From assembly GCA_964434055.1 (NCBI GenBank), contig CAYSSY010000001.1:5094-69093 (forward strand): a stretch of 64,000 nucleotides of DNA, given 5' to 3'. How positions within the stretch are numbered: position 1 is the stretch's first letter; every line of letters begins with the position of its first letter. A program made the translations under genes and the position numbers. The stretch comes from an uncultured Gammaproteobacteria bacterium (GTDB lineage Bacteria; Patescibacteriota; Patescibacteriia; UBA2196; CAYSSY01). Below the pieces are notes generated by a model that saw only the letters and a program-made list of their open reading frames with translations, did not search any database and was not told the DNA's origin. Shown one piece after another: positions 1-64,000 of the stretch.

Positions 1-783
1 GCAGAACTGGAGAGTCAAAAAATAAACCAGATGGTGGAATATAATTCTGGTTATACTCAAACATATTCAAACCAGGTTTATCCATACTCTAACCAATATA
101 CTCTCGGCCCGGTTTACTTTGGGGTGGCTTCTCGATATCACAGCTCCTTAGATGGTAATCCAACATCAAATGGGGAGATATATAACGAACGAAAGTTAAC
201 GGCCGCTCACCGCACATTACCTTTTAACACTTGGGTGCGAGTCACCAATATTTTTAACGGGCGGAGTGTCCTAGTCAGAATTAATGACAGAGGGCCTTTT
301 GTTAAAGGTCGAGACATTGACCTTTCAAAAGCCGCTATGTCTGAGATCGCTGACCTAAGGCAGGGTTTAGTTAGAGTTAAGATGGAGGTGATTAACATGC
401 CTCCACAGTACCAAAACTGGCCGACGCCGGGCTACTACCGGATTGTCAGCAGGTTTGGTGCTTCGCGTAGTGGGGGATTAAGAAGGCATAAGGGGATAGA
501 TATTGGCACACCAGACTATGTCCCAGTACGGTCAAGTGCGCTTGGCATTGTCGCGTGGGCAGGCCATCGTGGAAAATATGGCAACGTCGTTTATGTTCGC
601 CATCTTAACGGGTATGAAACCCGTTATGCCCACTTGAGTCGCATTCACGTGCGCTATGGCCAAATTGTAAACCAGTCTACTGTTCTTGGTTTAACTGGTC
701 AAACTGGGAATTCTACCAGCCCACACCTGCATTATGAGGTGCGCCGCTACGGCCGCGCCCTCAATCCAGTTACAATGAAGTAA
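1..783 (+). CDS. RlpA-like double-psi beta-barrel + M23 (LytM) peptidase fusion, peptidoglycan hydrolase. The reading frame is open to the window edge, so the gene is probably 5'-truncated.
   Basis: The translation has an RlpA/DPBB-like block (VRVTNIFNGRSVLVRINDRGPFV). It ends with an M23 core: GIDIGTP...GNVVYVRH...LTGQTGNSTSPHLHYEV (the HxH zinc motif). There is no stop upstream of the ATG at 31 in frame and no signal peptide after Met31. GC is about 45%, clearly above the local background. Confidence 0.7.
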   Translation, partial: AELESQKINQMVEYNSGYTQTYSNQVYPYSNQYTLGPVYFGVASRYHSSLDGNPTSNGEIYNERKLTAAHRTLPFNTWVRVTNIFNGRSVLVRINDRGPFVKGRDIDLSKAAMSEIADLRQGLVRVKMEVINMPPQYQNWPTPGYYRIVSRFGASRSGGLRRHKGIDIGTPDYVPVRSSALGIVAWAGHRGKYGNVVYVRHLNGYETRYAHLSRIHVRYGQIVNQSTVLGLTGQTGNSTSPHLHYEVRRYGRALNPVTMK

Positions 784-824
784 TTAATTCAAATAACTGT
801 TTTTCTTTAAAGAAGGAGTAAGCC

Positions 825-1430
825 ATGAAACGCAATCTGTTTTTCATCGCGATTTTGGTTCTGGTAATCGCCACTATTGTCTCTGCTCAGACCAAAATCG
901 AAGTCACCGACCCGCAGGGGTTGGTGGTTCCACAGCCGGCGTTCATCCAGTACCTTGCCTACCTGGCCGCTGACGATAGCGCCAGCCAGGCCAAGGCACG
1001 CATACTCGAAAATGTGATCGGCAAGGCACAGCTCGGGAAATTAATCACCACCTACTACACTGAGGTGGCAAAAAACCCGGGCAAGTTCGAGATTCGCGGC
1101 TCCAATGGATTCGGAGGGATCTTTGATCTCCTCTACAAAAAAAACCCGGACATCGTGAATTTGAATCAGACTCTTGCTCTGCTCCCTAACAATGTCATGG
1201 CCGGCGCCGCTGCTCGTGCCATCGACAAAAACGACGCCAACCTGCAAGTTCTCGAACATACCCGTTCGCCATGGGGCATGCCCGGCAGTACGGAAACGGT
1301 CTACAAAGGCAACTTCCAGGGCAACTATGGCGCTGGCGGGTATTCAACCGGCGGCCTGGATGCGCAGACCTTTGACGCCGCTTATCAAGCTTCGGCGGCA
1401 AGAGCGGCTGCCAAACGCCGCCTGCGCTAG
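825..1430 (+). CDS. Secreted hypothetical protein (Sec signal peptide, Ala/Gly-rich), GC-rich island gene
   Basis: AGGAG SD 8 nt upstream of the ATG. N-terminal signal peptide MKRNLFFIAILVLVIATIVSAQT. About 55% GC versus about 33% background. No recognisable domain. Confidence 0.5.
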   Translation: MKRNLFFIAILVLVIATIVSAQTKIEVTDPQGLVVPQPAFIQYLAYLAADDSASQAKARILENVIGKAQLGKLITTYYTEVAKNPGKFEIRGSNGFGGIFDLLYKKNPDIVNLNQTLALLPNNVMAGAAARAIDKNDANLQVLEHTRSPWGMPGSTETVYKGNFQGNYGAGGYSTGGLDAQTFDAAYQASAARAAAKRRLR

Positions 1431-1454
1431 GCAACACATTCGCAACATAAAAAA

Positions 1455-1497
1455 AGCGGATCGAACTCTTTAAGAGTGAGATCCGCTTCATTTTTTT
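1455..1497. terminator. Bidirectional rho-independent terminator (GCGGATC...GATCCGC stem, A-run and T-run)
   Basis: aaaaaGCGGATCgaactctttaagagtgaGATCCGCttcattttttt. Sits between convergent genes 825..1430(+) and 1507..1947(-). Confidence 0.6.
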
Positions 1498-1506
1498 ATA
1501 AGAACT

Positions 1507-1947
1507 TTAAGGATTAGTTCGAGTGGCATTTTCTAGAATCAAAAAGATAGTATAAGTCACTGAATAAGCGGCAAAAATTAACAGCAACCCGATGCCCGCA
1601 TTCTTAATGGTCTTTAAAGCGGTAGTAATTTGCTCTTCATTTCCCGCGGCAGTCATCCAGCGAACGCCAGCAATAACAATCAAGACTAAAAATATAATAC
1701 CCACTAAAGATAAAACAAAACGCACGCCCTGAGCGATCACTAATGGTAATGGTAAATTGGAAACCTGAAAACCCAAACGTCCCATAACTTCGCCAATCTT
1801 TGAAGTTATCTCGCCTCTCAAACTTGTATCAGGAGGCGGGGGAGGCGGCGTACTCTGAGCCAATGAAATCTGAGGCAACAAACAGAAACAAAAAATTATT
1901 AAAATAAAAACTTTTAAACTCAAAATGGCTTTGTTGTTATAATTCAT
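1507..1947 (-). CDS. T4SS-pilin-like (VirB2/TrbC-like) small secreted two-helix protein, paralog 1 of tandem array
   Basis: Sec signal peptide (ISLAQS cleavage region), a poly-Pro linker, then two hydrophobic helices flanking the conserved motif VRWMTAAGNEEQ. Shares its core with the next three ORFs. Confidence 0.55.
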   Translation of the reverse strand: MNYNNKAILSLKVFILIIFCFCLLPQISLAQSTPPPPPPDTSLRGEITSKIGEVMGRLGFQVSNLPLPLVIAQGVRFVLSLVGIIFLVLIVIAGVRWMTAAGNEEQITTALKTIKNAGIGLLLIFAAYSVTYTIFLILENATRTNP

Positions 1948-1952
1948 AAATT

Positions 1953-2393
1953 TTAAGGAGTTGGGGTTGTTACTGGCGTAGTCGCTTTAAAAAGGATGTC
2001 AATCACAAACCAGGTAATGATCCCTGATAAGAAGATAACTACCAAACCGCCAGCGGCATTTACAATAATCTTATGAGCTTTTTCAATATGTTGCTCATTA
2101 CCGCCAGCCGTCATCCAAATGACGCCACCATAAATAATCAAAACAAAAAATATTACTCCGAGCAATCCTAAAAGATAAAAAATAACATCGCCAATGACTT
2201 CAGCCAGCCTAATATCCTCTCCGGAAGCGGTGGAATAGCCAGCCTGACCAGCAGTTTGATTTAACATATCACCGGCCTGATCAACACTGGGCACAGGTTC
2301 CTCTGCTGTTTGTGCTAAGAGCTCGGGTATAAAAATACTTGAAGTAAAAATTATAATCAAAGCTAGAACTAAATAGGAAATTATATTTTTCAT
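1953..2393 (-). CDS. T4SS-pilin-like small secreted two-helix protein, paralog 2
   Basis: Signal peptide, variable N-terminal region, and the core GGVIWMTAGGNEQHIEKAHKIIVNAAGGLVVIF. Confidence 0.55.
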   Translation of the reverse strand: MKNIISYLVLALIIIFTSSIFIPELLAQTAEEPVPSVDQAGDMLNQTAGQAGYSTASGEDIRLAEVIGDVIFYLLGLLGVIFFVLIIYGGVIWMTAGGNEQHIEKAHKIIVNAAGGLVVIFLSGIITWFVIDILFKATTPVTTPTP

Positions 2394-2408
2394 ATTATAA
2401 CATTTAAT

Positions 2409-2846
2409 TTAAGTGGCGGGGGTAGAAATCTTGGAAAGATTAACTATTCGGTCTAAAACATAAGCGGTAATCACATAAGCTAAAACTATGATCACTAAAC
2501 CAATCGTTGCATTAATTACAATCTTTTTACCTTTGCCAACTTGTTCCTCGTTGCCCGCCGCCGTCATCCAGGTAAACCCACCAAAAATAATTAAAATAAA
2601 AAAAATTACACCCAGAAAACCTAAAACAACGCGGATCATGTTACCAATAAAAATCGCTAAACTTGGATCAGAACCCTTTTCAATTAAACCACCTTTTTCT
2701 GCAGTATTTTTTAAAGTATTAATCGGGTTAACTTGCTGAGCGGAAACGAATAATGGCTGGACTAAAAAAACAAAACAAACAGAAATGACCAAAGCTGATA
2801 AAAAGTATTTTTTAAAATAAGGCATAGGGACTTTGATAATTTTCAA
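2409..2846 (-). CDS. T4SS-pilin-like small secreted two-helix protein, paralog 3. The track start is TTG; an alternative ATG start is at 2825.
   Basis: Core GGFTWMTAAGNEEQVGKGKKIVINATIGLVIIV. The upstream region carries the AATTTTCAATT repeats. Confidence 0.5.
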   Translation of the reverse strand: MKIIKVPMPYFKKYFLSALVISVCFVFLVQPLFVSAQQVNPINTLKNTAEKGGLIEKGSDPSLAIFIGNMIRVVLGFLGVIFFILIIFGGFTWMTAAGNEEQVGKGKKIVINATIGLVIIVLAYVITAYVLDRIVNLSKISTPAT

Positions 2847-2935
2847 TTCTTAATTTTCAATTTTCATTGAATTTTCAATGAGTCAGTTTTTAAACACCTT
2901 CGTCATTGTAAATTGGAAATTAAAAATTGAAAATT
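2838..2935. promoter_or_regulatory. Cluster of 11-mer AATTTTCAATT repeats (3 direct copies, 1 perfect inverted copy, variants) upstream of pilin-like paralog 3
   Basis: aattttcaatt at 2838, 2852, about 2870. The inverted copy aattgaaaatt is at 2925-2935. A variant aattggaaatt is at 2911. Confidence 0.4.
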
Positions 2936-3004
2936 GTACTTAAAAGAGCCGATACCGGCTTTAGGTTTCCCGGTACCGGCCCCAAACAAATTTCAATTTA
3001 ATCT

Positions 3005-3379
3005 TTAGGTCGCAGATGTTAAAACTCTGAAGATGAAGACAGTAACTGCATAAGCGACGAAGATAATAATCAAACCAATAACGCCAGCACCAATTGTTTT
3101 TTTGGCTGAACCAATTGCTTCTTCGTTACCAGCAGCAGTCATCCAGCGAAAACCGCCAATTAAGATAATAACCAATGCCACTATACCCAAAATACCCAAA
3201 GCGACGTTAATAATTGCGGCCACAGTATCTCTAACATCTTTAGTACCTAGACCGGCATTTTGGCCGTAGCCAACGCCCCATTTTGAATCAACACCAGTTT
3301 GAGCAGAAACAACCACTGGCAAAACAAGCAAAGAAACTAAGAATAAACTTAATGCGTATTTCTTAATATTTTTAGTCAT
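3005..3379 (-). CDS. T4SS-pilin-like small secreted two-helix protein, paralog 4
   Basis: Signal peptide VSAQTG. Core GGFRWMTAAGNEEAIGSAKKTIGAGVIGLIIIF. Hairpins GCCGatacCGGC and CCGGTACCGG follow the stop. Confidence 0.55.
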   Translation of the reverse strand: MTKNIKKYALSLFLVSLLVLPVVVSAQTGVDSKWGVGYGQNAGLGTKDVRDTVAAIINVALGILGIVALVIILIGGFRWMTAAGNEEAIGSAKKTIGAGVIGLIIIFVAYAVTVFIFRVLTSAT

Positions 3380-3618
3380 AAATTTTATCTATACTTAAAT
3401 TTTATTATTCTGGCTGGGAAAATGAGGATATCAGGAAATATTAAATTATTTATGTGTCTTAGATAAATAATTACTAAAATAAAACGTTTAACGTGCGACC
3501 TTTTGTTTTATTATATAAGAATTATTAAAAAATGTCAAATTTTATCTGGATTAATTTTATTATAACAAAAAAGATAGAAAAATTATAGGAAACAGCAATA
3601 AAAAATAAAAGAATTAAC

Positions 3619-4119
3619 TTACTTCTGACACTCGATTTTTGACCACGGGGACTTAACGGCTTTGGCTAATCGATCGTTAAATTTAGTGGTACCAGCACTC
3701 CAGTCAGTGGTAAACATTCCAATAATCATGCCAATTAATTGCCAGGCGGCCAAAACAAAAATTATTCCGAGAAAAGTATGCAGAATTAATTTTTTATTCT
3801 TATTTATGCTTTCCGCATTCCCCCAATTCATTACTAATCCTACACCAGCCCAAATCAACATTACCATGGCGACACCACTGACACTCATTAAAATTAAACG
3901 AGCTGCCTGAAAAAAAATCGCTACAAAATCGCAGACATTACAATTGCCGTTGCAATAACAGTCATCGCTGACTTCGTGCATTAAATTCCAAATATTATCA
4001 TTTAGCGAAGGATCACAGGTTTGCTGCGCCCGAACCGGTAAAGCAAACATTAACAAGCTGCTGATTAAAATTCCGGCCAGCCCGAGAAAAAATATTTTTT
4101 TTGTAAAAAAATTAAACAT
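3619..4119 (-). CDS. Divergent Cys-rich member of the same two-helix pilin-like family
   Basis: N-terminal Cys cluster (CDPS...CYCNGNCNVCDF), then two helices flanking VMNWGNAESINKNKK. This mirrors the WMTAAGNEE architecture. The closest paralog is 36439..37347. Confidence 0.5.
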   Translation of the reverse strand: MFNFFTKKIFFLGLAGILISSLLMFALPVRAQQTCDPSLNDNIWNLMHEVSDDCYCNGNCNVCDFVAIFFQAARLILMSVSGVAMVMLIWAGVGLVMNWGNAESINKNKKLILHTFLGIIFVLAAWQLIGMIIGMFTTDWSAGTTKFNDRLAKAVKSPWSKIECQK

Positions 4120-4137
4120 AAAAATAATAAATATTCT

Positions 4138-5532
4138 CTACCTTAAAGTTTGAGTAACTTGTTGAGCAGTAAAATTAATAACCTCATTAGCTGGTTTTTG
4201 ATTAACAACGACATCCTTAATCATATTTTTAAAAGCATCTCTGGCATAACCGACATTCATGCCCTTATACCAACTCTTGGCAGTCAATGCCTGGTTAGCA
4301 AAAACAGTTATTTCTGGATCAGCAAACTGTTTTTCTAAAACGCTTCTTAAAGCGGCCGGTTTCTTAGCTAAACTCAGGTATCGTTCGGCATTCTGGGTTG
4401 AAGTTAAATAGGAAACAAAACCCCATGCTTCGTCTGGATATTTAGTTTTTTTAGAAACCGTCTGCAACCAGTAGCTGGCATAATTGGTTTCATAACCAGA
4501 GGTATCCATACCGTTTGAATTTATGTGCGGCACTTTCACTACTCCCCAGTTTAAACGTGAACCTTGGGCTTTAATAAAAGGAATTTGATAGGCATAACCA
4601 AGCATCATACCCAAATTGCCGCGGACAAAAGCTTCTTGAGCTTCGGGCATTGTTTCATTCCAGGTATAGGCCTCCCGTGAGGGCATAGCAAAATCTGAAT
4701 AAAAACGCACAGCCTCAGCTCCGGGATAATAACTACTGTTCTGCGCATAGCTAGTCGGCTGATTAAAAGTAACTGATCCATTTGCAGCATCAAACATTTG
4801 AGTGCCGTTTTGCAACATCAATAATGAAATAATGTCAAAAATATTATTAACATTATCGATGCCCCCAAAAGCTAAGCCTGACCGGATGATATTACCTTCA
4901 TTATCTTGAAGAGTAATTTTTTTTGATGCTTCCAAAACTTCAGCCCAAGTCTGTGGTGGGTTAAAAACTTTTGCCTGATCAAGCAGGTCGCGGTTATAAA
5001 AAAGGGCCAGGGTATCAACTGATAAAGGTAAACCTAAAATTTCTCCTTTATCATTAATAACATCGCCAGCCACTACATCAACAAAATCACGTTTTATAGT
5101 TTGTGGAGTATAAGTCGGAGTTTCCCGAAAAAAAGCTTTTTCTACCTGACCGGTTCTAGAATAACTTTCGGCATAAGGCAGTTTAATCTTAGCTGGTAAT
5201 GGTAAAATTTTATTGTTATATTTTTTAACCCAATTATTATGAATAGTAAAGATATCAGGGCCCTCATCGGCTGCCCAGCCTTCAAGCAAAGCTTGCTCGT
5301 ATTCCTCATAACGCAACAAGCGATAATTAATGGTTATGTTGGGGTGCGATTTTTTAAAATCAGCTAATATCGCCTGAAAATTTTCTTGACCTTCATATAC
5401 CTGCCACCAATTTAAAGTAATTGGGGTTTTTAAAGATTTAACTGCAGCCAGGTCACCACTTTTAGTACAGCTTAACCCGGTAGTAGAAAAAACGATTAGT
5501 ATTAAAAATAAAATATAAACCCTTTTTTTCAT
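4138..5532 (-). CDS. Extracellular solute-binding lipoprotein (ABC transporter family-1 substrate-binding protein, sugar-type), orphan
   Basis: Lipobox LSC after the signal peptide. Length 464 aa, with a composition typical of SBP_bac_1. No permease or ATPase gene is adjacent. Confidence 0.6.
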   Translation of the reverse strand: MKKRVYILFLILIVFSTTGLSCTKSGDLAAVKSLKTPITLNWWQVYEGQENFQAILADFKKSHPNITINYRLLRYEEYEQALLEGWAADEGPDIFTIHNNWVKKYNNKILPLPAKIKLPYAESYSRTGQVEKAFFRETPTYTPQTIKRDFVDVVAGDVINDKGEILGLPLSVDTLALFYNRDLLDQAKVFNPPQTWAEVLEASKKITLQDNEGNIIRSGLAFGGIDNVNNIFDIISLLMLQNGTQMFDAANGSVTFNQPTSYAQNSSYYPGAEAVRFYSDFAMPSREAYTWNETMPEAQEAFVRGNLGMMLGYAYQIPFIKAQGSRLNWGVVKVPHINSNGMDTSGYETNYASYWLQTVSKKTKYPDEAWGFVSYLTSTQNAERYLSLAKKPAALRSVLEKQFADPEITVFANQALTAKSWYKGMNVGYARDAFKNMIKDVVVNQKPANEVINFTAQQVTQTLR

Positions 5533-5536
5533 AAAT

Positions 5537-6430
5537 TTATTTAAAATTATGAGTCTTTATTGTCTCTTTCATATACTCCTTGAGCGGTTCACTCAATTCC
5601 TTATTCTTTAAGGCAAAACGAATAATTGTTTTTATATACTCCAATTTATTGCCGGTATCGCACCAAGTGGTGTTAGTCAACCGACAAGCGTAAACTGGCC
5701 TTTTTTTAGCTAACTGTTTGATAGCATCAACCAACCAAACCTCACCACCTCTACCAGCTTTTAATTTTTCCAAAATTGGAAAAATATCTGGTGTTAAAAC
5801 ATAACCTGATGGTGCGGTCAAAAAAGGTATTTTTACTTTATCAGCACCGGGTTTTTCCACAATTTCTTTTACAAGCCAAATATTTTTTTCCACTTCTTTA
5901 CCATAAATTATGCCGTAGTGATTGGCATCTTCTTTGCCCCGTGGCTCCATGCCAGTAATAATTGGACTCTGGTATTTCTCCCAGCATTTCATAAGTTGTT
6001 CGGCTCTCGACGGCTTGGCATCAAATAATTCATCTCCCCAGACAACAAAAAACGGCTCATTGCCAATAATATGTCGAGTATTGAGAATCGGCGTGCCGTT
6101 GCCATATAACCCCTTCTGACGAATATAAATAAAATTAGCTAATTCAGCTATCCGCCTTATCTCTTTTAGTTGTTCAATTTTCCCAGCTTCTTCCAATCTT
6201 TTTTCAAGCTCAAAAGGATAATCAAAATGATCTTCAATAATACGCTTATGCCAACCAGTTACTAAAACAATGTCCTTGATACCAGCTTCAACTGCTTCCT
6301 CAACAATAAACTGAATGGTTGGTTTATCGACGACCGGTAACATTTCTTTAGGCATCGCCTTTGTCGCTGGCAAAAATCTAGTTCCAAAACCAGCCACAGG
6401 AATAACGGCCTTTTTTATTTTTTGGACCAT
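5537..6430 (-). CDS. galU: UTP--glucose-1-phosphate uridylyltransferase
   Basis: N-terminus KAVIPVAGFGTRFLPATKAMPKEMLPVVDKP, which is the GalU signature. Confidence 0.85.
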   Translation of the reverse strand: MVQKIKKAVIPVAGFGTRFLPATKAMPKEMLPVVDKPTIQFIVEEAVEAGIKDIVLVTGWHKRIIEDHFDYPFELEKRLEEAGKIEQLKEIRRIAELANFIYIRQKGLYGNGTPILNTRHIIGNEPFFVVWGDELFDAKPSRAEQLMKCWEKYQSPIITGMEPRGKEDANHYGIIYGKEVEKNIWLVKEIVEKPGADKVKIPFLTAPSGYVLTPDIFPILEKLKAGRGGEVWLVDAIKQLAKKRPVYACRLTNTTWCDTGNKLEYIKTIIRFALKNKELSEPLKEYMKETIKTHNFK

Positions 6431-6507
6431 AGGGTTTAAAAAAGTTATGCTAGCTGAGGAAAATTTACTATAGTCAGTATATCATTTTTACTAATTCGAA
6501 GAAAATA

Positions 6508-6903
6508 TCATTTCTTGAGAAGATCTCTAATCTCGGTTAAAAGTTTTTCCTGAAGTGAGGGTTCAGGTGTCGCTGGTTGTGTTTGTTCTTTTTTCTTTAA
6601 AGAATTGAGTACTTTAATAGCTAAAAAAATAACTGCCGCAATAATCACAAAATCAACGGCTGCTTGAATAAACGAACCATAATTTAAAGTAACTGCTGCC
6701 TGGTTGTTGGTGGCACTCTTTAAAATTATCTTAAGCTCAGTAAAATTAATGCCGCCCAGAAGAACCCCAAAAGGAGGCATTAAAACGTCGGCAACAAAGG
6801 AAGACACGATCTTGCCAAAAGCCCCACCAATAATCACGCCGACTGCTAAATCAATGACACTTCCGCGCATGGCAAAATGTTTAAATTCTTCAAAAATTTT
6901 CAT
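6508..6903 (-). CDS. mscL: Large-conductance mechanosensitive channel
   Basis: FKHFAMRGSVIDLAVGVIIGGAFGKIVSSFVADVLMPPFG, the classic MscL N-terminus. Length 131 aa. Confidence 0.9.
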   Translation of the reverse strand: MKIFEEFKHFAMRGSVIDLAVGVIIGGAFGKIVSSFVADVLMPPFGVLLGGINFTELKIILKSATNNQAAVTLNYGSFIQAAVDFVIIAAVIFLAIKVLNSLKKKEQTQPATPEPSLQEKLLTEIRDLLKK

Positions 6904-6934
6904 AACTTCTCTTATTAATAATCAATTCTTAAAA

Positions 6935-7492
6935 TTAACGTACAGCTTTTAATTCCATATACCAACCTTGGGGTTTTTGGCACAACGGACATTTCCCTGG
7001 AGCACTTGTGCCTTTGTGGACATAACCGCAATTCAAACACTTCCATTCGGTTTCTGTCTCGCTTTTAAAAAGTTTGCCCTGCTCTAAACGATCAGCCAAA
7101 ATTGTATAGCGTTCGGCGTGTTTCTCTTCGACTTCAGATATTTCCTGAAACAAATGGGCAATTTCCGTTTCTCCTTCATCCTCAGCAACTTTTTTAAAAT
7201 CGGGGTACATTGTACCAAATTCATATTCCTCACCTTCAGCTGCATGTCTTAAATTTTCCAAAGTGGTGCCTAAGGGATGAATATCATAGGTATTGGTCAT
7301 CTCTGTCTTCTCTGTTAATTTTTCCAACTCTTCTTGAGCATGCGCCCGTTCATTATCAGCGGTTTCCAAAAAAACTTGAGCAACCCACATCAACCCTTCT
7401 TTTTGAGCAATCTCAGCAAAATAAGTATATTTGTTGCGAGCCATTGACTCTCCGGCAATAGCTTTTAATAAATTGGCTTGTGTTTGTTTCAT
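6935..7492 (-). CDS. Rubrerythrin (ferritin-like diiron domain + C-terminal rubredoxin-like CxxC...CxxC)
   Basis: C-terminus CLNCGYVHKGTSAPGKCPLCQ. The N-terminal region carries ExxH-type diiron motifs. Confidence 0.8.
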   Translation of the reverse strand: MKQTQANLLKAIAGESMARNKYTYFAEIAQKEGLMWVAQVFLETADNERAHAQEELEKLTEKTEMTNTYDIHPLGTTLENLRHAAEGEEYEFGTMYPDFKKVAEDEGETEIAHLFQEISEVEEKHAERYTILADRLEQGKLFKSETETEWKCLNCGYVHKGTSAPGKCPLCQKPQGWYMELKAVR

Positions 7493-7643
7493 ATTAATGT
7501 CCTTATTAATATTTAACCTAAATGGTTAAATAAATGACTGATTAATGCTTTCTATACTATAAATAATATACTATTTAAATAATAAAGAAAATATTGTTAT
7601 ATTTTAAATTTCAACTTTTATTCTTGTTTGGTGGCTTAAGATA

Positions 7644-8021
7644 TTAAAAATAATTTAATCCTTGGGGTGATTCATGACTAGTTACTATCTTTTGATATTC
7701 TGGCTCATAAATTTCCGTAATTTGATATTTGCCGGAAGTTGTTTGATTTTCTCGACTATCACCTTGTATGGTTTGCTCGAGTATAATAATTTTACCCCAA
7801 TAAAGCCACTTATCTTGAATGTTCTGCACTAAAAAACAGCGGTTAGGTGCCGGATGGTAAAGCCGGGCACCTTTTTTATTATGAAATTCAAAGACTTTAC
7901 CCTGAACAACTTCTAATTTAATTCGATTAAGTTGGTGTTTATTAACATCTAAAATATCGGCGGGAAAGCCCTGTTCAGCTGTAATTCTTAAAGTATCATT
8001 TAATTCCACGAAACTACCCAT
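7644..8021 (-). CDS. Hypothetical protein
   Basis: 125-aa ORF with an ATG start and no recognised motif. Confidence 0.35.
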   Translation of the reverse strand: MGSFVELNDTLRITAEQGFPADILDVNKHQLNRIKLEVVQGKVFEFHNKKGARLYHPAPNRCFLVQNIQDKWLYWGKIIILEQTIQGDSRENQTTSGKYQITEIYEPEYQKIVTSHESPQGLNYF

Positions 8022-8054
8022 ATAAAATAAGTTTATTATTTATCAAAATAAATT

Positions 8055-8139
8055 CGGAGAGGCAGGGATTTGAACCCTGGAGGGCTTGCGCCCAAACGGT
8101 GTTCGAGACCGTCGCCTTAAACCGCTCGGCCACCTCTCC
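8055..8139 (-). tRNA. tRNA-Ser (anticodon CGA), long variable arm
   Basis: The reverse complement folds as a cloverleaf: acceptor GGAGAGG/CCTCTCC, anticodon loop CTCGAAC, T-loop TTCAAAT. The track ORF 8014..8217 overlaps it and is spurious. Confidence 0.85.
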
Positions 8140-8158
8140 ATAAACAAAACTCAAAAAA

Positions 8159-9559
8159 TTAATTTCTGTTGCCCAGACATTGTTTAAGATTATGACTATT
8201 TTGTGTTTTGCTGACAACTATCATCATACCAATCAGCAACCAAAACAAAACCGCTAAGTCATTTTTAAAATATGGCACATCGACTAAACCGTGAACAAGC
8301 AAGGCTATCATAGATGCCATCAATACGGTTGAAAATTTACAATCAATGACTGTTGTCTGTCGTTTGTTGTCTGTCGTTTGTTGTCTGTCGTTTGTTGTCT
8401 TTCTAAAACCAGCGACATAAAACCACCCGACTATTATTATAAAAGCAGTTAATCCTAACAAACCAGTTTCAGACCAAAAAGTCAAAAAAATGTTATGAGG
8501 ATATAAAAATATTTCAATATACTGCTTCTGGTGAAATGACGCCAGCGCGCTTTGATAACCATTAATACCCGAACCGAGTAATGGTCGTGTCTTTAGCATT
8601 TTAACAGTTTCACTCCACATTTCAAGACGAGTGGAAATTGAATCACCTCCAACAACTGTGGTGTCGCCTTTAAAATTCGGCAAGCCATTCATTAATATAT
8701 AAAAAAATAAAAATAAAAAAACAATAATTATGAATCCTAAAAAATATTTTCTAAACGGCTTATAAAAAAAGGCATAGAAAATAATACCCACTAAAACTGC
8801 CAATAATCCGCCTTTTGATTTAGTAAAATAAATAACGGTAAACCCCAAGATACAAGATAAAATTAACAATAAATTTTCAATTCTTAATTTCCAATTTTTA
8901 CTCAATTCCTTGACTCTCAATTTTTGCTTCTCAATCCCAGCTACAAAAAAACCCAACAACATTATAACTACTGGTGCCAGATAAAGCGCTAAGGCATTCG
9001 GATACGTAAAAATTGATGTTACTCGCCTGGTTGCCTCAGCTGCCCAAAAAGGATTAGTAATAAATTCACCGGTAAATTTTTGATACAAAGCAAACAATGA
9101 CAAGATTAAAACATTTAAACCTAAAACTGCGATTACTTTTCTAAAATCCTCTTTGTTCATGATCGAAATAAAAACAATAAAAAATAAAAATGGCTCTAAA
9201 AAATACGCGCGCCACAAACCGACGGCCGAATATAAGTTAGGCGACATAAAAATAGAAATAATTGATGCAATCAATAACAATGAACAGCCAACTAACAGTA
9301 ACTTAAAATTTATAATTTTAGATTTAAAATTGCTAATTATTTCTTTAGCGTCTCCGTATTTTAATGCTCTAATGAAAAAAACCACAAATAAAATCAAAAT
9401 TTCAAACTCCAATATGGTTGTTGGTAAACCAAAAACTTTAAAACGCACTAAATATAAAGGCAATGTCAAAATAACTAAATAAACACTATTCTTCAGATTT
9501 TTAAAAGAAAGAATTAAAAAAATTATCAAATAAATGGTAATAAAAAAAAGTTTAAGCAT
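8159..9559 (-). CDS. O-antigen ligase / Wzy-like polytopic membrane protein
   Basis: 466 aa, more than 10 predicted TM helices. Overlaps the downstream flippase gene by 8 bp, so the two form an operon. Confidence 0.5.
   Translation of the reverse strand: MLKLFFITIYLIIFLILSFKNLKNSVYLVILTLPLYLVRFKVFGLPTTILEFEILILFVVFFIRALKYGDAKEIISNFKSKIINFKLLLVGCSLLLIASIISIFMSPNLYSAVGLWRAYFLEPFLFFIVFISIMNKEDFRKVIAVLGLNVLILSLFALYQKFTGEFITNPFWAAEATRRVTSIFTYPNALALYLAPVVIMLLGFFVAGIEKQKLRVKELSKNWKLRIENLLLILSCILGFTVIYFTKSKGGLLAVLVGIIFYAFFYKPFRKYFLGFIIIVFLFLFFYILMNGLPNFKGDTTVVGGDSISTRLEMWSETVKMLKTRPLLGSGINGYQSALASFHQKQYIEIFLYPHNIFLTFWSETGLLGLTAFIIIVGWFYVAGFRKTTNDRQQTTDNKRQTTVIDCKFSTVLMASMIALLVHGLVDVPYFKNDLAVLFWLLIGMMIVVSKTQNSHNLKQCLGNRN
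8351..8400. repeat. 14-bp tandem repeat (tgttgtctgtcgtt x3.5) inside the coding sequence of 8159..9559
   Basis: Three full copies at 8351, 8365 and 8379, plus a partial copy. It encodes the repeated TTDNKRQ motif near the C-terminus. Confidence 0.8.
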
Positions 9560-10988
9560 GATTGCCGTTCTTACCTTTAATGAAATCTACTGGATTGAAA
9601 GTTCCTTTTTTAAAAACACCAAAAAAATATAAACTACTAAAATAAACAACGCCACCTAAAACGATAGACAGCAACAGACCTCTTTGACTAAAAAATATGA
9701 TCGTCGCCATTACTAAACTGGCTAAAAAACTTAAAAAACTATTCTTAAATTTAATTTTTATTTTTGTTTCCTGTCGGACATTCGCCCAAGAAGCCACAAG
9801 AATGAAAGCTTCAACAAAAACAGTTATCAGCGCTGCTGCCCAATATGAATAACGAGGAATAAAAATAAAATATAAACTAAGCGCACTCAAAGCAGCTACA
9901 ACATAATATTTCATCATTGTCTTCTGACGATTAACGGCAACAACGGCAAAAGTCGAAAGGTGTGCCCAAAAAATTATTCCAGTCGCGACAATTAATATTC
10001 TTAATATCCCAGCTGAGGCTATAAATTTGTCGCCAGCAATTAACATTATTAAAGGATTTGCTAAAATAATAGTTCCTAAAACCATAGGGCAAACAATCAG
10101 TGACAAAAAATCAAAAGCTTTCTGAAAAAAATTCTGGAATTCTATTTGGTTTTTCAAGGACCAAGCGCGAGAAAGATAAGGTGAAACCAAACCCATAAAA
10201 ATCGCTGGAAATGCAATAAGAACTTCTAAAATTTTGTATGGCGCGCCATAAATTCCTACTTCTGACTGTGGACGATAAAGTGAGAGAATAATAGTATCAG
10301 CTTTAAAATAAATCATTGAAAAAACCATATAAGTCGCCACTGGCCATACTTTTTTAAAAGTATCACGCCAAATATTTTTATCAAAAGCAAAAGAAAAAGA
10401 TAAAATTTTTCTGGCAAAATAAAAATTAATTAGAAAATGGACAGCCGTACCAGCCACAACAGTTAGAAGTACGGTCAAAAAACCAGCCTGACTCCTAATC
10501 ACTATCAAAGTCAGTGCTAAAATAATAATCTTGCCACAAATTTCTGCCAGAGCTGGATATTTTGTTTTTAACTGTTGTTGAAAAAGTGCCACCAGGATCT
10601 GATCAAGCATCATTAAAAATACCGGAATGGCAATAATTAACGTACCATTTTTTATTTCTTGATCATAAGGAAAAAGAAAAATAAGTACACCGGCTAAAAA
10701 CATAAAAAAAAGACTGGAAAAAAATCGCATGGTAAAAATATTGCTATAAAATCTTTTCTGATCTAAATTATCACGCCCTAATTCATTAACTGACACTAGA
10801 TAAAGTCCTAGATCACCAATGGTTGAAAAGAAAAAAAGATAGGAAAAAACGGTGGTATAATAGCCATAACCTTCCGGACCTAAATAGCGAGTCAATAACC
10901 CGATAATGAACAAACCTAAAGCCGAACCGGAAAATTTTCCCAGTGTATGAATAAGTGTATTTTTAGCAATGGAAAGCTTTAAACTCAT
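9552..10988 (-). CDS. Polysaccharide biosynthesis protein / oligosaccharide flippase (Wzx, MOP superfamily)
   Basis: The N-terminus LKLSIAKNTLIHTLGKFSGSALGLFIIGLLTRYLGPEGYGYY is typical of Wzx. The track start 11024 is TTG; the start was moved to ATG 10988. Confidence 0.7.
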   Translation of the reverse strand: MSLKLSIAKNTLIHTLGKFSGSALGLFIIGLLTRYLGPEGYGYYTTVFSYLFFFSTIGDLGLYLVSVNELGRDNLDQKRFYSNIFTMRFFSSLFFMFLAGVLIFLFPYDQEIKNGTLIIAIPVFLMMLDQILVALFQQQLKTKYPALAEICGKIIILALTLIVIRSQAGFLTVLLTVVAGTAVHFLINFYFARKILSFSFAFDKNIWRDTFKKVWPVATYMVFSMIYFKADTIILSLYRPQSEVGIYGAPYKILEVLIAFPAIFMGLVSPYLSRAWSLKNQIEFQNFFQKAFDFLSLIVCPMVLGTIILANPLIMLIAGDKFIASAGILRILIVATGIIFWAHLSTFAVVAVNRQKTMMKYYVVAALSALSLYFIFIPRYSYWAAALITVFVEAFILVASWANVRQETKIKIKFKNSFLSFLASLVMATIIFFSQRGLLLSIVLGGVVYFSSLYFFGVFKKGTFNPVDFIKGKNGNHA

Positions 10989-11136
10989 AGGTTGATTGTA
11001 GCACCTGACACGCCTTTTTGACAAAAATCTATATAGATATTTTGATTTTTTTATCCACAGTTGACGCTTTAGTAATTATCCTTTATTCTTAATAATGAAA
11101 ATGCCTATCAGACAAAAAAAATTAAACACTTACTGA

Positions 11137-11172
11137 CAGCTCCCTTAAGGATCATAAGGGAGCTGTTTTTTT
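11137..11172 (+). terminator. Strong intrinsic terminator hairpin with T7 tail and no upstream plus-strand gene. It may end a short sRNA.
   Basis: CAGCTCCCTTAaggatcaTAAGGGAGCTGttttttt. A perfect DnaA box TTATCCACA lies at 11046-11054. A possible -35 TTGACG is at 11061. Confidence 0.45.
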
Positions 11173-11200
11173 ATAACTCAAGACTAGGAGGGTAATTCAA

Positions 11201-11689
11201 ATGACCCAAAGAATTCAAGACACATATTTAACCAATCTCTTGCAAAGGCAAATTAATCAAGAGGCAAAACCAAACTGCCCATTTACCGAGTCATGTCTGT
11301 TGCATAAAAAAAACATGTGCCCAACTCCTCAGTTAAATTCTTGTGGTGAGTTTACCAGCCTAATTATCGGTCGCTGTCTAATCTGTCAATATCAAAACAG
11401 ATTGAAAGTTCGTACAATTGATGGCACTGATCTAGAAATAAGCCGGGATTGGTTAAAAGTCACTGTTCTAAAACCTTTCTTTCAAGAATTGCCGCCAATT
11501 ATCTGTAATCACTGCCGTCAACAAATATACAACCGTTGCCCGCGCTGTGATAATAAAGGCATCTTAAAAATTGGTTTAAAGACTGGCTGGCTGACCTTGC
11601 CAAAGGAGTTAAAAAAAATAGATCCATTCAAGAAGCTATTTGAGGAACTTGGTTGGGTGCCATGCGATCAATGCTGCCAAGCACAATAA
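11201..11689 (+). CDS. Cys-rich zinc-ribbon-like hypothetical protein (multiple CxxC pairs)
   Basis: AGGAGGG SD. 20 Cys in 162 aa, including CNHCRQQIYNRCPRCDN and CDQCCQ. Confidence 0.5.
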   Translation: MTQRIQDTYLTNLLQRQINQEAKPNCPFTESCLLHKKNMCPTPQLNSCGEFTSLIIGRCLICQYQNRLKVRTIDGTDLEISRDWLKVTVLKPFFQELPPIICNHCRQQIYNRCPRCDNKGILKIGLKTGWLTLPKELKKIDPFKKLFEELGWVPCDQCCQAQ

Positions 11690-11692
11690 AAA

Positions 11693-11720
11693 AGGACCTA
11701 ATTTTCTGGGTCCTTATTAA
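11693..11720 (+). terminator. Rho-independent terminator after 11201..11689
   Basis: AGGACCtaattttctGGGTCCTtatt. Confidence 0.5.
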
Positions 11721-12000
11721 TTTTGACTTGTGTATCTGTTGTATTCTAGAGATAAAAATTATTTACTCGGGGGCAGTTCTTTTATTGGCGGCGGTGCGAC
11801 CTGTGAATTGTTATTCTGACGTATAAAAGATTTGTCTTGCTGAATCACCAGCTAGCAGACAAAACCAAATATAATTGTTAACATTAAAACAACAAACCAT
11901 CTCCTGTGTTTCATTTTGGATCATCCTATCAAAAAATTTTAAGGTTTAAGGCTTTACAATTTTAAATCATTTCAGATAAAACGGCAAATATTTTAAATGA

Positions 12001-12029
12001 TTGACAAGACGTTATTTTTAAAGTATAAT
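12001..12029 (+). promoter_or_regulatory. Consensus sigma-70-type promoter (TTGACA-N17-TATAAT) for nusA
   Basis: ttgaca at 12001-06 and tataat at 12024-29, with a 17-nt spacer. Confidence 0.65.
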
Positions 12030-12088
12030 TATATTAATCGCTAGTTTAATTAAATAAACTAGCTTTTTTTAATAGCTAAATTAATCAT

Positions 12089-13324
12089 ATGCCCAGCGAA
12101 CTTAATATCGCCATACAACAAATTTGCGACGAAAAAGGCTTATCAGCCGATACTATCAGAGAAACAATTGAGGCAGCACTCGCTGCTGCCTACCGCAAAG
12201 ACTTCGGATCCAAACAACAAAATATTAAAGTTGAATTTAATTTAGAAAAGGGTGGTTTTAAGGTTTTTGATGTTAAAGAAGTAACAACTGATGAATTAAA
12301 GGAAGAGACTGAAAAAATGAGAGCAGAGATGATGGAACAAAAAGACAAAGAACCAACCAGAGAAACAGAAGAAATTAAAACTGACGGACAAGAAGAAGTA
12401 AAACATTTTAATCCGAAAACGATGTTGGCTCTTTCTGAAGCGCGCTTAATTAAAAAAACGGCGGCGGTTGGAGATATTATAAAACAAGAATTGACAGTGC
12501 CGGCTGATTTTGGTCGCATGGCTGCACAAACAGCCAAGCAAGTTATTATCCAAAAACTTAGGGAAGCCGAAAGAGAAACTGTTTACAATGAATTTAAAAA
12601 TAAACAGGGTGAACTTATTACCGGAGTTGTCCAAAGAGTAGAAGGTAAGTTGGTTCTAATTGATATGGGTAATATTACTGCTGTCATGCCTACAACTGAA
12701 CAAATAAGAGGCGAGGCTTACCGTCCCGGGATGCGTCTCAAATTATATATCAAATCGGTTGAACAGGGTTCAAAGGGACCGGAGGTTGTGGTGTCCCGTT
12801 CACATGCCGAAATGGTTAAAAAAATCTTCCGATTAGAAGTCCCGGAAATAAATTCTGGTGCCGTTCAGATCAAAGCTGTTGCCCGTGAGGCTGGCTCACG
12901 GACAAAAATTGCTGTCTTTGCCAAAGATGAAAATATCGACCCAATTGGTTCCTGTGTTGGCCAACGCGGAACACGTGTCCAAACTATTATCAACGAACTG
13001 GGTGGAGAAAAAATTGATATTATCGAATGGCATGAAAACGTTGAAAAATTTATCACGAATGCTTTGGCGCCAGCCAAAATAATTAGAGTTGATTTAAACG
13101 ATAAGGACAAAGAAGCTAAAGCCTATGTCAAGGGTGATCAATATTCTTTAGCAATTGGTAAAGAAGGTCAAAATGTCAGACTGGCTGCTAAGTTAGTCGG
13201 TTGGCGGATTGATATTGTCAGTGAAACTGGTGATCAGACCACAATAACAGAATCTAATGATACTGAAATAAATGAAGAACAGACAGAAAATAACACTGAA
13301 GAAGAACAAAAAACTACAGAATAA
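12089..13324 (+). CDS. nusA: Transcription termination/antitermination factor NusA (with an acidic insertion and acidic C-terminal tail)
   Basis: MPSELNIAIQQICDEKGLSADTIRETIEAALAAAYRK, then S1/KH-like regions (GELITGVVQRVEGKLVLIDMG; GSCVGQRGTRVQTIINELGGEKIDII). Confidence 0.85.
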   Translation: MPSELNIAIQQICDEKGLSADTIRETIEAALAAAYRKDFGSKQQNIKVEFNLEKGGFKVFDVKEVTTDELKEETEKMRAEMMEQKDKEPTRETEEIKTDGQEEVKHFNPKTMLALSEARLIKKTAAVGDIIKQELTVPADFGRMAAQTAKQVIIQKLREAERETVYNEFKNKQGELITGVVQRVEGKLVLIDMGNITAVMPTTEQIRGEAYRPGMRLKLYIKSVEQGSKGPEVVVSRSHAEMVKKIFRLEVPEINSGAVQIKAVAREAGSRTKIAVFAKDENIDPIGSCVGQRGTRVQTIINELGGEKIDIIEWHENVEKFITNALAPAKIIRVDLNDKDKEAKAYVKGDQYSLAIGKEGQNVRLAAKLVGWRIDIVSETGDQTTITESNDTEINEEQTENNTEEEQKTTE

Positions 13325-13358
13325 AAAATTTCAACCTTTAATATAGGAGGAACACATC

Positions 13359-14144
13359 ATGGTTCCTTATCCAGCTGTCTACCCACTGATTCATTTATGG
13401 TTTCTCAAGTGGATCAAAGGTATCAGGGGCATTGAAAACCTACAGCTCTTAGAAAAAGACAAACCATTTTTAGTGATTGCTAATCACCCAACTTGGTTTG
13501 ACTATATTTTTCAGATTTCAGCCCTGGCGATTATTCTAAAAAAAGAATTCATGGTTTTAGTTGACTGGCATGTTGGTTTAGCTGTTCGTTGTTTCCCCAT
13601 CTTAAGACCACTTTCTAAACATCTTAAGATGATCTTTATCAACACCAAAGTTGACTGCCGGCTAAAAAATGTCGCCTACCTAATTGACCAGATGAAAACG
13701 CGCAATTGGTCAGTCTGGATTTATCCGCGTGGTAAGGAAGACCGGCCTAAAAAAGCGCGCTATGGCGCTAGCCTCCTAGCACTGCTCACTGACTGCCAAA
13801 TATTACCAGTGAATATTTGGTACGACCAAGTATCACTGGAAAGACCTAAAGGTAATTGGATAAATTTTGTCTTTCAAGGTCTCAGACAATTAATGGCCAC
13901 CAGAAACAAAATTTATCTGACTATTGGCCAACCATACCGCCTAAGCGAGCAGAGTCAAGAAATTGAAAAATTACTTAGCATTAATTATAAGCAGTTACTG
14001 CTCGGTTTGCAGAAACTAATGACTGCTCAAGGCAGTGAACGCGTCCTAATAGGCTTAAGACAAATATGTCAAAAGATAATGGTTGAATCCTATCTCAAAT
14101 TAACCCCAACCCCCAATAACATCTCTGAATTTGCGCCTCTCTAA
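13359..14144 (+). CDS. Lysophospholipid acyltransferase (PlsC-family, HxxxxD motif)
   Basis: VIANHPTWFDYIF (NHxxxxD), N-terminal membrane anchor, GGAGG SD. Confidence 0.55.
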   Translation: MVPYPAVYPLIHLWFLKWIKGIRGIENLQLLEKDKPFLVIANHPTWFDYIFQISALAIILKKEFMVLVDWHVGLAVRCFPILRPLSKHLKMIFINTKVDCRLKNVAYLIDQMKTRNWSVWIYPRGKEDRPKKARYGASLLALLTDCQILPVNIWYDQVSLERPKGNWINFVFQGLRQLMATRNKIYLTIGQPYRLSEQSQEIEKLLSINYKQLLLGLQKLMTAQGSERVLIGLRQICQKIMVESYLKLTPTPNNISEFAPL

Positions 14145-14222
14145 ACATAGGGGGGTATTTTTTTGCTCAATTATAGAAGGCATGCTAAAATAACGTCATT
14201 ATAAAAATTAATAAATTTATTT

Positions 14223-15527
14223 ATGAATCATAAAATAAAAAATCTTCCCTCAGGACGTCTAGAAATTGAAATCTCAGTGGAACCAAGTGAATACCAAAAT
14301 AATTTGGAAAAAGCCGCCCGTAATCTGAAAGATATTAAAATTGATGGTTTCCGGCCCGGCCAAGCGCCTTACGAGTTAGTTAAAAATAAATTGGGAGAAA
14401 CTAAATTATTAGAAGTAGCTTTGGAAGATATCGTCAGCCACACATTTTTTCAAATAGTCAAAGATAATGATTTAAATGTCATTGGTGCTCCTGAAATTAA
14501 AATTATCAAAATGGCCCCGCAGAATCCGCTGGTCTATCAGGCTGTGGTTGACTTATTGCCGGAGCTGACATTGCCTGATTTGGAAAAAATAAAAATAGAA
14601 AAAAAAGAAATAATTGTTTCTGAAGAGGACATCAATCAGGCGTTGACAGAACTACAAACTATGCGGTCTAAAGAATCTCTGATTAATCGGCCTGCTCAAA
14701 AAGGTGACAAGGTGGAAATTGACTACAACATCAGTCTTAATAACGTACCAATTGAAGGCGGGCAACAGAAAAAATTTCCTATCTATTTAGGGGAACAAAA
14801 AATGATTCCTGGTCTTGATGAACAAATTTACGGTCTGAAAACTGGTGAAGAAAAAGAATTCCCGCTGCAATTACCTGAAAACTTTTTTAATAAGAATCTG
14901 GCGGGCAAAACTGGCGAATTCAAAATTAAAGTTCATGGTGTCTTTCAAATCGATAAAGAGGAAATTAACGATGACTTCGCCGGTCGGGTTGGCACCTTTA
15001 AAAACTTAGCTGAACTAAAAAAACAGTTGTCCGATAACATCAAGATAGAAAAAGATCGTGAGGAAGAAAAAAAAGTGGAAACAACTTTAATTGACAATTT
15101 AATCGATAAAACTAAGTTTGGCGATATTCCAGAAAATTTAATTAAACGCGAAACGCAAATTATGATTGAAGAGTTAAAAAATAACCTAGCCAATTATCAA
15201 ATTAATTTTCAAACTTGGCTCAATAATCTTAATAAGAAAGAAGACGACTTAATTGCAGATTTTCAGCCCCAAGCTTTGAGGCGTGTTCAAGCGGCGCTAA
15301 TCATGCGAGAAATTATAAAACAGAATAATTTGCAAGTAACTGCTGAAGAAATTGAAGCTGAGATTGAACATCTACAGGAACATTATATTGAACATCTACA
15401 GGAACATTATCAAGACAACAATGAAGTAAAAGAAAAAATTAATTCTCGGGCTTATCGTGATTACTTAAAACAAAATTTGCTTAGTCAAAAAGCTATGAGC
15501 TGGCTTAAAGAAAAAGTGGTTAAATAA
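14223..15527 (+). CDS. tig: Trigger factor
   Basis: GFRPGQAPYELVKNKLG motif and a length of 434 aa. Contains an internal 24-nt duplication (EHLQEHYIEHLQEHY) at 15366-15410. Confidence 0.8.
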   Translation: MNHKIKNLPSGRLEIEISVEPSEYQNNLEKAARNLKDIKIDGFRPGQAPYELVKNKLGETKLLEVALEDIVSHTFFQIVKDNDLNVIGAPEIKIIKMAPQNPLVYQAVVDLLPELTLPDLEKIKIEKKEIIVSEEDINQALTELQTMRSKESLINRPAQKGDKVEIDYNISLNNVPIEGGQQKKFPIYLGEQKMIPGLDEQIYGLKTGEEKEFPLQLPENFFNKNLAGKTGEFKIKVHGVFQIDKEEINDDFAGRVGTFKNLAELKKQLSDNIKIEKDREEEKKVETTLIDNLIDKTKFGDIPENLIKRETQIMIEELKNNLANYQINFQTWLNNLNKKEDDLIADFQPQALRRVQAALIMREIIKQNNLQVTAEEIEAEIEHLQEHYIEHLQEHYQDNNEVKEKINSRAYRDYLKQNLLSQKAMSWLKEKVVK

Positions 15528-15580
15528 AAACCACTTTTTTTGTTTTACCTTACATCACTAAATTGCTACAATATAATCAT

Positions 15581-16426
15581 ATGTTAATCGGCACTCATAT
15601 TTCAGCGGCTGGCGGGCTGGTAAACGCACCAAAAAATTCTCACGCGGTCGGTGGTGAAATTTTTCAGTTTTTTTCGCGCTCCCCAAGAGGTGGCAAAGCG
15701 CCAGTTATTACCAAGGCGGTTGTCACTGACTTCAAAACAGCAATGAAAAAATATCAACAACAAGAATGTTACATTCACGCCCCTTATTACATCAATCTTG
15801 CCTCAACTAATAACCGTATTTATTATGGTTCAATTTCTGTATTAAGAGAAGAATTAGAACGTGGTTCGCTCTTAGGTGTAAAATATCTTATGACTCATCT
15901 TGGTTCGGCCAAAGAATTGGGTGAAAAAGAAGCTTTGAAAAAAGTAGTAGCTGGTATTAAAAAAATTCTTGAAGATTATACTGGCTCCACACAATTTTTA
16001 ATTGAAATGTCAGCCGGCGCTGGCATGATTATCGGTGACTCTTTTGAGGAGATATCTTTAATAATTAAAAATTTAAAATTAAAAAATAAAAATTCTGTTG
16101 GTGTTTGTTTCGATACGGCTCATGGTTTTGCTTCTGGCTATGATTTGCGTGATCAAAAGGCAGTTAAAAAAACCTTTGATGATTTTGATAAGCTGATTGG
16201 CTTAAAAAGATTAAAACTGATGCACGTCAACGACTCCATGGTTGAGCTTGGCTCGCACCGCGATCGCCATCAAAATATCGGTGAGGGTAAAATCGGCCAC
16301 CAGGGTTTTGAAGCTTTGGTTAAAGAACCGCGTTTAGAAAACATTAATTTAATTCTGGAAACGCCAGACAAAGACAAAGATCAACTCAATATAAAAATCT
16401 TAAAAGATTTCAGGAATAAAAAATAA
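15581..16426 (+). CDS. nfo: Endonuclease IV (AP endonuclease family 2)
   Basis: MLIGTHISAAGGL...FFSRSPRGG...HAPYYINLAS. The track start 15563 is TTG; ATG 15581 was used. Confidence 0.8.
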   Translation: MLIGTHISAAGGLVNAPKNSHAVGGEIFQFFSRSPRGGKAPVITKAVVTDFKTAMKKYQQQECYIHAPYYINLASTNNRIYYGSISVLREELERGSLLGVKYLMTHLGSAKELGEKEALKKVVAGIKKILEDYTGSTQFLIEMSAGAGMIIGDSFEEISLIIKNLKLKNKNSVGVCFDTAHGFASGYDLRDQKAVKKTFDDFDKLIGLKRLKLMHVNDSMVELGSHRDRHQNIGEGKIGHQGFEALVKEPRLENINLILETPDKDKDQLNIKILKDFRNKK

Positions 16427-16430
16427 ACTT

Positions 16431-17196
16431 ATGCAACTCACTATTTTAGGATCCGGTACGGGTATTGCCACAAAAAATCGTAACGCACCCGGCTATCTTA
16501 TAAACGTCGGTAATAAATTAATATTACTTGACGCCGGAGAAGGAACAAAAAGACAAATTATTAAAGCAGGGTTTGATTTATTTTCATTAACACATATCTT
16601 TATTACTCACACCCATGTTGATCATGTGGCTGAAATTCCGGCAATAGTATGGCCTTTTCATTTTACACGGGTAAAAAGTGTTCTAAATTTTTTTGGTCCA
16701 CCACGGTTTAAAAAATTTTTTGGAACCGCTTTCAAGGCATTCATACCGAATATAAATCAAAGAAAGAAACTAAAAATTAAAATCAGAGAATTAAAAAATA
16801 ATAAAATAAAGCTAGATGACATAACTATTGAAACCAGACTGATGACTGAAAAAATGGGAAGCACTTTTTTGTGAACAAGAAATCGGCTATAGCATCACTT
16901 CAAAAAACAAATCAGTAGTTTTTTGTGGAGATAATACTGAAGAAAGTCTGCCAGACATAATGTGCTTAGCAAAAAACTGTGATCTGTTAATTTTAGATTG
17001 TGGACAGATTAAACCAGGTAATGGTCACTTAACACCAACTCTCGCTGGTCAAATAGCACAAGCCGCACAGGTAAAAAAACTGCTACTCACTCACTTTTAT
17101 CCTGAAATGGAAAAAATTGATATAAAAAAAATAGTCAAAAAATATTATTCCGGCCCAATTATATTGGCCAAAGATTTAATGAAAATTAAAATATAA
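16431..17196 (+). pseudogene. MBL-fold metallo-hydrolase (RNase Z/ElaC-like). It is split by a +1/-1 frameshift in a T6 homopolymer at 16865-16870.
   Basis: ORF 16431..16874 carries HTHVDH (the HxHxDH motif). ORF 16960..17196 in another frame carries the C-terminal part (LLLTHFYP). Removing one T from the tttttt run joins them into a roughly 255-aa protein. Confidence 0.6.
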
Positions 17197-17200
17197 ATTT

Positions 17201-17638
17201 ATGAAAGATAACAAAAATAAAAGACTTATGGTGGGGGTTGTTGTTGGTGTAGTTATTAAAAAAAACAACCACTATCTTCTGGTCCAGGAAAAGAAAAAAG
17301 AAGTTTATGGTTTATGGAATTTACCGGCCGGTCATGTTGATGTCGGCGAAACATTAGAAGCCGCTGCCAAGAGAGAAGCTAGGGAAGAAACTGGTTTCAA
17401 AGTTAAAATTTTAAAGCACATTTTAATGCGCATTAAAGTTCATCATGATGGAAATGAATCAAATATTAAATATGTTTATCAAGGGAAAATTGTCAGTGGA
17501 AAAATAAATTTTCCAAAGGATGAAATTCTTGATGTAAAATGGTTTACTTTTAATGAAATAATGAAAATGAAAAACAAACTTAGAAACATTTGGGTTATTG
17601 ATTCCATTAAACTAGCAAAAAAATATGAACTTAAATAG
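17201..17638 (+). CDS. NUDIX hydrolase
   Basis: Nudix box GHVDVGETLEAAAKREAREETGF. Confidence 0.8.
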   Translation: MKDNKNKRLMVGVVVGVVIKKNNHYLLVQEKKKEVYGLWNLPAGHVDVGETLEAAAKREAREETGFKVKILKHILMRIKVHHDGNESNIKYVYQGKIVSGKINFPKDEILDVKWFTFNEIMKMKNKLRNIWVIDSIKLAKKYELK

Positions 17639-18401
17639 AGAAAAACAAGTTGCTCTTTTGGCAGCTAAAAAAGCCGGGGCAGAACTTTTAAAACATTTTA
17701 CTAAAATCAGCCGCGCAGTTATCAAAACTAAAAGCAAGCATGAAATTATTACGCCGGCTGATTTGGCTTCGGAAAAAATCATCCTAAATTTAATCAAAAA
17801 AAAATTCCCTAGCCATGCTATTCTTTCAGAAGAAGCCGGACAGAATAAAAAACATTCTGATTATCTGTGGGTAATTGATCCTTTAGATGGCACAACAAAT
17901 TTTGCTATGGGCAATCCTCTTTTTTCCATATCTATAGCTCTTGCTTATAAAAACGAAGTGGTAATGGGACTTGTGACAGCGCCTTACTTAAAAGAAATTT
18001 ATTTGGCAACAAAAAATCATGGCGCTTTTTTAAACGGAAAAAAAATTAGTGTTTCTCAAGAAAGAGAAATTACAAATTCGCTTCTAACATACTGCCATGG
18101 TAACAATAACCAAAGTATCAAGCGTGCCATCAAAATTCATAGTCGTTTAAAATTTCTAGCTCGAGACATCAGACAGATTGGTTCAGCAGCCATTGAGATG
18201 ACCTGGGTCGCACGAGGCAGAACTGATGCTATTATTATTCCAGGTGTCAGACCTTGGGACATTGCCGCTGGCGTTCTTATAGTGCTTGAAGCTAATGGCC
18301 AAGTTACAGACTTAAAAGGCGAGACGTGGCATTTAAAAACCAACGATGTTTACGCCAGTAATGGATTGGTGCACGACAAATTACTAAAATTAATCCAATA
18401 A
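17625..18401 (+). CDS. Inositol monophosphatase family protein (SuhB-like)
   Basis: WVIDPLDGTTNFAMG and LSEEAG motifs. Overlaps the NUDIX gene by 14 nt. Confidence 0.8.
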   Translation: MNLNREKQVALLAAKKAGAELLKHFTKISRAVIKTKSKHEIITPADLASEKIILNLIKKKFPSHAILSEEAGQNKKHSDYLWVIDPLDGTTNFAMGNPLFSISIALAYKNEVVMGLVTAPYLKEIYLATKNHGAFLNGKKISVSQEREITNSLLTYCHGNNNQSIKRAIKIHSRLKFLARDIRQIGSAAIEMTWVARGRTDAIIIPGVRPWDIAAGVLIVLEANGQVTDLKGETWHLKTNDVYASNGLVHDKLLKLIQ

Positions 18402-18443
18402 AAATATCCTACATTCGATATTCTACATTCTATATTCTTAATT

Positions 18444-18674
18444 ATGTTTCTCAACATTAAACTCATACCGCGCGCCAAACACAATAAAATCGAAAGAATC
18501 AATGAAAACAACTATAAAATTCACCTAACTGCCCCGCCGGTCGACAATAAAGCCAATGAAGCTCTGCTTGACATTTTGGCTAAAAACCTTAGAATAAGAA
18601 AAAGCAATCTTAGAATTGTCAAAGGAGAAAAAACAAGAAACAAAGTAATTGAAATTATTCAATTTAGAAATTAG
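18444..18674 (+). CDS. DUF167/YggU-family small protein
   Basis: KIHLTAPPVDNKANEALLDILAKNL...VKGEKTRNKVIEI. Confidence 0.6.
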   Translation: MFLNIKLIPRAKHNKIERINENNYKIHLTAPPVDNKANEALLDILAKNLRIRKSNLRIVKGEKTRNKVIEIIQFRN

Positions 18675-18686
18675 AAATTTTCGTCT

Positions 18687-18761
18687 GGTCCCTTCGTCTA
18701 ACGGTTAGGACATCAGGTTTTCATCCTGAAAATAGGGGTTCGATTCCCCTAGGGACTACCA
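18687..18761 (+). tRNA. tRNA-Glu (anticodon TTC), CCA encoded
   Basis: Acceptor GGTCCCT/AGGGACT, anticodon loop TTTTCAT, T-loop TTCGATT. A terminator hairpin follows at 18767-18796. Confidence 0.85.
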
Positions 18762-18868
18762 AAAGATACTCATTCGTGATAATGAGTGTTTTTTGTTTTA
18801 GAGGTTTTTTCTTTTGTTAAAAAATTAAAAAAAGTCTGATCAATACTGATCAGACTTTAAGAGTCTTG

Positions 18869-20635
18869 TTATTTTTTCTCCTCCAACTTGAGTCTGAATA
18901 ATAACTGCCAAAGATATGTTTGTAATTTGCCATAACTCCAAGTCTGGTTATCAATCCACGTATCGCCCCCTGCCAACACCTTTTCCAGATGATTAACAAC
19001 CGCTTGCCAACCACCAACTTCTCTGCTCACCTCTTCATTGATCACAAAAGGGTCAAAATCTGCAACTGTCTCTGCTATGGGAAGAATGTGGCAAGCACAA
19101 TAGAAAGATTCAGCTAAACCAGCTTCTTCATCTCCGATCGCACCAGCTGCTTCATACAATGAGTCAGCAAAGTCTTGGATTTCAGTGACTGAATACTCCG
19201 GTACCACAGTTGGGCCGCAAATATAGATTGTACCTTGACCAGTAGTGGCATCGTTGACCACTTCAATTGGTACCTGCCAAACCTTGATACAGCGATCAAA
19301 TTTGGCACAGCACTCAAGCTGATGTAAAAACGCCAAGTCAGTCTCAGTACCAATAAATAAGATATCCTCTCGGCTGCAGATCTGCTGAAAATGTTGTCCA
19401 CCGCGACCGCTAGTGTGGTTAAGAGAAGGGAGACCGGCGGAAATATGACCCACAGTATTATACTGAAGTTCCACTAACGCAGCAGCGTTATTGAAATGGG
19501 TATAACTTAACGTTGGAACACGTTCAAAGGATAATCCGGCCACTAAAGGACCAAAGCCAGAAAAACCTGTCTGGGGTACTATCAGCAGATAATTTTTGAG
19601 GATACCGTTAAGATATTCTAGCCAAGAAACATTTTCGTGCGTCCAACCATGTAAACCAGCCCGAACTACAACCTGACAAAACTTCTTGCCATGATTCACG
19701 ATGTCGGTCCCTTGGCACAAAATTACTTTACCTGTGGCTTCATGTGAAATCGGGTCAGGAATTTTATCCTCAAATGGTGCTGCTTGCACAACGGTGATCG
19801 CATCTGGATTAGTATCCGGTGTAGCCCATTCGAGATAATAATTTTTCTGGATTTTAAGTAAGCGCAACGCCTCCCAGAATTTTATCAGTGGCTCGGGTGA
19901 AAAACATCGCCGTAATTCATCAGGCACTGGAATTTCTTCACACTGTCCAGATTCAACATTTATTGCCTGTAAAGTACAAAGATGACTGAGGTTGTAACTG
20001 ATATCAAACATGGTTGGCAACTCTTTGCTAATAACCACCGCTTCAGAATCAACTGCTTTTGTCCCTAAACCCAGACAAACTCGGATTAAACGCTGACCTC
20101 CATAACTCGTGTAAGCACTGCCTGCCAGAAGCGGACAAAAGTACTTACCATAATGACGACCGACCACTGATTGAATCATGACTGCAATACCAAAAGGTGT
20201 ATAGTGTTTTTGGCGATAAGCTCTGGCGTCAGCGCTAAACTCACTGGCAAAAACTGTACATTCAGCCTGCCACAGGAGTTCAAGATTTGATTCCTGGTTT
20301 GCTTTGGGCACAATGAAAACTGTTTTATAAATACCAGTACCGCCCCGCTCACCTCTGGCTGAGGAACGGACAGCTACTGGATAACCTGTTTTGAACCCTG
20401 AAACTAATTCCTGATTAATTGTCAGAAGATCTGGCGGAATTCTGCCACTCAGAACCTGATCTTGATCAGTGTTTTGCTCAAAACCGTTTGTTGCCAAAAA
20501 AGATAAAAAATATTCAACCCCTACTATCTCACCGATAATCGCCTGTAAACCAGCCTGAGATACATCTTGAACAGCGTCTAACAAATCTTGAAATTTGAGA
20601 CCGCCGTCCTGACCGTGTAATTTGTAAAGAGCCAT
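18869..20635 (-). CDS. PEP synthase / pyruvate-phosphate-dikinase-like protein: N-terminal ATP-grasp (PPDK_N-type) domain plus a possible degenerate swivel-His segment. It lacks the C-terminal PEP-binding TIM barrel. GC-rich, likely foreign.
   Basis: PVAVRSSARGE...VFASEFSADARAYR...GIAVMIQSVV...CLGLGTKAV aligns block-wise to the PPDK_N consensus (VAVRSSA, VFASLF..R...YR, AWGLGE). Later, TSGRGGQHFQQICSRED resembles the GGxxSHAAIxARE phospho-His motif. About 47% GC. The track start is TTG; the start was moved to ATG 20635, which has an AAGGAG SD. Terminator hairpin at 18833-18856. Confidence 0.5.
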   Translation of the reverse strand: MALYKLHGQDGGLKFQDLLDAVQDVSQAGLQAIIGEIVGVEYFLSFLATNGFEQNTDQDQVLSGRIPPDLLTINQELVSGFKTGYPVAVRSSARGERGGTGIYKTVFIVPKANQESNLELLWQAECTVFASEFSADARAYRQKHYTPFGIAVMIQSVVGRHYGKYFCPLLAGSAYTSYGGQRLIRVCLGLGTKAVDSEAVVISKELPTMFDISYNLSHLCTLQAINVESGQCEEIPVPDELRRCFSPEPLIKFWEALRLLKIQKNYYLEWATPDTNPDAITVVQAAPFEDKIPDPISHEATGKVILCQGTDIVNHGKKFCQVVVRAGLHGWTHENVSWLEYLNGILKNYLLIVPQTGFSGFGPLVAGLSFERVPTLSYTHFNNAAALVELQYNTVGHISAGLPSLNHTSGRGGQHFQQICSREDILFIGTETDLAFLHQLECCAKFDRCIKVWQVPIEVVNDATTGQGTIYICGPTVVPEYSVTEIQDFADSLYEAAGAIGDEEAGLAESFYCACHILPIAETVADFDPFVINEEVSREVGGWQAVVNHLEKVLAGGDTWIDNQTWSYGKLQTYLWQLLFRLKLEEKK

Positions 20636-20897
20636 CTTAGTCTCCTTCAATTTTATTTTCCATAATCTCAACAGTCACATGTTACTTGAAGGTCAAAAAC
20701 TTGTCAATTTAAACTTTGATTATCATGACCCCAAACACAATTAAATAAAAGATCTAATTATTGGTTTTAATGCTAGTATTTTCAAGATTTTGACTAAATT
20801 GAAAAAACAAACCCTTGACAAGTAGCCAACTAACTCTACTATTAATATTAATAATTTTTCAATTCTAATAATTACCTATTAAAATCAGTATTAATTT

Positions 20898-22466
20898 ATG
20901 GAAACAGATACTAGGTCAAACGGTCAATTAGCAATCAAAAAAATAGGCACAAACGAAGTATTAAAAAAACTTAAAGAAAGTATCTTGATTCACAAACCAG
21001 TACTACGTCAGATTATCAATGATCACGGCGATAAATATATTAGCCAGTATGCTGAAAGTTATCATCAACTATCAATTAGTAAAAAAATAACCTCACGACA
21101 AATACAACTACTTAATACCTTTAATAAATATGTAGCAGACCGCCTTGATCAGTCGGTGGCAGATCAGGCTACGCAGCAGCTTAAAAAATCTTATTTTGTT
21201 TCTACTACTGATCATCATGGACCGTTAATTCATCCTTTTTTTGTTAATGGTAACCTAATCAGCGCCGCCTCACATCTCAGTCAAAATCCACAAGGACCAA
21301 ACAATGTCATTGTTTTTTCCTGTGCTAACGTATCTTTAAATAACTCATCTTTTCCGCGCGGCCTGCTTTTCCACCGGCTAGAAAAAAATAAAGCACACAT
21401 GGAACGACTGTCTTTCTATCCGGCCAGTGACCGACTGTGCCCTGTCTATGGTTTGCGACCTTATACCAGCAAAGATATCGATCGACTTGTCAAACAAATA
21501 AATAACTTGAATAAAAAAGGTAAACTCTCAAATAAAACCACGGCCGATATCCGCGAAATACTAACTGGTGTTATGGGAACAGAAAAAATACTCACAACCA
21601 AAAACTTTACTGATCAAGTTACAAAAATTAATTTTCAACTTTGGCAAATTTTCTTCCGCCGTAATAATCTTAATGCTATGAATCTGATCTATATTGATCA
21701 AGAGGGTTTAGTAAATGAGTTGTTACTTAACTACCACCTAGACAAAAATACACTGATCAATAAAATTCTATTCAATAATGAAGTCAGAAAACTCTGGTTG
21801 TTATATTTTGACGGTATCATCGGCTCGTTCAATACTGCTGATAAAATCGGCACTCATTTCTTTTGGGCAATACCACCGAATGAAAAATACCGTCAACAGC
21901 TCTGGTATAAAGACGGCCGTCTGCAAACAAGTGATGGTAGTTATTCTCTGGATTTAAATCCACAAACAATCAGACAGGCAATTCTCAATAAAGAAATTAT
22001 GCCCGGCATGGCATTAACCTTTACCATACTGGCTTTTTATTACGGTTTAAAATGTTTAGGTGGCTTTAGTCAGGTCAATTATCTAAGTGAGATGAAAGCT
22101 AGTTTCCTGAAACTAATCACTGACATCAACGACATAGAAAGCCGGGAAATAAGCCAAGGAGTAATTACCAATGAATTATGTGGAGAGGTAACTTTAGCCT
22201 TCATTCAAAGCCCAGGACAATTTATTCATCCCGCTACCTTTATAGATTTGTTGCTCTATGGCGACAGAAGCACCTGGCAAAAAATTACTCAACTAATGAA
22301 ACAAATAAAACTTGAAGAGGCTCTCGACCCTTTAATGCCTGAGCTTTACCGCATTGTCTATAGTGATCAAGAACGTTTAACGTTTTTAACCGATATTACC
22401 CCTGAACATATTATTCAAGAAACCAAACTAGGTAAAAAAATACATCCTTGCGCTTTTCTTGTTTAG
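20898..22466 (+). CDS. Hypothetical 522-aa protein, divergent from the PPDK_N-like gene
   Basis: Long ORF with an ATG start and no recognised motif. A candidate promoter TTGACA is at 20814. Confidence 0.4.
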   Translation: METDTRSNGQLAIKKIGTNEVLKKLKESILIHKPVLRQIINDHGDKYISQYAESYHQLSISKKITSRQIQLLNTFNKYVADRLDQSVADQATQQLKKSYFVSTTDHHGPLIHPFFVNGNLISAASHLSQNPQGPNNVIVFSCANVSLNNSSFPRGLLFHRLEKNKAHMERLSFYPASDRLCPVYGLRPYTSKDIDRLVKQINNLNKKGKLSNKTTADIREILTGVMGTEKILTTKNFTDQVTKINFQLWQIFFRRNNLNAMNLIYIDQEGLVNELLLNYHLDKNTLINKILFNNEVRKLWLLYFDGIIGSFNTADKIGTHFFWAIPPNEKYRQQLWYKDGRLQTSDGSYSLDLNPQTIRQAILNKEIMPGMALTFTILAFYYGLKCLGGFSQVNYLSEMKASFLKLITDINDIESREISQGVITNELCGEVTLAFIQSPGQFIHPATFIDLLLYGDRSTWQKITQLMKQIKLEEALDPLMPELYRIVYSDQERLTFLTDITPEHIIQETKLGKKIHPCAFLV

Positions 22467-22603
22467 AATTATCCAATAAACCAATAACTTAACTTGGCTA
22501 AACTATTGGTTTTTTGTCTATAAAATATTATTATTGTATAATATATCTATCCAATTATAACTAACCCACAGCTCCCAAGAGAGCTTGACGATAATATAAA
22601 AAT

Positions 22604-23080
22604 ATGGCCACAAAATTTTTCAACAAACTTATTGGCTTACAAGATAATAATGACGACGAAATAATAGATAAAAGCCAGGAAGAAAAAAAGACAGCAAATG
22701 AAGATTTGCCACTGGCTCCTAAAAATTCGGCTTGGCCAGCTACTGATGAAGAAGGTCAATTATCAGTTGATGTTTACCAAACTGAAAATTCTTTGATTAT
22801 CAAATCGACAATTGCTGGTGTTAAGCCTGAAGATCTAGATATTGCCATCAATAATGACATGGTCACCATAAAAGGCGAACGCAAACACGAAAAGGAAATC
22901 AAAGAGAGTGATTATTTCTATCAGGAATGCTACTGGGGCAGTTTTTCTAGATCGATTATTCTGCCAATGGAAGTTGTAGCAGATGAAGCTGATGCTTCCT
23001 TAAAAAATGGTGTTTTAACTATAACTTTACCTAAGGCAAGAAAAAGTCAGTCAGTTGCAATCAAGATAAAAACAGATTAA
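22604..23080 (+). CDS. Hsp20/alpha-crystallin family small heat-shock protein
   Basis: SVDVYQTENSLIIKSTIAGVKPEDLDIAINNDMVTIKGER...NGVLTITLPK. Promoter TTGTCT-N17-TATAAT at 22514-22542. Confidence 0.85.
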   Translation: MATKFFNKLIGLQDNNDDEIIDKSQEEKKTANEDLPLAPKNSAWPATDEEGQLSVDVYQTENSLIIKSTIAGVKPEDLDIAINNDMVTIKGERKHEKEIKESDYFYQECYWGSFSRSIILPMEVVADEADASLKNGVLTITLPKARKSQSVAIKIKTD

Positions 23081-23087
23081 TAAAATT

Positions 23088-23318
23088 ATGAATGAAGTTA
23101 TAAATTATCTTAAAGTTACCCTAGACCGTTTCGAGGGTAAAGATGCTATTCTGATTTCTGAATCAGGGCAACAATTTAATTGGCCTTTAAAAAATCTGCC
23201 AGATGACGCCAAAGAAGGCGATCAATTCCATCTAATACTGGCTAACTCGGAATCAGAAAAAGAAGAAAAGGAAAAAAAAGCTAAGGCTCTCCTTAATGAA
23301 ATTTTAAAAAATGAATAG
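23088..23318 (+). CDS. DUF3006-family small protein
   Basis: VTLDRFEGKDAILISESGQQFNWPLKNLPDDAKEGDQF pattern. Confidence 0.5.
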   Translation: MNEVINYLKVTLDRFEGKDAILISESGQQFNWPLKNLPDDAKEGDQFHLILANSESEKEEKEKKAKALLNEILKNE

Positions 23319-25196
23319 ATGCCAACTTTAAAAATTAAAACGGTCACCGAGCATAATAAAAAAAACAATGTTGCATTAGTGGCAACTGTTTTTTTGATAT
23401 TTTTTTTACTCACAACGGTCGGTTTTAATCTGGTCTATGATTTAATTTTTAAAAACAAAGTTTATTCACAGATTATGATAGGCGATTGGGATTTGGGTGG
23501 TCAATCAAGTCAGGTCGCTCTCGATATTTTAGAACAAAAAACAGGCACACTAAAAAATAATGGTTTTAGTTTACAAGTTAACAATGAAAAAAAAATCACT
23601 ATTTTACCGATTGTCTCTTCACTCTCAGACCCTGACTTAAGTTATGAATTAATTAGTTTCCAAAACAAAGAAACCATTGATCATGCCTACAATCAAGGCC
23701 GAAGCAATAATCTAATAACTAATTATCTTTTCAAAATCAAATCACTTTTTGTACCAACACCAATAACACTTATTTATCAAATAGATAGACAAAAATTATT
23801 AACTATAATTAGAAGCAGTCTTGAATCCCAAAAAAAACCAGCTCAAAATGCGACTATCAAATTCATTGGCGATGAAATAGTAATTTTGCCGGAGGAACAA
23901 GGCACAATTTTTGATTACGAACAAGTATTAAAAGAAATTGAACTACGCCTAAAAAACCTAACTAATCAACCAATAAATATATTGGCTCAGGTCGATTTAC
24001 CTAAAGTAAAACAACAAGAGGCTCAAAACTTAATTCCGGCTATTAAACAGATAATGAACACTTCAACACCAGTACTTTATTTTAATACTGCTGCAGACGG
24101 TCAAAAAGAAAAAAAGTTAACTTGGGCAATATCTTTAGCTGAAATAAAAAAATGGCTGGTTTTTGATAAATTAGATAGCAATGATGTTATTTTAAACTTT
24201 AATTCAGAATTGGCAATTGATTTTTTTACACCAATCAGTCAAGAAGTAAATCTACCAGTTCAAGAAGCAAAATTCGAAGTTAATAACGGCCGGGTAACAA
24301 AGTTCCAGACTTCGCGTGACGGACGAGAACTTGATCTGGAAAAAACATTAGAAAAATTACGCCATGATTATCTGATTAGTAATAAAAAAGAAGTTGAGTT
24401 GGTAATTAAAAGCACAAAATCAAAAATTACTACAGTTAGTGATATTAATGATTTGGGGATTAGCGAAATTATTGGTATCGGAAGATCAAATTTTGCCGGT
24501 TCACCAAAAAATAGGAGACACAATATAAAAACAGGGGCAGAGAGTATAAATGGGCTATTGATCAAACCAGAAGAAGAATTCTCGCTAAATAAAGCTTTGG
24601 GGAACATCGACGCTTCAACGGGTTATCTGCCGGAATTAGTTATAAAAGGAGATCGCACTATACCTGAGTACGGAGGTGGTTTGTGTCAAATCGGCACCAC
24701 CATGTTTCGAGCAGCTCTTGATAGTGGCTTACCAATAACTGAAAGAAAAAATCATTCTTATCGTGTCAGATATTACGAACCGGCTGGCACTGATGCTACT
24801 ATTTATTCACCTCATCCCGATTTGCGTTTTATGAATGACACAAAAAATTATTTACTTCTACAGACAAAAATCGAGGGCGATGATCTTATTTTTGAGCTCT
24901 GGGGACAAAACGATGGACGACATGCAACCACGACCCCTTCTAAAATATATAATTTCATTGCCCCGCCTCCGAGCAAAACAATCGAAACTGAAGATCTAAA
25001 ACCGGGTGAAAAAAAATGCACCGAACACGCGATTACTGGTGCCACCGCTGAATTTACCTACACCATTAACTATCCAGACGGAAGAAAGATAGAAAATATT
25101 TTTAAAAGCGTCTACCGACCGTGGCAAGAGGTTTGTCTAATCGGCATTGACCCAACAAAAAAAGTTGCCACCACTACTTCAGAAACTATCCCCTAA
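23319..25196 (+). CDS. VanW-family protein (N-terminal TM anchor, C-terminal VanW domain)
   Basis: GGGLCQIGTTMFRAALDSGLPITERKNHSYRVRYYEPAGTDATIY matches the VanW core. Confidence 0.75.
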   Translation: MPTLKIKTVTEHNKKNNVALVATVFLIFFLLTTVGFNLVYDLIFKNKVYSQIMIGDWDLGGQSSQVALDILEQKTGTLKNNGFSLQVNNEKKITILPIVSSLSDPDLSYELISFQNKETIDHAYNQGRSNNLITNYLFKIKSLFVPTPITLIYQIDRQKLLTIIRSSLESQKKPAQNATIKFIGDEIVILPEEQGTIFDYEQVLKEIELRLKNLTNQPINILAQVDLPKVKQQEAQNLIPAIKQIMNTSTPVLYFNTAADGQKEKKLTWAISLAEIKKWLVFDKLDSNDVILNFNSELAIDFFTPISQEVNLPVQEAKFEVNNGRVTKFQTSRDGRELDLEKTLEKLRHDYLISNKKEVELVIKSTKSKITTVSDINDLGISEIIGIGRSNFAGSPKNRRHNIKTGAESINGLLIKPEEEFSLNKALGNIDASTGYLPELVIKGDRTIPEYGGGLCQIGTTMFRAALDSGLPITERKNHSYRVRYYEPAGTDATIYSPHPDLRFMNDTKNYLLLQTKIEGDDLIFELWGQNDGRHATTTPSKIYNFIAPPPSKTIETEDLKPGEKKCTEHAITGATAEFTYTINYPDGRKIENIFKSVYRPWQEVCLIGIDPTKKVATTTSETIP

Positions 25197-25339
25197 AAAA
25201 ATAACCCCAGATTACTCTGGGGTTTAATTTTCTACTCTAACCTTTAGGCGATATTTTAAGTTTATAGGGAAACTTTTAGGGAATTGATGTTAGTTTTATT
25301 TCTAATAATTTAGAATTAAAAAGCTAACTTAATTTAAAA

Positions 25340-25490
25340 GGTCGAGTTTCTCGCCTAAAGGTTAGAACCGAAAATTATCCCGGTGAGTCTGCAGGCAAGA
25401 AAACCTTTATACAGGCATAATCGAGGTAAAACCCAGATAAGCCTAACAAAGGTCCCCATGCTCGTCGTGCCTGCAGACTAACCAGGATAA
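25340..25490. ncRNA. Candidate structured RNA / GC-rich element of unknown class in an AT-rich intergenic spacer
   Basis: A 12-bp inverted repeat GAGTCTGCAGGC (25385-96) / GCCTGCAGACT (25469-79) encloses nested helices ACCTTT/AAAGGT and CAGGC/GCCT. The local GC is about 50%. No ORF. Confidence 0.25.
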
Positions 25491-25650
25491 TGAACAAATC
25501 CATAAAAATTAAAAAAATAGCTTTAATTAGCTAAAATATTTCAATTTCAAAGTTTAACAAATAACTATAGCACTCTGGTTAATTCTTGTCAAGATTAGAT
25601 AAAAATATTAAAATAAAAAGATAAAAAATAATTAAAATAAATCTGACATT

Positions 25651-27048
25651 ATGGCAACAAAAGAATCAAGACTTCTCTTTAATAGACCGAATTTTTGGGA
25701 AGAAGCTAATCCAAAGACAATAAAAGAGGCCTTTAGTTTTTCTGAAAACTACAAAAATTTTCTTAATAATGCCAAAACAGAAAAACAGGTTATAAATGAA
25801 TGTATAAAAAGTGCTTTAAAAAAGGGGTTTAAAATATCTGAACTAAACATCCCATCAGCAAATGCTCGGGATAATAAAAAATTTATTTTTATTAATCGCA
25901 ATAAAAGTGCTATATTTGTTTCTCTCGGCAAGAAAAAACTCGTCAGCGGTGCTAATTTTATTATTGCTCACGTCGATGCGCCACATCTCGACCTAAAAGT
26001 TAGACCACTTTATGAAGATAGCGGTATTGCTTATTTTAAACCTCATTATTACGGTGGTATAAAAAAATATCATTGGCCAGCAATACCTCTTAGTCTTCAT
26101 GGCACTGTTATTTTAAAAAATGGCCAAGAGATAGAAATTAATATCGGTAACAAAGATAACGATCAAATATTTGTTATATCCGATTTACTTCCCCATTTGG
26201 ATAGTGACCGTCTTGATCGCCCTCTAAATAAAGCAGTCGAGGCAGAAGACCTAAATATCATTGTCGGCTCGATACCTGTTAAAAATAAAAAAATAAAGAC
26301 TCGTGTAAAACTAACGGTACTGGAATGGTTAAACAAGAATTATCAGATGGACGAGGAAGATCTATTTACGGCTGACTTAAGATTTGTACCAGCTTGGTCA
26401 GCTAAAGATGTTGGTTTTGATCGTAGTTTAGTAGCCAGTTATGGTCAAGACGACCGAGCATGTGTTTATACTGGTTTCCAAGCTTTTCTTGACGCAAAAA
26501 ACGAACAACAAACAAAAATATGTTATCTTGTTGATAAAGAAGAGATCGGCAGTGTTGGCACAACCAGTGCAGATTCTAATTTTTTAGAAAATTCGATTGA
26601 ACATTTAATTAGCCTGACAAATAGCTCCTTGAGTGTTAATGATTTTTTGCGACTTTCACAAGGTGTTTCCGCTGATACAACAGCAGCCTTTGATCCTGAT
26701 TATAAAAGTGTCTATGATCCTCACAATTCAATCCATTTAGGTAAAGGTGTGGCGATTGAAAAATATCTTGGTCGGGGCGGTAAATATTTTACCATTGAAG
26801 CAGAACCAATATTTATCAGAAAAATTCTAAATATTTTCAAAAAAAATAATATCATTTGGCAAACCGGCCATTTAGGGAAAGTTGACCAAGGTGGCGGTGG
26901 CTCTATCGCTGGTTATTTAGCAAGACGTAATATGGAAATAGTTGACATGGGACCACCACTTCTAAATCTACACTCACCTTGTGAATTGTCATCAAAAGCA
27001 GACATTTACTCAGCATATAGAGCTTATAAGGTTTTCATGGAAAATTAA
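25651..27048 (+). CDS. M18-family aminopeptidase
   Basis: IIAHVDAPHLDLKV (cf. the HTDSP motif) and a length of 465 aa. Terminator at 27058-27092. Confidence 0.65.
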   Translation: MATKESRLLFNRPNFWEEANPKTIKEAFSFSENYKNFLNNAKTEKQVINECIKSALKKGFKISELNIPSANARDNKKFIFINRNKSAIFVSLGKKKLVSGANFIIAHVDAPHLDLKVRPLYEDSGIAYFKPHYYGGIKKYHWPAIPLSLHGTVILKNGQEIEINIGNKDNDQIFVISDLLPHLDSDRLDRPLNKAVEAEDLNIIVGSIPVKNKKIKTRVKLTVLEWLNKNYQMDEEDLFTADLRFVPAWSAKDVGFDRSLVASYGQDDRACVYTGFQAFLDAKNEQQTKICYLVDKEEIGSVGTTSADSNFLENSIEHLISLTNSSLSVNDFLRLSQGVSADTTAAFDPDYKSVYDPHNSIHLGKGVAIEKYLGRGGKYFTIEAEPIFIRKILNIFKKNNIIWQTGHLGKVDQGGGGSIAGYLARRNMEIVDMGPPLLNLHSPCELSSKADIYSAYRAYKVFMEN

Positions 27049-27143
27049 TAATTATAAAACCGCTTCTACTTACAAGAAAAGCGGTTTTTTAATTGCCAAA
27101 AACTGTTTAATAATGGTAAAATTTACTTATAAAATTTGAATTT

Positions 27144-28166
27144 ATGACTAACAACCGCCTAATTACTTCCCGGGAAAAACCGGAAGATAAAGTACTTGAT
27201 CAAACTTTAAGACCGCACTCGCTCGATGACTTTATTGGACAGAATAAAATTAAACAAAATTTAGAGATTCTAATTCAAGCTGCTAAAAATCGCCGAGAGG
27301 CTTTAGATCATATTCTGATTTATGGCTCACCGGGTCTAGGAAAAACAAGTCTCGCTCATATTATTGCTCATGAAATCGGAAGTAATATAAAGATTACATC
27401 GGGCCCGGCCATTGAACGTGCTGGCGACCTGGCGGCTATTTTAACCAATATGGAACAAGGTGATGTTTTATTTATTGATGAATTACATCGCCTTAACCGC
27501 ACTATTGAAGAAATACTTTATCCAGCCATGGAAGATTATGCTCTAGATATAGTTATTGGTAAGGGTCCATCAGCCAGAACTCTAAGACTTGATTTGCCTC
27601 ACTTCACTTTGATTGGTGCGACAACTCGTTTAAGTCTTCTCTCTTCTCCACTACGTAATCGCTTTGGTTCAACTTACCGAGTTGATTATTACACTGAGGA
27701 AGAAATTAAAAATATTATTTTACGTTCAGCTAAAATTTTAGGAGTAAAATTCGACCATGATTCGGCTTTAGAAATTGCCAAAAGATCAAGAAAAACACCG
27801 CGTGTAGCCAACCGACTTTTAAAAAGAGTGCGTGATTATGCCCAGGTTAAAGCTGATGGTAATATTAATCAAAAAACATGTGTGCAAGCTCTGGAAATGC
27901 TTGAAGTTGATGAATTGGGTCTTGATGAAATTGATCGCCGTATATTAACAGCTATTATTGAAAAATTTTCTGGTGGTCCAGTAGGCTTAAACACCTTGGC
28001 GGCAGCGGTTTCTGAAGAGACATCAACTCTAGAAGATATCTATGAACCTTTTTTGATGCAACTCGGTTTTATGGCTAGAACTCCCCGAGGCCGAATCGCC
28101 ACGGAATCAGCCTATCAACACTTAAAATTAGCACTCCCTAGTGGCACAATAAAAAAGATGTTCTAA
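27144..28166 (+). CDS. ruvB: Holliday junction branch migration helicase RuvB
   Basis: [19 protein letters not shown]...[20 protein letters not shown]...DELHRL. Confidence 0.9.
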
Positions 28167-28176
28167 TTTAAAAAAT

Positions 28177-28437
28177 ATGGAAATATCTTTAACAATCTTT
28201 TTAATAATCTATTTCATCTTGGTCACTGTTTTTATTGTTTTTGCTTTTTTTAATATTTATCACGCTATTCGCTTTGGTTATGCCTCCTGGACCAATATTT
28301 TATCACTAATTATTTTCTTGGGTATGACTTTAGTGCTGCTTTTCTTGTCCTTCGCCTTTATCGTCAAGACTGACTGGAATCGCACTATTATTGTTTTTGA
28401 AAATTTTGATTTTATAGAAAAATTCTTTTTATTTTAA
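28177..28437 (+). CDS. Small 2-TM membrane protein
   Basis: Hydrophobic 86-aa ORF directly upstream of a membrane-PH-like gene. Confidence 0.4.
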   Translation: MEISLTIFLIIYFILVTVFIVFAFFNIYHAIRFGYASWTNILSLIIFLGMTLVLLFLSFAFIVKTDWNRTIIVFENFDFIEKFFLF

Positions 28438-28441
28438 ATTT

Positions 28442-29020
28442 ATGCTCCCAGCACAATACCTTCCCAATCCACAGCCTGATGAAGAAATTATCATTTTTTT
28501 GAGACGTAATATTTTTATTCTAATTAAACATATACTCACTTACCTGGTAATTTTTCTTGTTCCATTAGCTGTTTATTTGTTAGCAAACTTATATCTCCCA
28601 CAATTAATTGAAAAAGATGTTATCTCTGATTTATTAACTTTGCTAATGTTTCTTTATTTCTTATTTACCTGGCTTTTCTTTTACCGCGGTTTTTTGGATT
28701 ATTTCTTGGACGTCTGGATTGTTACCAACTACCGGATTTTAAGCATTGAACAAAGTGATTTATTCCACCGGACAGTAGCTGAACAAAAACTTTTTAGAAT
28801 TCAGGATGTTACTTCCCAACAAAAAGGCCTGTTACCAACTTTTATTAACTATGGTGATGTCTATATACAAACAGCCGCTGAACAGATGCGCTTTGTTTTT
28901 GAAGAAGTTTCAAACCCTCATAAAATTGCTCGAGAAATAACCCAACTTGTTGATTGGCAAAAAAAAGAACATGAAAAGGAACAACGCCGTTATAATAAAA
29001 ATATGGAATTAACCGATTAA
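28442..29020 (+). CDS. Membrane protein with bacterial PH-like (YdbT/DUF304-type) C-terminal domain
   Basis: Two TM helices, then INYGDVYIQTAAEQMRFVFEEVSNPHKIAREI. Confidence 0.45.
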   Translation: MLPAQYLPNPQPDEEIIIFLRRNIFILIKHILTYLVIFLVPLAVYLLANLYLPQLIEKDVISDLLTLLMFLYFLFTWLFFYRGFLDYFLDVWIVTNYRILSIEQSDLFHRTVAEQKLFRIQDVTSQQKGLLPTFINYGDVYIQTAAEQMRFVFEEVSNPHKIAREITQLVDWQKKEHEKEQRRYNKNMELTD

Positions 29021-29023
29021 CTA

Positions 29024-30061
29024 ATGAAGTCTAATCTATTTTTCTATCAATTACCCAAGGAATTAATTGCCCAGAAACCTGCCACACCTCGAGATCGCTC
29101 GAGGTTGCTGATTTTAAACAGAGAAGAAAAAAAAATTAAACATGATTTTTTCTATAACCTGCCAAAATATTTAACTGCTGATGACGTTCTAGTCTTTAAT
29201 GATACAAAAGTTTATCCGGCTCGCCTAATTATGAACAAGCCAACTGGAGGAAGAGTGGAAATTTTGTTACTAAAAAAAGATAAAGGCAATTACTGGCAGG
29301 CACTGGTGTCTGGTAAGAAAAGAAAGCCAGGATTAATGCTCTCACTAAAAAAAACATCTTTAAATTGCCGACTTTTAAAAAACGCGGGTGATTATTGGCT
29401 AATTAAATTCAATATCAATCAAAAAAAGTTATGGTCTTTAATAGAAAAATTTGGTCAGACGCCATTACCTCCTTATATAAAGCAAACAAAAAAATTTCTT
29501 TCTGAAAAACAGATTAAAGATGCTTATCAAACTATATACGCAAAAAATAACGGTTCGGTCGCAGCACCAACAGCTGGTCTGCACTTTACACCTGAGCTGT
29601 TAAAAAAAATAAAAAAACAAGGCACTGAATGCCTATTTGTAACGCTGCATGTCGGTTTGGGGACATTCGCGCCAGTTAAAGAAAAAAATATTGCTTACCA
29701 TAAAATGCATGCTGAACTCGCTGTTGTTGATCAACAAACGGCCAAAAAAATAAACAATTTGAAAAAACAAGGCAAGAGAATCATTGCTGTTGGCACAACG
29801 ACCACTAGAGTCCTTGAATCTTTCGCGAATCAAAATGGTTTCATAAAACCAGATAAAAAAATGACTAATATTTTTATTTATCCACCCTATAAATTTAAAA
29901 TAACTTCCGCGATGATCACCAATTTTCATTTGCCGCAGTCAACCTTATTAATGCTGGTGAGCGCTTTTGCAGGGCGGACTAAAATCTTAAATGCCTACCG
30001 CGATGCGATCAGAAAAAAATATCGTTTCTATTCGCTTGGCGATGCAATGCTTATCTTATAG
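29024..30061 (+). CDS. queA: S-adenosylmethionine:tRNA ribosyltransferase-isomerase
   Basis: FFYQLPKELIAQKPATPRDRSRLLIL...TAGLHFT...GTTTTRVLE. Confidence 0.85.
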   Translation: MKSNLFFYQLPKELIAQKPATPRDRSRLLILNREEKKIKHDFFYNLPKYLTADDVLVFNDTKVYPARLIMNKPTGGRVEILLLKKDKGNYWQALVSGKKRKPGLMLSLKKTSLNCRLLKNAGDYWLIKFNINQKKLWSLIEKFGQTPLPPYIKQTKKFLSEKQIKDAYQTIYAKNNGSVAAPTAGLHFTPELLKKIKKQGTECLFVTLHVGLGTFAPVKEKNIAYHKMHAELAVVDQQTAKKINNLKKQGKRIIAVGTTTTRVLESFANQNGFIKPDKKMTNIFIYPPYKFKITSAMITNFHLPQSTLLMLVSAFAGRTKILNAYRDAIRKKYRFYSLGDAMLIL

Positions 30062-30212
30062 TAAAGTCAGGTTGTAAAATTGGTATTATATAAATTTGAA
30101 TTTTAAAAAGATTTCTGATAAATTAAAGTAGACCATCGGATCTACATGGTGAGGCGACAAGTGTATTAACCAAGTAACTCAATAAATAGTCTATCTGCGT
30201 GTCATGGCCCTA

Positions 30213-30284
30213 GGCCTGGTAGCCAAGTGGTAAGGCGTGAGTCTGCAAAACTCTTATGCGGGGGTTCGATTCCCCCCCAGGCCT
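30213..30284 (+). tRNA. tRNA-Cys (anticodon GCA)
   Basis: Acceptor GGCCTGG/CCAGGCC, anticodon loop CTGCAAA, T-loop TTCGATT. Confidence 0.85.
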
Positions 30285-30414
30285 GAGGCGATGGTAGACA
30301 GAGAAAACTGTTATCCGACAATTTGATTCTGTTACAAAGAGCTTAATTAAAAAACCTTCCAAAAAGGAAAGGTTTTTTGATATAAAAATTTTTACCTTTA
30401 ACCTAAATCACAAA

Positions 30415-30993
30415 CTATCTTTTTTTCCGGTGTTTTCTTTTTTCCTTTTGTAAATCCTTTTTAATCAACTGCCAAAATTCTTTGATATCTTTATTACCAA
30501 GCTTTTTTATAATATTATTTGGCCAGTTTAATAATTGACTAAACTCTTCCGCACCCCAGTAACGTGAACCTGAATCTAAATGCTGCAGTTGTGACTCAAT
30601 TCTATCAACAGTATAGGCCAAACGTGCTTCAAGACTCTTAGCTTTTTCAAACTCAATAAACAGCTGGTAATATTCTTTATATAAGGGTTTTGGTAATAAA
30701 GAAAAAACCTTTTTAGCGTGCATGAGTTCCTGTTGATAATGTGCTTCTTTTTTAATAAACCCCGGTATATCTCCATCGATTAATTCCGGAATATCATGAA
30801 TTAAAAGCATTTTTACTGCTTTTAAAATATCAACTTTTATTTTAAATGTGTCTTGCAAAACCAAAAGTAACAAAGTCGCACGCCAGGTATGTTCTGCGGA
30901 ACTCTCTTGCCGACCAGTTCGCGTCCAATTATGCCTTAAGGTTGATTTGAGCTTTTCAATTTCTTGAAAAAAATTAAGGATTTTTCGTTCCAT
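30415..30993 (-). CDS. HD-domain phosphohydrolase (YfbR-like 5'-deoxynucleotidase family)
   Basis: H...HD motif (LLIHDIPELIDGDIP). Length 192 aa. Confidence 0.7.
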   Translation of the reverse strand: MERKILNFFQEIEKLKSTLRHNWTRTGRQESSAEHTWRATLLLLVLQDTFKIKVDILKAVKMLLIHDIPELIDGDIPGFIKKEAHYQQELMHAKKVFSLLPKPLYKEYYQLFIEFEKAKSLEARLAYTVDRIESQLQHLDSGSRYWGAEEFSQLLNWPNNIIKKLGNKDIKEFWQLIKKDLQKEKRKHRKKR

Positions 30994-31005
30994 AAAAAAT
31001 TAAAA

Positions 31006-31087
31006 TGCCGAGGAGAGGACTCGAACCTCCACGCCCTAAGGCACGTGGTCCTAAACCACGCGTGGCTACCAATTACACCACCTCGGC
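31006..31087 (-). tRNA. tRNA-Leu (anticodon TAG), long variable arm
   Basis: The reverse complement is GCCGAGG...TTTAGGA...GGTTCGAGTCC...CCTCGGC. Confidence 0.8.
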
Positions 31088-31188
31088 TTAATATAATTAA
31101 AGCTATTTAACTCGTTCTTGTCAAACAAATAATTGTCAGATTAATAAATATATTTTACAATAAAAAGGTAAAAAATGAATTAAAAGCT

Positions 31189-33534
31189 ATGGCTCCCAAG
31201 CTCGGCCAACTAGCACGTATAATTATTGTACCAGTGGTGCTATTTTTTAGCCCACTTTTTGTTTTTGCCCAAGATAGTCAAGTGCTGATCAATGAAGTTC
31301 AGATTGCCGGGCAAACAGCAACCGATGAATTTATAGAGCTTTATAATCTAACAAATCAAAAAATTAGCCTTACCGGTTGGCGACTAGCTAAAAAAACTGC
31401 CAGCGGTAATCTCTATAATCTGGTAACTTCTTTTATAGACGTTAGTATCGAACCAAAAAGTTATTTATTAATTGCTCATAAAGATTTCCAAGCTGATTTT
31501 AATGCCGATGTTTATTATTCAACTTCATCATCAATCGCCGATAATAATACACTGATTATTTACAGTGATGCCGGCAAAACAGTGGTCGACAAAGTTGGTT
31601 GGGGTGAAGCAATAGATTTTGAAGTTAAAGCCGCGCCCAGTCCTAAAAATAAACAAAGTCTCAGTAGAACTAACGGCCTTGACACGGGTGACAATGCGAC
31701 TGATTTTGTTGTTTCAACATCACCATCGCCGAAACAAGAAAACCAAATCACAAGTAACCAACCAACAACTAACAATCAACAAAATTTAGAAACAAATACC
31801 CAACCAAACAATCCAGACGTTTCTAACCAAATCCCAATATACCAAACCTATACCAAGCAAATTTTTTTTAATGAACTTTTGCCTAATCCCGCGGGTAGCG
31901 ACGAAGAAAATGAGTGGTTTGAGTTATTTAATCATTCAAATTTTGAAGTCAATCTTAACGGTTGGATAATTATTGATAATTCCGGCAAAAAATTTATCAT
32001 TAACCAAGAAAAATTGGCCAGTACCACTATCGCCCCCGATGGTTACTTTTTAGTTAAGAGGGGTGTTTCTAATATCAGCCTTAATAATGACAACGATCTC
32101 TTAAAACTCTATCAACCAAATGGCGAATTAATTGATTCTGTTAGTTATAAAGATGAGGCTGGAGAAAACATCGCTTATGCCAGAGATCAGAGAAATAACA
32201 CCTGGTCATGGACAACAACTATTACTCCAGCCGCTAGTAACATAATATCTTCTCCTTCAGAAAAAACTGAAGATGACGGTGAAATCACTCCGGTCGGGGA
32301 TGCAATAAAAACCACGGACAACAAAACATCTTTTACTGAAAAGGCTAATATAGAAAAATTAACTGATTATTCGCGACAAATAATAATTAATGAGGTTTTG
32401 CCGAACCCACAAGGTAATGATGAGGAACATGAATGGATTGAATTAAAAAATCTTACAAGTGAGGTTGTTGATTTGATTGACTGGTTTTTGGCCGATAGTT
32501 CGCGACAATATCAAATCTCTAAAAAAGATTTTAACAATTCAGTGATCCAAGCTAACGGCTATTTTTTGATACCAAGAAAAAATTCTCAACTCGCCCTTAA
32601 TAATTCAGGCACAGAAAAAATACAATTACTGCATCCTGATAAAAATCTTGTTGAAGAAGTTGAGTATTCGGGTCATATTAAAGAAAATGTCAGTTATGCC
32701 CGCGATGAAGATGATTTATGGTTTTGGACCACTGTACCAACACCAGCAGGACCTAATATTATTGTGCTACCAACTGATAAAGAGGTTGAGGAAACCGCTA
32801 CTGATGACAAGCAGGACAAGATACAAATTGATAAACAAACAATTGAGGGGATAGTTATTGCTAAACCGGGCTTATTTGGTGTCACTTACTTTTACATTAA
32901 TGGTTTGAGAATATATTGTGCTAAAAAAGATTTTCCTGAACTTAAAGTCGGTGATAAAATTAAAATGACTGGGGAAATGGATATAATGAATAATATCTCT
33001 GTTTTTAAAATTAAGAATCAGGATGATATTACCATCATCTCCTCAAATAATGCCGTCAACCCACTAATTAAAACCACGGAAAGCTTAACACGTGATGATC
33101 TTAGTAAATTGGTTAAGCTAACCGGACAGATCCTTGATGTTAAAAGTACTAAAATATACCTAGCCGATGATGACGGTGAAATTGTTCTGACAATAAAACC
33201 AAATACTAATATCAAAAAAGAAATCTTTGTGTCTGGTGACCAAATTGCGGCAACTGGCATTGTTTTTACTTCCAGTAATGAATTAACTATCGTGCCCAGA
33301 TCAGAAGCAGATATAGAATTTGTTAATCAAGTGCTGGGCGCGACTAAAAAAAAAGAAACTGTCTTTAACCGACAAAAAAATGATAACTTCAGAAATTATT
33401 TATTCCTAACCCTTGGAGCCATAATTATTATTTCTTTGATATTAATAATCAGAAATCTTCAGGTGATTGCCATCTGGTGGCATGAAAAAAAAGAGGTTTG
33501 GAAAAAAATTAAAGAAATTCTTAATAAACCTTGA
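31189..33534 (+). CDS. Surface protein with three lamin-tail-domain (LTD) repeats, OB-fold-like C-terminal modules and a C-terminal TM anchor
   Basis: Signal peptide. LTD-type repeats: VLINEVQIAGQTATDEFIELYNLTNQKISLTGWRL; IFFNELLPNPAGSDEENEWFELFNHSNFEVNLNGWII; IIINEVLPNPQGNDEEHEWIELKNLTSEVVDLIDWFL. The C-terminal hydrophobic helix is LFLTLGAIIIISLILII. Confidence 0.6.
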   Translation: MAPKLGQLARIIIVPVVLFFSPLFVFAQDSQVLINEVQIAGQTATDEFIELYNLTNQKISLTGWRLAKKTASGNLYNLVTSFIDVSIEPKSYLLIAHKDFQADFNADVYYSTSSSIADNNTLIIYSDAGKTVVDKVGWGEAIDFEVKAAPSPKNKQSLSRTNGLDTGDNATDFVVSTSPSPKQENQITSNQPTTNNQQNLETNTQPNNPDVSNQIPIYQTYTKQIFFNELLPNPAGSDEENEWFELFNHSNFEVNLNGWIIIDNSGKKFIINQEKLASTTIAPDGYFLVKRGVSNISLNNDNDLLKLYQPNGELIDSVSYKDEAGENIAYARDQRNNTWSWTTTITPAASNIISSPSEKTEDDGEITPVGDAIKTTDNKTSFTEKANIEKLTDYSRQIIINEVLPNPQGNDEEHEWIELKNLTSEVVDLIDWFLADSSRQYQISKKDFNNSVIQANGYFLIPRKNSQLALNNSGTEKIQLLHPDKNLVEEVEYSGHIKENVSYARDEDDLWFWTTVPTPAGPNIIVLPTDKEVEETATDDKQDKIQIDKQTIEGIVIAKPGLFGVTYFYINGLRIYCAKKDFPELKVGDKIKMTGEMDIMNNISVFKIKNQDDITIISSNNAVNPLIKTTESLTRDDLSKLVKLTGQILDVKSTKIYLADDDGEIVLTIKPNTNIKKEIFVSGDQIAATGIVFTSSNELTIVPRSEADIEFVNQVLGATKKKETVFNRQKNDNFRNYLFLTLGAIIIISLILIIRNLQVIAIWWHEKKEVWKKIKEILNKP

Positions 33535-33621
33535 CTGATTTATAATAAAGGGTATAATTATTTTAAAATAAAATATAAGCCTAAAAATATGGCGGGCCTG
33601 CCCGCCGAAGCTTAAGCGAAG

Positions 33622-33696
33622 GCGGGTATCGTATAATAGTTATTATGCCACCTTGCCAAGGTGGAGAAACGGGTGCGATTCCCGTTACCCGCTCCA
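33622..33696 (+). tRNA. tRNA-Gly (anticodon GCC), CCA encoded. Promoter TTGACT-N16-TATAAT at 33531-33558. GC hairpin GGCGGGcctgCCCGCC in the leader.
   Basis: Acceptor GCGGGTA/TACCCGC, anticodon stem CCACC/GGTGG with loop TTGCCAA. Confidence 0.8.
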
Positions 33697-33770
33697 GTCA
33701 AAAAAGTCCCATTTAAAAGAATGAGGCTTTTTTGATTTGACATTCTCAAAAAAATTATTATGATAAAAAA

Positions 33771-34235
33771 ATGACAACCAACAACATTAGCCTAGTTTTA
33801 TACAATATCCGTTCGCGTTTTAATGTCGGCGCGATTTTAAGGACAGCTGACGCAGCTGGAGTAAAAAAAGTCTATCTTTGTGGTATTACTCCTTTCCCGC
33901 CACACCCCAAAATCAATAAAGTTTCTTTGGGTGCTGAAAAAACCGTGGCTTGGAAATACTCTAAGCAAACTGTACCTTTGATTAAAAAGTTAAAAAAAGA
34001 TGGTTTAATAATTGTTGCTTTAGAGCAGACACCAGCTAGCCGTCCTTATTATCAATTTAAAAATAATAAGCCACTGGCTTTAATTCTAGGCAATGAAGTA
34101 AAAGGTTTGCCTAAAAAAATTCTTAATTTGACTGATGAAATAGTTGAAATCCCTATGCATGGCCACAAAGAATCTTTAAACGTCGCCGTCGCTGCTGGTA
34201 TCGTTTTATTTGATTTAATTAAGAAAGTTAGATAG
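33771..34235 (+). CDS. SpoU/TrmH-family RNA 2'-O-methyltransferase (TrmL-like size)
   Basis: 154 aa. VLYNIRSRFNVGAILRTADAAGV...LILGNEVKGLP...ESLNVAVAAGIVLFD. Confidence 0.75.
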   Translation: MTTNNISLVLYNIRSRFNVGAILRTADAAGVKKVYLCGITPFPPHPKINKVSLGAEKTVAWKYSKQTVPLIKKLKKDGLIIVALEQTPASRPYYQFKNNKPLALILGNEVKGLPKKILNLTDEIVEIPMHGHKESLNVAVAAGIVLFDLIKKVR

Positions 34236-34342
34236 AATGTAAATAATGCAAAATTTAAAAATTAAAAAATGCAGAATACCAAAATTAAAATATTAAATAG
34301 ATTAATTTTAATTTTTGACTTTTGAATTTTACATTTAATTTT

Positions 34343-34429
34343 GCCCAGGTGGTGGAACTGGTATACACGCAAGACTTAAAATCTTGTGGCCTTCAAGCCA
34401 TGCGGGTTCGATTCCCGCCCTGGGCACCA
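34343..34429 (+). tRNA. tRNA-Leu (anticodon TAA), CCA encoded
   Basis: GCCCAGG...CTTAAAA loop...long variable arm...GGTTCGATTCC...CCTGGGC ACCA. Confidence 0.85.
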
Positions 34430-34438
34430 GTATCATAA

Positions 34439-34512
34439 CGGGGTGTAGCGAAGTTGGCTATCGCGCCTGCTTTGGGAGCAGGAGATCCCGAGTTCGAGTC
34501 TCGGCACCCCGA
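34439..34512 (+). tRNA. tRNA-Pro (anticodon TGG), followed by a terminator at 34517-34544
   Basis: CGGGGTG...anticodon stem CCTGC/GCAGG with loop TTTGGGA...GAGTTCGAGTCTCGG CACCCCG. Confidence 0.8.
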
Positions 34513-34579
34513 AAAAACAAACTGTCATAGAGTTTGTTTTTTTATTTGAAAAAAAAATTAGTTTTGTTAAAATATCATT

Positions 34580-35563
34580 ATGACAAAAGTATATTTCCTA
34601 AAAAAAATAGAATTCAAAAAAATTAAAACCGTTCTGCCTAATTTTAAACAACCACTTGGTGTTAAGGTCCACTTTGGTGAACGAGGTAATGAAACTTTTA
34701 TTTCCGCTTCAGTCATTAAACAAATTACTGACTTACTTCAAGCACCAACATTGATTGAGTGTAATGTTTTATATAAAGGTTCACGGACCACTAAAATCGA
34801 TCATTTAGAAATTGCCAAACAGCACGGTTTTAATTTTGCTCCTATTGATATTCTTGATGGAGAATTAGGTGAAAAACATTTAGAATTATCTCTAAAAAAT
34901 TGTAGTCACTTTAACAAGGTGTATATTGGTAAAGGTTTAGAAAAATATAACTCACTTCTTGTAATCTCACATTTTAAGGGTCATATTTCTGCCGGCTTCG
35001 GTGGTGCTATTAAAAATCTGGGTATGGGCCTTGCCTCCAGACAAGGTAAACTGGCGCTCCATGCTTCAATTAAACACCAAATTAATTCCATTAAGTGTAT
35101 TGCCTGCGGTCAGTGCTTAGAGAACTGTCCAGTGAATGCTATTAATTGGAACAGTTATCATAAAGCCCAAATTAATCAAAACTTATGCGTTAGCTGTTCA
35201 AAGTGTATTGCCTTGTGTTCTGAAAAAGCCATTGAAATTCCCTGGCAAAGCACCAAACCGGAAACTTTACAGGAAAGAATCGCTGAATACACTTTAGCAA
35301 TAACTGACAGGCTGCCCTGTTTTTTTATTAATTTCTTAACTAACATAACGGAACACTGTGATTGTATTGGACAAAAGCTACCACTGCTAACGCCTGACAT
35401 CGGCCTGCTGCTATCTACTGACCCGGTTGCTATTGACCAGGCTTCTTATGATTTAATCACAAAACACCATCCCCCTTTTCAAAAATTTAAAGGTCTGGCA
35501 CAATTAGAATATGGAGAAAAAATCGGTTTGGGATCAAAAGATTATCAATTAATAAATCTATGA
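34580..35563 (+). CDS. DUF362-domain protein with two 4Fe-4S ferredoxin-type cluster motifs
   Basis: CIACGQCLENCP and CVSCSKCIALCS. The N-terminal region is DUF362-like. Confidence 0.55.
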   Translation: MTKVYFLKKIEFKKIKTVLPNFKQPLGVKVHFGERGNETFISASVIKQITDLLQAPTLIECNVLYKGSRTTKIDHLEIAKQHGFNFAPIDILDGELGEKHLELSLKNCSHFNKVYIGKGLEKYNSLLVISHFKGHISAGFGGAIKNLGMGLASRQGKLALHASIKHQINSIKCIACGQCLENCPVNAINWNSYHKAQINQNLCVSCSKCIALCSEKAIEIPWQSTKPETLQERIAEYTLAITDRLPCFFINFLTNITEHCDCIGQKLPLLTPDIGLLLSTDPVAIDQASYDLITKHHPPFQKFKGLAQLEYGEKIGLGSKDYQLINL

Positions 35564-35910
35564 AAAAAAATATTTTTTTTATCTTTATATTATCTTTGAT
35601 AATAATAACGAGTGGTTGCACAAAAAAAGAGCAAGTAAATACAAATTACAACTTGAATCTTAATCAAAATGTTTCGATAGAGATCAGAGATATGTCACAA
35701 GTACCTGCTGATTATTATTCTGGCAATTCACGATTCAGTCGTGGCATTTGCACTCAAGATAGTGAGTGCTTTAATATTGGTTGCTCTTTGGAAATGTGTT
35801 CTAATGACAAAGATATGATGACCTCGTGTGAAATTGGGGGAAATTTTCCTGATAAGAACAAATATGCTTGTGGTTGTATAAAGGATAGGTGTGGTTGGTA
35901 TAAAAAATAA
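35560..35910 (+). CDS. Small Cys-rich lipoprotein
   Basis: Signal peptide plus lipobox (ITSGC). 10 Cys in the mature part. Overlaps the upstream stop (ATGA). Confidence 0.45.
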   Translation: MKKNIFFIFILSLIIITSGCTKKEQVNTNYNLNLNQNVSIEIRDMSQVPADYYSGNSRFSRGICTQDSECFNIGCSLEMCSNDKDMMTSCEIGGNFPDKNKYACGCIKDRCGWYKK

Positions 35911-35928
35911 TTTTAAATTTTTAAAAAA

Positions 35929-36270
35929 ATGAAAAATTTTTTTCTGGCCGTTTATGATGTAGTCAAAAAAGTGCCACCAGGTAAAGTAACAACTTATGGT
36001 CAAGTGGCAACTCTGTTAGGTAATCCCAGGTCAGCTCGAATAGTTGGTTGGGCTTTACATCAACTAAGACTCGAGGACCAAGTCCCTTGGCAAAGAGTAG
36101 TTAATTCTCGCGGTTTAATCTCCACCACTTGCTTAGAACATAATGCGTGTCTGCAGGCAAAACTTTTACAAAAAGAAGGTGTTCATGTAGAATTTAAGGA
36201 AGGTGTTTACTTAATAGATTTAAAAAAATATTTGTGGATGCCAGGATTTGTGTTCTCTGCCTTCACTTGA
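35929..36270 (+). CDS. Alkyltransferase-like protein (MGMT/Ogt DNA-binding domain with Trp in place of the acceptor Cys)
   Basis: VPPGKVTTYGQVATLLGNPRSARIVGWAL...VPWQRVVNSRG: the PCHRV motif is replaced by PWQRV. Confidence 0.7.
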   Translation: MKNFFLAVYDVVKKVPPGKVTTYGQVATLLGNPRSARIVGWALHQLRLEDQVPWQRVVNSRGLISTTCLEHNACLQAKLLQKEGVHVEFKEGVYLIDLKKYLWMPGFVFSAFT

Positions 36271-36342
<72 letters not shown>

Positions 36343-36438
36343 GAGGCGAAGGCGGTTAATTAATCTACTTAACATCATAATAGTGTTTAAAAAACTCCTT
36401 TGTCAGGAGTTTTTTAAATTCTTAAACTATTAATAAAA

Positions 36439-37347
36439 TTAAATACCACCACATTCTTTAGCACTAACATGGAAATGACCAACGGTATAATAGTTACCGT
36501 CATTATCTTTGGCTTTATATTCTTCATAACGAAAGTTGCCACCACAAATATTCATAACTAAATCCTTCATGGCTATTTGATCTCCATTATCAAAACCTCG
36601 ACTTCTAAAATCAACAGCATAAGATCCGTCGAGTTTTTTGAATGGCCCACCGTAATGACAAGAACCATAACTATGAGCACAGACCGCGTCAGACCAGTTA
36701 TCACGACAAGTTGCTAATCCGGCGTTATCGCTCACAGAAGTAATAACTAATGTCTTACTAGATAATCTAGTATAATTATTCTTTTTTGTATTAATACAAT
36801 TTAACAACTTATAAAGCGAAGGTGAAACATCACCGCACTGACTAGTTTTAATTGAAGTAGCGGTTGCAATACTGGCACAGTTACCGCTGACAATATCTTC
36901 TTCGGTTGGTCTGACAATTTCAATGGTTTCACATTTTGGCACCTGCCACCAACCACGAGAAACAACTAAGCCCTTATTAAGGGTCAACATATTAATAATA
37001 ATGCTAATTAAACTCCATGAAACCATAACTAAACAGACAGCTAAAAGGGTATTAAAAATTAGTTTTTTATTAGCGGCGATCGACTCTTTGTTACCCCAAT
37101 TCATAACTAAACCTATACCACCCCAGATTAATAAAACCAATGCTGCACCGGACATAAAATAAAGAATTAAACGGGCAGCTGATGAAAAAACTGATAAAAA
37201 ATCACATACTGAGCAATCTCCATTATTAACACACTGGAGAGATAGCTCATCAAAAAGACTATAAGCTCTAACTTCAGTCCTAAGCGAAAAAATAAAAATT
37301 AACAATAAGCTAAATATAAAAAATCTGACTTTTATGGTTTTTCTCAT
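36439..37347 (-). CDS. Extended Cys-rich paralog of the two-helix pilin-like family (N-terminal family core + roughly 180-aa Cys-containing C-terminal extension)
   Basis: CSVCDFLSVFSSAARLILYFMSGAALVLLIWGGIGLVMNWGNKESIAANKKLIFNTLLAV closely parallels 3619..4119. Confidence 0.5.
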   Translation of the reverse strand: MRKTIKVRFFIFSLLLIFIFSLRTEVRAYSLFDELSLQCVNNGDCSVCDFLSVFSSAARLILYFMSGAALVLLIWGGIGLVMNWGNKESIAANKKLIFNTLLAVCLVMVSWSLISIIINMLTLNKGLVVSRGWWQVPKCETIEIVRPTEEDIVSGNCASIATATSIKTSQCGDVSPSLYKLLNCINTKKNNYTRLSSKTLVITSVSDNAGLATCRDNWSDAVCAHSYGSCHYGGPFKKLDGSYAVDFRSRGFDNGDQIAMKDLVMNICGGNFRYEEYKAKDNDGNYYTVGHFHVSAKECGGI

Positions 37348-37919
37348 AAAATAATTATACTTTTATTTTAATCTTTTTTCAATAAATATTTATTAATCAA
37401 CTAAAGAAAAGAACCACCTAATCGTTATGGTGATTCTTTTCACTTATCAGGCGACATATGGATTATGCCCCTAATATAAAAGTTTAGGAACTGAAAAACA
37501 CTTACTGCCAAGTGCTAACAGTCCCCACATAGCTTAAGCAGATTGTTCTTCAGTCGGCGTTGACTGTTCCTCGGGAGTCGCAACACTTTCATCAGCTTGT
37601 GGTTCTTGAGTGATTGGTTCGTCTTGCATATTTTTTTTGTTAATTATTAAACAATTTCGCATCAGCTTAGATCTTTTATATCAGAAAAACTTTTATAAAA
37701 ATAAAAAAGCTCATAAATGACCTTTATGCAATTTAAAAATTGCACTCTTATTATAACATTAAACGATTTATTGTCAATGTGTAAAATTAAAAAAACTCGA
37801 CATTTTTTTTATTAGAGATATAATATTATAAGAAATTATTAATAACCGACGCCCAGGAAAAACGTACTGGCTAACCAAAAAATATCAATCGGTTCAATTA
37901 TCAATAAAATTCAAAAAAT

Positions 37920-38504
37920 ATGCTTGATACAGAACTACCAAAATTAAATTACAATTTTGACGCCTTAGAACCATATATTGACGCCGAAACAATGGAAATT
38001 CACTATAGCAAGCATCATAAAGCTTATCTAGAAAAATTTTTAGCGGCTTTGGATAAATATTCTGATCTTAAAAAAAATAATCCTCAAGATATAATTAAAA
38101 AATTAAACTCTTTCAGTGTTGAGGAAAAAGATCGTTTAGCAATCAAAAATTTTGGCGGTGGTTATTTAAACCATAATCTATATTGGCAAATAATGGATCC
38201 GAATAACAAGCGCGATGAACGACTGATTGATGAATTAGAAAAAAATTATGGTTCATTAAATGAGTTTAAAAAACTCTTTAATAATCTAGCTATTAGCCAT
38301 TTTGGTAGTGGTTGGACTTGGTTAGTCAGGGATGAAAAAGGTGTTTTACAAATTTATTCATTACCAAATCAAGATTCTCCTTTAACACTCGGTCATGAAC
38401 CGATTTTGACTGTCGACTTGTGGGAACATGCTTATTATCTTAAATATCAAAATCGTCGTTCAGAATATATCGAAAATTGGTGGCAGACCATAAAAATTAT
38501 TTAA
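37920..38504 (+). CDS. sodA: Fe/Mn superoxide dismutase
   Basis: LPKLNYNFDALEPYIDAETMEIHYSKHHKAY...DLWEHAYYL. Confidence 0.9.
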   Translation: MLDTELPKLNYNFDALEPYIDAETMEIHYSKHHKAYLEKFLAALDKYSDLKKNNPQDIIKKLNSFSVEEKDRLAIKNFGGGYLNHNLYWQIMDPNNKRDERLIDELEKNYGSLNEFKKLFNNLAISHFGSGWTWLVRDEKGVLQIYSLPNQDSPLTLGHEPILTVDLWEHAYYLKYQNRRSEYIENWWQTIKII

Positions 38505-38647
38505 ATTTTAACTAATATAAATAGACAAAAAAGTTTAACCCAGTAAGATAATGCTAATCACTAATTTTTTGATTATGTTAAACTACCACTTGCCAAAAAA
38601 ATAAATTTATAATAACATTAAAATCAATAATAAATATAAAGAAAAAT

Positions 38648-38911
38648 ATGCCAACTATTTCCCGTTCAGCCGCTAAACGCCTAAGACAATCAGAAAAAAG
38701 AACTATTGTTAATAATAAGGCCAAAGGCAACATTGATTTTTTAATAAAAAAGGCTTATAAAGCCATAACTGCTAAGGATAATAATCAAATTACTGAAACA
38801 GTGAAAAAAGCAGTCAAAGCCATTGATAAAGCAGTGCAAAAAAAAATCATTAAAAAAAATACAGCGGCCAGAAAAAAGAAGCAACTGTTTTTTGCACTTA
38901 AAAAAAAATAA
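38648..38911 (+). CDS. rpsT: 30S ribosomal protein S20
   Basis: MPTISRSAAKRLRQSEKRTIVNNKAKG. Confidence 0.8.
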   Translation: MPTISRSAAKRLRQSEKRTIVNNKAKGNIDFLIKKAYKAITAKDNNQITETVKKAVKAIDKAVQKKIIKKNTAARKKKQLFFALKKK

Positions 38912-38915
38912 ATAC

Positions 38916-39866
38916 TCAGTAATTGTTAAAAACGAGCAGGTCTATCAATGTTTTAAAATTCTTGCTACCGGTTTTAAGTGCTCCATCAATAGCTAATAAC
39001 TGATTGTATATTGATTTTAAATTTTCCAAATTATACTTGGTACTTTGCGACCAAGTTTTTTTAATAACATAGGGATGATAATTTAATAAGGAATTTATTT
39101 GATTGAGGTTGTGCCCAAATTCACTAAGATTCTTGATTTGTAGCATGATTCTAAACTGCCGAATAAGCATTGCCAAAAGATAACTTTCATTAATACCAGA
39201 ACTTAAATGTTTATCAATAAGTTGAAGAGCTAGGGCCTGTTTTTTCTCAGTTACGGCATCAGTTAACTGAAAAATATTTTCATTAAAACTAGCTGTTAAA
39301 ATTAGTTCGAGACTTAAATCGTTGACTTCTTTTTCCAGCCAATTATGAGCTGTCAATTTGTCAATTTCTCGATCAAGCAACCACATATCATCACCAACAA
39401 AATTTATTATTTTTTCAACCTGTTTGTTTTCAATTCTTATCTTATTTGATAAAAATTTATTTTTTACCCACTTCATCAGCTCAACATTTTTTAATTTTTT
39501 AAATTCCTCAACCTGCTTCTGACTCTTAAGATATTTGAATATTTTTGAATCTTGTTCATAATCATCGGCTTCCCAAAAAACCAAAACACAACTGTTATCT
39601 AAATTATTTCTTTTTAAAAGCTCAATTATTTCTTCCTCATTGGTTATTTTCTTTGATAATATACCCTCAATAATCACCATTCTTTTTCGAGTCAAAAAAG
39701 AATTTGTATTTAATGCTTGCCGCAAATGGTTTAAATCAATTTCATTCTTATTGAGCTCTATCAGGCTTCTTCCCGAAACATCAACTTCTTTTAAAAACTT
39801 TTCTTTTATTAACCTAAGTTTTTCGCGCGATCGAAAAGTATCAGGTCCATATAAAAAAAATATCAT
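38916..39866 (-). CDS. holA: DNA polymerase III delta subunit
   Basis: MIFFLYGPDTFRSREKLRLIKEKF... 316 aa, lying next to polA. Confidence 0.6.
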   Translation of the reverse strand: MIFFLYGPDTFRSREKLRLIKEKFLKEVDVSGRSLIELNKNEIDLNHLRQALNTNSFLTRKRMVIIEGILSKKITNEEEIIELLKRNNLDNSCVLVFWEADDYEQDSKIFKYLKSQKQVEEFKKLKNVELMKWVKNKFLSNKIRIENKQVEKIINFVGDDMWLLDREIDKLTAHNWLEKEVNDLSLELILTASFNENIFQLTDAVTEKKQALALQLIDKHLSSGINESYLLAMLIRQFRIMLQIKNLSEFGHNLNQINSLLNYHPYVIKKTWSQSTKYNLENLKSIYNQLLAIDGALKTGSKNFKTLIDLLVFNNY

Positions 39867-39903
39867 ATTATTAAAACTTATTGTTATTTATCTAACTGAA
39901 TAA

Positions 39904-42669
39904 CTATTTACACTCACCCCAATTACTACCATGACTAATACTGATTTTTATTGGCGCTGCTAATCTATAAGCTTCTCTCATTTCTCTTTCAACAATTTCT
40001 TCGACTTGACTTAAAAATTTGTCTTTAACCTCCAGCACTAATTCGTCATGAACCTGCAATAACATTCTAGCGTCATCAACTGTGAATTTCCTTCTTAACT
40101 CAGAATGAATATTAATCATGGCGATCTTTATTAAATCCGCGGCTGTACCTTGGATTGGATGGTTAATAGCCATTCGCTCCGCTTGGGCTCGTAATTGTTG
40201 GTGGTGAGTATTAATATCCGGCAAATAGCGCCGTCTCTTAAAAATTGTCTCCGCGTAACCATTCTCCCTTGTTTTACTAATTGTTTCTTCTATATAACTC
40301 TTTATGCCGGCGTAAACTTCAAAATATTTTTCAATAAAAATTTGAGCTTCTTCAAGAGTGATCCCCGCCCCTTGAGCCAGCCCTCTTGGGCCCAAACCAT
40401 ATATTACACCAAAATTAACGGCTTTGGCTTGTCGTCTCTGGTTTGGGGTTACTTTTTTAACCGGCACGTCAAAAATACGACTAGCGGTCTCAGTATGAAT
40501 ATCTCTATTCTTATAAAATGCCTCGAGCATTTCTTCGTCTTGAGCTAGTGAGGCAATTATTCTAAGTTCGATTTGTGAATAATCAGCAGCTAAGATCCAA
40601 TAACCTTTCTCGGCTATAAAAGCCTGTCTAACCTTTTTCCCTAACTCAGTCCGAATTGGAATATTTTGCAGATTTGGATCTGATGAAGATAGTCGTCCGG
40701 TTGCTGTTATTGTTTGATTAAAAGAAGTGTGTACTCGTTGGTTCTCATCGACTAAATTTGGTAACGGATCAAGATAAGTATTCTTTAGTTTTGATAACTC
40801 ACGGAAATCAATTATCAGGTCTATAATTTTGTGGCGACCCCTGAGTTTCTCTAACTGCTCAGCCGCTGTCGATATGCCTGTCTTAATACGTGATAAACCC
40901 CGGGTTGAGATTTTTAATTTTTCAAACAAAACCTCTTTAAGTTGTAGAGGTGAAGCAACATTAAATTCATAACCGGCAATTTCATAAATTTTTGATTCCA
41001 GAGACTTTATGTTCAAAAATATTTCTGAACCCATTTTATTTAAAAATTTTATATCTAATTTAATTCCGCTGTGTTCCATGTCAGCCAATACCGGTATTAA
41101 CGGCATTTCAATTTTCTCCAAAACTTCTTCAATTAATACTTCATCAAGCTTCTCTGATAATTTTAAATAAAGTTGCCAAGTGACATCAGAATCTTCACAG
41201 GAATAATTTGCTACTTTTTCTAAGTCTATTAGTGAAAGGTCAATTTCTTTAGTTTTAGTCGTGCCTGATAACTCCTCGATTGTCTGCGTCCGATAACCCA
41301 ACTCGACAAAAGCTAAATTATCTAAACTATGCTGACGTGTACCTGGATTTAGCAAATAAGAAGCAATCATTGTATCAAAATATAAACCAGCAGTGTTAAT
41401 ACCAAAAGATGACAACACTTCATAATCAAACTTCAAATTATGACCAATTTTTTTAAAACTTTTGTCTTCAAAAATTTTATTAATTCTTAAATCCTGTTTC
41501 TTAATTCTCTGAACGGGTAAATACCATGCCTCATTTTTCTTCCAACTAAAACTAATACCTAATAATTTATTCTTAAACGGATTAAGACCATCGGTTTCAG
41601 TATCAAAAGCGAAGACTTTTTGTTTTAAAAGCTCTGACAAAAAAATTTCGAATTCATCATCACTATTAATTAAATGATAGCCCGCCTTTAAAACAAATTT
41701 GTTTTTGGCTTCATTATTATGAGTGTTGTTTAATTTTTTTTGAAAAAGAGTGCCTTGTTTCTCTAACATTATCTTCTCTGCTTGCGGTATTCTAGCAATT
41801 AACGAATTAAAATTAAAATTTTGAAACAATTTAACAACTTTTGGGGTGTTGAAAGACTTAATTTGGCAATCTTGCAACCTAAAATTAATCGGCACATCTT
41901 TAACAATAAGTGACAATTTTTGTGACAAATAGGCATCTTCTTTTGATACTTCTAGTTTATTTATAACCGCATCGTTTATTAGTTTCGATTTATTTCTAAT
42001 TGAATCGTTTTTATTATCTAAATATTGATATATTTTTTCCAGACTACCAAAATTTCTGATTAAGTCCTGTGCTGTTTTTTCTCCAATACCTCTAACACCA
42101 GGAATATTATCAGATTGGTCTCCTTTAAGCGCTCTAAAATCAACAATTTTTTCAGGACCAAAGCCGTAACGCTCTTCAACTGCATCTCTATTATAAATAA
42201 CCGTCTCGGAAATTCCTTTTTTTAAAGTATAAACCTCTGTGTTGTCATTAATAAGTTGCAAAGTATCTAAATCGCCAGTAACGATAATATTCTTTACTTG
42301 TTTATCATTATTTAAATTAACTAAAGTGCCAATAAGGTCATCAGCTTCAAAACCTTCTTTTTCATAAATCTGCACCTGAAAAGCATCCAGCACTTGTTTA
42401 ACTAAGGCAATCTGATCATATAACTCTTGCGGCTGTTTAACTCTTTTTGCCTTATAAGCCGAGTATTCTTTCTTACGAAACGTATCCTTCGATACGTCAA
42501 AACAACAAGTAATATAATCCGGCTTTAAATCCTTTAAAACTTTTAAAAATATAGTAATAAAACCATAAACAGCATTAACCAACAATCCGTCTCTGTTAGT
42601 TAAAGGCGGTAAGGCATGAAAAGCTCGATGGATTAAAGCATTGGCATCAATAATAATAAATTTTTTCAT
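39904..42669 (-). CDS. polA: DNA polymerase I (5'-3' exo, 3'-5' exo-like and polymerase domains)
   Basis: MKKFIIIDANALIHRAFHALPPLTN... Polymerase motifs: RRQAKAVNFGVIYG, LLQVHDELVLE. Confidence 0.9.
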   Translation of the reverse strand: MKKFIIIDANALIHRAFHALPPLTNRDGLLVNAVYGFITIFLKVLKDLKPDYITCCFDVSKDTFRKKEYSAYKAKRVKQPQELYDQIALVKQVLDAFQVQIYEKEGFEADDLIGTLVNLNNDKQVKNIIVTGDLDTLQLINDNTEVYTLKKGISETVIYNRDAVEERYGFGPEKIVDFRALKGDQSDNIPGVRGIGEKTAQDLIRNFGSLEKIYQYLDNKNDSIRNKSKLINDAVINKLEVSKEDAYLSQKLSLIVKDVPINFRLQDCQIKSFNTPKVVKLFQNFNFNSLIARIPQAEKIMLEKQGTLFQKKLNNTHNNEAKNKFVLKAGYHLINSDDEFEIFLSELLKQKVFAFDTETDGLNPFKNKLLGISFSWKKNEAWYLPVQRIKKQDLRINKIFEDKSFKKIGHNLKFDYEVLSSFGINTAGLYFDTMIASYLLNPGTRQHSLDNLAFVELGYRTQTIEELSGTTKTKEIDLSLIDLEKVANYSCEDSDVTWQLYLKLSEKLDEVLIEEVLEKIEMPLIPVLADMEHSGIKLDIKFLNKMGSEIFLNIKSLESKIYEIAGYEFNVASPLQLKEVLFEKLKISTRGLSRIKTGISTAAEQLEKLRGRHKIIDLIIDFRELSKLKNTYLDPLPNLVDENQRVHTSFNQTITATGRLSSSDPNLQNIPIRTELGKKVRQAFIAEKGYWILAADYSQIELRIIASLAQDEEMLEAFYKNRDIHTETASRIFDVPVKKVTPNQRRQAKAVNFGVIYGLGPRGLAQGAGITLEEAQIFIEKYFEVYAGIKSYIEETISKTRENGYAETIFKRRRYLPDINTHHQQLRAQAERMAINHPIQGTAADLIKIAMINIHSELRRKFTVDDARMLLQVHDELVLEVKDKFLSQVEEIVEREMREAYRLAAPIKISISHGSNWGECK

Positions 42670-42747
42670 AACCTAATTTTAACACTTGGACACTAAAAAA
42701 CCAAGGTATTTTTACCTTGGTTCTTTAAATAAAAAATATTCAAAATC

Positions 42748-42822
42748 TGGTGACCCCGCTAGGAATCGAACCTAGATCCGAAGCTTAGAAGGCTTCTATT
42801 CTATCCTTTGAACTACGGGGCC
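42748..42822 (-). tRNA. tRNA-Arg (anticodon TCT), CCA encoded
   Basis: The reverse complement is GGCCCCG TA GTTC...GAAGC CTTCTAA GCTTC...GGTTCGATTCC...CGGGGTC ACCA. Confidence 0.8.
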
Positions 42823-43032
42823 AAATGCAAGATAATTATCAAAAATTATCTAAAAAATAGCAAATTATAATGTTACTTTACATTATTTCATTGAGACTTG
42901 CAATATTAAAGGTTTTATGATAAACTTTCTTCAGTTATCCAATCACTGCCAATTTGGCAGACTAATAAACTTAAACGATTTTCTAGGTCATACTCAAAAA
43001 GTTGCACTTGGATCATCGTTGCCTAACAATTT

Positions 43033-43401
43033 ATGCTAGACAGAAAAAAGAAAGAGAGTATAATCAAAAAATTTAAGACTCATGAAAAAGATACTGGGTC
43101 ACCGGAAGTGCAAATTGCAATTTTATCTGAGGAAATAAGAGAATTGACTGACCACTTAAAAAAACACAAACATGATTTTTCATCAAGACGAGGGTTGTTG
43201 AGAAAAATAAGTTTACGCCGTAAATTACTGCGTTACTTAAAGAAGGAAAATGAGAAGAGATACGAGGAACTAACAAAAAAATTAAAAATAAAAAAAATTG
43301 AGGAGTTGGAAGAACCATCATTAAACGACGAAGATGCTGCACCGTTAATAAAGGAGGTTGAAGAAAACACAGAAGAAATAATAGAAACAGAAAAAGAATA
43401 A
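43033..43401 (+). CDS. rpsO: 30S ribosomal protein S15 with acidic C-terminal extension
   Basis: [52 protein letters not shown]. Confidence 0.8.
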
Positions 43402-43418
43402 CAATTTAAAGTTTATAT

Positions 43419-43922
43419 ATGGTCAAACTCCCTGATCAAAGAATTGCTGTTTTTGTAGACGTCCAAAATCTCTATCATTCTGCTAAAAACTTATTCAATG
43501 CCAGAGTAAATTTTGCTGAAGTCTTAAAAGAAGCTGTGGCAAAAAGAAAATTAATTCGTGCGGTCGCCTATGTCATTAAATCGCCTACCCAAGAAGAACA
43601 AAAATTTCTTGAAGCCTTGGATAAACAAGGTTTTGAACTAAAAATAAAGGATCTTCAAATTTTTGCCGGTGGCGCAAAAAAAGGAGATTGGGACGTTGGT
43701 TTGGTAATTGATGCCATTAAAATGGCCCCGCAATTAGATGTTGTAATCTTGGTCAGTGGTGATGGCGACTATGTCCCGGCGGTGGAATATCTCCAGTATC
43801 ATGGCAAAAAGGTAGAAGTTATCGCATTTGGAGAGACTTCCTCAGTCAAATTAAAAGAAGTGGCTGATGACTTTATTGATCTATCGTGGGATCCAAAAAA
43901 ATTCCTATTAAAATTAAAATAA
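43419..43922 (+). CDS. NYN-domain (LabA-like) protein inserted between rpsO and pnp
   Basis: RIAVFVDVQNLYHSAKNL...VILVSGDGDYVPAVEYL, typical of NYN/LabA. Confidence 0.7.
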   Translation: MVKLPDQRIAVFVDVQNLYHSAKNLFNARVNFAEVLKEAVAKRKLIRAVAYVIKSPTQEEQKFLEALDKQGFELKIKDLQIFAGGAKKGDWDVGLVIDAIKMAPQLDVVILVSGDGDYVPAVEYLQYHGKKVEVIAFGETSSVKLKEVADDFIDLSWDPKKFLLKLK

Positions 43923-44018
43923 TTAACTAACTTGATCTTAAGTCGGTAGATAGAATAGACTAAAAATTCTCTTTCTCAATAATTATGAGAATTAGAGTCT
44001 ATGTACCTGCCGGTTTAA

Positions 44019-46280
44019 ATGATCCAAGCAATTTTAGATATTATGGAAAACAAAAAAGAAACTTTTGAAAGTGAGATCGGTGGAAAAAAATTCATTATTA
44101 CTACAGGAGAATTAGCTAGTCAGGCCAACTCTTCCTGTACTGTACAATATGGTGATACCGTGGTTTTAGCCACGGTTTGTGTTTCTCCAGTTCCAAGAGA
44201 AAACGCTGACTTTTTTCCTTTAATGGTAGACTTCGATGAAAAACTATATGCCGCTGGAAAAATTAAAGGCTCACGTTTTATTAAACGTGAAGGTCGGCCA
44301 ACTGATGAAGCTATTTTAACTGGGCGTTTAATCGACCGGGCCATAAGACCCCTTTTTCCTGAAGCTATAAAAAATGACGTACAAGTAGTCGTCACTGTCC
44401 TGTCATTTGATCAAGAAAATGATCCTGATATCCTTGGACTTAACGCTGCTTCTGTTGCCTTGGCTAAATCAAACATACCCTGGAATGGACCAATTGCTGC
44501 TGTTAGAGTTGGTCAAATTAATGGCGAGTGGGTTTTAAATCCATCTTACGAAGCACGTACTAAATCAAGTATTGATTTAGTAATTGCTGCCACAGAAAAT
44601 GAAATAGTGATGATGGAAGCAGGTGCAAATGAAGTTGAGGAAAACGTCGTTTCAATGGCAATCGAATTTGGCTTAAAACACCTAAGAAAAAATTTAACTC
44701 TTATAAAAGATGTTCAAAATAAACTCGGCCAGGAAAAATTAACATTCAACAAAATATTAACAGATGAGGAAAAAGATAACCAAGAAAAAATTAAAGTTAA
44801 AGTTAAAGATATTGCTCTAAAAGAACTTGAACTGATTTTTGGTACCAAAGAAAAGAAAATTTATGCTCAAAGAATAGAGAGCATAAAAATTAAAATTGAT
44901 GAATCCTTAAAAGCAGACAATGAAGTTTCCAAAGATGATCGTGTTTGGGGTATTAAATATTTTGATCTTCTAATAGAAGAACAAGCTCGAATTTTGACTT
45001 TAAACAAAGGCACCCGAGCCGATGGCCGTAAATATAATGAAATCAGAACAATTAATTGTCGAGCTGGAATTCTGCCACGTACACATGGTTCAGGCCTATT
45101 CACTAGAGGTGAGACTCAAGTGCTGTCTGTTGTTACTTTAGGTTCACCGTCTGACGAACAAGTTCTAGATACTATGGAAGAGTCAGGGAAAAAACATTAT
45201 ATGCATCATTACAACTTCCCTGGCTTCTCGGTTGGTGAAATCGCGCCTTTGCGTGGCCCCGGGAGACGTGAAGTTGGTCATGGTGCTCTTGCAGAACGTG
45301 CGTTACTACCGGTCTTACCTGAAAAGCTTCAATTTCCTTACACAATCCGAGTCGTCTCAGAAGTACTCTCAAGTAATGGTTCGTCATCAATGGCTTCAGT
45401 TTGTGGTTCAACGCTAGCGCTGATGGATGCAGGTGTACCAATAAAAAAGCCAGTGGCTGGTATTTCTGTTGGTATGTTTTCTAATCCTGAAAACAAAGAA
45501 GAATATCAGATTGTAACTGATATTCAAGGTGTTGAAGATCATGCTGGAGATATGGATTTTAAAGTTGCGGGAACACGTGACGGTATTACTGCGATTCAAC
45601 TCGATATCAAGCTTGATGGCATTTCTTTAAAGGTTGTCTCTGAAGCTTTAGAAAAAGCAAAAGTCGCACGCCTCCTTATTCTTGATAAAATAAAGGAAAC
45701 TATCCCGGAACCACGACCGGAACTTTCTCAATATGCACCAAGGATTTATACCTTGCAAATAAACCCTGAGAAAATTCGTAATGTCATCGGACCTGGCGGT
45801 AAAATGATAAATGAAATTATAGACGCAACTGGTGTGACAATTGATATCGATGACTCGGGTCTTGTAATCGTCACAGCTGTTAAAGAAGAAGCGGCTTCTA
45901 AAGCGCTTAATTGGATCAAAAACTTAACTCGTGAGGTTGTTATTGGTGAAATTTTTGAAGGAAAGGTCACAAAAATATTTGATTTCGGAGCAATGGTAGA
46001 AATCTTACCACACACTGAAGGTTTAATTCACGTTTCGGAAATAGCACCTTTCAGGGTTCCGGCAGTTAAAGATGTCCTAAAAACTGGGGATATTATCAAG
46101 GCTAAAGTTATTTCCATTGACGAACTGGGTAGAGTTAACCTATCATCAAAACAAACCGATTTTGACTTTTCTGAAATGCGTCAAAAAGTCTTAATGCGGG
46201 GAAATACTGAAAATAATTCTGAAAATCATCAACGTCATAACCGATACCAGCAACGAAATCCCTCGCGAAAAAATTATTAA
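44019..46280 (+). CDS. pnp: Polynucleotide phosphorylase
   Basis: 753 aa. RNase PH repeats, KH (IRNVIGPGGKMINEI) and S1 (GEIFEGKVTKIFDFGAMVEI) domains. An alternative ATG is at 44043. Confidence 0.9.
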   Translation: MIQAILDIMENKKETFESEIGGKKFIITTGELASQANSSCTVQYGDTVVLATVCVSPVPRENADFFPLMVDFDEKLYAAGKIKGSRFIKREGRPTDEAILTGRLIDRAIRPLFPEAIKNDVQVVVTVLSFDQENDPDILGLNAASVALAKSNIPWNGPIAAVRVGQINGEWVLNPSYEARTKSSIDLVIAATENEIVMMEAGANEVEENVVSMAIEFGLKHLRKNLTLIKDVQNKLGQEKLTFNKILTDEEKDNQEKIKVKVKDIALKELELIFGTKEKKIYAQRIESIKIKIDESLKADNEVSKDDRVWGIKYFDLLIEEQARILTLNKGTRADGRKYNEIRTINCRAGILPRTHGSGLFTRGETQVLSVVTLGSPSDEQVLDTMEESGKKHYMHHYNFPGFSVGEIAPLRGPGRREVGHGALAERALLPVLPEKLQFPYTIRVVSEVLSSNGSSSMASVCGSTLALMDAGVPIKKPVAGISVGMFSNPENKEEYQIVTDIQGVEDHAGDMDFKVAGTRDGITAIQLDIKLDGISLKVVSEALEKAKVARLLILDKIKETIPEPRPELSQYAPRIYTLQINPEKIRNVIGPGGKMINEIIDATGVTIDIDDSGLVIVTAVKEEAASKALNWIKNLTREVVIGEIFEGKVTKIFDFGAMVEILPHTEGLIHVSEIAPFRVPAVKDVLKTGDIIKAKVISIDELGRVNLSSKQTDFDFSEMRQKVLMRGNTENNSENHQRHNRYQQRNPSRKNY

Positions 46281-46357
46281 TTAAAAGTCGGGGTGTGAAC
46301 CCTGATTTTTTATTTGCATAATTTTGTTATAATTAATAGGTAAATCATATTAAAAAA

Positions 46358-47935
46358 ATGAACCAAAATAAAACAAATAATAAATTGTTTAATATTAAAT
46401 CTGATTTATCTGATAAAAGGAAATCACGTGTTTTTTATTTAATTTCTGTGATTTTACTTATTTTGGCTATTACTGGAATTTTAATTTATTCACAAAGTTT
46501 TTTAAAAAAAGTAAAAACAAATAGATTAATAGATGCTGTTGTTACAGACACTCTCTTATTTGCACAGATACCGGTAAACTATCTTCTAATTAGTGACTTA
46601 GATAAAAATAAACAGCAAGATGCTTGGTGGCTAGCACTCAAAAATAAATACCAATCCGATTACCTTGGGCGACTAAACCTGAATATTAACGACTTTGAAT
46701 CTCTCTTAAAAAAGGGGGTCAAAAAAATTGGAATAATAAACACTAAGAACAATGACTTAGCTTTAATTCTTGAATTTGTTAATCAAAATCAAATTGCCAA
46801 AATTATTGCTAGTGACTTAACAAAGTTTCCGCACTTAATAACTAATAAAAATATTGCGGTCATAACCTCCTCTAATAATTTACTTAATGAAATCTCATTT
46901 CAACTCAAAAACCCAAACGCCGTCTCACCAAAAAACTTAGCGCTTCAAAACCAAATAAAAGAAAATCAGCTTTCCGACGAACACGTCTTTATGTATTTAG
47001 ATTATTTTTTGTGGCAACAGATATTGGCAAACCAAAAATTATCAAATTTAGTTGACATAAAATCTTTAGTCAACAATAAACCAGCCTTTGTTAATATAAT
47101 AAAAAAAAATCAAGGTCTTGAATTAAATATATCTCTCTCTCATGTACTAGAATCAGCAATAGTATTTGATAACCAAGACAGCGACCAAAAACAAAATACG
47201 ATTATAGAAAAAATTAATAATCCTGATTTAATTTTTTTTACAAATTTCAAGCCGATATTATACATGCAACAAATCGAAAAAAAAATAAGCAATGAATATT
47301 TGGAAAAAAAATGGAATGGCCTAATTGATATTTGGAAAGAAAAATATATTTTAAACTCTGATGAAATAAATATTTTTTTGAATCAAAATTTAACTCTGGC
47401 TGTTCCGGTTGATCAAATTGATAATTTTTTTTCTGGCAATTACGATATCCTATCTAATCCATATCTGTTAGTATTCAAAAAAAACAACGAGAGTGTTTTT
47501 TTTCTTGAAATGGTCAAAAAAATAATTGCTGTTAGAAATCCCGAGGAAAAAATAACGATATTAACAGATAATAGTGAGGCAATTGAATTAATTGCTGAGC
47601 CACAGAATATAAATTTTTTAAAAACAGATGACGGGAAAAAAAATTATTATTGGCTACAAAACGGACCTGAAAAAGTTGGTTATTTCATTATGGATGACTA
47701 TTTATTTTTTAGCTCATCCATTGATATGTTAAATAAAATTTACATTGATCTGAATAAATCAAATAACTTAAATGAGGAAAGTAAGCAAACTTGCCTAAAA
47801 ACACCAAAAACCTTAATTCACTTTAACCAACCCGGTACAATTCATAAGAATCTCTCTCTTTTTAAAAAAGCTACTTTAATGGGTTTGGAACATAAAAAAA
47901 ATTATCTTAGTATCAATTTATGCCTTGAATATTAA
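46358..47935 (+). CDS. Hypothetical membrane-anchored Asn/Lys-rich protein
   Basis: A single N-terminal TM helix (VFYLISVILLILAITGILIYS), then a 480-aa low-complexity soluble part. Confidence 0.4.
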   Translation: MNQNKTNNKLFNIKSDLSDKRKSRVFYLISVILLILAITGILIYSQSFLKKVKTNRLIDAVVTDTLLFAQIPVNYLLISDLDKNKQQDAWWLALKNKYQSDYLGRLNLNINDFESLLKKGVKKIGIINTKNNDLALILEFVNQNQIAKIIASDLTKFPHLITNKNIAVITSSNNLLNEISFQLKNPNAVSPKNLALQNQIKENQLSDEHVFMYLDYFLWQQILANQKLSNLVDIKSLVNNKPAFVNIIKKNQGLELNISLSHVLESAIVFDNQDSDQKQNTIIEKINNPDLIFFTNFKPILYMQQIEKKISNEYLEKKWNGLIDIWKEKYILNSDEINIFLNQNLTLAVPVDQIDNFFSGNYDILSNPYLLVFKKNNESVFFLEMVKKIIAVRNPEEKITILTDNSEAIELIAEPQNINFLKTDDGKKNYYWLQNGPEKVGYFIMDDYLFFSSSIDMLNKIYIDLNKSNNLNEESKQTCLKTPKTLIHFNQPGTIHKNLSLFKKATLMGLEHKKNYLSINLCLEY

Positions 47936-48083
47936 TAATACAAACCAATTATTGGCTGTGCATAACATGTTAATTATTTCATTTACTTATTTAGTTACGG
48001 CTTAAACAAAATTCAACTTTTATAAATTTCACAAACTAGTAAATTATGGTATTTTGTTTTATATTAGCTAAATATTATTAACG

Positions 48084-48112
48084 TTGACAGAAAACAAAAA
48101 ACTTGCTATACT
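48084..48112 (+). promoter_or_regulatory. Strong sigma-70-type promoter TTGACA-N17-TATACT in a 680-bp intergenic region
   Basis: ttgaca at 48084-89 and tatact at 48107-12. No ORF follows for about 500 nt. Confidence 0.5.
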
Positions 48113-48399
48113 AAAAGCAGAACTAAAATAAAAACAAAAACAGCTAAGATAAACTTCTTCTTAAAAAATAGGTCCTTGAGAAATCAATTATAGATTCTTG
48201 AAGATTCTTAATAAAAATGAATTTAAGAAGAATTTTTTCTTTACTGTTCGTTTAGGGTTTCAATGCCGAAAAACCCCAAAAAACTAAAGTAAAAAACAAA
48301 AATAAAAAGGTAAACTTTTATTATTTATATATAGAGGTCTTACCATAAGAACGGTAATAGAAAATACGCTTGCTTTTTGACATCACTCGGCACAAAAAG

Positions 48400-48565
48400 C
48401 ACCAGATTTGTGGATAAGAAACACAATCTGGGAAGCGGACACATATTTCGAACACTTTCAATCAAGGGTTTGAGATATGTGTCCGTGCCCAGTGGCCTTA
48501 TCCACTTGGGCGCGTTACGTCCTTAAAATAACTTTTAATTGGGGCGCTAACTGCGCCCTTTTTTG
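48400..48565 (+). ncRNA. Candidate stand-alone structured ncRNA: a long nested hairpin followed by a strong intrinsic terminator
   Basis: Nested inverted repeats GTGGATAAG/CTTATCCAC, CTGGG/CCCAG and GGACACATAT/ATATGTGTCC. Then GGGGCGCtaactGCGCCC plus T6 (48541-48565). A new promoter TTGATT-N17-TATAAT (48583-48611) follows for the next gene. Confidence 0.4.
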
Positions 48566-48627
48566 TTTATCAAATTTATATATTGATTTATTAAAGTAAT
48601 CTTGCTATAATTTCTGTGTCAAAAAAT

Positions 48628-48990
48628 ATGAACAATGAATTTATCCAAGAACAAAAAAAATTATTGACCGAGCAGTTAGAAGAGTTTTCGTTGCGTTTAA
48701 AAAATAATACGATAAAGACTGACCATGGCGAAGAAGTAAAATTTCCTGATATTGGAGATGCTTCTGATGAAAATGCTGCTGAAGTTGATCAATATCAAAA
48801 TTCTTTAGCCTTAGCAGAAACTCTTGAAAAAGAAATATCTGATATAAAAAAATCACTTGAGCGTATTGAAAAAGGCACTTATGGTGTCTGTAAATATTGT
48901 GGCAAAGAAATAAGTGAGGGTCGTTTAAAAATACGTCCGACATCTTCTTCGTGTGTGGATTGCAAAAAAAAATTATCCGGTGAAGAATAA
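48628..48990 (+). CDS. DksA/TraR-family C4 zinc-finger protein
   Basis: C-terminal CKYCGKEISEGRLKIRPTSSSCVDC, plus a coiled-coil N-terminus. The track start is GTG 48616; ATG 48628 was used. Confidence 0.7.
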   Translation: MNNEFIQEQKKLLTEQLEEFSLRLKNNTIKTDHGEEVKFPDIGDASDENAAEVDQYQNSLALAETLEKEISDIKKSLERIEKGTYGVCKYCGKEISEGRLKIRPTSSSCVDCKKKLSGEE

Positions 48991-48999
48991 CTTTAAAGC

Positions 49000-49437
49000 A
49001 TGGCTAAAATACCTAAAAAATTTTTGGGGATCAGTCTAATTTGTCTGGTCCTTTTTGTTTTAGACAGATTTTCAAAAAACTTCTTCCTAAATAATCACAA
49101 TATTAATCTGTGGGGGTTAACTAGTTTTCAAAAGAATTGTGGTTTTATTTTTGGCGCGCAGTTTCCCGGTTGGGAAAATATTTTTTATACTTTTATTTTT
49201 TGTGCTTTTATTATTTTATTTTATTTATTAATTGTTTTTTTAAAAGAAGGAAGAATAACAGAACTACTAGCGACAGAACTTATAATCATCGGGGCTTTGA
49301 GTAATGTTCTTGACCGTATATTTTATGGTTGTGTTACTGACTTTATTAGCTTTTGGATTCTGGGGGTATTTAACATGAGCGATGTTTACATTTTTATCGG
49401 TGCTTTATTTTTATTTTTAAATTACTTAAAAAAATAG
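49000..49437 (+). CDS. lspA: Lipoprotein signal peptidase II
   Basis: Four TM helices with LSNVLDRIFYGCVTDFISF and FNMSDVYI motifs. Confidence 0.7.
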   Translation: MAKIPKKFLGISLICLVLFVLDRFSKNFFLNNHNINLWGLTSFQKNCGFIFGAQFPGWENIFYTFIFCAFIILFYLLIVFLKEGRITELLATELIIIGALSNVLDRIFYGCVTDFISFWILGVFNMSDVYIFIGALFLFLNYLKK

Positions 49438-49442
49438 AATTG

Positions 49443-50966
49443 TTAGATGACTTCTTTCGGCCGATACTGCAAAGCTTCGGCAACATGAATTGTTTCTATT
49501 TTTTCACTATCTGCCAAATCAGCGATGGTGCGACTCAGTTTTAGAATTCGATAATAAGAACGGGCAGACAACCTGAATTGACTAACAGCGCTGCGCATTA
49601 ACTCTTGTGATGCAAAATCAATTTGGCAATATGTCTTAATCTCATTTATACCCATCTCGCTGTTAGCTTTTATTTTAAGTGTTTCGAACCTTTTTGCTTG
49701 AATATTGCGAGCTTGTTCAACCCGCAAACGTACATGATTAGAGCTCTCACTGCTTTCTATAGACGTTAATTTATCAAAATCAACTCTCGGAACCTCGATA
49801 TGCAAATCAATGCGGTCAAGAAGCGGACCGGAAATTCTCTTATGGTATTTCAATATCTGAGTTGGAGTACACATACAATGTTTTACAGAATCATTGTAAT
49901 AGCCACAAGGGCACGGATTTTGAGCAGCAACAAGAGTAAAGCGTGAAGGAAAGGTCACACTACCTTGTGCCCGAGATACTGTTACCTGACCATCCTCCAG
50001 TGGTTGACGCAAATTTTCAAGCACTGACCTAGAAAATTCTGGAAATTCATCCAAAAATAAAATGCCGCGGTGTGCAAGACTAATTTCCCCTGGTTTGGGA
50101 TAAGTTCCACCACCAACTAAAGCCACACCCGATGAGGTGTGGTGAGGTTGGCGAAATGGCCGATCTCTAATTATTGGCTGACTTACTGGCAAACTACCGG
50201 CAACACTATAAATTTTCGTGACTTCCAAAATCTCACTTTTGGTCATAGTGGGCAGAATACCTACCAATGCCTTAGCTAACAATGTTTTACCAGAACCTGG
50301 CGGTCCAAACATTAATAGATTATGGGCTCCAGCAGCGGCAATCTCAAGTGCTCTTTTGGCTTGTTCTTGACCTTTAATGAAGGCTAAATCAACTTCAAAA
50401 TTTCTGTCTTTAGAAGGTAGCTCTATAAATAATTCATGTGGCTTTGGTAAAATTACTTTATCTCCCTTAAGATGGAGGATGAGTTCAATTAAATTATTAA
50501 CTGGAATTATTTTTATTCCTTCAACTAAAGAAGCTTCCTGAGCGTTAGCAACAGGCACAAATATATATTTTACCCCATGTTCTTGGGCAAAAATGGTTAT
50601 AGGCAAAACACCTTGAATTGGACGCAGTGTTCCATCCAAAGATAACTCGCCAATAAATAAACTGTCTTTTAGGTTGAAGTTAAAGTTATTCTCTGCTTCA
50701 ATAATACCCAGAGCAATTGGTAAATCGAAGGCTGGACCTTCTTTTTTTATATCAGCTGGCGCTAAATTAACAGTTAATTTATGTCGTGGAAAATTAAAAC
50801 CAGAATTTTTAATAGCACTTCTTACACGTTCTTTGGCTTCATCCACCGCTTTATCAGGTAAGCCAACAATAATAAATGAGGAAAGTCCTTGCGAGACGTC
50901 AATTTCAACTTCTACTTGAGTTGTATCTAAACCCAATACTGTTCCTGAATACACTTTAATTATCAT
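49443..50966 (-). CDS. YifB/ComM-family Mg-chelatase-like AAA+ ATPase
   Basis: 507 aa. Walker A LLMFGPPGSGKT. ChlI-type core: GQVTVSRAQGSVTFPSRFTLVAAQNPCPCGY. Confidence 0.85.
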   Translation of the reverse strand: MIIKVYSGTVLGLDTTQVEVEIDVSQGLSSFIIVGLPDKAVDEAKERVRSAIKNSGFNFPRHKLTVNLAPADIKKEGPAFDLPIALGIIEAENNFNFNLKDSLFIGELSLDGTLRPIQGVLPITIFAQEHGVKYIFVPVANAQEASLVEGIKIIPVNNLIELILHLKGDKVILPKPHELFIELPSKDRNFEVDLAFIKGQEQAKRALEIAAAGAHNLLMFGPPGSGKTLLAKALVGILPTMTKSEILEVTKIYSVAGSLPVSQPIIRDRPFRQPHHTSSGVALVGGGTYPKPGEISLAHRGILFLDEFPEFSRSVLENLRQPLEDGQVTVSRAQGSVTFPSRFTLVAAQNPCPCGYYNDSVKHCMCTPTQILKYHKRISGPLLDRIDLHIEVPRVDFDKLTSIESSESSNHVRLRVEQARNIQAKRFETLKIKANSEMGINEIKTYCQIDFASQELMRSAVSQFRLSARSYYRILKLSRTIADLADSEKIETIHVAEALQYRPKEVI

Positions 50967-51106
50967 ATAAATAGAATAAATAATCTATTTTAAGAATAAC
51001 TCAAACAGTAATAATCTGTAAATGAGGTAAGAATTTGCCATTTAAAAACCTTCTCTGTTATAATGATAAATACGATAAACTTTTATTAACTAAATAAGAA
51101 AAAAAT

Positions 51107-51433
51107 ATGCCAGAATTATTAATTACTGATCAAAATTTTGTTGAACAAATTATAAAATCGAAAGACATTGCCTTGGTTGATTTTTGGGCTCCGTGGTGTG
51201 GTCCTTGTCGGTTGCAAGGCCCAATTATCGAAGAATTGAATAAAGAGTTTGAAGGTAAACCTGTAAAAATCGGTAAGCTCAATGTTGATGAAAACCCAGA
51301 AACCGCGCAACATTATAATGTTATGAGTATTCCTACACTAGTTATTTTCAAAAACGGCCAAGTTGTTGAAATGATGACCGGCCTAAGATCAAAAGAAGAT
51401 TTATCTGAAAAGTTGAATAATCTATTAAAATAA
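51107..51433 (+). CDS. trxA: Thioredoxin
   Basis: WAPWCGPCR active site. Length 108 aa. Confidence 0.9.
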   Translation: MPELLITDQNFVEQIIKSKDIALVDFWAPWCGPCRLQGPIIEELNKEFEGKPVKIGKLNVDENPETAQHYNVMSIPTLVIFKNGQVVEMMTGLRSKEDLSEKLNNLLK

Positions 51434-51446
51434 TCTTTTGTTAAAA

Positions 51447-52379
51447 ATGACGGAAATTACAAGCAAAAATTACGATATTATCATAGTCGGTGGTGGAGCT
51501 GCTGGTTTGACAGCTGCAATTTATACATCACGAAAAATGCTATCAACATTATTGGTCACACCTGAAGTTGGCGGACAAGCAGCTTTGACTAATTGGGTTG
51601 AAAATTATCCTGGCGTAACTGAGACTGACGGTTTCTTGATTATGCAAAATTTTAAAAAACAAGCTGAAAAGTTTGGAACACAATTCTATACTTCAAAAAT
51701 TACAAAAATAAACAAAATTAATTCCGGTTTTGAATTGGTTTGTGAAAACGCCGTCTCATTAACAAGTCGAGCTGTGATTCTGGCTTTTGGTTTACAACAC
51801 CGTCTTCTAAATATAGGTGGCGAAAAAAAATATACTGGCCGGGGTGTTGCTTATTGCGCCACGTGCGATGGTCCTCTTTATAAAAACAAGACCGTCGCTG
51901 TTGTTGGTGGCGGCAACTCTGCTTTGGGGGCGGCGGAATATCTATCAAGTCTAACCAATAAAGTTTATCTGTTAAATAGAAATGCCAATTTCTCTGGTGA
52001 TGATTTTATTGTCAACAGAATAAAAAAAATTAGTAATATTGAAATAATGCACAATACTGCAGTGATGGAAATAAAGGGCGATATAATAGTAAAATCACTT
52101 CTCATAAAAATAAAGGACGATGAACAAGAAATTCCCATTGATGGAATTTTTATTGAAATCGGCTATCAAGCTAAGACTGATTGGCTAAAAGGCTTAATTG
52201 AGTTGAATGATCGTGGGGAAATATTAATTAATCAAAATAACCAAACAAATGTTGAAGGAATTTTTGCTGCTGGTGATGCTACCTCAGTCAGTCATAAACA
52301 GATAGTAATAGCCGCTGGTGAAGGAGCAAAAGCGGCACTCTCTGCTTACTATTATCTAAAAAATAATAATAATTATTAA
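51447..52379 (+). CDS. trxB: Thioredoxin-disulfide reductase
   Basis: DIIIVGGGAAGLTAAIY, CATCDG redox motif, GGGNSA. The track start is TTG 51438; ATG 51447 was used. Confidence 0.85.
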   Translation: MTEITSKNYDIIIVGGGAAGLTAAIYTSRKMLSTLLVTPEVGGQAALTNWVENYPGVTETDGFLIMQNFKKQAEKFGTQFYTSKITKINKINSGFELVCENAVSLTSRAVILAFGLQHRLLNIGGEKKYTGRGVAYCATCDGPLYKNKTVAVVGGGNSALGAAEYLSSLTNKVYLLNRNANFSGDDFIVNRIKKISNIEIMHNTAVMEIKGDIIVKSLLIKIKDDEQEIPIDGIFIEIGYQAKTDWLKGLIELNDRGEILINQNNQTNVEGIFAAGDATSVSHKQIVIAAGEGAKAALSAYYYLKNNNNY

Positions 52380-52409
52380 AAACTACCTTTATCGGTGGTT
52401 CTGCGCAAT

Positions 52410-53678
52410 ATGGTCAATCTATTTACTCAAACTTTAACACAGTTAAAAAAGGCTCACGTTTTGGGTAGTTTTAGTGATTCGTTTTGGCAAGCTTTAAAAA
52501 ATCCACAAACAGTCTTGGAGTTTAACTTCCCTGTTAAAATGGATAACAATTCAGTAAAATACTTTAATGGTTATCGTGTTCAGTACAATAATGCTCTTGG
52601 GCCTTTCAAGGGCGGCTTGCGCTATTCTTTAGGGGTTAATCTTAATGAAATTAAAGCCTTGGCGCTTTTAATGGCCTTAAAATGCGCGGTGGTTAACATA
52701 CCTTTTGGTGGTGGCAAAGGTGGAGTAGAAGTTGATGCAAAAAATTTAAGTCCACGGGAACTAGAAAATTTAACACGCTCTTTTACTCAAATCTTAGCCA
52801 CCCATATTGGTCCAGACAAAGACATACCAGCACCAGATATGTATACTAACTCACAGGTTATGGCATGGATCGTTGATGAATTCAGTAAATTATCTGGTTA
52901 CCTTGCGCCTGCAGTAGTTACTGGTAAACCGTTAGAACTCGGTGGATCATTGGGACGAAATGAAGCAACTGGTCAAGGCGGTTATTATGTCTTTGAAGAA
53001 TTAATTAAAAAATCAAAACTAAAAAAGGATTTAACCATTGCTGTTCAAGGTTTTGGTAATGTTGGTTATCATATTACAAAATTTCTTCATAATGCTGGTT
53101 ATAAAATTATTTTGGTGTCTGATTCTCAGGGTGGTATCTACGATCTAAGAAAACACGGTATGGACCCAGAAAGACTTCAGGAAATGAAACATAAAGATAA
53201 CGGCATTAATGGCTGTTATTGTAAAGGCACTGTTTGTGATTGTGATAATTATAAAAAAATTTCTAATGACCGACTACTAGAATCGCAAGTTGATGTCTTG
53301 ATTCCTGCGGCGCTAGAAAATGTTATTACGGAAAAAAATGCTAGCCGAATTAAAGCTAAATACATTTTAGAAATGGCAAATGGAGCAATCAATTTAAATG
53401 CCGAGAATAAACTCTTAAAGAAAAAAATTGTTGTTGTTCCAGATATTTTAGCGAATGCTGGCGGGGTCACGGTCTCCTATTTTGAATGGCTACAAAACAA
53501 ACAAGGTGAAAGTTGGACACTGACCGAAGTGAATGCAAAACTTAAGGAAATCATGGTCAGAGCAACTCGTGACATCTGGTCAATGGCTCAAGAAAAAAAT
53601 CTCGATTTAAGAACCGCAGCTCATCTTGTCGCTTTACAAAGAATGGAACGTGCTATGAAATTAAAGGGGTTAATTTAA
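52410..53678 (+). CDS. gdh: Glu/Leu/Phe/Val-family amino-acid dehydrogenase (glutamate dehydrogenase-like)
   Basis: PFGGGKGG motif and an NAD(P)-binding GFGNVG. The track start is GTG 52395; ATG 52410 was used. Terminator at 53706-53732. Confidence 0.8.
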   Translation: MVNLFTQTLTQLKKAHVLGSFSDSFWQALKNPQTVLEFNFPVKMDNNSVKYFNGYRVQYNNALGPFKGGLRYSLGVNLNEIKALALLMALKCAVVNIPFGGGKGGVEVDAKNLSPRELENLTRSFTQILATHIGPDKDIPAPDMYTNSQVMAWIVDEFSKLSGYLAPAVVTGKPLELGGSLGRNEATGQGGYYVFEELIKKSKLKKDLTIAVQGFGNVGYHITKFLHNAGYKIILVSDSQGGIYDLRKHGMDPERLQEMKHKDNGINGCYCKGTVCDCDNYKKISNDRLLESQVDVLIPAALENVITEKNASRIKAKYILEMANGAINLNAENKLLKKKIVVVPDILANAGGVTVSYFEWLQNKQGESWTLTEVNAKLKEIMVRATRDIWSMAQEKNLDLRTAAHLVALQRMERAMKLKGLI

Positions 53679-53730
53679 TCTCTCTTTTCCAAATTTCCAA
53701 TTAAAAACAGCGGGGAAGCTCCACTGTTTT

Positions 53731-54768
53731 TTAGTCCAATTTTCTTACAGATCCACTCGAAGTATCAACTTCGACCAAATCACCGTCATTAAAAATTTGT
53801 GTAGCACATCGTGTTCCAACAACACAAGGAATTCCTAGCTCACGGGAAATGATGGCAGCATGACACATCAAACCGCCCTCATCAGTCACTATCGCTTTAA
53901 CATATTTCAATACTGGCACCAACTGCGGGTTGGTCATGCCAGTAATTAAGATACAATCTTGAGGTAAATCAGGAACGTGACTAAACGACAAATGCAGTTT
54001 AGCACGACCAACTACTTTTTCATTGACCTGATAGGAAACCCGTCCGGTAACTTTTTTTTCAGTCTTATTAACAGACAATTTATCCCTTAAACCCAAATAT
54101 TCATGATCAGTGTGTATGACCCAGTTTTTTCTAAAAACATAACCGCTTTTTCTTTGTAAGAGTGCTGGGGCATTAACAAATTTTTTATTAAAAATCAAAT
54201 TACTAAATTCATCAAAAGTCATAATCTCGATGTCGTCTAGCGCAATTTGAAACTCTTTGCCGGCTTTGATAATCACCTTTTCAAAAAGCAGATGCAAGAC
54301 ACTTAGATAATGGTGAGCCTTTAATCTAAACTGGCCGATAAACTCCAAACGTTTATAGATTCCGGTATTATCTTTTTGTTCTTCCAATGATAAGAGTGAC
54401 GATTCCTCACATAAAACATAGACATCGCATATGTCTTTTATATATGCCAAAAGCATCTGCCACCATTCATTAAAGTACTTACTATCAAATTTGGGAATTT
54501 GTGTTTGGTTAATTTTATCTATCACGACAAACTTTTGTTTCAGTTCATTAAATATTTCCTGCCACTGATCATTGTCTAGTAGATACCGCTTACCCATTAA
54601 ATAAGCTTGCTCCATGCCCGCTTTTGTCAAATAAACAGAGAAAGCTTTCTGTTCACCATCATAAAGGCAAACATAGTCATTATTACCATAATCAGTCTTT
54701 TCGAATAGATAGCTGACCAACGGTAATGGAAACTGTTCTTTAAAATTTAAATAATATTCTTGATTCAT
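53731..54768 (-). CDS. Protein with C-terminal PEP-utilising-enzyme mobile (swivel phospho-His) domain. The N-terminal 250 aa are uncharacterised.
   Basis: ITGMTNPQLVPVLKYVKAIVTDEGGLMCHAAIISRELGIPCVVG matches the GGxxSHAAIxARExGIPxVVG consensus. Confidence 0.6.
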   Translation of the reverse strand: MNQEYYLNFKEQFPLPLVSYLFEKTDYGNNDYVCLYDGEQKAFSVYLTKAGMEQAYLMGKRYLLDNDQWQEIFNELKQKFVVIDKINQTQIPKFDSKYFNEWWQMLLAYIKDICDVYVLCEESSLLSLEEQKDNTGIYKRLEFIGQFRLKAHHYLSVLHLLFEKVIIKAGKEFQIALDDIEIMTFDEFSNLIFNKKFVNAPALLQRKSGYVFRKNWVIHTDHEYLGLRDKLSVNKTEKKVTGRVSYQVNEKVVGRAKLHLSFSHVPDLPQDCILITGMTNPQLVPVLKYVKAIVTDEGGLMCHAAIISRELGIPCVVGTRCATQIFNDGDLVEVDTSSGSVRKLD

Positions 54769-54876
54769 ATTTTTATTATCTTGCGCCGGTCAAACATTAA
54801 TAATAAACTTAACCGGTCCAGTTTAACAAAAATTATTGGAGCAGACAGACAAAGTGCATCTGTCTGCTCCTGTGTG

Positions 54877-55464
54877 CTAACTGCTTTTAACCTCCTCTAA
54901 GGAAATCGTTGACAATTTACCTGTTTCCAGATCGTAACGGAAGCAGTGAATGGATCCCGGCTTTGGTGCAAACACCTCATAAACACGTAGATAATGATCT
55001 TCATCTACTGGAATAATCCCGTTTGCTAGTGTATATAATGGTACGATGTATGCGCCACTTCCCACCAGCAACGCCCGACCACCTTCTGATAATCGCTCAG
55101 CCAAATTTCGGATAATCACCTTCGCTATCGGCTCGTACTCATCAATGAGTCGGTCACCGGCGCCTTCAGGATACAACTTGCCACATTTACTGTTTGTACG
55201 AGGATCAAGACGAGTGTCACACACTCGTTTTCTATAATTTACTCTGGTTTCAATGTGTGACCATGTCTCCCGCATCCGCTGTAAAGCACCATGAGCCACG
55301 AGATCGAACTCCATTCCCTCCACTTGTTCTGCAGCGCCGTCTCCTTGAGCGTGTCCGTCTGATGAAAGACCGGCATCACCCGATTCTAACCTTTCAATGT
55401 CATCCGCCGACGTATCGCCGTGGCGTACGAAGACGATGTCTATAAACTTTTTGGTCGTTTCCAT
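54877..55464 (-). CDS. Histidine-phosphatase-superfamily (PGAM-like, RHG motif) protein, GC-rich gene
   Basis: IVFVRHGDT (RHG), SSDGHAQG. About 52% GC. AAGGAG SD. Lies immediately upstream of the swivel-His gene in the same orientation. Confidence 0.55.
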   Translation of the reverse strand: METTKKFIDIVFVRHGDTSADDIERLESGDAGLSSDGHAQGDGAAEQVEGMEFDLVAHGALQRMRETWSHIETRVNYRKRVCDTRLDPRTNSKCGKLYPEGAGDRLIDEYEPIAKVIIRNLAERLSEGGRALLVGSGAYIVPLYTLANGIIPVDEDHYLRVYEVFAPKPGSIHCFRYDLETGKLSTISLEEVKSS

Positions 55465-55645
55465 TTTAATTCTCCTTATAAAAGGTTGTTTGGTATTTTT
55501 GTTGGCAAAGAACTATTTTTAATTTAACCGTCCATTATACTGCCAATTGTTGTTTGTGTCAATAATTATGGCAAAAGTAAATATTACATTAATCGCTAAA
55601 ATTAGATAAAAATTAATAAATTTATTATTGGTGTTGTCAGAAATA

Positions 55646-55674
55646 TTGACATAATGAAGCTTGGGTTTTATATT
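55646..55674 (+). promoter_or_regulatory. Promoter TTGACA-N17-TATATT. The -10 ends 6 nt before the ATG at 55681, implying a leaderless transcript.
   Basis: ttgaca at 55646-51 and tatatt at 55669-74. The ATG is at 55681 with no SD. Confidence 0.45.
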
Positions 55675-55680
55675 ATCTAT

Positions 55681-56427
55681 ATGGCAGTTGAAGAAAAAAT
55701 TTTAATTGACTTGGGTCTGTCACCCACCGAAGCCCAGGTTTATTTAGCCGCCTTAGAATTAGTCAGCGACACTGTTTTAAATATCGCAAAAAGGGCAGGT
55801 GTAAAACGGCCAACTTGCTATATAACTCTGGATAATCTTTTTCAAAAAGGTTATGTCAGTAAAATTGAAAAAGAAAACACCACACTATATAGTGCAGAAA
55901 AGCCCTCATTTATTTTAAACAAGTTCAAAGAAAAAATTGATAATTTTAAAGACTTATTACCTTTCTTTGAAGCCAAGTTCAACAATGGGCCCAAACCTAA
56001 GATAAGATATTACGAAGGACGGGAAGAACTGTGGAATGTATACACAAAAATTTTATTTCCGGCCAAAGAGATTTATTTTTTTGGTACCAATGTTGAAAAA
56101 ATTATGCAACATTTTTCAAATCTCTTTGATTACTGGATTAAGAATTATGTCAGTAAATACGATAAAGTGTTGGAGATTGTATCCTATAATGAAGCGGGTC
56201 TAAAATACCAAAAAGATTATGGTGATAAATGGCAAATAAAAATTATGCCCAAAAACCTCCCAGTCTTTGCTGACTCAGTGATCACTGAGGATAAACTATT
56301 TATTGTCTCAATTGATAATTTATTTGGTGTTCTAATTGAATCAGAGGATTTGGCAAAGACATACAAAAATTTTTTTATGCTAGCCTGGCAAGCAAATGAT
56401 AATAAACATAAAATTATCAACAACTAA
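55681..56427 (+). CDS. TrmB-family HTH transcriptional regulator
   Basis: LGLSPTEAQVYLAALELVSDTVLNIAKRAGVKRPTCYITLDNLFQKGYV, an N-terminal wHTH of TrmB type. Terminator at 56447-56474. Confidence 0.6.
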   Translation: MAVEEKILIDLGLSPTEAQVYLAALELVSDTVLNIAKRAGVKRPTCYITLDNLFQKGYVSKIEKENTTLYSAEKPSFILNKFKEKIDNFKDLLPFFEAKFNNGPKPKIRYYEGREELWNVYTKILFPAKEIYFFGTNVEKIMQHFSNLFDYWIKNYVSKYDKVLEIVSYNEAGLKYQKDYGDKWQIKIMPKNLPVFADSVITEDKLFIVSIDNLFGVLIESEDLAKTYKNFFMLAWQANDNKHKIINN

Positions 56428-56535
56428 TTATTTTTAAATTAATTTTAAAAAGACCATCCTTTGGATGGTCTTTAGTGTTGATTTTTGGTGATGTGCGGAC
56501 CGGTGCCGCCAAAAGAACGATGAAACGGGTTCATT

Positions 56536-57330
56536 TCATTCTCCTAAACGCCAAAAGTTCGGCGTTAATAAACAAACTAACAGTTCTTTGAACCATGGCA
56601 CCAGAATTCTAAAAAAATCATATCTTTCTGGTTCTTCACTAGGAATTAAAATCAATCCTTCTGGAAATAATGATTCGGTAATAACTTTAGCCTCCTCGGC
56701 CATCTGTGCAATACGGTATTTTGTTTCCCATATTAAATTATCTTGATCTGCTTTATCTAATTCATTCAATTCAATAATCTCTCGCCTTAAACGTCTCTCA
56801 TATTCAAACCTAAATGCGTCTTTTTTAACCAAATTAGTGAAATTTAAAAGAACGTCTTGATTAGGATTTATTTTGTTTATACCAAAACTGTTTAAAAAAT
56901 CTAACCAATCATAAAACAAAATATCACCAACACCGCCTGCCAGGTTCTGATACAAATTCATTATTTCTTTTTTTACAGTCAAGCTTGCTTGTCGTCTAGT
57001 GTTTTCTGAATCAACAAAAATAAAAAACCAATTAATGCTAAATCCATAACTTTTAAAAAGTGCTACAATTTTCGGTATTTCTCTATAAAAAACCCTTAAT
57101 TCACTCTTAAGCGGTTTAAGTCTGTTGTTTTGTAGAATCTTTCTCTCGTCTAATGACTTGGTCACACAACACTGTGTTAAAATATTAACCGCCATTCTTT
57201 TGTTCCAACAATCAAATAAATAATCCTTGGCCCTATTACCGACTCTTAATACACCTTTTGGTCGTAGTTTTAAACTACTATTAACCTCTTGTAGTTTTTT
57301 AACAAAAGCTTCAATTAAACTGGCTGCCAT
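56536..57330 (-). CDS. Hypothetical protein
   Basis: The track start is TTG 57345; ATG 57330 has a GGAGGAG SD. No recognised motif. Confidence 0.4.
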   Translation of the reverse strand: MAASLIEAFVKKLQEVNSSLKLRPKGVLRVGNRAKDYLFDCWNKRMAVNILTQCCVTKSLDERKILQNNRLKPLKSELRVFYREIPKIVALFKSYGFSINWFFIFVDSENTRRQASLTVKKEIMNLYQNLAGGVGDILFYDWLDFLNSFGINKINPNQDVLLNFTNLVKKDAFRFEYERRLRREIIELNELDKADQDNLIWETKYRIAQMAEEAKVITESLFPEGLILIPSEEPERYDFFRILVPWFKELLVCLLTPNFWRLGE

Positions 57331-57411
57331 GATTCTCTCCTCCAATTATAATTAAAAAAGAAAAATTCCTTCTCTTTTTGGGAAGGAATACAAAATTGAA
57401 CTTCATAATAC

Positions 57412-57729
57412 TCAAATACTTCCCAAATAGTTAAGTTTTGGGTGATGTTTGCTGTGTGCCCTATTTAAAATTAACTGATACCCGCCTGTACCTTTTTTTA
57501 GCCATTTAGCAATTCTTGCTACGGTGGTGGAACTTAAACCAGTTTCTTTTTCGATGGTAGAATAGGGAATTTTATTATTAAGTAATTGTGCTGTTGCCCA
57601 GCGTTTGCTAAATTCTATTATCTCTTTCTCGGTCAATAGATCACGTAAAAAAGCTTTTGCTTCATCGTAATTAGCAAGTAATAGTATTGCGTTATATAAA
57701 TTGTCTATTCTAATGTTTTCTTCTAACAT
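57412..57729 (-). CDS. YerC/YecD (TrpR-related) small DNA-binding protein
   Basis: LLANYDEAKAFLRDLLTEKEIIEFSKRWATAQLL...STIEKETGLSSTTVARIAKWLKKG. Confidence 0.65.
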   Translation of the reverse strand: MLEENIRIDNLYNAILLLANYDEAKAFLRDLLTEKEIIEFSKRWATAQLLNNKIPYSTIEKETGLSSTTVARIAKWLKKGTGGYQLILNRAHSKHHPKLNYLGSI

Positions 57730-57841
57730 AACTATACTTTATTTGACTAAAGTACTTTACCTAAATAAAGTATATATTATAGCTAATAGGTTGTCAAGTA
57801 TATAGAGGAATATCCCCATAAATAATAACTTATCCTCAATT

Positions 57842-57861
57842 TGTCTACATTGGTGTAGACA
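57842..57861. repeat. Perfect palindrome TGTCTACA-ttgg-TGTAGACA followed by a T-run (copy 1 of 2)
   Basis: Seen directly in the sequence. Copy 2 is at 58195-58214. Confidence 0.8.
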
Positions 57862-58194
57862 TTTTTATCAACAAAAGGCATCTATTGTCAGTTTCCACAT
57901 GGAAACTCACAAAAAGCTTAGTACAATCAAACCTATCTTTTCCAAAAAAACAAAAGGAACAAGAATAAACCTTTTGATAAAAAAACTTTTCAAATGATTA
58001 AAACAAATAAATGTATAATTTTTTTAAATTATAACTAAAATTAGCTATAAAGCTTAAATTAACTAAAATCAATAAATAATTATATGATATATAAACTTTT
58101 TGGCTAATACAAAATTTTTTTAGCAAAAAAATTTATTTTAGCATTTTTAATAATTATTTGACTTAATATAAAATTTGTGTTTTAAAAATATTAA

Positions 58195-58214
58195 TGTCTA
58201 CACTAGTGTAGACA
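58195..58214. repeat. Perfect palindrome TGTCTACA-ctag-TGTAGACA flanked by an A-run and a T-run (copy 2). It doubles as the likely terminator of the minus-strand tRNA pair.
   Basis: Seen directly. It lies immediately 3' of tRNA-Ala on the minus strand. Confidence 0.8.
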
Positions 58215-58236
58215 AATTTTTTTAAATAATTTAACT

Positions 58237-58309
58237 TGGACCCGAGGGGAATCGAACCCCTTACCTTCGCAATGCGAATGCGACGCTCTACCAGATGAGC
58301 TACGGGCCC
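58237..58309 (-). tRNA. tRNA-Ala (anticodon CGC)
   Basis: The reverse complement is GGGCCCG TA GCTC...TCGCA TTCGCAT TGCGA...GGGGTTCGATTCCCC...CGGGTCC A. Confidence 0.8.
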
Positions 58310-58316
58310 AAAAAAA

Positions 58317-58388
58317 TCTCCTCAAAGGGAATCGAACCCCTATCTTACCCTTAGGACGGGTCTGCTCTATCCTTTGAGCTATGAGGAG
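58317..58388 (-). tRNA. tRNA-Arg (anticodon CCT)
   Basis: The reverse complement is CTCCTCA TA GCTC...loop GTCCTAA...AGGGGTTCGATTCCCTT TGAGGAG A. Confidence 0.7.
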
Positions 58389-58510
58389 TTTTTAATTAAA
58401 TCTATTTTATTAAGTTCAGTCTATCATTTTAGCTTTCTTAAAACAAATTTTTGACACTAATACTAAAAAATATTAAGCTTAAAATGAAATATAATAATTA
58501 AAAAAAAAGT

Positions 58511-58951
58511 ATGTTTAACAGTAATCTCAAAAATAATTCTGAAAGTGATTCCAAAAAGATTGAAACCTATGTTGGGTTATCAGTAAAAATTGAAGGTCAT
58601 CTTAAGTCTGAAGGTGATATTTTTATAAACGGAGATGTTAAGGGTGGAGTAACAACAAAGAAAAATATAACAATTGGAAATCAAGCCAAGATTAATGGAA
58701 ACATAAGTGGTCAAAAAATAATCATCAATGGCACTGTTTTAGGTAATATAAAATGTCAAGATCGGTTAGAGTTGGGTGAAACCTCGAAAATTATTGGTGA
58801 TATAGAGACTAAGGCGCTCTCTGTTACTGAGGGAGCGTTAATACAGGGTCAATTAAAAATGGATATTTCAGAAAATAAAGTTTCAAAACAGGATATTTTA
58901 TCAGTTCCTGGAAATTCTGATAAATTAATTGAAAAAAAAAGTAAAATTTAA
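58511..58951 (+). CDS. Bactofilin-family cytoskeletal protein
   Basis: Repetitive beta-helical core: VKIEGHLKSEGDIFINGDVKGGVTTKKNITIGNQAKINGNISGQKIIINGTVLGNIKCQDRLELGETSKIIGDIETKAL. Confidence 0.75.
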   Translation: MFNSNLKNNSESDSKKIETYVGLSVKIEGHLKSEGDIFINGDVKGGVTTKKNITIGNQAKINGNISGQKIIINGTVLGNIKCQDRLELGETSKIIGDIETKALSVTEGALIQGQLKMDISENKVSKQDILSVPGNSDKLIEKKSKI

Positions 58952-58957
58952 CTTACC

Positions 58958-59716
58958 ATGTATAGTTTTTTTTATAGTGCAAATTTGGATAAAAAAAATT
59001 CAAAAAAATTACGGTTGGTGGAAAATGCTTTGTCGAATTTAGGTATTAAAGATCGAATTAATAAGATTACACCGCTTACCAAAATAGGTGACTTAGTTAA
59101 TAAAGAAGCAAGGTTGGGAGTAAAAACGTTTGTTGTGATTGGATCAAATAATCTATTATATAATTTTTTAGACTTGTTGGCAGAGAAAAATTTATGCCTT
59201 GGTTATATACCCTTTGATTCTGATAGCGTTCTATGTAAAGTTTTCAGTATCTCCAGTACTCAATCTGCTTGTGAATTATTAGCAGCGCGAAGAATTGTTA
59301 AAATAGATCTTGGTTTAATAAATAACAAAAATTATTTTTTTGATAATATAACTTTTAACGGTAGTGAATTGTTGTTAAAATACGATAAGTTTGACCTATA
59401 TATTAAAAAAAAATGTCAATTAATAATTACGAATTCTCTTTGGAAAGTTAAAAAAAATATCTATTTTGAAGCAGGTTCAAGGGAAGGAATATTGGAAACG
59501 TATGTATTTAACAAAGAAAATAAGTTTTATAATCTTCACAACAATTCTCTAAAAAATTTATTAGTAAAAATAACTACTAAAAAAGTGGCTATTGCGGGCC
59601 ACTCAAGTAATTTTTCTTTTTTGATTGATAATAAAAAAGTGTCGGGCGGTATATCAGATATTAGGATTATAGAAAAAGCAATAAATATTGTCGTTGGAAA
59701 AGGGCGTGCTGATTAG
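58958..59716 (+). CDS. Hypothetical protein, possibly a degenerate DAGK-catalytic-like (YegS/lipid-kinase) fold
   Basis: VKTFVVIGSNNLLYNFLDLL sits where GGDGT(L/V)NEV would be. The match is weak. Confidence 0.3.
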   Translation: MYSFFYSANLDKKNSKKLRLVENALSNLGIKDRINKITPLTKIGDLVNKEARLGVKTFVVIGSNNLLYNFLDLLAEKNLCLGYIPFDSDSVLCKVFSISSTQSACELLAARRIVKIDLGLINNKNYFFDNITFNGSELLLKYDKFDLYIKKKCQLIITNSLWKVKKNIYFEAGSREGILETYVFNKENKFYNLHNNSLKNLLVKITTKKVAIAGHSSNFSFLIDNKKVSGGISDIRIIEKAINIVVGKGRAD

Positions 59717-59940
59717 TTCAAACTCAGCCATTCAGTTTTTTCTTTTTAAAAAAACCTTTTTTTATTTTTTTAAAATTACTTCTTTTTTATACCTACTCTG
59801 GGTAAATTTTTTTAGATTCTGTTGACCCAATTATATTTGCTAGCGCTTTATGGTTCACAATATTTCTTAGGGTCGTTACGATGTTTAATTTAATTTACTC
59901 TTAATTAAAATGTGTGCTAATCGTTTTTAAAAAACAACTA

Positions 59941-60651
59941 CTATTTCTCGTGTTTATTTAAAAAATAAATCTGTTGAGCAATGGTTATAATTGTTGTCAT
60001 AAACCAATACAACGCTAGACCGCTGGGAAATTTAAGACCAAAATAAAAAGTTAAAAGCGGCATTAAAAAAATCATCTGTTTATTCATTATTGCAGCCATG
60101 TTTTCATCTTTAGCTGTTTCAATTTTTGGTGATTTTTTTGTCATCAACATTTTTGCTGACCACCATTGTGCAATAGCGGCTAAACCAGCCAATATAACAT
60201 TCGGCTGACTTAAATCGATAATATTTAAGGAAATGGTATTAATTTGACCGGGGTTACCAATAAAATTATATATTAAATTAAAATTAGCAGATTTAAGCCC
60301 GCTTTGAAAGGATTGATATATGGCAATAAAAAATGGCAACTGAATTAGTAATTGCAAGCAAGAAGAAAATGGATTAATTTTTTGTTGTCTATAAAGCTCC
60401 ATTGTTGCCCGAGATAAATCCTCTTTGTTGTGAGCATGTTTCTTTTTTAATTCTTCAAGTTTTGGTTGAAGTTCTTGTAAAATTTTTTGCGATTTTATTC
60501 TCTTCAAAGATAGAGGAAATAGAATCAAATTAATAATAAGAGTTAAAACAACAATAGCCACCCCTATATCTTTCCCTGGTATAATATTATATAAAAAAAT
60601 TAATAAATTAAAAATCGGTTGATATAAAAAAGTATTATAAAAATTGATCAT
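59941..60651 (-). CDS. yidC: Membrane protein insertase YidC (short YidC/Oxa1 type)
   Basis: 236 aa. 5 TM helices. Gene order is rpmH-rnpA-yidD-yidC. Confidence 0.8.
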   Translation of the reverse strand: MINFYNTFLYQPIFNLLIFLYNIIPGKDIGVAIVVLTLIINLILFPLSLKRIKSQKILQELQPKLEELKKKHAHNKEDLSRATMELYRQQKINPFSSCLQLLIQLPFFIAIYQSFQSGLKSANFNLIYNFIGNPGQINTISLNIIDLSQPNVILAGLAAIAQWWSAKMLMTKKSPKIETAKDENMAAIMNKQMIFLMPLLTFYFGLKFPSGLALYWFMTTIITIAQQIYFLNKHEK

Positions 60652-60941
60652 TTTGTTATATAATTATTTTTTTTGCTAATATTAGCCATTTTTTTTAACA
60701 AAGGGTCATACCCGCCACTGTTAAAGGGATTACATTTTAATAATCTTTTAATTGTCAAAAAAATACCTAATATTAGCCCTTTTTTAGTTATGGCTTGGTA
60801 GCTATAATCTGAACAGCTTGGATAAAAGCGACAGCCATAAAAAGGAAAAATGTGTTTAAGTGGACCATGATCAAATGATAAAGTTTTTTGATAAAATACA
60901 ATAAGCATTAAAAAAAAACTTCTAACGGGATTCTTTTTCAT
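60648..60941 (-). CDS. yidD: Membrane protein insertion efficiency factor YidD
   Basis: FYQKTLSFDHGPLKHIFPFYGCRFYPSCSDYSYQAI. Confidence 0.85.
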   Translation of the reverse strand: MKKNPVRSFFLMLIVFYQKTLSFDHGPLKHIFPFYGCRFYPSCSDYSYQAITKKGLILGIFLTIKRLLKCNPFNSGGYDPLLKKMANISKKNNYITK

Positions 60942-61266
60942 TTTTTATAATTTTATTCAATAATTCGTTCAGTTTTTGTGTTTGCTCTTTTTGTGAATAA
61001 TTTAAACATTTTTTTCTTGCAATCACTAGATACAACCCTTCACCAATGTGAGACAAATTGGCTTTTATGTTTTTTTTAATTTGTCTTCTAATTTTGTTGC
61101 GCACTGTTGAAAGACCGCTAATTTTGTTAGAAATTATAATGCCAAATTTTTTTTTCTTATCTGCTTGTCGGAATTTTACAAAAAAAGCTTCATTTTTATA
61201 AACTTTGCTTGATGTAAATTTTAAAAAATCACTTTTGGAAATTAAGCGACTTTCTTTTTTAAGCAT
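60922..61266 (-). CDS. rnpA: Ribonuclease P protein component
   Basis: KKKFGIIISNKISGLSTVRNKIRRQIK, in the rpmH-rnpA context. The track start is TTG 61275; ATG 61266 was used. Confidence 0.75.
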   Translation of the reverse strand: MLKKESRLISKSDFLKFTSSKVYKNEAFFVKFRQADKKKKFGIIISNKISGLSTVRNKIRRQIKKNIKANLSHIGEGLYLVIARKKCLNYSQKEQTQKLNELLNKIIKNEKESR

Positions 61267-61288
61267 AGTAGACAAAAATTCTATTAAT

Positions 61289-61426
61289 CTATACCGCTAA
61301 TTTAACCCTCTTCTTGAAGCGCCTCCCTTTAATAACCTTGGCTCCGTTTTTTGTACTCATGCGAACTAAAAAACCGTGTGTTTTTTGTCTTTTTCTCTTG
61401 TTTGGTTGGTATGTTCTTTTTGGCAT
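61289..61426 (-). CDS. rpmH: 50S ribosomal protein L34 (45 aa; below the ORF-track threshold)
   Basis: Hand-translated as [45 protein letters not shown], the canonical L34. Confidence 0.9.
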
Positions 61427-61624
61427 CTTTTGTATTATTAATTAAATTATTTATTTAATTGTAACAATTTACACCTTTTTGGTCAATTAACTTATTAATA
61501 AACATTCTATCAACATATTATTAACATAATTTGCTATTTTAATGATTTTGTGATAATTTTTTTTGTGTTATTATTAAAGAAATACAAAATAATACTTCAT
61601 TTTAAATTATAAAATAATAAACCC

Positions 61625-62992
61625 ATGAATCCAGAACAACTTTGGCAAACAACCCTTGGTGAGCTTGAGTTAATGATTTCTAAAGCTAATTTTACTACAT
61701 GGTTTAAAAATACTTATGTCGCCTCTTGGGAAAAATCAAAAATTATTATTGGCGTTCCCAATACATTTACCAAAGCGTGGCTTGAGAAAAAATATCATGG
61801 CTATATTTATAAGGCTTTACAAAATTCTTCAAAAGGTGAGATAAAAGAGATTATTTATAAGGTTGAGATAAAAAAACCGCAAAATAATATTCTTGTTAAT
61901 AACTCAAGTGTTGTTACAAATAGCGTTTCGGTGTCTGAGTCTGGTGTTCAATTAAATAATTTTGGCTTAAATAATTACTATACTTTTAATAAATTTATAG
62001 TTGGTAAGGGTAATGAATTGGCCCATGCAGCGGCTCAGGCTGTGGCCCGCCAACCGGGCTCTCTATATAACCCTTTTTTTATTTATGGTGGGGTTGGGTT
62101 AGGTAAGACTCATTTGCTTCAAGCGATTGGTCATCAAATTACTGAAAATTATAAAGATAAAAAAATTCTTTACATTACTTGTGAGAGGTTTACTAATGAC
62201 TTTGTACAATCAATAAGAAATGGAACATCTTTGGAGTTTCAGGGTAAGTATCGGGGAGTTGATGTGTTGTTGATTGATGATATTCAATTTATGGCTGGGA
62301 AAGAGCAGACTCAGGAACAATTTTTTCACACATTTAATGCTCTACACCAAAACGGAAAACAAATTATTATATCTTCCGACAGACCACCAAAAGCTATACC
62401 CTCTTTGGAAAACAGACTTTTGTCGCGTTTTGAGTGGGGCATGATTGCTGATATTGGACAGCCTGATTTTGAAACACGAATAGCTATTTTGGAGGCAAAA
62501 CTAGCCGAAAAGGGATTAGATATTGAACTTGGTCGTGATATTATTAATTATATTGCAACAAATGTTCAAAATAATATTCGTGAATTAGAAGGCTCTTTAA
62601 ATAGAATTCTTGCTATTTACGAATTAAATAAAAAAATACCTACGATTGATGAGGTAAAAATAATAATTAATTCACTAAACACAAGAGCAAAAAAAACCGC
62701 CATAACCTGCAAATATTTAATAAAAACAGTGGCTGATTTTTATGAACTAAACATTGATGATTTAATTGGTGAGAGTAGAAAAAAAGAATTGGTGTTTCCG
62801 CGACAAATTTCTATGTTTTTAATTAGAGAGGAAATTAAAAGTTCGTTTCCAAATATTGGACAAGAGATGGGTGGAAGAGATCACACAACGGCAATGCATG
62901 CTTATTCAAAAATATCAAAAGAGTTAGAATCAAACCAAAAATTACAACAAGATATAAATTTAATAAAAGAAAAGTTGTATAGTAATTGTTGA
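61625..62992 (+). CDS. dnaA: Chromosomal replication initiator protein DnaA
   Basis: Walker A GGVGLGKTHLLQAIG. LLIDDIQF. The C-terminal DnaA-box binding domain reads ISMFLIREEIKSSFPNIGQEMGGRDHTTAMHA. Confidence 0.95.
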   Translation: MNPEQLWQTTLGELELMISKANFTTWFKNTYVASWEKSKIIIGVPNTFTKAWLEKKYHGYIYKALQNSSKGEIKEIIYKVEIKKPQNNILVNNSSVVTNSVSVSESGVQLNNFGLNNYYTFNKFIVGKGNELAHAAAQAVARQPGSLYNPFFIYGGVGLGKTHLLQAIGHQITENYKDKKILYITCERFTNDFVQSIRNGTSLEFQGKYRGVDVLLIDDIQFMAGKEQTQEQFFHTFNALHQNGKQIIISSDRPPKAIPSLENRLLSRFEWGMIADIGQPDFETRIAILEAKLAEKGLDIELGRDIINYIATNVQNNIRELEGSLNRILAIYELNKKIPTIDEVKIIINSLNTRAKKTAITCKYLIKTVADFYELNIDDLIGESRKKELVFPRQISMFLIREEIKSSFPNIGQEMGGRDHTTAMHAYSKISKELESNQKLQQDINLIKEKLYSNC

Positions 62993-63200
62993 TAAAGGTT
63001 TAATAAATTTAATATTGTTTGTTTGGTTTCTTGTTTATTAACAGTTAAAATAATTTTTATAATGCTTTGTTTAACAAATTAACCACTGATTACTTAATAA
63101 TTTTAAGCTTAAGATTAGTAAAAAAAAAGAGTTATTAACAAAAAATTACATCTATATTAATTAATATAAAATAAAATTAATATAAACTAATTATAATAAT

Positions 63201-64000
63201 ATGAAATTTAGTTGCACTCAAGAGAATTTAAATAAAGGACTACAAACAGTTGTTCATCTTGCTGGCAAAAACTTAACCTTACCAATTTTGAATAATATTT
63301 TAATTGAAACCGAAGAAGGTTTGATTAATTTGTCGGCAACAAATTTAGAGATCGGTATAAAAATAAGTGTTAGAGGAAAAGTTTTAGAGCCGGGAAAAAT
63401 AACAATTCCCGCCAAAACAATTAGTGATTATGTTTCGCTGCTACCAAAAGAAAAAATTGATATTAGTTTAGAAAAAGATATTTTGTTTTTAGAGTGTTTG
63501 AATAATAAAACTAAAATTAAAGGGGTTTCAGCTGAGGATTTTCCATTAATTCCAGTTTTGAAACAAAATTATGGATATGTGTTAAATAAAGAAGATTTAA
63601 AGATCGCAATAAATAAAACATTAATTTCTTGTAGTGTTGATGACACCAGGCCAGAGATTAGTGGTGTTTTATTTGCCGCAACAGACGACACACTAAAATT
63701 AGTAGCCACAGACAGTTTTAGGTTGGCTGAAAAAAAAATAAAAATTAAAAATAAAATTGATAGTGAAAACAAAATTGTTGTGCCCTTAAAAACACTTAAT
63801 GAACTTCTAAGAATTATTGATAATAGTGAAACGAGCGAAATAAAAGTGTTTTTAGAGGAAAATCAAATTATGTTTAAACAGGAAGAAATATTATTAATTT
63901 CAAGATTAATTGACGGTCAGTTTCCTGATTATGAACCGATAATACCAACAACTTATAAAACAAAAATAGAAATAAACAAAGAAGAAATAATTAAAGCTGT
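63201..64000 (+). CDS. dnaN: DNA polymerase III beta sliding clamp, 3'-truncated by the window edge
   Basis: MKFSCTQENLNKGLQTVVHLAGKNLTLPILNNILIETEEGLINLSATNLEIGI... The ORF is open to the window end, so it is absent from the track. Confidence 0.85.
   Translation, partial: MKFSCTQENLNKGLQTVVHLAGKNLTLPILNNILIETEEGLINLSATNLEIGIKISVRGKVLEPGKITIPAKTISDYVSLLPKEKIDISLEKDILFLECLNNKTKIKGVSAEDFPLIPVLKQNYGYVLNKEDLKIAINKTLISCSVDDTRPEISGVLFAATDDTLKLVATDSFRLAEKKIKIKNKIDSENKIVVPLKTLNELLRIIDNSETSEIKVFLEENQIMFKQEEILLISRLIDGQFPDYEPIIPTTYKTKIEINKEEIIKA

Follow-up and report, generated by a model that had tools for sequence, protein, structure and literature searches.

A predicted minus-strand gene for a structured small RNA with a conserved bulge motif in Patescibacteria

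A GC-rich island in the spacer between a VanW-like gene and an M18 aminopeptidase gene is very probably a minus-strand gene for a structured small RNA. The island lies in a 64-kb window, i.e., the whole stretch of DNA analysed here, and had been put forward as a candidate non-coding RNA or, alternatively, as a miniature inverted-repeat (MITE) insertion. The former idea has gained from conserved orthologous positions, covariation, a promoter and terminator of its own and the lack of a matching Rfam family. However, its strand and extent need correcting: the RNA is that of the minus strand, and its predicted transcription unit, from about 25557 to 25196, extends beyond the interval first flagged. 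A role for this RNA as a protein-binding platform is proposed below; gene and role taken together stand at roughly even chances.

The locus and its predicted transcription unit

The features of the locus are as follows.

23319–25196, plus strand: VanW-like gene (Pfam VanW and PG_binding_4)
25651–27048, plus strand: M18 aminopeptidase gene
25586–25614, plus strand: predicted promoter of the divergent M18 aminopeptidase–RuvB unit (TTGTCA-17-TAAAAT)
25564–25592, minus strand: predicted RNA promoter (−35 TTGACA, 25592–25587; 17-nt spacer ending in TG; −10 TATAGT, 25569–25564)
25495–25557, minus strand: 5′ leader, with an AT-rich hairpin (25505–25548, inner stem UAGCU/AGCUA) and then a U run (whole-transcript fold)
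25374–25491, minus strand: RNA core, a 118-nt hairpin (covariance model R1, fold, covariation)
25481–25491 with 25374–25384, minus strand: helix P1 (fold)
25480 with 25385, minus strand: 1×1 U·C mismatch (fold)
25468–25479 with 25386–25397, minus strand: helix P2 (fold)
25467–25458, minus strand: unpaired 10-nt bulge CGACGAGCAU, with a single bulged U (25398) opposite
25446–25457 with 25399–25410, minus strand: helix P3 (fold)
25420–25445, minus strand: distal stems and apex (fold)
25453–25468, minus strand: most conserved segment, ACGACGAGCAUGGGGA
25227–25375, minus strand: 3′ domain, with a 17-bp perfect stem (25351–25367 with 25235–25251; inverted repeat I1 and fold)
25196–25224, minus strand: intrinsic terminator (stem 25224–25203, 9 bp, 5 G–C, then AUUUUUUU)

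The spacer between the VanW-like and M18 aminopeptidase genes comprises 454 bp at 30% GC. Within it, positions 25340–25490 reach 47.0% GC, compared with 34% on average in the window and with 28.7% and 17.6% in the remainder of the spacer on the left and the right, respectively, which confirms the GC-rich island, although the figure of about 50% first given for it was slightly generous. The 12-bp inverted repeat described there is also real, with GAGTCTGCAGGC (25385–25396) facing 25469–25480 and 11 of the 12 positions pairing (one mismatch), and it is enclosed by a longer inverted repeat whose 27-nt arms (25374–25400 and 25465–25491) are 89% complementary. The nested helices ACCTTT/AAAGGT and CAGGC/GCCT occur in the minimum-free-energy fold, but their complement must be read, the RNA being that of the minus strand. 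Of the flagged interval, 25340–25490, the first ~30 nt from 25340 belong to the separate 3′ domain; the match to the covariance model sets the boundaries of the element at 25371–25494.

Folding, one of the checks suggested at the outset, revealed structure beyond chance. For a 171-nt segment around the element, the folding energy is −58.1 kcal/mol for the plus strand (z = −7.3) and −71.1 kcal/mol for the minus strand (z = −7.2), with 0 of 200 shuffles as good in either case, and the predicted primary transcript (about 25557–25196, minus strand) reaches −128.2 kcal/mol (z = −11.3).

The minus strand was identified as the RNA strand on the basis of fold energy, promoter, terminator T run, model score and a sequence variant. 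The 118-nt hairpin folds with −61.9 kcal/mol on the minus strand, where 7 of the 47 pairs are G·U, whereas on the plus strand these G·U pairs become A·C and the energy drops to −48.5 kcal/mol. With the family covariance model R1, the minus strand obtains 104.1 bits (E = 4e-25) and the plus strand 27.5 bits. In L002, a contig of the same species from another sample, P1 shows one difference, which replaces a G·U by an A–U pair in the minus-strand RNA. In L008 and L031, the terminator adjoining the element has its T run on the RNA strand only, and in the window no plus-strand T run lies 3′ of the hairpin. A plus-strand RNA was therefore rejected, given its weaker fold, its A·C mismatches, its low model score and the position of promoter and terminators on the minus strand.

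In a consensus scan, the RNA promoter shows 11 of 12 consensus matches plus the TG before the −10 element, with a predicted start near 25557. The same arrangement, TTGACA-N17-TGnTAnnnT (N16 in one locus), is present in each of the 24 loci examined, at a distance of 61–217 nt upstream of the bulge. The −35 element of the aminopeptidase–RuvB promoter overlaps that of the RNA promoter on the opposite strand, and the palindromic cTTGTCAAg is kept in L005, L006, L007, L008 and L031. The leaders of the family members are variable in length; a similar AT-rich palindrome followed by a U run is found in L007, L135, L138, L150, L191 and L244.

At the 3′ end, the terminator that had been assigned to VanW does end that gene, but it is bidirectional in a scan of both strands and is predicted to end the minus-strand RNA too, the minus strand having the better T run of the two (ATTTTTTT, compared with TAATTTTCTA on the plus strand). 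Whereas other members terminate directly 3′ of the hairpin, the window species has ~150 nt before the terminator. In addition to the 17-bp stem, this 3′ domain contains a 6-bp stem (25370–25375 with 25227–25232), and the stems enclose ~99 nt of AT-rich sequence. The domain is species-specific, being identical in the same-species contigs L001 and L002 and absent from all other members. The 3′ tail of L123 and L194 bears a resemblance to its 5′ arm. Relatives have an intrinsic terminator downstream, except that in L244, L246 and L247 a U run directly follows the hairpin instead, suggesting that the hairpin can be its own terminator.

Conservation, architecture and covariation of the hairpin

The closest relatives of the aminopeptidase gene are 60–63% identical and reside in Candidatus Kuenenbacteria and other Patescibacteria MAGs, and the VanW protein of the window reaches 47% identity at best, apart from its own record. 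Following the aminopeptidase (blastn of the spacer, 80 loci), a ~72-nt core with 75–77% identity was found in L005, L007, L008 and L031, where it lies 150–300 nt upstream of the aminopeptidase gene and folds into the same hairpin in all four. The identity of the RNA core thus exceeds the 60–63% of the aminopeptidase in the same four genomes. A second, independent sample was obtained from VanW homologues of 42–45% identity with taxon names, i.e., six loci from Kerfeldbacteria, Komeilibacteria, Veblenbacteria, 'Parcubacteria' and two others; five of the six carry the RNA, always convergent with VanW and with scores of 51–76 bits. A metagenome scan with the 16-mer plus CTCG matched at least 120 contigs, and among the 120 matches listed the same hairpin is present in 23 AT-rich contigs, the others being chance matches in GC-rich coding DNA. 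Since these 23 members were selected by the 16-mer itself, their motif invariance is circular.

Altogether, the orthologues of the RNA comprise 26 distinct sequences, from Kuenen-, Kerfeld-, Komeili- and Veblenbacteria and the 23 metagenome contigs. NCBI lists Kuenenbacteria and Komeilibacteria as separate candidate phyla of the Parcubacteria group within the Patescibacteria group. Each locus has one copy of the RNA, and the syntenic site is kept across at least four candidate phyla, a taxonomic range that represents a sample rather than a survey. The conservation in relatives on which the original prediction hinged is thus present, with the RNA at orthologous sites in other candidate phyla. 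Within 4 kb of the aminopeptidase gene, the RNA is absent in Falkowbacteria and other more distant Patescibacteria.

The common architecture, read 5′ to 3′, consists of P1 (6–17 bp), a 1×1 pyrimidine mismatch, P2 (10–12 bp), a 10-nt bulge opposite a U, P3 (8–12 bp, beginning with G–C and then G·U), a small internal loop, a distal stem with invariant AGG/CCU and GG/CU pairs, and a variable apical loop. P1 and P2 together span ~22–28 bp and P3–P4 ~25 bp, and the hairpin core measures 120–135 nt across members.

RNAalifold yielded 39 pairs, 23 of which show compensatory changes. In the model-based alignment A5 (21 sequences, antisense matches left out), 95.1% of the cells are paired and 25 of the 39 pairs are compensatory, which was matched by 0 of 500 shuffles, the slid controls giving 41–58%. 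Alignment A6 is restricted to the ten sequences retrieved through proteins, the only set free of selection by the RNA's own sequence, and it carries the covariation that the original prediction had proposed looking for, with compensatory changes in 28 of the 39 pairs and 93.8% of the cells paired (0 of 500 shuffles; slid controls 41–55%). Both alignments were fitted to the covariance model, which favours pairing. Nevertheless, the hairpin structure is secure, given how large the effect is and what the slid controls and independent folds of single sequences show. P2 illustrates the covariation, reading CUCCAAGAGA/UCUCUUGGAG in Kuenenbacteria, GUCUGCAGGC/GCCUGCAGAC in the window and CUGUGGAC/GUCCACAG in L247.

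These results bear on the MITE reading, i.e., that the island is a MITE, another repeat or a chance palindrome. It does contain a long inverted repeat in AT-rich intergenic DNA, with a second repeat nearby (25235–25251/25351–25367), and in this it resembles MITEs and REP-like palindromes. However, a search for extra copies by 12-mer, blastn and covariance model found one copy in the 64 kb, and this single copy keeps an orthologous site in fixed synteny across phyla instead of showing the presence/absence polymorphism of a MITE, with compensatory changes in 28 of the 39 pairs, a G·U asymmetry between strands and a conserved promoter of its own. Nor do the flanking ccggtga/taaccagg, once taken as a possible insertion mark, represent target-site duplications; they belong to the outer stem P1 (25374–25384 with 25481–25491). 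For the hairpin, the reading can be considered practically dismissed. A phage or other mobile origin was likewise rejected, as 38 viral contigs contain the 16-mer and none of them contains the RNA.

The genes around the RNA vary among the loci. The M18 aminopeptidase is divergent from the RNA in 10 loci and RuvB in L123, L243 and L245; VanW is convergent with it in at least 10 loci and UvrA in L135, L138 and L197. In L124 and L150, a T2SSE ATPase lies upstream and DnaG downstream on the RNA strand, and in L107 a same-strand ORF without a Pfam match follows. In most loci, that of the window among them, the gene downstream of the RNA is convergent with it. The UvrA of L197 is 66–70% identical to Komeili-, Uhr- and Kerfeldbacteria proteins, which places the UvrA-linked members in the same broad clade. 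The order HSP20, DUF3006, VanW, RNA, (aminopeptidase), RuvB reflects synteny inherited within a single clade, and nothing suggests a functional link behind the shared order. Changing neighbours, together with synteny lacking a functional link, argue for a stand-alone, trans-acting gene rather than a leader, a riboswitch or a 3′-UTR element.

It is accordingly very unlikely that the hairpin is a cis element, whether a 3′-UTR or large terminator of VanW on the plus strand, or a leader or riboswitch of a downstream gene on the minus strand. Such an element would fit the location immediately 3′ of VanW in at least 10 loci and the few loci in which a same-strand gene follows (DnaG in L124 and L150, the ORF in L107). 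However, VanW already ends at a terminator of its own, 150 nt before the hairpin, and the RNA is present without VanW in L124, L135, L138, L150 and L197. The plus strand is further disfavoured by its 27 versus 104 bits, its A·C mismatches and the lack of a plus-strand T run after the hairpin. On the RNA strand, the next gene is mostly convergent, and the same-strand genes, which are mutually unrelated (DnaG, an ORF without a Pfam match and others lacking annotation), are usually separated from the RNA by a terminator, with L107 as an exception. A small protein was rejected as well: a 42-aa minus-strand ORF (25503–25375) is not conserved in length or sequence among relatives, and the frames starting from the conserved AUG of the bulge, read directly, have 5–34 codons and unrelated sequences.

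The bulge motif and candidate functions

The bulge has the consensus CGACRAGCAU opposite one U, and the motif A-[CGACRAGCAU]-GG / UC-[U]-U is invariant while the surrounding helices change. Among the ten unbiased sequences, five have CGACGAGCAU and five, from the VanW-route genomes, have CGACAAGCAU; the most conserved segment is identical in the window and the four aminopeptidase-route genomes. The bulge is closed by an A–U and a G–C pair that do not vary among the independently retrieved sequences (10 of 10), all of which have UCUU on the 3′ strand. Next to the bulge, GGGGA (25457–25453) pairs with UUUUC (25403–25399), including three G·U pairs, the second and third of which change to G–C or A–U in single members. 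These changes show P3 to be a genuine helix; the 16-mer, by the same token, is highly conserved without being strictly invariant.

The apical loops, on the other hand, range from 6 to ~20 nt (UUUCGA, UUUUUAA, UCUUUGA, GUUCUC and CUCCGG, with inserts to ~20 nt). In L123, L194, L197 and L244, the apex may carry extra small stems. No consistent complement that would form a pseudoknot with the bulge was found in the leader, tail or apex of the transcripts. Pairing of CGAG in the bulge with CUCG in the apex was considered and rejected, since the match is invariant, forms part of the search pattern and lies ~25 bp away along a stiff helix.

Both strands of the motif, paired nucleotides included, are fixed while the apex varies, which suggests that the bulge region may be a protein-recognition platform and not simply an antisense seed; the RNA would then belong to a ribonucleoprotein of the housekeeping type or titrate a protein. 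Judged from sequence, this assignment is tentative, its chances being somewhat below even, although it ranks first among the functions considered. The combination of covarying helices, a fixed bulge motif, a consensus promoter and genomes of ~1 Mb also points to a protein-recognised RNA. In the proposed mechanism, a sigma-70-type promoter with an extended −10 element would drive the RNA, which would end at the terminator common to the convergent VanW and would act in trans. The two long, freely covarying helices, each of about two helical turns, may serve as a rigid scaffold that displays the invariant bulge, and the purine-rich CGACRAGCAU with its fixed closing pairs would be the platform recognised by a conserved protein. 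No gene for a protein partner adjoins the RNA at its loci.

A base-pairing sRNA is a rather unlikely alternative, in which the bulge, perhaps extending into GGGG, would act as a seed on mRNA sites resembling AUGCUYGUCG and block translation initiation. The RNA shares with Hfq-independent trans-acting seed sRNAs a promoter, an intrinsic terminator and a conserved unpaired stretch of ~10 nt, here an invariant single-stranded decamer; the complement of the bulge, read directly, contains AUG, and a U in the target could pair with either the G or the A seen at bulge position 5. However, the seed would here sit in an internal bulge of a long, rigid, near-perfect duplex rather than in an apical loop or a 5′ tail, and its base-paired flanks are just as invariant on either strand, although a seed would not need them to be. 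The best interaction among the 61 gene starts in the window reaches −17.3 kcal/mol, which 14.5% of shuffled seeds match, sites with ≤3 mismatches within the 64-kb window do not exceed chance, and the 16S and 23S rRNA of relatives have no significant complement, all of these being target tests of little power.

As for the protein-platform reading, a more specific version, which we regard as doubtful, is that the RNA is a new, abundant housekeeping ribonucleoprotein RNA of a CPR clade, whose bulge would bind a conserved machine, such as RNA polymerase, the ribosome or a processing enzyme, and that it adds to or replaces, e.g., 6S RNA. CPR bacteria (Patescibacteria) form a large share of bacterial diversity and are mostly uncultured, with very small genomes and few recognised regulators, and to our knowledge almost nothing has been described of their non-coding RNAs beyond rRNA, tRNA and introns. 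The occurrence of the RNA in several candidate phyla, its consensus promoter in every examined member and its invariant core, compared with protein identities of 42–63%, suggest an important and probably abundant cellular component. The family model provides an annotation handle for a gene that is now left as 'empty' intergenic DNA, and the hairpin is small enough for direct biochemistry. If it were truly a 6S substitute or a new ribonucleoprotein, the RNA would bear on how transcription or translation is organised in reduced cells.

Comparison with known RNAs

The original prediction had found no match to common RNA families, and the Rfam 15 scan that it recommended agrees, with no matching family. 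At gathering thresholds, only 11 tRNAs were found in the window and only rRNA and tRNA in 32 homologous loci; for 25150–25700, relaxing E to 10 brought up only matches far below threshold, of the plant miRNA and terminator type, and in five loci with E up to 5 the hairpin had no match. RNase P RNA, ribozymes and riboswitches were therefore rejected, with no Rfam match at any threshold tried. The same applies to tmRNA and tRNA-like RNAs, for which ARAGORN gave 11 tRNAs and 0 tmRNA in the window; the apex, UUCUGGUUUCGAC, resembles the 5′ portion of tmRNA, a likeness that vanished given the variable apex of the other members.

6S RNA is a rod-like RNA that binds the RNA polymerase holoenzyme by DNA mimicry; both strands of its bubble are open, its length is 150–200 nt, and its sequence is poorly conserved, so that homology models easily miss it. 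In an analogue of this kind, the bulge and the weak G·U pairs would form the open region. The plan of the hairpin is similar to that of 6S RNA, with a closing stem of 22–28 bp, a central loop, an internal stem of ~25 bp and a terminal loop, and three consecutive weak G·U pairs flank the loop in most members. The gene also looks highly expressed and housekeeping-like, as far as promoter signals go, and 6S RNA was not found in the ~0.4 Mb of sequences examined. Thus, the two share a rod shape, housekeeping-type signals and little conservation outside the centre. However, the central loop here is one-sided, with 10 nt versus 1 nt in 26 of 26 sequences, both central strands being invariant, and the core of 120–135 nt is shorter than that of 6S RNA. 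Moreover, in L243 and L247 the G·U pairs change to G–C, which strengthens the helix rather than keeping it meltable, and the Rfam scans, which presumably include 6S models, gave no 6S match even at E up to 10. A 6S analogue consequently seems improbable.

A very divergent SRP (4.5S) RNA is more improbable still. It would account for the size and shape (a single hairpin of ~115–130 nt, as in 4.5S RNA), the strong promoter, the single copy and an asymmetric loop that is long on its 5′ side but has a single nucleotide 3′, and no canonical SRP RNA was seen in ~0.4 Mb of RNA-carrying genomes, an amount too small for the absence of ffs to mean anything; ffh was likewise not found there. Small bacterial SRP RNA has a GNRA tetraloop and, beside it, the symmetric loop and the 4:1 asymmetric loop of domain IV. 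The present hairpin, in contrast, lacks a GNRA tetraloop, its apical loops varying in length and sequence, and lacks a conserved domain IV-type symmetric loop beside the apex; its conserved loop has 10 nt rather than 4 and lies ~25 bp from the variable apex. The Rfam scans, which presumably cover SRP models, also gave no match even at E up to 10.

The orphan motifs from GC-rich intergenic regions described by the Breaker laboratory (e.g., PMC11109978 and PMC8632094) are similar, being GC-rich structured islands in AT-rich surroundings with covariation, and came to light by the same approach. However, no Rfam 15 family, presumed to include the published motifs, matches the hairpin RNA, and CPR, 6S and SRP were not found in the text of PMC11109978. 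A literature search outside subscription journals returned no paper with the conserved sequence or on classes of small RNA in CPR bacteria. Neither the family nor its bulge motif has a match in Rfam 15; as a kind, a stand-alone structured bacterial sRNA is familiar, and the predicted gene shows the generic features of one, i.e., a putative promoter, a terminator or U run, no conserved reading frame and a conserved structure.

Divergent promoters and the leader of the RNA gene

The minus-strand small RNA gene and the plus-strand M18 aminopeptidase gene have predicted divergent, back-to-back promoters with a common − 35 site in a cTTGTCAAg palindrome at window positions 25586-25592. The elements of this region are as follows.

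25586-25592, within the palindrome, minus strand: TTGACA, − 35 element of the RNA promoter
25586-25592, within the palindrome, plus strand: TTGTCA, − 35 element of the aminopeptidase promoter
25505-25548, leader of the RNA, from promoter to hairpin: AT-rich palindrome with a U run after it

The cTTGTCAAg palindrome is kept in the Kuenenbacteria loci; in L005, L006, L007, L008, and L031, five loci reached via the aminopeptidase gene, it precedes the start of that gene by approximately 80-110 nt. There may be competition between the two promoters for RNA polymerase.

Such a palindrome with its U run is frequent in the leaders of the family and is likewise present in those of L135, L138, L007, L150, L191, and L244; in distant members of the RNA family it is made of near-identical words, UUAGCUAA..UUAGCUAA. 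This leader palindrome looks like either a weak terminator or attenuator, or a DNA palindrome to which a protein binds.

The hairpin, its 3′ end, and a species-specific domain

The element differs at a single base between the window and L002, a same-species contig recovered from a different sample: the plus-strand C at window position 25381 is a T in L002, which converts a G.U pair of the outermost stem P1 to an A-U pair in the minus-strand RNA. In three loci reached via VanW homologues, a run of 5-7 U lies directly 3′ of the hairpin.

L244 6011-6144, minus strand: hairpin followed directly by the U run
L246 5937-6064, minus strand: hairpin followed directly by the U run
L247 6379-6499, minus strand: hairpin followed directly by the U run

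In these three loci, the long hairpin itself probably doubles as intrinsic terminator; the mature RNA probably consists of barely more than the hairpin. The window carries an extra domain between hairpin and terminator, which is specific to its species and missing from all other members.

25227-25375, minus strand: extra 3′ domain with two stems, one of 17 bp without mismatches and one of 6 bp, enclosing ~99 nt of AT-rich sequence

The 5′ arm of this domain (GGUUCUAACCUUUAGGCGA) is similar to the 3′ tail of the homologous loci L123/L194, GGUAACCC(U/A)AGGCAA, and no second copy of the domain was found within the window. An inverted duplication or the insertion of a small element could account for it.

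Across the whole 64 kb window, Rfam gave no matches besides eleven tRNA genes. One of these, tRNA-Glu (18687-18761), has in its D arm a stretch that differs at two positions from the 15-mer of the second inverted repeat, a similarity no greater than chance would give.

Gene neighbourhood

In two unrelated contigs, L124 and L150, the RNA gene is flanked by T2SSE (type II/IV secretion ATPase) and dnaG, all three on the same strand, with a terminator separating the RNA from dnaG.

In the window (22604-28166) and in L243-L247, the order is HSP20, DUF3006, VanW, the convergent RNA gene, and divergent (M18 aminopeptidase) RuvB. This HSP20-to-RuvB order is common to Kuenen-, Kerfeld-, Komeili- and Veblenbacteria, and the M18 aminopeptidase is included in it only in the window and a Kuenenbacteria-like subset.

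Follow-up and report, generated by a model that had tools for sequence, protein, structure and literature searches.

The 64,000-nucleotide stretch of DNA analyzed here (the window) contains, between a strong-looking promoter and a gene for a DksA/TraR-type zinc-finger protein, a long spacer that appears empty, and this locus raises the question of whether the spacer is a leader of the downstream gene or a gene in its own right. The promoter is of the sigma-70 type and is located, as the preliminary description had it, at 48084-48112 (+ strand), where TTGACA, a 17 bp spacer (TTGACA-N17-TATACT) and an extended -10 element (TGcTATACT) give a score of 11/12 with the TG present. Transcription is predicted to start at about 48119 and to yield a structured non-coding primary transcript of about 447 nt (48119-48565, + strand). 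The sole terminator-like site within 47800-48800 is GGGGCGCtaactGCGCCC followed by T6 (48541-48564), and behind it lies a second promoter-like site (48583-48611, + strand; TTGATT, 17 bp spacer, TGcTATAAT; 10/12 with TG); both the terminator and the separate downstream promoter that had been postulated are indeed present. At two homologous loci, L175 and L016, the counterpart of the second promoter reads TTGCCT-N17-TATAAT and is likewise found 3' of the terminator. The neighbours outside the RNA are the dksA-like gene (48628-48990, + strand), which begins 60 nt after the RNA end, a linkage kept at most loci, and the signal peptidase II gene lspA (49000-49437, + strand). The flagged region had been described as free of open reading frames, which holds for frames of at least 60 aa, none of which was found there, but not for shorter ones, as two + strand frames of 49 aa (48377-48526) and 40 aa (48477-48599) overlap the hairpins. 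In L175, the closest relative (DksA identity 75%), a 1-nt deletion disrupts the 49-aa frame, and no conserved open reading frame was found in the RNA gene.

Searches with nhmmer and covariance models revealed that the RNA family is present at no fewer than 20 loci of the ultra-small Patescibacteria (CPR). The same sequence is also contained in the data sets JGI 3300028622, SRR27676563, SRR27676565 and SRR27676566, and a relative in SRR22387921. Homologs were found 5' of dksA-like genes at L005, L006, L008, L012, L014, L015, L016, L018, L023, L024, L034, L035, L038, L039, L048, L131 and L175-L179, while at L011 the homolog is encoded on the opposite strand and precedes rplS. Since the linkage is broken at L011 and also at L024, where an open reading frame separates the RNA from the dksA-like gene, the RNA is independent of dksA. 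No homology was detected between the gene upstream of the RNA in the window and the upstream genes of L012 and L048. A covariance model built from the single sequence of the initially described region (R1) matched L016, L008 and, weakly, L023, and was replaced by nhmmer iteration and a further model (R2). R1 also matched the reverse strand of the window because the hairpin is nearly palindromic; the G-U pairs of the conserved helices are compatible with the + strand only. For a specificity control, metagenome contigs were retrieved with the pattern TACT..AAAYAAAAAYAAAA..GGT, which is too loose for AT-rich DNA and returned 120 contigs; the single one that matched the family was a true homolog. 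In an alignment of 15 homologs (A5), the position and sequence of the promoter are kept in 12, in the form TTGAC[CA]-N17-TGnTATAnT, and the intrinsic terminator is kept among the homologs too. Judged from these sequence comparisons, we consider it probable (about 0.75) that a stand-alone structured non-coding RNA gene of about 450 nt, with predicted ends, has its 3' part in the flagged stretch, and that this gene belongs to a conserved Patescibacteria family not represented in Rfam. For annotation, this would mean that the long "empty" spacer 5' of dksA-like/lspA in such genomes is a gene.

Comparison with Rfam 15 (4227 families) indicated no match of the RNA to any of them. At gathering thresholds, only tRNAs were detected in the whole window, the region 47900-48700 gave nothing but noise at E ≤ 10, and nothing was found at the RNA in the homolog loci, 20 of which were searched at gathering thresholds and three at E ≤ 1; the known families that had been suggested for comparison (6S, SRP and others) were thus not recovered. 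ARAGORN found no tmRNA, and our literature searches retrieved no described Patescibacteria RNA of such a kind. RNase P, SRP, T-box, retron msr/msd, a small-protein gene and a tmRNA-like tag were all ruled out on sequence grounds. To our knowledge, the non-coding RNAs described from Patescibacteria, whose genomes measure about 1 Mb, are very few, and an RNA family of 350-450 nt that is absent from Rfam yet retained across several orders stands out. The retention across these orders of a promoter that is both strong and conserved, of a tertiary contact that covaries and of an A-rich strand without variation makes an important role likely.

The region 48330-48566 is predicted to fold at -90.9 kcal/mol compared with -53.7 ± 4.2 kcal/mol for shuffled sequences (z = -8.95), and the full predicted transcript (48119-48566) behaves similarly (z = -8.77), its single-sequence minimum free energy structure agreeing with the comparative model. 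The multi-domain fold of that model comprises a 5' hairpin, a long-range helix of 10-12 bp that closes a junction, and two hairpins whose complementary, covarying loops form a kissing loop. It also includes an A-rich strand that is invariant, a long hairpin that varies and, at the 3' end, the long hairpin of the terminator. In the window RNA (all on the + strand), the 5' hairpin spans 48154-48232, with the arms CUUCUUCUUAAA / UUUAAGAAGAA; its length is lineage-specific, and it was found in L175 too. It is followed by the 5' strand of the long-range helix ('x', UUUUCUUUACUGUUC, 48235-48249), which pairs with the 3' strand ('c', GAACGGUAAUAGAAAA, 48349-48364). Between them lie a small hairpin, GGGUUU/AAACCC (48255-48277), the A-rich single strand AAAAAACAAAAAUAAAAA (48291-48308), and a stem GGUAA / UUACC (48309-48344) around a weak hairpin (48315-48321 with 48331-48337). 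Conservation in the family peaks in the columns of the A-rich strand (AAAYAAAAAYAAAA, then GG), which are invariant in A5 and are also seen in alignments A6 and A10. Hairpin H2 (GCUUUUUG / CAAAAAGC, 48372-48400) carries the loop UCGGCA (48387-48392), complementary to the loop UGCCGA (48264-48269) of the small hairpin. Next comes hairpin H3 (48410-48505, 96 nt), with outer (48410-48418/48497-48505), middle (48428-48432/48488-48492) and inner (48436-48453/48468-48485) stems and a length and sequence that differ by lineage, and finally the long terminator hairpin H4 (48508-48564, GGGCGC-GUUA-CGUCC / GGGCG-c-UAAC-u-GCGCCC, then U6). The 3' strand of H4 can alternatively pair locally, which gives the short terminator hairpin at 48541-48558. 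H3 is the three-tier hairpin noticed in the preliminary description; the structure said to occupy the last 165 nt is real, but its three-tier part measures only 96 nt, and the remainder is a second, terminator hairpin (48508-48558). Moreover, only the 3' third of the structure had been caught, as the conserved fold reaches 5' to about 48155. An alternative pairing of the segments x, a, b and c (x-a together with b-c) is available as well, and this may constitute a conformational switch in the modelled fold and hence a regulatory role.

This fold is supported by covariation. From a structure-blind alignment of seven sequences (A6), RNAalifold predicted 61 pairs, and compensatory changes occur in 25 of these. 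In the same alignment, 89.9% of cells pair and 28 of 67 pairs have changed on both sides, while none of the 500 shuffles was as good and slid controls reached at most 56%. When 11 sequences, that of the window among them, were compared over the core domain, the respective values were 92.4% of cells and 24 of 36 pairs, again with 0/500 shuffles equal; all these sequences come from one radiation, with 7-15 of them per alignment, so that relatedness adds to the shuffle statistics. The long-range helix is retained in the GC-rich homolog group and shows compensatory changes at 9 of 13 pairs in A10, in which pairing is inflated since this alignment was fitted to the covariance model, whereas A6 was not. 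The kissing loop covaries as GCCGAU/GUCGGC, GUUGAC/GUCAAC and GUUGAA/AUUCGA, the window having UGCCGA/UCGGCA. RNAalifold gave no structure on a MAFFT alignment of 15 sequences because that alignment is too gappy; subgroup alignments did yield structure. The middle and inner stems of H3 covary with those of L016 and L008, and only these were counted because in the four-sequence MAFFT alignment of H3/H4 the outer stem and H4 of L016 and L008 are out of register; outer stems were read directly. The comparison of regions upstream of dksA-like genes that had been proposed as a check yielded homologs and a covarying fold that no shuffle equalled.

The position of the RNA, whose end is 60 nt before the dksA-like start at a linkage seen at most loci, could suggest a cis-acting leader (riboswitch or attenuator) of the dksA-like/lspA operon with the terminator as its expression platform, the more so as the 3' strand of the terminator pairs with either of two G-rich strands (48508-48513 or 48541-48547) and the segments x, a, b and c pair in alternative ways. 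However, either terminator pairing leaves a hairpin directly before the U run, so that no antiterminator is apparent. Also at odds with a leader are the promoter-like site found behind the terminator at the window locus, L175 and L016, the linkage lost at L011 (other strand) and L024 (intervening open reading frame), and the size of 350-450 nt with a strong promoter of its own, much larger than known leaders. We regard this explanation as quite improbable; with promoter and terminator both conserved, the earlier view that the hairpin RNA is a separate transcription unit and not a 5'UTR is supported. A resemblance to 6S RNA had also been noted, and a divergent RNA of the 6S type, sequestering RNA polymerase holoenzyme, would be in line with a stand-alone RNA that looks strongly expressed and has a long irregular hairpin, with the RNA-polymerase-binding DksA-like factor encoded next to it, and with a window that has no annotated 6S RNA gene. 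Yet RF00013 was not matched within 47900-48700 even at E ≤ 10, the 5' and 3' ends form no closing stem, the large conserved central bubble is absent, the long hairpin is the least conserved part, and 6S RNAs are usually only about half as large. With a multi-domain fold that includes a long-range helix and a kissing loop, the resemblance does not hold, and a 6S function is hardly to be expected.

The outer arms of H3, GTGGATAAG (48410-48418) and CTTATCCAC (48497-48505), had been described as perfect DnaA boxes. This is true of one box (TTATCCACA, 48409-48417, - strand), whereas the second (TTATCCACT, 48498-48506) has one mismatch (8/9), and neither is conserved in relatives. A perfect box in a 450-nt gene has a chance expectation of about 0.005; in the whole window there are 2 perfect boxes against 0.71 expected, and the 26 boxes with at most one mismatch, compared with 19 ± 4.5 expected, represent no enrichment. 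The arms of L175 (GCGGTTAAG / CTTA-CCAC) depart from the boxes by two mismatches on one side and by a deletion on the opposite side, and those elsewhere read GACCAT / ATGGTC (L016) and GATCAT / ATGATC (L008); boxes at this position are absent from L016, L008 and all other homologs. As the pairing of the arms is kept in relatives and the box is lost, selection acts on the helix rather than on the box sequence. We infer that the DnaA-box sequence of the arms is incidental in this one species, a reading of the sequences that depends on non-conservation in a single close relative. The alternative that these boxes are functional DnaA sites on the DNA, sensing or titrating DnaA or blocking transcription, draws on the inverted arrangement of the perfect and the one-mismatch box 80 bp apart, on the presence of three boxes with at most one mismatch inside 550 bp compared with about 0.4 per kb window-wide, on the association of the family with DnaA boxes otherwise, the window locus having lost the upstream ones, and on the Caulobacter ccnA gene as a precedent for boxes within a non-coding RNA gene (PMC8959179). 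Against it, the boxes are not conserved in L175 and are absent at the same position in all other homologs, and a complementary arm needed for the helix brings in the second box automatically. Furthermore, DnaA binds duplex DNA through its domain IV, and the RNA hairpin itself would therefore not be a DnaA ligand. Since the boxes are lost in L175, L016 and L008 while pairing is kept, the suggested titration or sensing of DnaA by the box pair is improbable.

The family is associated with DnaA boxes, though not in the hairpin arms: consensus boxes that had escaped the preliminary description lie upstream of the homolog promoters. In 14 of 17 lineages, perfect boxes were found 73-240 bp upstream of the -35 element; the remaining three have one-mismatch boxes. 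The homolog loci (280 kb) contain 33 perfect boxes against about 2 expected, almost all within this interval, with up to seven consensus boxes per locus, the proximal one mostly at -73 to -85, and an AT-rich spacer between. At L011, the boxes accompany the RNA and not dksA. No such cluster is present 5' of the window RNA gene, where a degenerate box with one mismatch (TTATGCACA, 47957-47965, - strand), 127 bp upstream of the -35 element, is the only trace. The palindrome GTCYACA-N4-TGTRGAC, which in relatives is restricted to the DnaA-box cluster, occurs in the window only at 57843 and 58196, adjoining DnaA-like boxes, an AT-rich stretch, a GC-skew minimum and the yidC-rnpA-rpmH/dnaA-dnaN block. 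The oriC-like region of the window would thus lie at 57.8-58.2 kb, near dnaA, which is located 13 kb downstream of the RNA, and not directly upstream of the RNA gene; the link between gene and cluster would have been loosened here to about 9.5 kb. Judged from its sequence, the cluster beside the gene in most lineages would be either a replication-origin-like region or a DnaA-controlled upstream region, and the location of the gene, perhaps along with its transcription, would be coupled to the origin or to DnaA.

A more far-reaching explanation holds that the relatives' cluster is the chromosomal origin or titrates DnaA, and that transcription of the gene or the RNA itself helps to control initiation, whether by a promoter firing away from the unwinding region, by DnaA-dependent expression, or by an RNA regulating initiation factors. 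It is consistent with the consensus boxes at a fairly constant distance from the -35 element, the AT-rich spacer, boxes that follow the RNA rather than dksA at L011, the confinement of the palindrome to the relatives' cluster and, in the window, to the two sites near dnaA, and the precedent of ccnA in the Caulobacter origin (PMC8959179). Nevertheless, the cluster is missing beside the RNA gene of the window and yet this gene has kept both promoter and full structure, dnaA was not found within 10 kb at L178-L180, of which L178 and L179 carry the RNA, and gene orientation around the loci is not origin-like. In addition, GC skew over the 64 kb of the window is noisy, homolog contigs were covered for ±3-10 kb, and the DnaA-trio/BUS definition is too degenerate to inform in AT-rich DNA. 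The palindromes (GTCTACA-N4-TGTAGAC) could also be operators of an adjacent TrpR-like regulator, encoded at 57412-57729, or terminator hairpins, and the adjacency may be inherited synteny without function. We consider this explanation rather unlikely, and give only an outside chance to a folded RNA beside a DnaA-box/unwinding region being a component or regulator of replication initiation in Patescibacteria. If true, DnaA-controlled transcription would help to open the origin or the RNA would feed back on initiation, and an RNA element of chromosomal origin control would exist in a major bacterial radiation. The recurrent placement beside consensus DnaA-box clusters is in any case unusual for an RNA gene, and offers a testable handle on the connection between replication initiation, DnaA and RNA in uncultivated bacteria.

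The tentative view we favour is that the RNA folds and acts in trans, and that its gene is coupled to a DnaA-binding region or an origin. Judging from its architecture, the folded RNA would serve in trans as a scaffold for a protein or ligand, and not as a leader belonging to dksA; its functional core would comprise the compact 5' domain together with the A-rich strand that is invariant, with the long hairpin H3 as a variable peripheral element. New large structured RNA classes are rare, and ribozymes, RNP scaffolds or new regulators have often emerged from them. The orphan bacterial RNAs raiA, ROOL, OLE and GOLLD, all in Rfam, were recognized by comparative genomics, and the present RNA resembles them in being a stand-alone, multi-domain gene of several hundred nucleotides with its own promoter and terminator, in having covariation-backed long-range helices and a pseudoknot-type contact, and in its restriction to one lineage; it differs in matching none of them in Rfam, in its Patescibacteria distribution and in its adjacency to DnaA-box clusters. 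With 6S RNA (RF00013) it shares the appearance of an abundant stand-alone RNA with a long imperfect hairpin, but not the closed rod with a central bubble, the model match or the size, which is twice as large here. At the E. coli oriC, the flanking gidA and mioC promoters activate the origin by transcription and drive protein-coding genes; in relatives of the window locus, a strong promoter similarly abuts a DnaA-box cluster with an AT-rich spacer and fires away from it, whereas its product is a conserved structured RNA and the origin is only a candidate. Caulobacter CcnA is a cell-cycle non-coding RNA of 182 nt encoded within the replication origin by a gene holding weak DnaA boxes, is controlled by CtrA, and base-pairs with the ctrA and gcrA mRNAs (PMC8959179). 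The present gene is likewise physically tied to DnaA-binding or origin DNA and in the window has boxes inside it too, but its RNA has no homology to CcnA and reaches 350-450 nt with a compact covarying fold.

The window comes from an AT-rich Patescibacteria (CPR) genome, and the proteins flanking the RNA are most closely related to those of Patescibacteria MAGs, e.g. of Kuenenbacteria, Falkowbacteria, and Uhrbacteria. The locus recurs in identical form in three Logan assemblies and on one contig of a JGI metagenome. The RNA gene is housed in a 680-bp spacer bounded by the gene for a 525-aa protein of no Pfam family, which ends at 47935, and by a DksA/TraR-type zinc-finger gene (48628-48990), with lspA next. 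The features claimed in the preliminary description, that is, a promoter (TTGACA-N17-TGcTATACT, 48084-48112, + strand), a terminator (48541-48564, +; no other site in the region resembles one), a second promoter for the dksA-like gene (48583-48611, +), and a hairpin between them, were all present where it had placed them. Among the homologs, the RNA promoter followed the consensus TTGAC[CA]-N17-TGnTATAnT (15-sequence alignment), and the 3' end of every family member was a GC-rich hairpin followed by a U run. Past the terminator, the window, L175, and L016 (the last two being homolog loci from other genomes) each have a site resembling a promoter for the dksA-like gene. The dksA-like/lspA pair, which resembles ylyA-lspA of Bacillus, was kept across the homolog loci, and the RNA lay between trmD and this pair in loci L016, L178, and L179. 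The RNA does not always adjoin dksA: an ORF separates the two in locus L024, while L011 has the RNA on the other strand and upstream of rplS. In many bacteria rplS comes after trmD, an order that the L011 site matches. The short ORFs of the window were not conserved, and a 49-aa frame was broken by a 1-nt deletion in L175. Taken together, the conserved promoter and terminator, the later promoter, the variable dksA linkage, and the unconserved ORFs indicate a separate non-coding transcription unit, as had been proposed, though its extent had to be revised to about 48119-48565. Within it, the stretch 48350-48550 is richer in GC, at 0.45 compared with about 0.25 before. The 5' part of the RNA also contains a 12-codon mini-ORF (MNLRRIFSLLFV plus stop; 48217-48255) without a Shine-Dalgarno sequence, which is probably non-coding, since its stop codon is missing in L175.

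Homologs were sought in 50 loci that encode relatives of the DksA-like protein and were taken from species-representative genomes. Many of these loci had an unexplained gap of 500-1200 bp upstream of the dksA-like gene, in which Rfam detected tRNAs only. The first link, between the window and L016, was made with nhmmer, and a single-sequence covariance model then contributed L008 and L023. An alignment of the Falkowbacteria-like loci revealed a clearly conserved element, and iterated nhmmer searches extended the set to 17 loci, which L131 and L175-L179 joined later. Since locus L040 is visibly related yet was missed by the searches, the family is wider than they show. As a negative control, 120 AT-rich metagenome contigs matching a loose pattern were searched, and one was a homolog match. 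A covariance model of the core (R2) gave the window a score of 44 bits (E ~1e-6) and also found L175 and L016. The RNA region had no Rfam match even at E <= 10. Membership in 6S, RNase P, tmRNA, SRP, and the catalogued large ncRNAs was rejected, and the earlier suggestion of a 6S-like RNA is not supported. Literature searches returned no published description of an RNA of this kind. The RNA belongs to a structured family that had not been catalogued before.

The region folds far more stably than its shuffled versions (48330-48566, z = -8.95; 48119-48566, z = -8.77). RNAalifold, applied to seven Falkowbacteria-like sequences aligned structure-blind, predicted 61 pairs, 25 of them with compensatory changes. 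In this model, the conserved CUUCUCUACUG motif pairs with GGUAGAGAAG in a 12-bp long-range helix that encloses a small hairpin, an invariant A-rich strand (AAAYAAAAAYAAAA then GG), and a GGUA/UACC stem around another hairpin; 3' of the helix follow hairpin H2, the variable long hairpin H3, and the long terminator hairpin H4. The loops of the small hairpin and H2 are complementary and covary (GCCGAU/GUCGGC, GUUGAC/GUCAAC, GUUGAA/AUUCGA), the window pair being UGCCGA (48264-48269) and UCGGCA (48387-48392). With this contact counted, 89.9% of cells in the structure-blind seven-sequence alignment were paired and both sides had changed in 28 of 67 pairs, values reached by none of 500 shuffles, while slid controls gave at most 56%. 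An 11-sequence alignment, which was fitted to R2 and is therefore biased towards structure, gave 92.4% paired cells and both-side changes in 24 of 36 pairs (0/500 shuffles). The GC-rich Uhrbacteria-like group retains the long-range helix and a GG/CC stem, and the minimum free energy fold of the window transcript alone recovers the comparative model. The conserved G-U pairs become A-C mismatches if read on the other strand, which settles that the + strand is the transcribed one. In the 11-sequence alignment, four core segments (x, CUUUAC; a, GGUAA; b, UUACC; c, GGUAA; window 48235-48364) form the consensus pairs x-c and a-b, but could also pair as x-a and b-c. All four have changed in concert in L016 (UAC to AAC and GGUA to GGUU, giving AAC/GGUU/AACC/GGUU), and these two pairing options together with the concerted change hint at a possible conformational switch.

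The three-tier hairpin of the preliminary description corresponds to H3 (48410-48505, +), whose arms in the window, GTGGATAAG and CTTATCCAC, hold two DnaA boxes, of which one is perfect and the other has one mismatch. No part of the family varies more than H3, which measures about 65 nt in Falkowbacteria-like members vs 96 nt in the window. Covariation relative to L016 and L008 is seen in its middle and inner stems (CG to UA, GC to UA, AU to GC), and the L016 sequence forms three corresponding tiers. The outer arms read GCGGTTAAG/CTTA-CCAC in L175, whose DksA is 75% identical and which was the closest relative found, GACCAT/ATGGTC in L016, and GATCAT/ATGATC in L008. As judged from these sequences, the outer helix is maintained whereas the DnaA-box sequence is not, and the second box is simply the complement that the helix demands. 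A functional DnaA-box pair in the hairpin is not supported. The hairpin of the preliminary description is the variable 3' domain of the RNA plus its terminator. A species-specific role of the boxes is still conceivable, as only about 0.005 perfect boxes are expected by chance in 450 nt, but the comparison with relatives lends it no support. The sole other perfect DnaA box of the window (11051-11059) lies in a 175-bp spacer between divergent genes, encoding a polysaccharide-biosynthesis protein (9552-11024, - strand) and an ORF (11201-11689, +), where gene orientation flips from - to +.

DnaA boxes were abundant elsewhere in the homolog loci, with 33 perfect copies (TTATCCACA/TGTGGATAA) in 280 kb vs about two expected, nearly all of them in an interval that precedes the dksA-like gene by 550-800 bp. 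Counted from the -35 element of the RNA promoter, their distance upstream is 73-240 bp, the proximal box being mostly at -73 to -85 and followed by an AT-rich spacer. Perfect boxes occur in 14 of 17 lineages (at least seven boxes in L048), while the other three, the window among them, have one-mismatch boxes only. In L011, the boxes have relocated with the RNA and not with dksA. Two to three copies of a palindrome, GTCYACA-N4-TGTRGAC, occur among the boxes in Falkowbacteria-like loci; in its longer form (AAGTCYACA-N4-TGTRGACTT, two to three copies per locus in L018, L023, L034, L035, L038, L039, and L131, e.g. L039 2120-2330) it has a tRNA gene on one side and the RNA promoter on the other.

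The window has exactly two copies of GTCTACA-N4-TGTAGAC (57843-57860 and 58196-58213; 0.21 expected), which lie in an oriC-like intergenic region (57830-58213) with DnaA-like boxes TTATCCTCA and TTATCAACA around the palindromes, a parS-like palindrome GTTTCCACATGGAAAC, an AT-rich stretch of about 230 bp, and the minimum of the cumulative GC skew. A classic origin-region gene block (59941-64000) composed of yidC (59941-60651, -), rnpA and rpmH (about 60.9-61.43 kb, -), dnaA (61625-62992, +), and dnaN (from 63202, +) lies 3.4 kb away as measured to rpmH/dnaA, and its rpmH-dnaA and dnaA-dnaN spacers are almost without DnaA boxes. On one reading, the origin of the window is at 57.8-58.2 kb, and the RNA gene, which adjoins the equivalent region in many relatives, has here become separated from it by about 9.5 kb. 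Against this, L178 and L179 have no dnaA closer than 10 kb to the RNA, and gene orientation around the RNA loci is not origin-like. The palindromes may instead be operators of the adjacent Trp-repressor-family (YerC/YecD-like) regulator of 105 aa (57412-57729, -), one of them being in the upstream region of its gene, or terminator hairpins, which some copies in relatives resemble.

The RNA gene is an independent, conserved, structured one of an unclassified family. Its product would most probably act in trans as a folded molecule, with a functional core formed by the compact 5' domain (which comprises the long-range helix, the kissing loop, and the invariant A-rich strand) that probably offers a surface for binding a protein or ligand. 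In most lineages, the position of the gene, and possibly its expression, would be linked to a region that binds DnaA or resembles an origin. In kind, the gene is like the orphan large structured ncRNAs. Promoters flank E. coli oriC, and the RNA gene is similar to these in its genomic logic. The same likeness holds for Caulobacter ccnA, an ncRNA gene that is located within the origin and holds weak DnaA boxes (PMC8959179). The link of an uncatalogued RNA family with DnaA-box clusters is intriguing.

Several RNA-bearing contigs with typical Patescibacteria genes (L005, L013, L017, L018, L020, L024, and others) are titled 'Gammaproteobacteria', 'Acutalibacteraceae', or 'Vicinamibacterales' MAGs and are probably mis-binned or mislabelled records. 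The contigs of L178 and L179 are near-identical except for differing mobile-element cargo (L178 1-7400 and L179 1-5900), including a serine recombinase, a restriction-modification system, a DnaD-like protein, and HTH proteins. The site, which has the trmD/RNA/dksA block a few kb downstream, looks like an insertion hot spot.

Follow-up and report, generated by a model that had tools for sequence, protein, structure and literature searches.

A phosphohistidine swivel protein resembling one half of a split dikinase is encoded beside a compositionally foreign histidine phosphatase in a CPR genome

Within the stretch of 64,000 nucleotides analysed here (the window), a protein ending in a swivelling phosphohistidine domain is encoded next to a member of the histidine phosphatase superfamily, and this raises the question whether the two belong to one phosphotransfer system and, if so, what phosphorylates the carrier and on what the phosphatase acts. 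The original prediction read the pair as an operon contributing two parts of a dispersed, three-part phosphorelay. The explanation that we favour, and hold to be moderately probable, is a cassette of a TrmB-like regulator, a functionally coupled metabolite phosphatase that has been replaced by a foreign one, and the X–swivel part of a split dikinase of the RPH (rifampin phosphotransferase) type.

The carrier gene (53731..54768, minus strand) encodes a single chain of 345 amino acids with the architecture X domain (aa 1-250, 54019..54768) followed by swivel domain (aa 269-339, 53752..53964), for which AlphaFold returned a single confident model (pLDDT 95.6, pTM 0.92). As translated from the reading frame, the C-terminal end reads ...TDEGGLMCHAAIISRELGIPCVVG, and a match to PF00391 over aa 269-339 (E=1.7e-23, 82.5 bits, cutoff 23.1) bears out the textbook PEP-utilising mobile domain that had been expected there. 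The catalytic histidine, His303 (codon 53860..53862), is invariant in the swivel domain of the X–swivel homologues and sits in the motif T295-D-E-G-G-L-M-C-H303, a T/S-x-x-G-G-x-x-x-H loop within a beta/beta/alpha sandwich fold. PF00391 was the sole Pfam match of the protein, with no PEP/pyruvate-binding TIM barrel (PEP-utilizers_C), ATP-grasp or HPr-binding domain, and the NCBIfam PpsA, PPDK and PtsI models matched the swivel stretch alone, with scores far below their cutoffs. A fragment of PpsA or Enzyme I produced by an assembly break was considered as an origin and rejected: the reading frame is complete, at least 55 homologues have kept its length, the flanking genes lie on long contigs, and the sequence is identical in four assemblies.

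The X domain consists of a small alpha/beta unit and a long helical bundle. Its description as novel holds insofar as no Pfam family covers the N-terminal domain of any of 55 X–swivel homologues, and for the core (aa 1-175) no resemblance to the substrate domain of HpeH or to the RIF-binding domain was detected. It does not hold for the end of the domain, as residues 177-344 align to the C-terminal end (~700-868) of rifampin-phosphotransferase-type proteins. Note that a single-sequence search with the X domain alone gave 17 matches, a figure from an insensitive search that is no measure of the size of the wider family.

The relatives of the protein are more informative. Fused PPDK_N–X–swivel proteins, 693-833 aa long, occur in Kaiserbacteria, Peregrinibacteria and Saccharibacteria; their PPDK_N part is matched with E~1e-100, and their C-terminal half aligns with all 345 residues of the window protein. 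In a census of 86 distinct related CPR/DPANN loci with flanks of ~6 kb, a canonical ATP-grasp was present in 30, fused in 13 and stand-alone within about 6 kb in 17, the stand-alone proteins being ~315 aa long and encoded beside X–swivel genes. Fused and split forms together support the predicted split: by sequence, the X–swivel protein is probably one half of a PEP-synthase/RPH-like dikinase, with the X domain as the presumed candidate site for the second substrate. It belongs to a putative split ATP-dependent kinase family that is hugely expanded in ultra-small CPR/DPANN microbes, where as many as nine X–swivel paralogues can stand in tandem.

A comparable split has been characterised experimentally in HpeHI, where HpeH carries the substrate and swivel domains and HpeI is the ATP-grasp, and CreHI and the phenylphosphate synthase PpsAB are organised alike (PMC12167813). 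In all of them, as presumed for the X–swivel protein, the ATP-grasp is separated from a protein that joins a substrate domain to a C-terminal swivel histidine domain, and the T/SxxGGxxxH motif is common to both groups. However, HpeH, CreH and PpsA are ~600-650 aa long with an RPH-like substrate domain, whereas the X–swivel protein has 345 aa and an X domain without detectable resemblance to it; matches to the NF006153/PRK08296 models are confined to aa 250-344. The ATP-grasp partner is not adjacent in the window, the lineage is CPR/DPANN instead of aromatic-degrading bacteria, and a paired histidine phosphatase and TrmB regulator have not been described for HpeHI, CreHI or PpsAB. RPH itself (PDB 5HV1/5FBS; PMC4844700) likewise places its C-terminal swivel after the substrate domain; X–swivel residues 177-344 align to its positions ~700-866, and the fused relatives have the full RPH order of ATP-grasp–X–swivel. 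In the X–swivel protein, by contrast, the ATP-grasp is not in the same chain, and the X domain of 250 aa compares with a RIF-binding domain of ~450 aa, the match being limited to the last 70-90 residues. No link to antibiotics emerged for the X–swivel protein. In sequence, the swivel domain comes nearest to the one in PEP synthases (8a8e, 148 bits), and the principle of a swivelling phosphohistidine is shared with PEP synthase and pyruvate phosphate dikinase, although those enzymes possess a PEP/pyruvate TIM barrel and an ATP-grasp and carry the swivel domain centrally and not at the C-terminus. Our literature search returned nothing relevant on the X–swivel family or on a pairing of dikinase and histidine phosphatase in CPR/DPANN, and no biochemical data for any X–swivel family member.

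What, then, would phosphorylate His303? The sole PPDK_N-type protein in the window has 588/600 aa (18869..20671, minus strand) and is encoded 33 kb from the X–swivel gene; in the original prediction it was the third component, acting in trans as the kinase of the 345-aa swivel protein. Its family is a rare one that occurs in CPR, as is the sub-clade to which the X–swivel protein belongs. The PPDK_N protein does exist at the expected position, but it makes a poor partner: a profile built from the 28 ATP-grasps that adjoin or are fused to X–swivel proteins gives it only 8.9 bits, it has a swivel-fold domain of its own, detected only by structure, and no swivel or phosphatase gene lies within 8-10 kb at four other loci of its family. 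When the 588-aa ATP-grasp family was compared profile to profile with the X–swivel family, nothing significant emerged (E=0.19). We consider its participation distinctly unlikely, the protein being a divergent member of another clade, and a canonical partner ATP-grasp was not found in the 64-kb window.

The X–swivel protein might also act independently of ATP, shuttling phosphate between two small molecules via His303 while the phosphatase supplies or removes one of the phospho-compounds. There is precedent in HpeH, which on its own moves phosphate from 4-phosphoacetophenone to acetovanillone (PMC12167813); furthermore, no ATP-grasp was found within 6-8 kb of the X–swivel gene in any member of the closest clade, and 56 of the 86 loci lack one in the fetched flanks. 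These flanks, however, cover no more than ~6 kb, ATP-grasps that are fused or adjacent are frequent across the wider family, and L012, the best relative in GTDB, is itself a fusion that shares the TrmB gene and operator. A transphosphorylase of this kind is thus improbable in our judgement. As neither the window nor the 6-8 kb flanks of the closest clade hold a partner ATP-grasp, the phosphate donor of the X–swivel protein is one that we can only infer.

The second gene of the pair (54877..55464, minus strand) lies directly upstream in the same orientation and encodes 195 aa. Its assignment to the RHG histidine phosphatases proved correct: the translation contains FVRHGDT (RHG codons 55417..55425, minus strand), and PF00300 is matched with E=5.8e-8 and 33.1 bits against a cutoff of 21.7, over aa 10-78 only, or profile positions 1-69 of 194. 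The strong Shine-Dalgarno sequence was likewise recovered as AAGGAG (55472..55477, minus strand), 8 nt before the ATG. The GC content of about 52% given for this gene was too high, the measured value being 47.4% (z=+2.4 against 57 window genes with a mean of 35.6%). The X–swivel gene, also held to be GC-rich and foreign, has 35.5% (z=0); it reaches 41% only in its conserved C-terminal 95 codons, where GC3 is an ordinary 31%. Of the two genes, then, only that of the phosphatase is compositionally foreign. Among 5.8 billion proteins the phosphatase has only 5 relatives, one of which, with 48% identity, comes from a bacterium of ~53% GC that is not CPR-like; tblastn against plasmids gave no match. 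Judging from its composition, the small number of relatives and the origin of this homologue, the gene looks horizontally acquired.

The active site of this phosphatase is unusual. R14, H15 and R63 align to the motifs of dPGM and TIGAR and belong to an R-H...R pattern that is invariant in 37 phosphatase-like sequences, 20 of which match PF00300. The second catalytic histidine, by contrast, is absent as had been noticed from the sequence: in a profile-profile alignment the invariant histidine of the related cassette phosphatases stands opposite A137 in 'GSGAY', and the (S/T)H(G) motif is missing in all five members of the subfamily. All five share an invariant H157 in E-x-H-Y, and four of them, the window copy included, are short, compact and intact and conserve R14, H15, R63 and this alternative His157. 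Lacking the usual second histidine, the window phosphatase may therefore be inactive or do something else; the original prediction saw in it a possible phosphohistidine-binding module.

Is the proximity of such a gene to the swivel gene meaningful? Across the 86 loci a His-phosphatase-like gene occurs in 35, within 120 bp of a swivel gene in 28, and immediate adjacency was observed at 29 loci, where chance would give 17.2 (Monte Carlo p<5e-6). The pairing of a phosphohistidine carrier with a histidine phosphatase, first noted for this one locus, is accordingly supported as a recurrent, non-random neighbourhood, and the two window proteins probably work together. In the closest clade four loci (L004, L008, L093 and L094) hold a His-phosphatase-like gene directly upstream of the swivel gene in the same orientation, and the window phosphatase is related to such cassette phosphatases with an hhalign probability of 93% (E=2.6e-7). 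The foreign gene thus looks like an in-place xenologous replacement in a slot where the relatives keep a phosphatase of their own. Two further contigs (L001 and L003) might be taken for a phosphatase-less variant; this was rejected, as both begin inside the same phosphatase gene, with an identical 3' end.

Upstream of the phosphatase gene lies a sigma-70-type promoter (TTGACA-17-TATAAT, 55534..55562, minus strand) with 12/12 consensus matches, and a terminator-like hairpin (54838..54870, minus strand) separates it from the X–swivel gene. The hairpin has a stem of 13-14 bp, G+C-rich, followed by AAUAAUUUUU / AATAATTTTT; it folds with about -27.2 kcal/mol (z=-3.65), none of 200 shuffles folded as well, and four independent assemblies carry it unchanged. 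Such a hairpin argues against co-transcription of the two genes in the window, and together with the phosphatase's own promoter it renders the proposed single operon doubtful. Perfect promoter, strong Shine-Dalgarno sequence, hairpin and foreign GC content would all suit a self-contained gene that was inserted by chance beside an unrelated swivel gene, as would the closest homologue of the phosphatase, which has no swivel neighbour in its own locus (L010). Set against the occupied upstream slot in the four related loci and the strong association of phosphatase and swivel genes throughout the family, however, mere coincidence appears very improbable.

With respect to the target of the phosphatase, the swivel domain itself has to be considered. 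SixA is a small protein of the histidine phosphatase superfamily with an RHG motif that occurs alongside a phosphohistidine carrier. It removes phosphate from the phosphohistidine of NPr and from the catalytic intermediate of Ndk (PMC7948535, PMC12934123, PMC11974560), and a SixA-like phosphatase or acceptor in the window would strip the phosphate from His303 and thereby reset or throttle the dikinase. Many loci combine one phosphatase-like gene with several X–swivel paralogues whose X domains differ and whose swivel domain is highly conserved, which suggests a common target, and the window phosphatase is short, at 195 aa, without a large cap insertion. On the other hand, it differs from SixA in the missing second catalytic histidine, and no SixA-specific model was among its NCBIfam matches at E<=0.1, where ribazole, PGM and PspA-type models alone appeared and none reached its cutoff. 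Moreover, the cassette phosphatases have diverged extremely among themselves (mean column identity 9%) while their proposed target is conserved, and most, at 250-340 aa, contain long insertions that separate the core motifs. Insertions of this kind are typical of the small-molecule enzymes in the superfamily. We therefore rate a role on His303 as rather unlikely. A broader and equally tentative possibility, short of probable, is that CPR/DPANN share an undescribed modular system of one ATP-grasp, tandem X–swivel arrays whose substrate domains have diversified, and a dedicated histidine-phosphatase partner, joined in one clade by TrmB and its conserved operator, where the phosphatase would act directly on the swivel phosphohistidine or exchange phosphate with it, forming a relay from His to His or a reset switch. 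In that case the window would hold an in-place foreign replacement with a rewired active site, its RHG kept and its second histidine moved or lost.

The regulatory gene of the cassette is divergently oriented (55654..56427, plus strand; translation probably starts at the ATG at 55681). It encodes a TrmB-family protein with an N-terminal winged helix (PF01978, E=1e-13, 51.3 bits, cutoff 25.6), to whose C-terminal effector domain no family was assigned. The regulator that occupies this position in L094 is a full-length homologue (27% identity, E=2e-25), the one in L093 is a homologue as well, and TrmB-like genes adjoin swivel genes in 10 loci. Between the divergent genes lies the palindrome TGTCAATATTTCTGACA (55635..55651), which overlaps the -35 box of the trmB-side promoter and occurs once in the window against 0.03 occurrences expected. 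The identical 17-mer recurs in L093 between trmB and the phosphatase-like gene, and in L012 TGTCA-N7-TGACA adjoins the trmB start. We presume this palindrome to be the operator of the TrmB-like regulator, and from this arrangement, trmB-like regulator / phosphatase / X–swivel as in the closest relatives, we infer control of the cassette by TrmB. PADLOC returned no component model for the X–swivel or phosphatase protein and only weak wHTH matches for the regulator, and otherwise no defence system.

In the metabolite cassette that we favour, an ATP-grasp component would (pyro)phosphorylate His303 on the mobile C-terminal domain, which would then swing back onto the N-terminal X domain and pass the phosphate to the hydroxyl of a small molecule bound there, with the net reaction ATP + substrate + H2O -> AMP + Pi + substrate-P. 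As many related CPR/DPANN loci have it, the ATP-grasp partner would most likely be a separate, canonical PPDK_N protein of ~315 aa, with its gene at another site in the genome. The phosphatase would remove a phosphomonoester from the same metabolite, either from the product after a further step or from a different position, and kinase and phosphatase would form a pair under one sugar- or metabolite-sensing repressor of the TrmB type. The ancestral phosphatase of the cassette would have been replaced in place by the horizontally acquired, shorter His_Phos_1 protein with its non-canonical active site. Plants pair the glucan,water dikinase, which has a phosphohistidine intermediate, with the SEX4/LSF2 phosphatases that act on the phosphorylated product, an analogy only, as substrate domains and phosphatase family differ and the system is eukaryotic. 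In the Hpe pathway, too, the phosphorylated compound is later dephosphorylated (PMC12167813). Note that kinase and phosphatase, if co-expressed and directed at one metabolite, would run a futile cycle unless a further step intervened; a conserved third enzyme was not seen.

The long tandem arrays of this uncharacterised family in many of the tiny genomes of CPR/DPANN suggest a central role in a scavenging or symbiotic lifestyle, and the tie to the RPH/HpeHI mechanism provides a testable proposal in which phosphate passes from a stand-alone ATP-grasp to His303 and on to a small molecule. Further handles come from the phosphatase that is conserved as a partner and, in one clade, from a TrmB-type regulator and its defined operator; the ligand of that regulator could reveal the substrate. 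The apparent in-place swap for a foreign phosphatase with an altered active site, finally, amounts to a natural experiment on which features of the partner are really required.

Both reading frames of the original prediction are present, 53731..54768(-) for a protein of 345 amino acids and 54877..55464(-) for a phosphatase of 195. The PEP-utilising mobile domain expected at the C-terminal end of the former was recovered by Pfam (residues 269-339, E=1.7e-23) and is its sole Pfam match; we call this protein, with its N-terminal X domain, the X–swivel protein. It contains the stretch T295DEGGLMCH303AAIISRE, and in an alignment of 55 relatives His303 is invariant and several residues of the X domain are conserved. 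Full-length relatives of 340-380 residues number in the hundreds, the minority of matches with a source name all being annotated as CPR bacteria or DPANN archaea, and within GTDB species representatives at least 597 stretches, 597 among the 600 listed, encode one. Among the matches listed there, the top relatives are fused proteins of 693-833 residues, in which the 345-residue query aligns over its entire length behind a strong PPDK_N ATP-grasp domain (E about 1e-100). They share the order of rifampin phosphotransferase (RPH), ATP-grasp, substrate domain and swivel (PMC4844700), the window's protein being equivalent to the substrate domain plus swivel. Exactly the same joint separates the subunits of HpeHI, CreHI and PpsAB, which are experimentally characterised two-component dikinases (PMC12167813).

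For comparison, open reading frames were called in 86 distinct loci, each with an X–swivel gene. These genes fall into two size classes, of about 350 and about 480-500 amino acids, and are frequently arranged in tandem, with up to nine genes within 12 kb. The largest arrays are L037 (nine genes), L020 (eight) and L018, L038, L039 and L088 (seven each), with many others besides; the paralogues of an array all point the same way, and the stop codon of one frequently overlaps the start codon of the next. Two swivel domains occur in one chain in L013 (4405..7104, 899 residues) and L043 (4231..6840, 869 residues), and archaeal giants join ATP-grasp with swivel domains in L029 (4327..10386, 2019 residues) and L055 (2770..11673, 2967 residues). 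At L094 8688..9871(-), a 280-residue protein with a faint match to Pfam Rph_4th is followed by a separate swivel-only protein of 114 residues, which shows that the module can also be divided at another point. A canonical ATP-grasp is found in 30 of the 86 loci, fused in 13 and as a stand-alone gene of about 315 amino acids in 17. As HpeH alone moves phosphate from 4-phosphoacetophenone to acetovanillone (PMC12167813), the X–swivel protein might instead act as an ATP-independent transphosphorylase, which we regard as unlikely.

The phosphate donor had been sought in an ATP-grasp protein encoded 33 kb away (18869..20671(-), 588/600 residues), as the third part of a dispersed system. This assignment found little support: a profile built from the 28 ATP-grasps that accompany X–swivel genes gives the protein just 8.9 bits, and a swivel or phosphatase neighbour is absent at four other loci of its family. 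It is an improbable partner of the X–swivel protein, and the dispersed three-part system as a whole is equally improbable; no other candidate ATP-grasp partner was found within the 64-kb window. The 588/600-residue protein belongs to a family of only 15 members and consists of an ATP-grasp, then a cryptic domain of swivel fold, then a helical domain at the C-terminal end; it has the domain order of PEP synthase, but its last domain is unassigned. The cryptic domain, undetected by Pfam and by hhalign, carries invariant H407 and H415 in DHTxxRGGxHFQQxCxRxDILFLG. An inositol-monophosphatase gene lies nearby in the window (17625..18401) and also in L091.

The pairing of swivel and phosphatase genes, by comparison, recurs. 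A histidine-phosphatase-like gene occurs in 35 of the 86 loci, in 28 of them at most 120 bp from a swivel gene, in bacterial and archaeal loci alike. Among loci that contain such a gene, it directly adjoins a swivel gene in 29, against 17.2 expected under its random placement (p<5e-6), and for the window's pair a coincidental adjacency is very unlikely. PF00300 was matched individually by 20 of the 37 phosphatase-like proteins, and no competing family came up for any; R-H...R is invariant and a downstream [S/T]H motif is present in nearly all. In some loci these neighbours are fused to other domains, of N-formylglutamate amidohydrolase type in one and of peptidase M29 type in another of L041 (6615..8585) and L050 (8623..10911), which may point to the type of substrate.

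In the sub-clade to which the window's protein belongs (36-51% identity), a His-phosphatase-like gene of the same orientation immediately precedes the swivel gene in L004, L008, L093 and L094, and in L093, L094 and the window a divergent TrmB-family regulator stands beside the phosphatase gene. The window's regulator (55654..56427(+)) is 27% identical to that of L094 over the full length (E=2e-25). A 17-bp palindrome, TGTCAATATTTCTGACA (55635..55651), occurs once in the window and is identical in L093, and in L012 a TGTCA-N7-TGACA variant abuts the start of a regulator whose presumed target encodes a fused ATP-grasp–X–swivel protein. Given the shared slot, the divergent TrmB gene and the common palindrome, the predicted pairing belongs to a conserved and probably co-regulated module. 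The regulator probably starts at its second ATG (55681), so that the promoter TTGACA-17-TATATT (55646..55674) would give a nearly leaderless transcript; the putative operator overlaps the -35 box, which suggests that the TrmB-like gene is autoregulated.

The window's phosphatase is aberrant in this setting. His_Phos_1 is matched above threshold over its first 69 profile positions only, and homology to the cassette phosphatases is at superfamily level only (hhalign probability 93%, E=2.6e-7). FVRHGDT and an AAGGAG Shine-Dalgarno sequence are present as anticipated, and the second catalytic histidine is indeed missing: the residue invariant in the cassette phosphatases aligns to A137 in GSGAY. 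It is absent from all five subfamily members, while H157 in E-x-H-Y is conserved in all five. Only four relatives (46-49% identity) emerged among 5.8 billion proteins, one of them from a bacterium of roughly 53% GC, where its gene is surrounded by genes of acyl-CoA metabolism and has no swivel neighbour. Measured against 57 window genes (mean 35.6%, sd 4.9%), the gene has 47.4% GC rather than about 52% (z=+2.4) and looks foreign as proposed; the swivel gene, at 35.5% (z=0), does not. A second compositionally foreign patch, at the very start of the window, adjoins the T4SS-pilin paralogue array 1507..2846 and encodes an M23 peptidase/DPBB protein (31..783, 47% GC) and a 201-residue protein without family assignment (825..1430, 55% GC, z=+4). 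The phosphatase gene is unbroken, with the same sequence in four independent assemblies; two independent assemblies of this organism, L001 and L003, are identical to the window up to breaks 26 and 41 bp inside its 3' end, which may reflect population heterogeneity or a change in coverage at the foreign gene.

A single operon of the two genes, as originally assumed, is doubtful in this genome because they are separated by a G+C-rich hairpin of 13-14 bp with AAUAAUUUUU after it (-27 kcal/mol, z=-3.65) and the phosphatase gene has a perfect TTGACA-17-TATAAT promoter of its own. Considering the foreign composition together with this promoter and the terminator-like hairpin, the simplest reading of the sequence is that a xenologous phosphatase replaced the ancestral cassette phosphatase in place. 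A possible bidirectional terminator is a second hairpin, AAAAACAGTGG...CCGCTGTTTTT (53700..53735), which lies just past the swivel stop codon and separates the swivel gene from a convergent gene for glutamate dehydrogenase.

The mechanism class is already known from RPH and two-component dikinases; the literature searched holds no mention of the X domain, of tandem swivel-paralogue arrays across CPR/DPANN, of a conserved histidine-phosphatase partner, of a TrmB cassette with putative operator or of the in-place phosphatase replacement proposed here. Domain identities and gene neighbourhoods are observed; we infer the chemistry, the target of the phosphatase, and the substrate and phosphate donor of the X–swivel protein. 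The phosphatase could be a SixA-like phospho-histidine phosphatase acting on the swivel domain, for which SixA offers precedents (PMC7948535, PMC12934123); we consider this possible, at rather low probability. Phosphorylation with later dephosphorylation has its own precedent in the Hpe pathway (PMC12167813), and we lean, by a modest degree, towards a split RPH-type dikinase: the X–swivel protein would be its substrate-binding and carrier subunit, served by a canonical ATP-grasp encoded elsewhere, the coupled phosphatase would act on the same metabolite, and the TrmB-like repressor would control the module.
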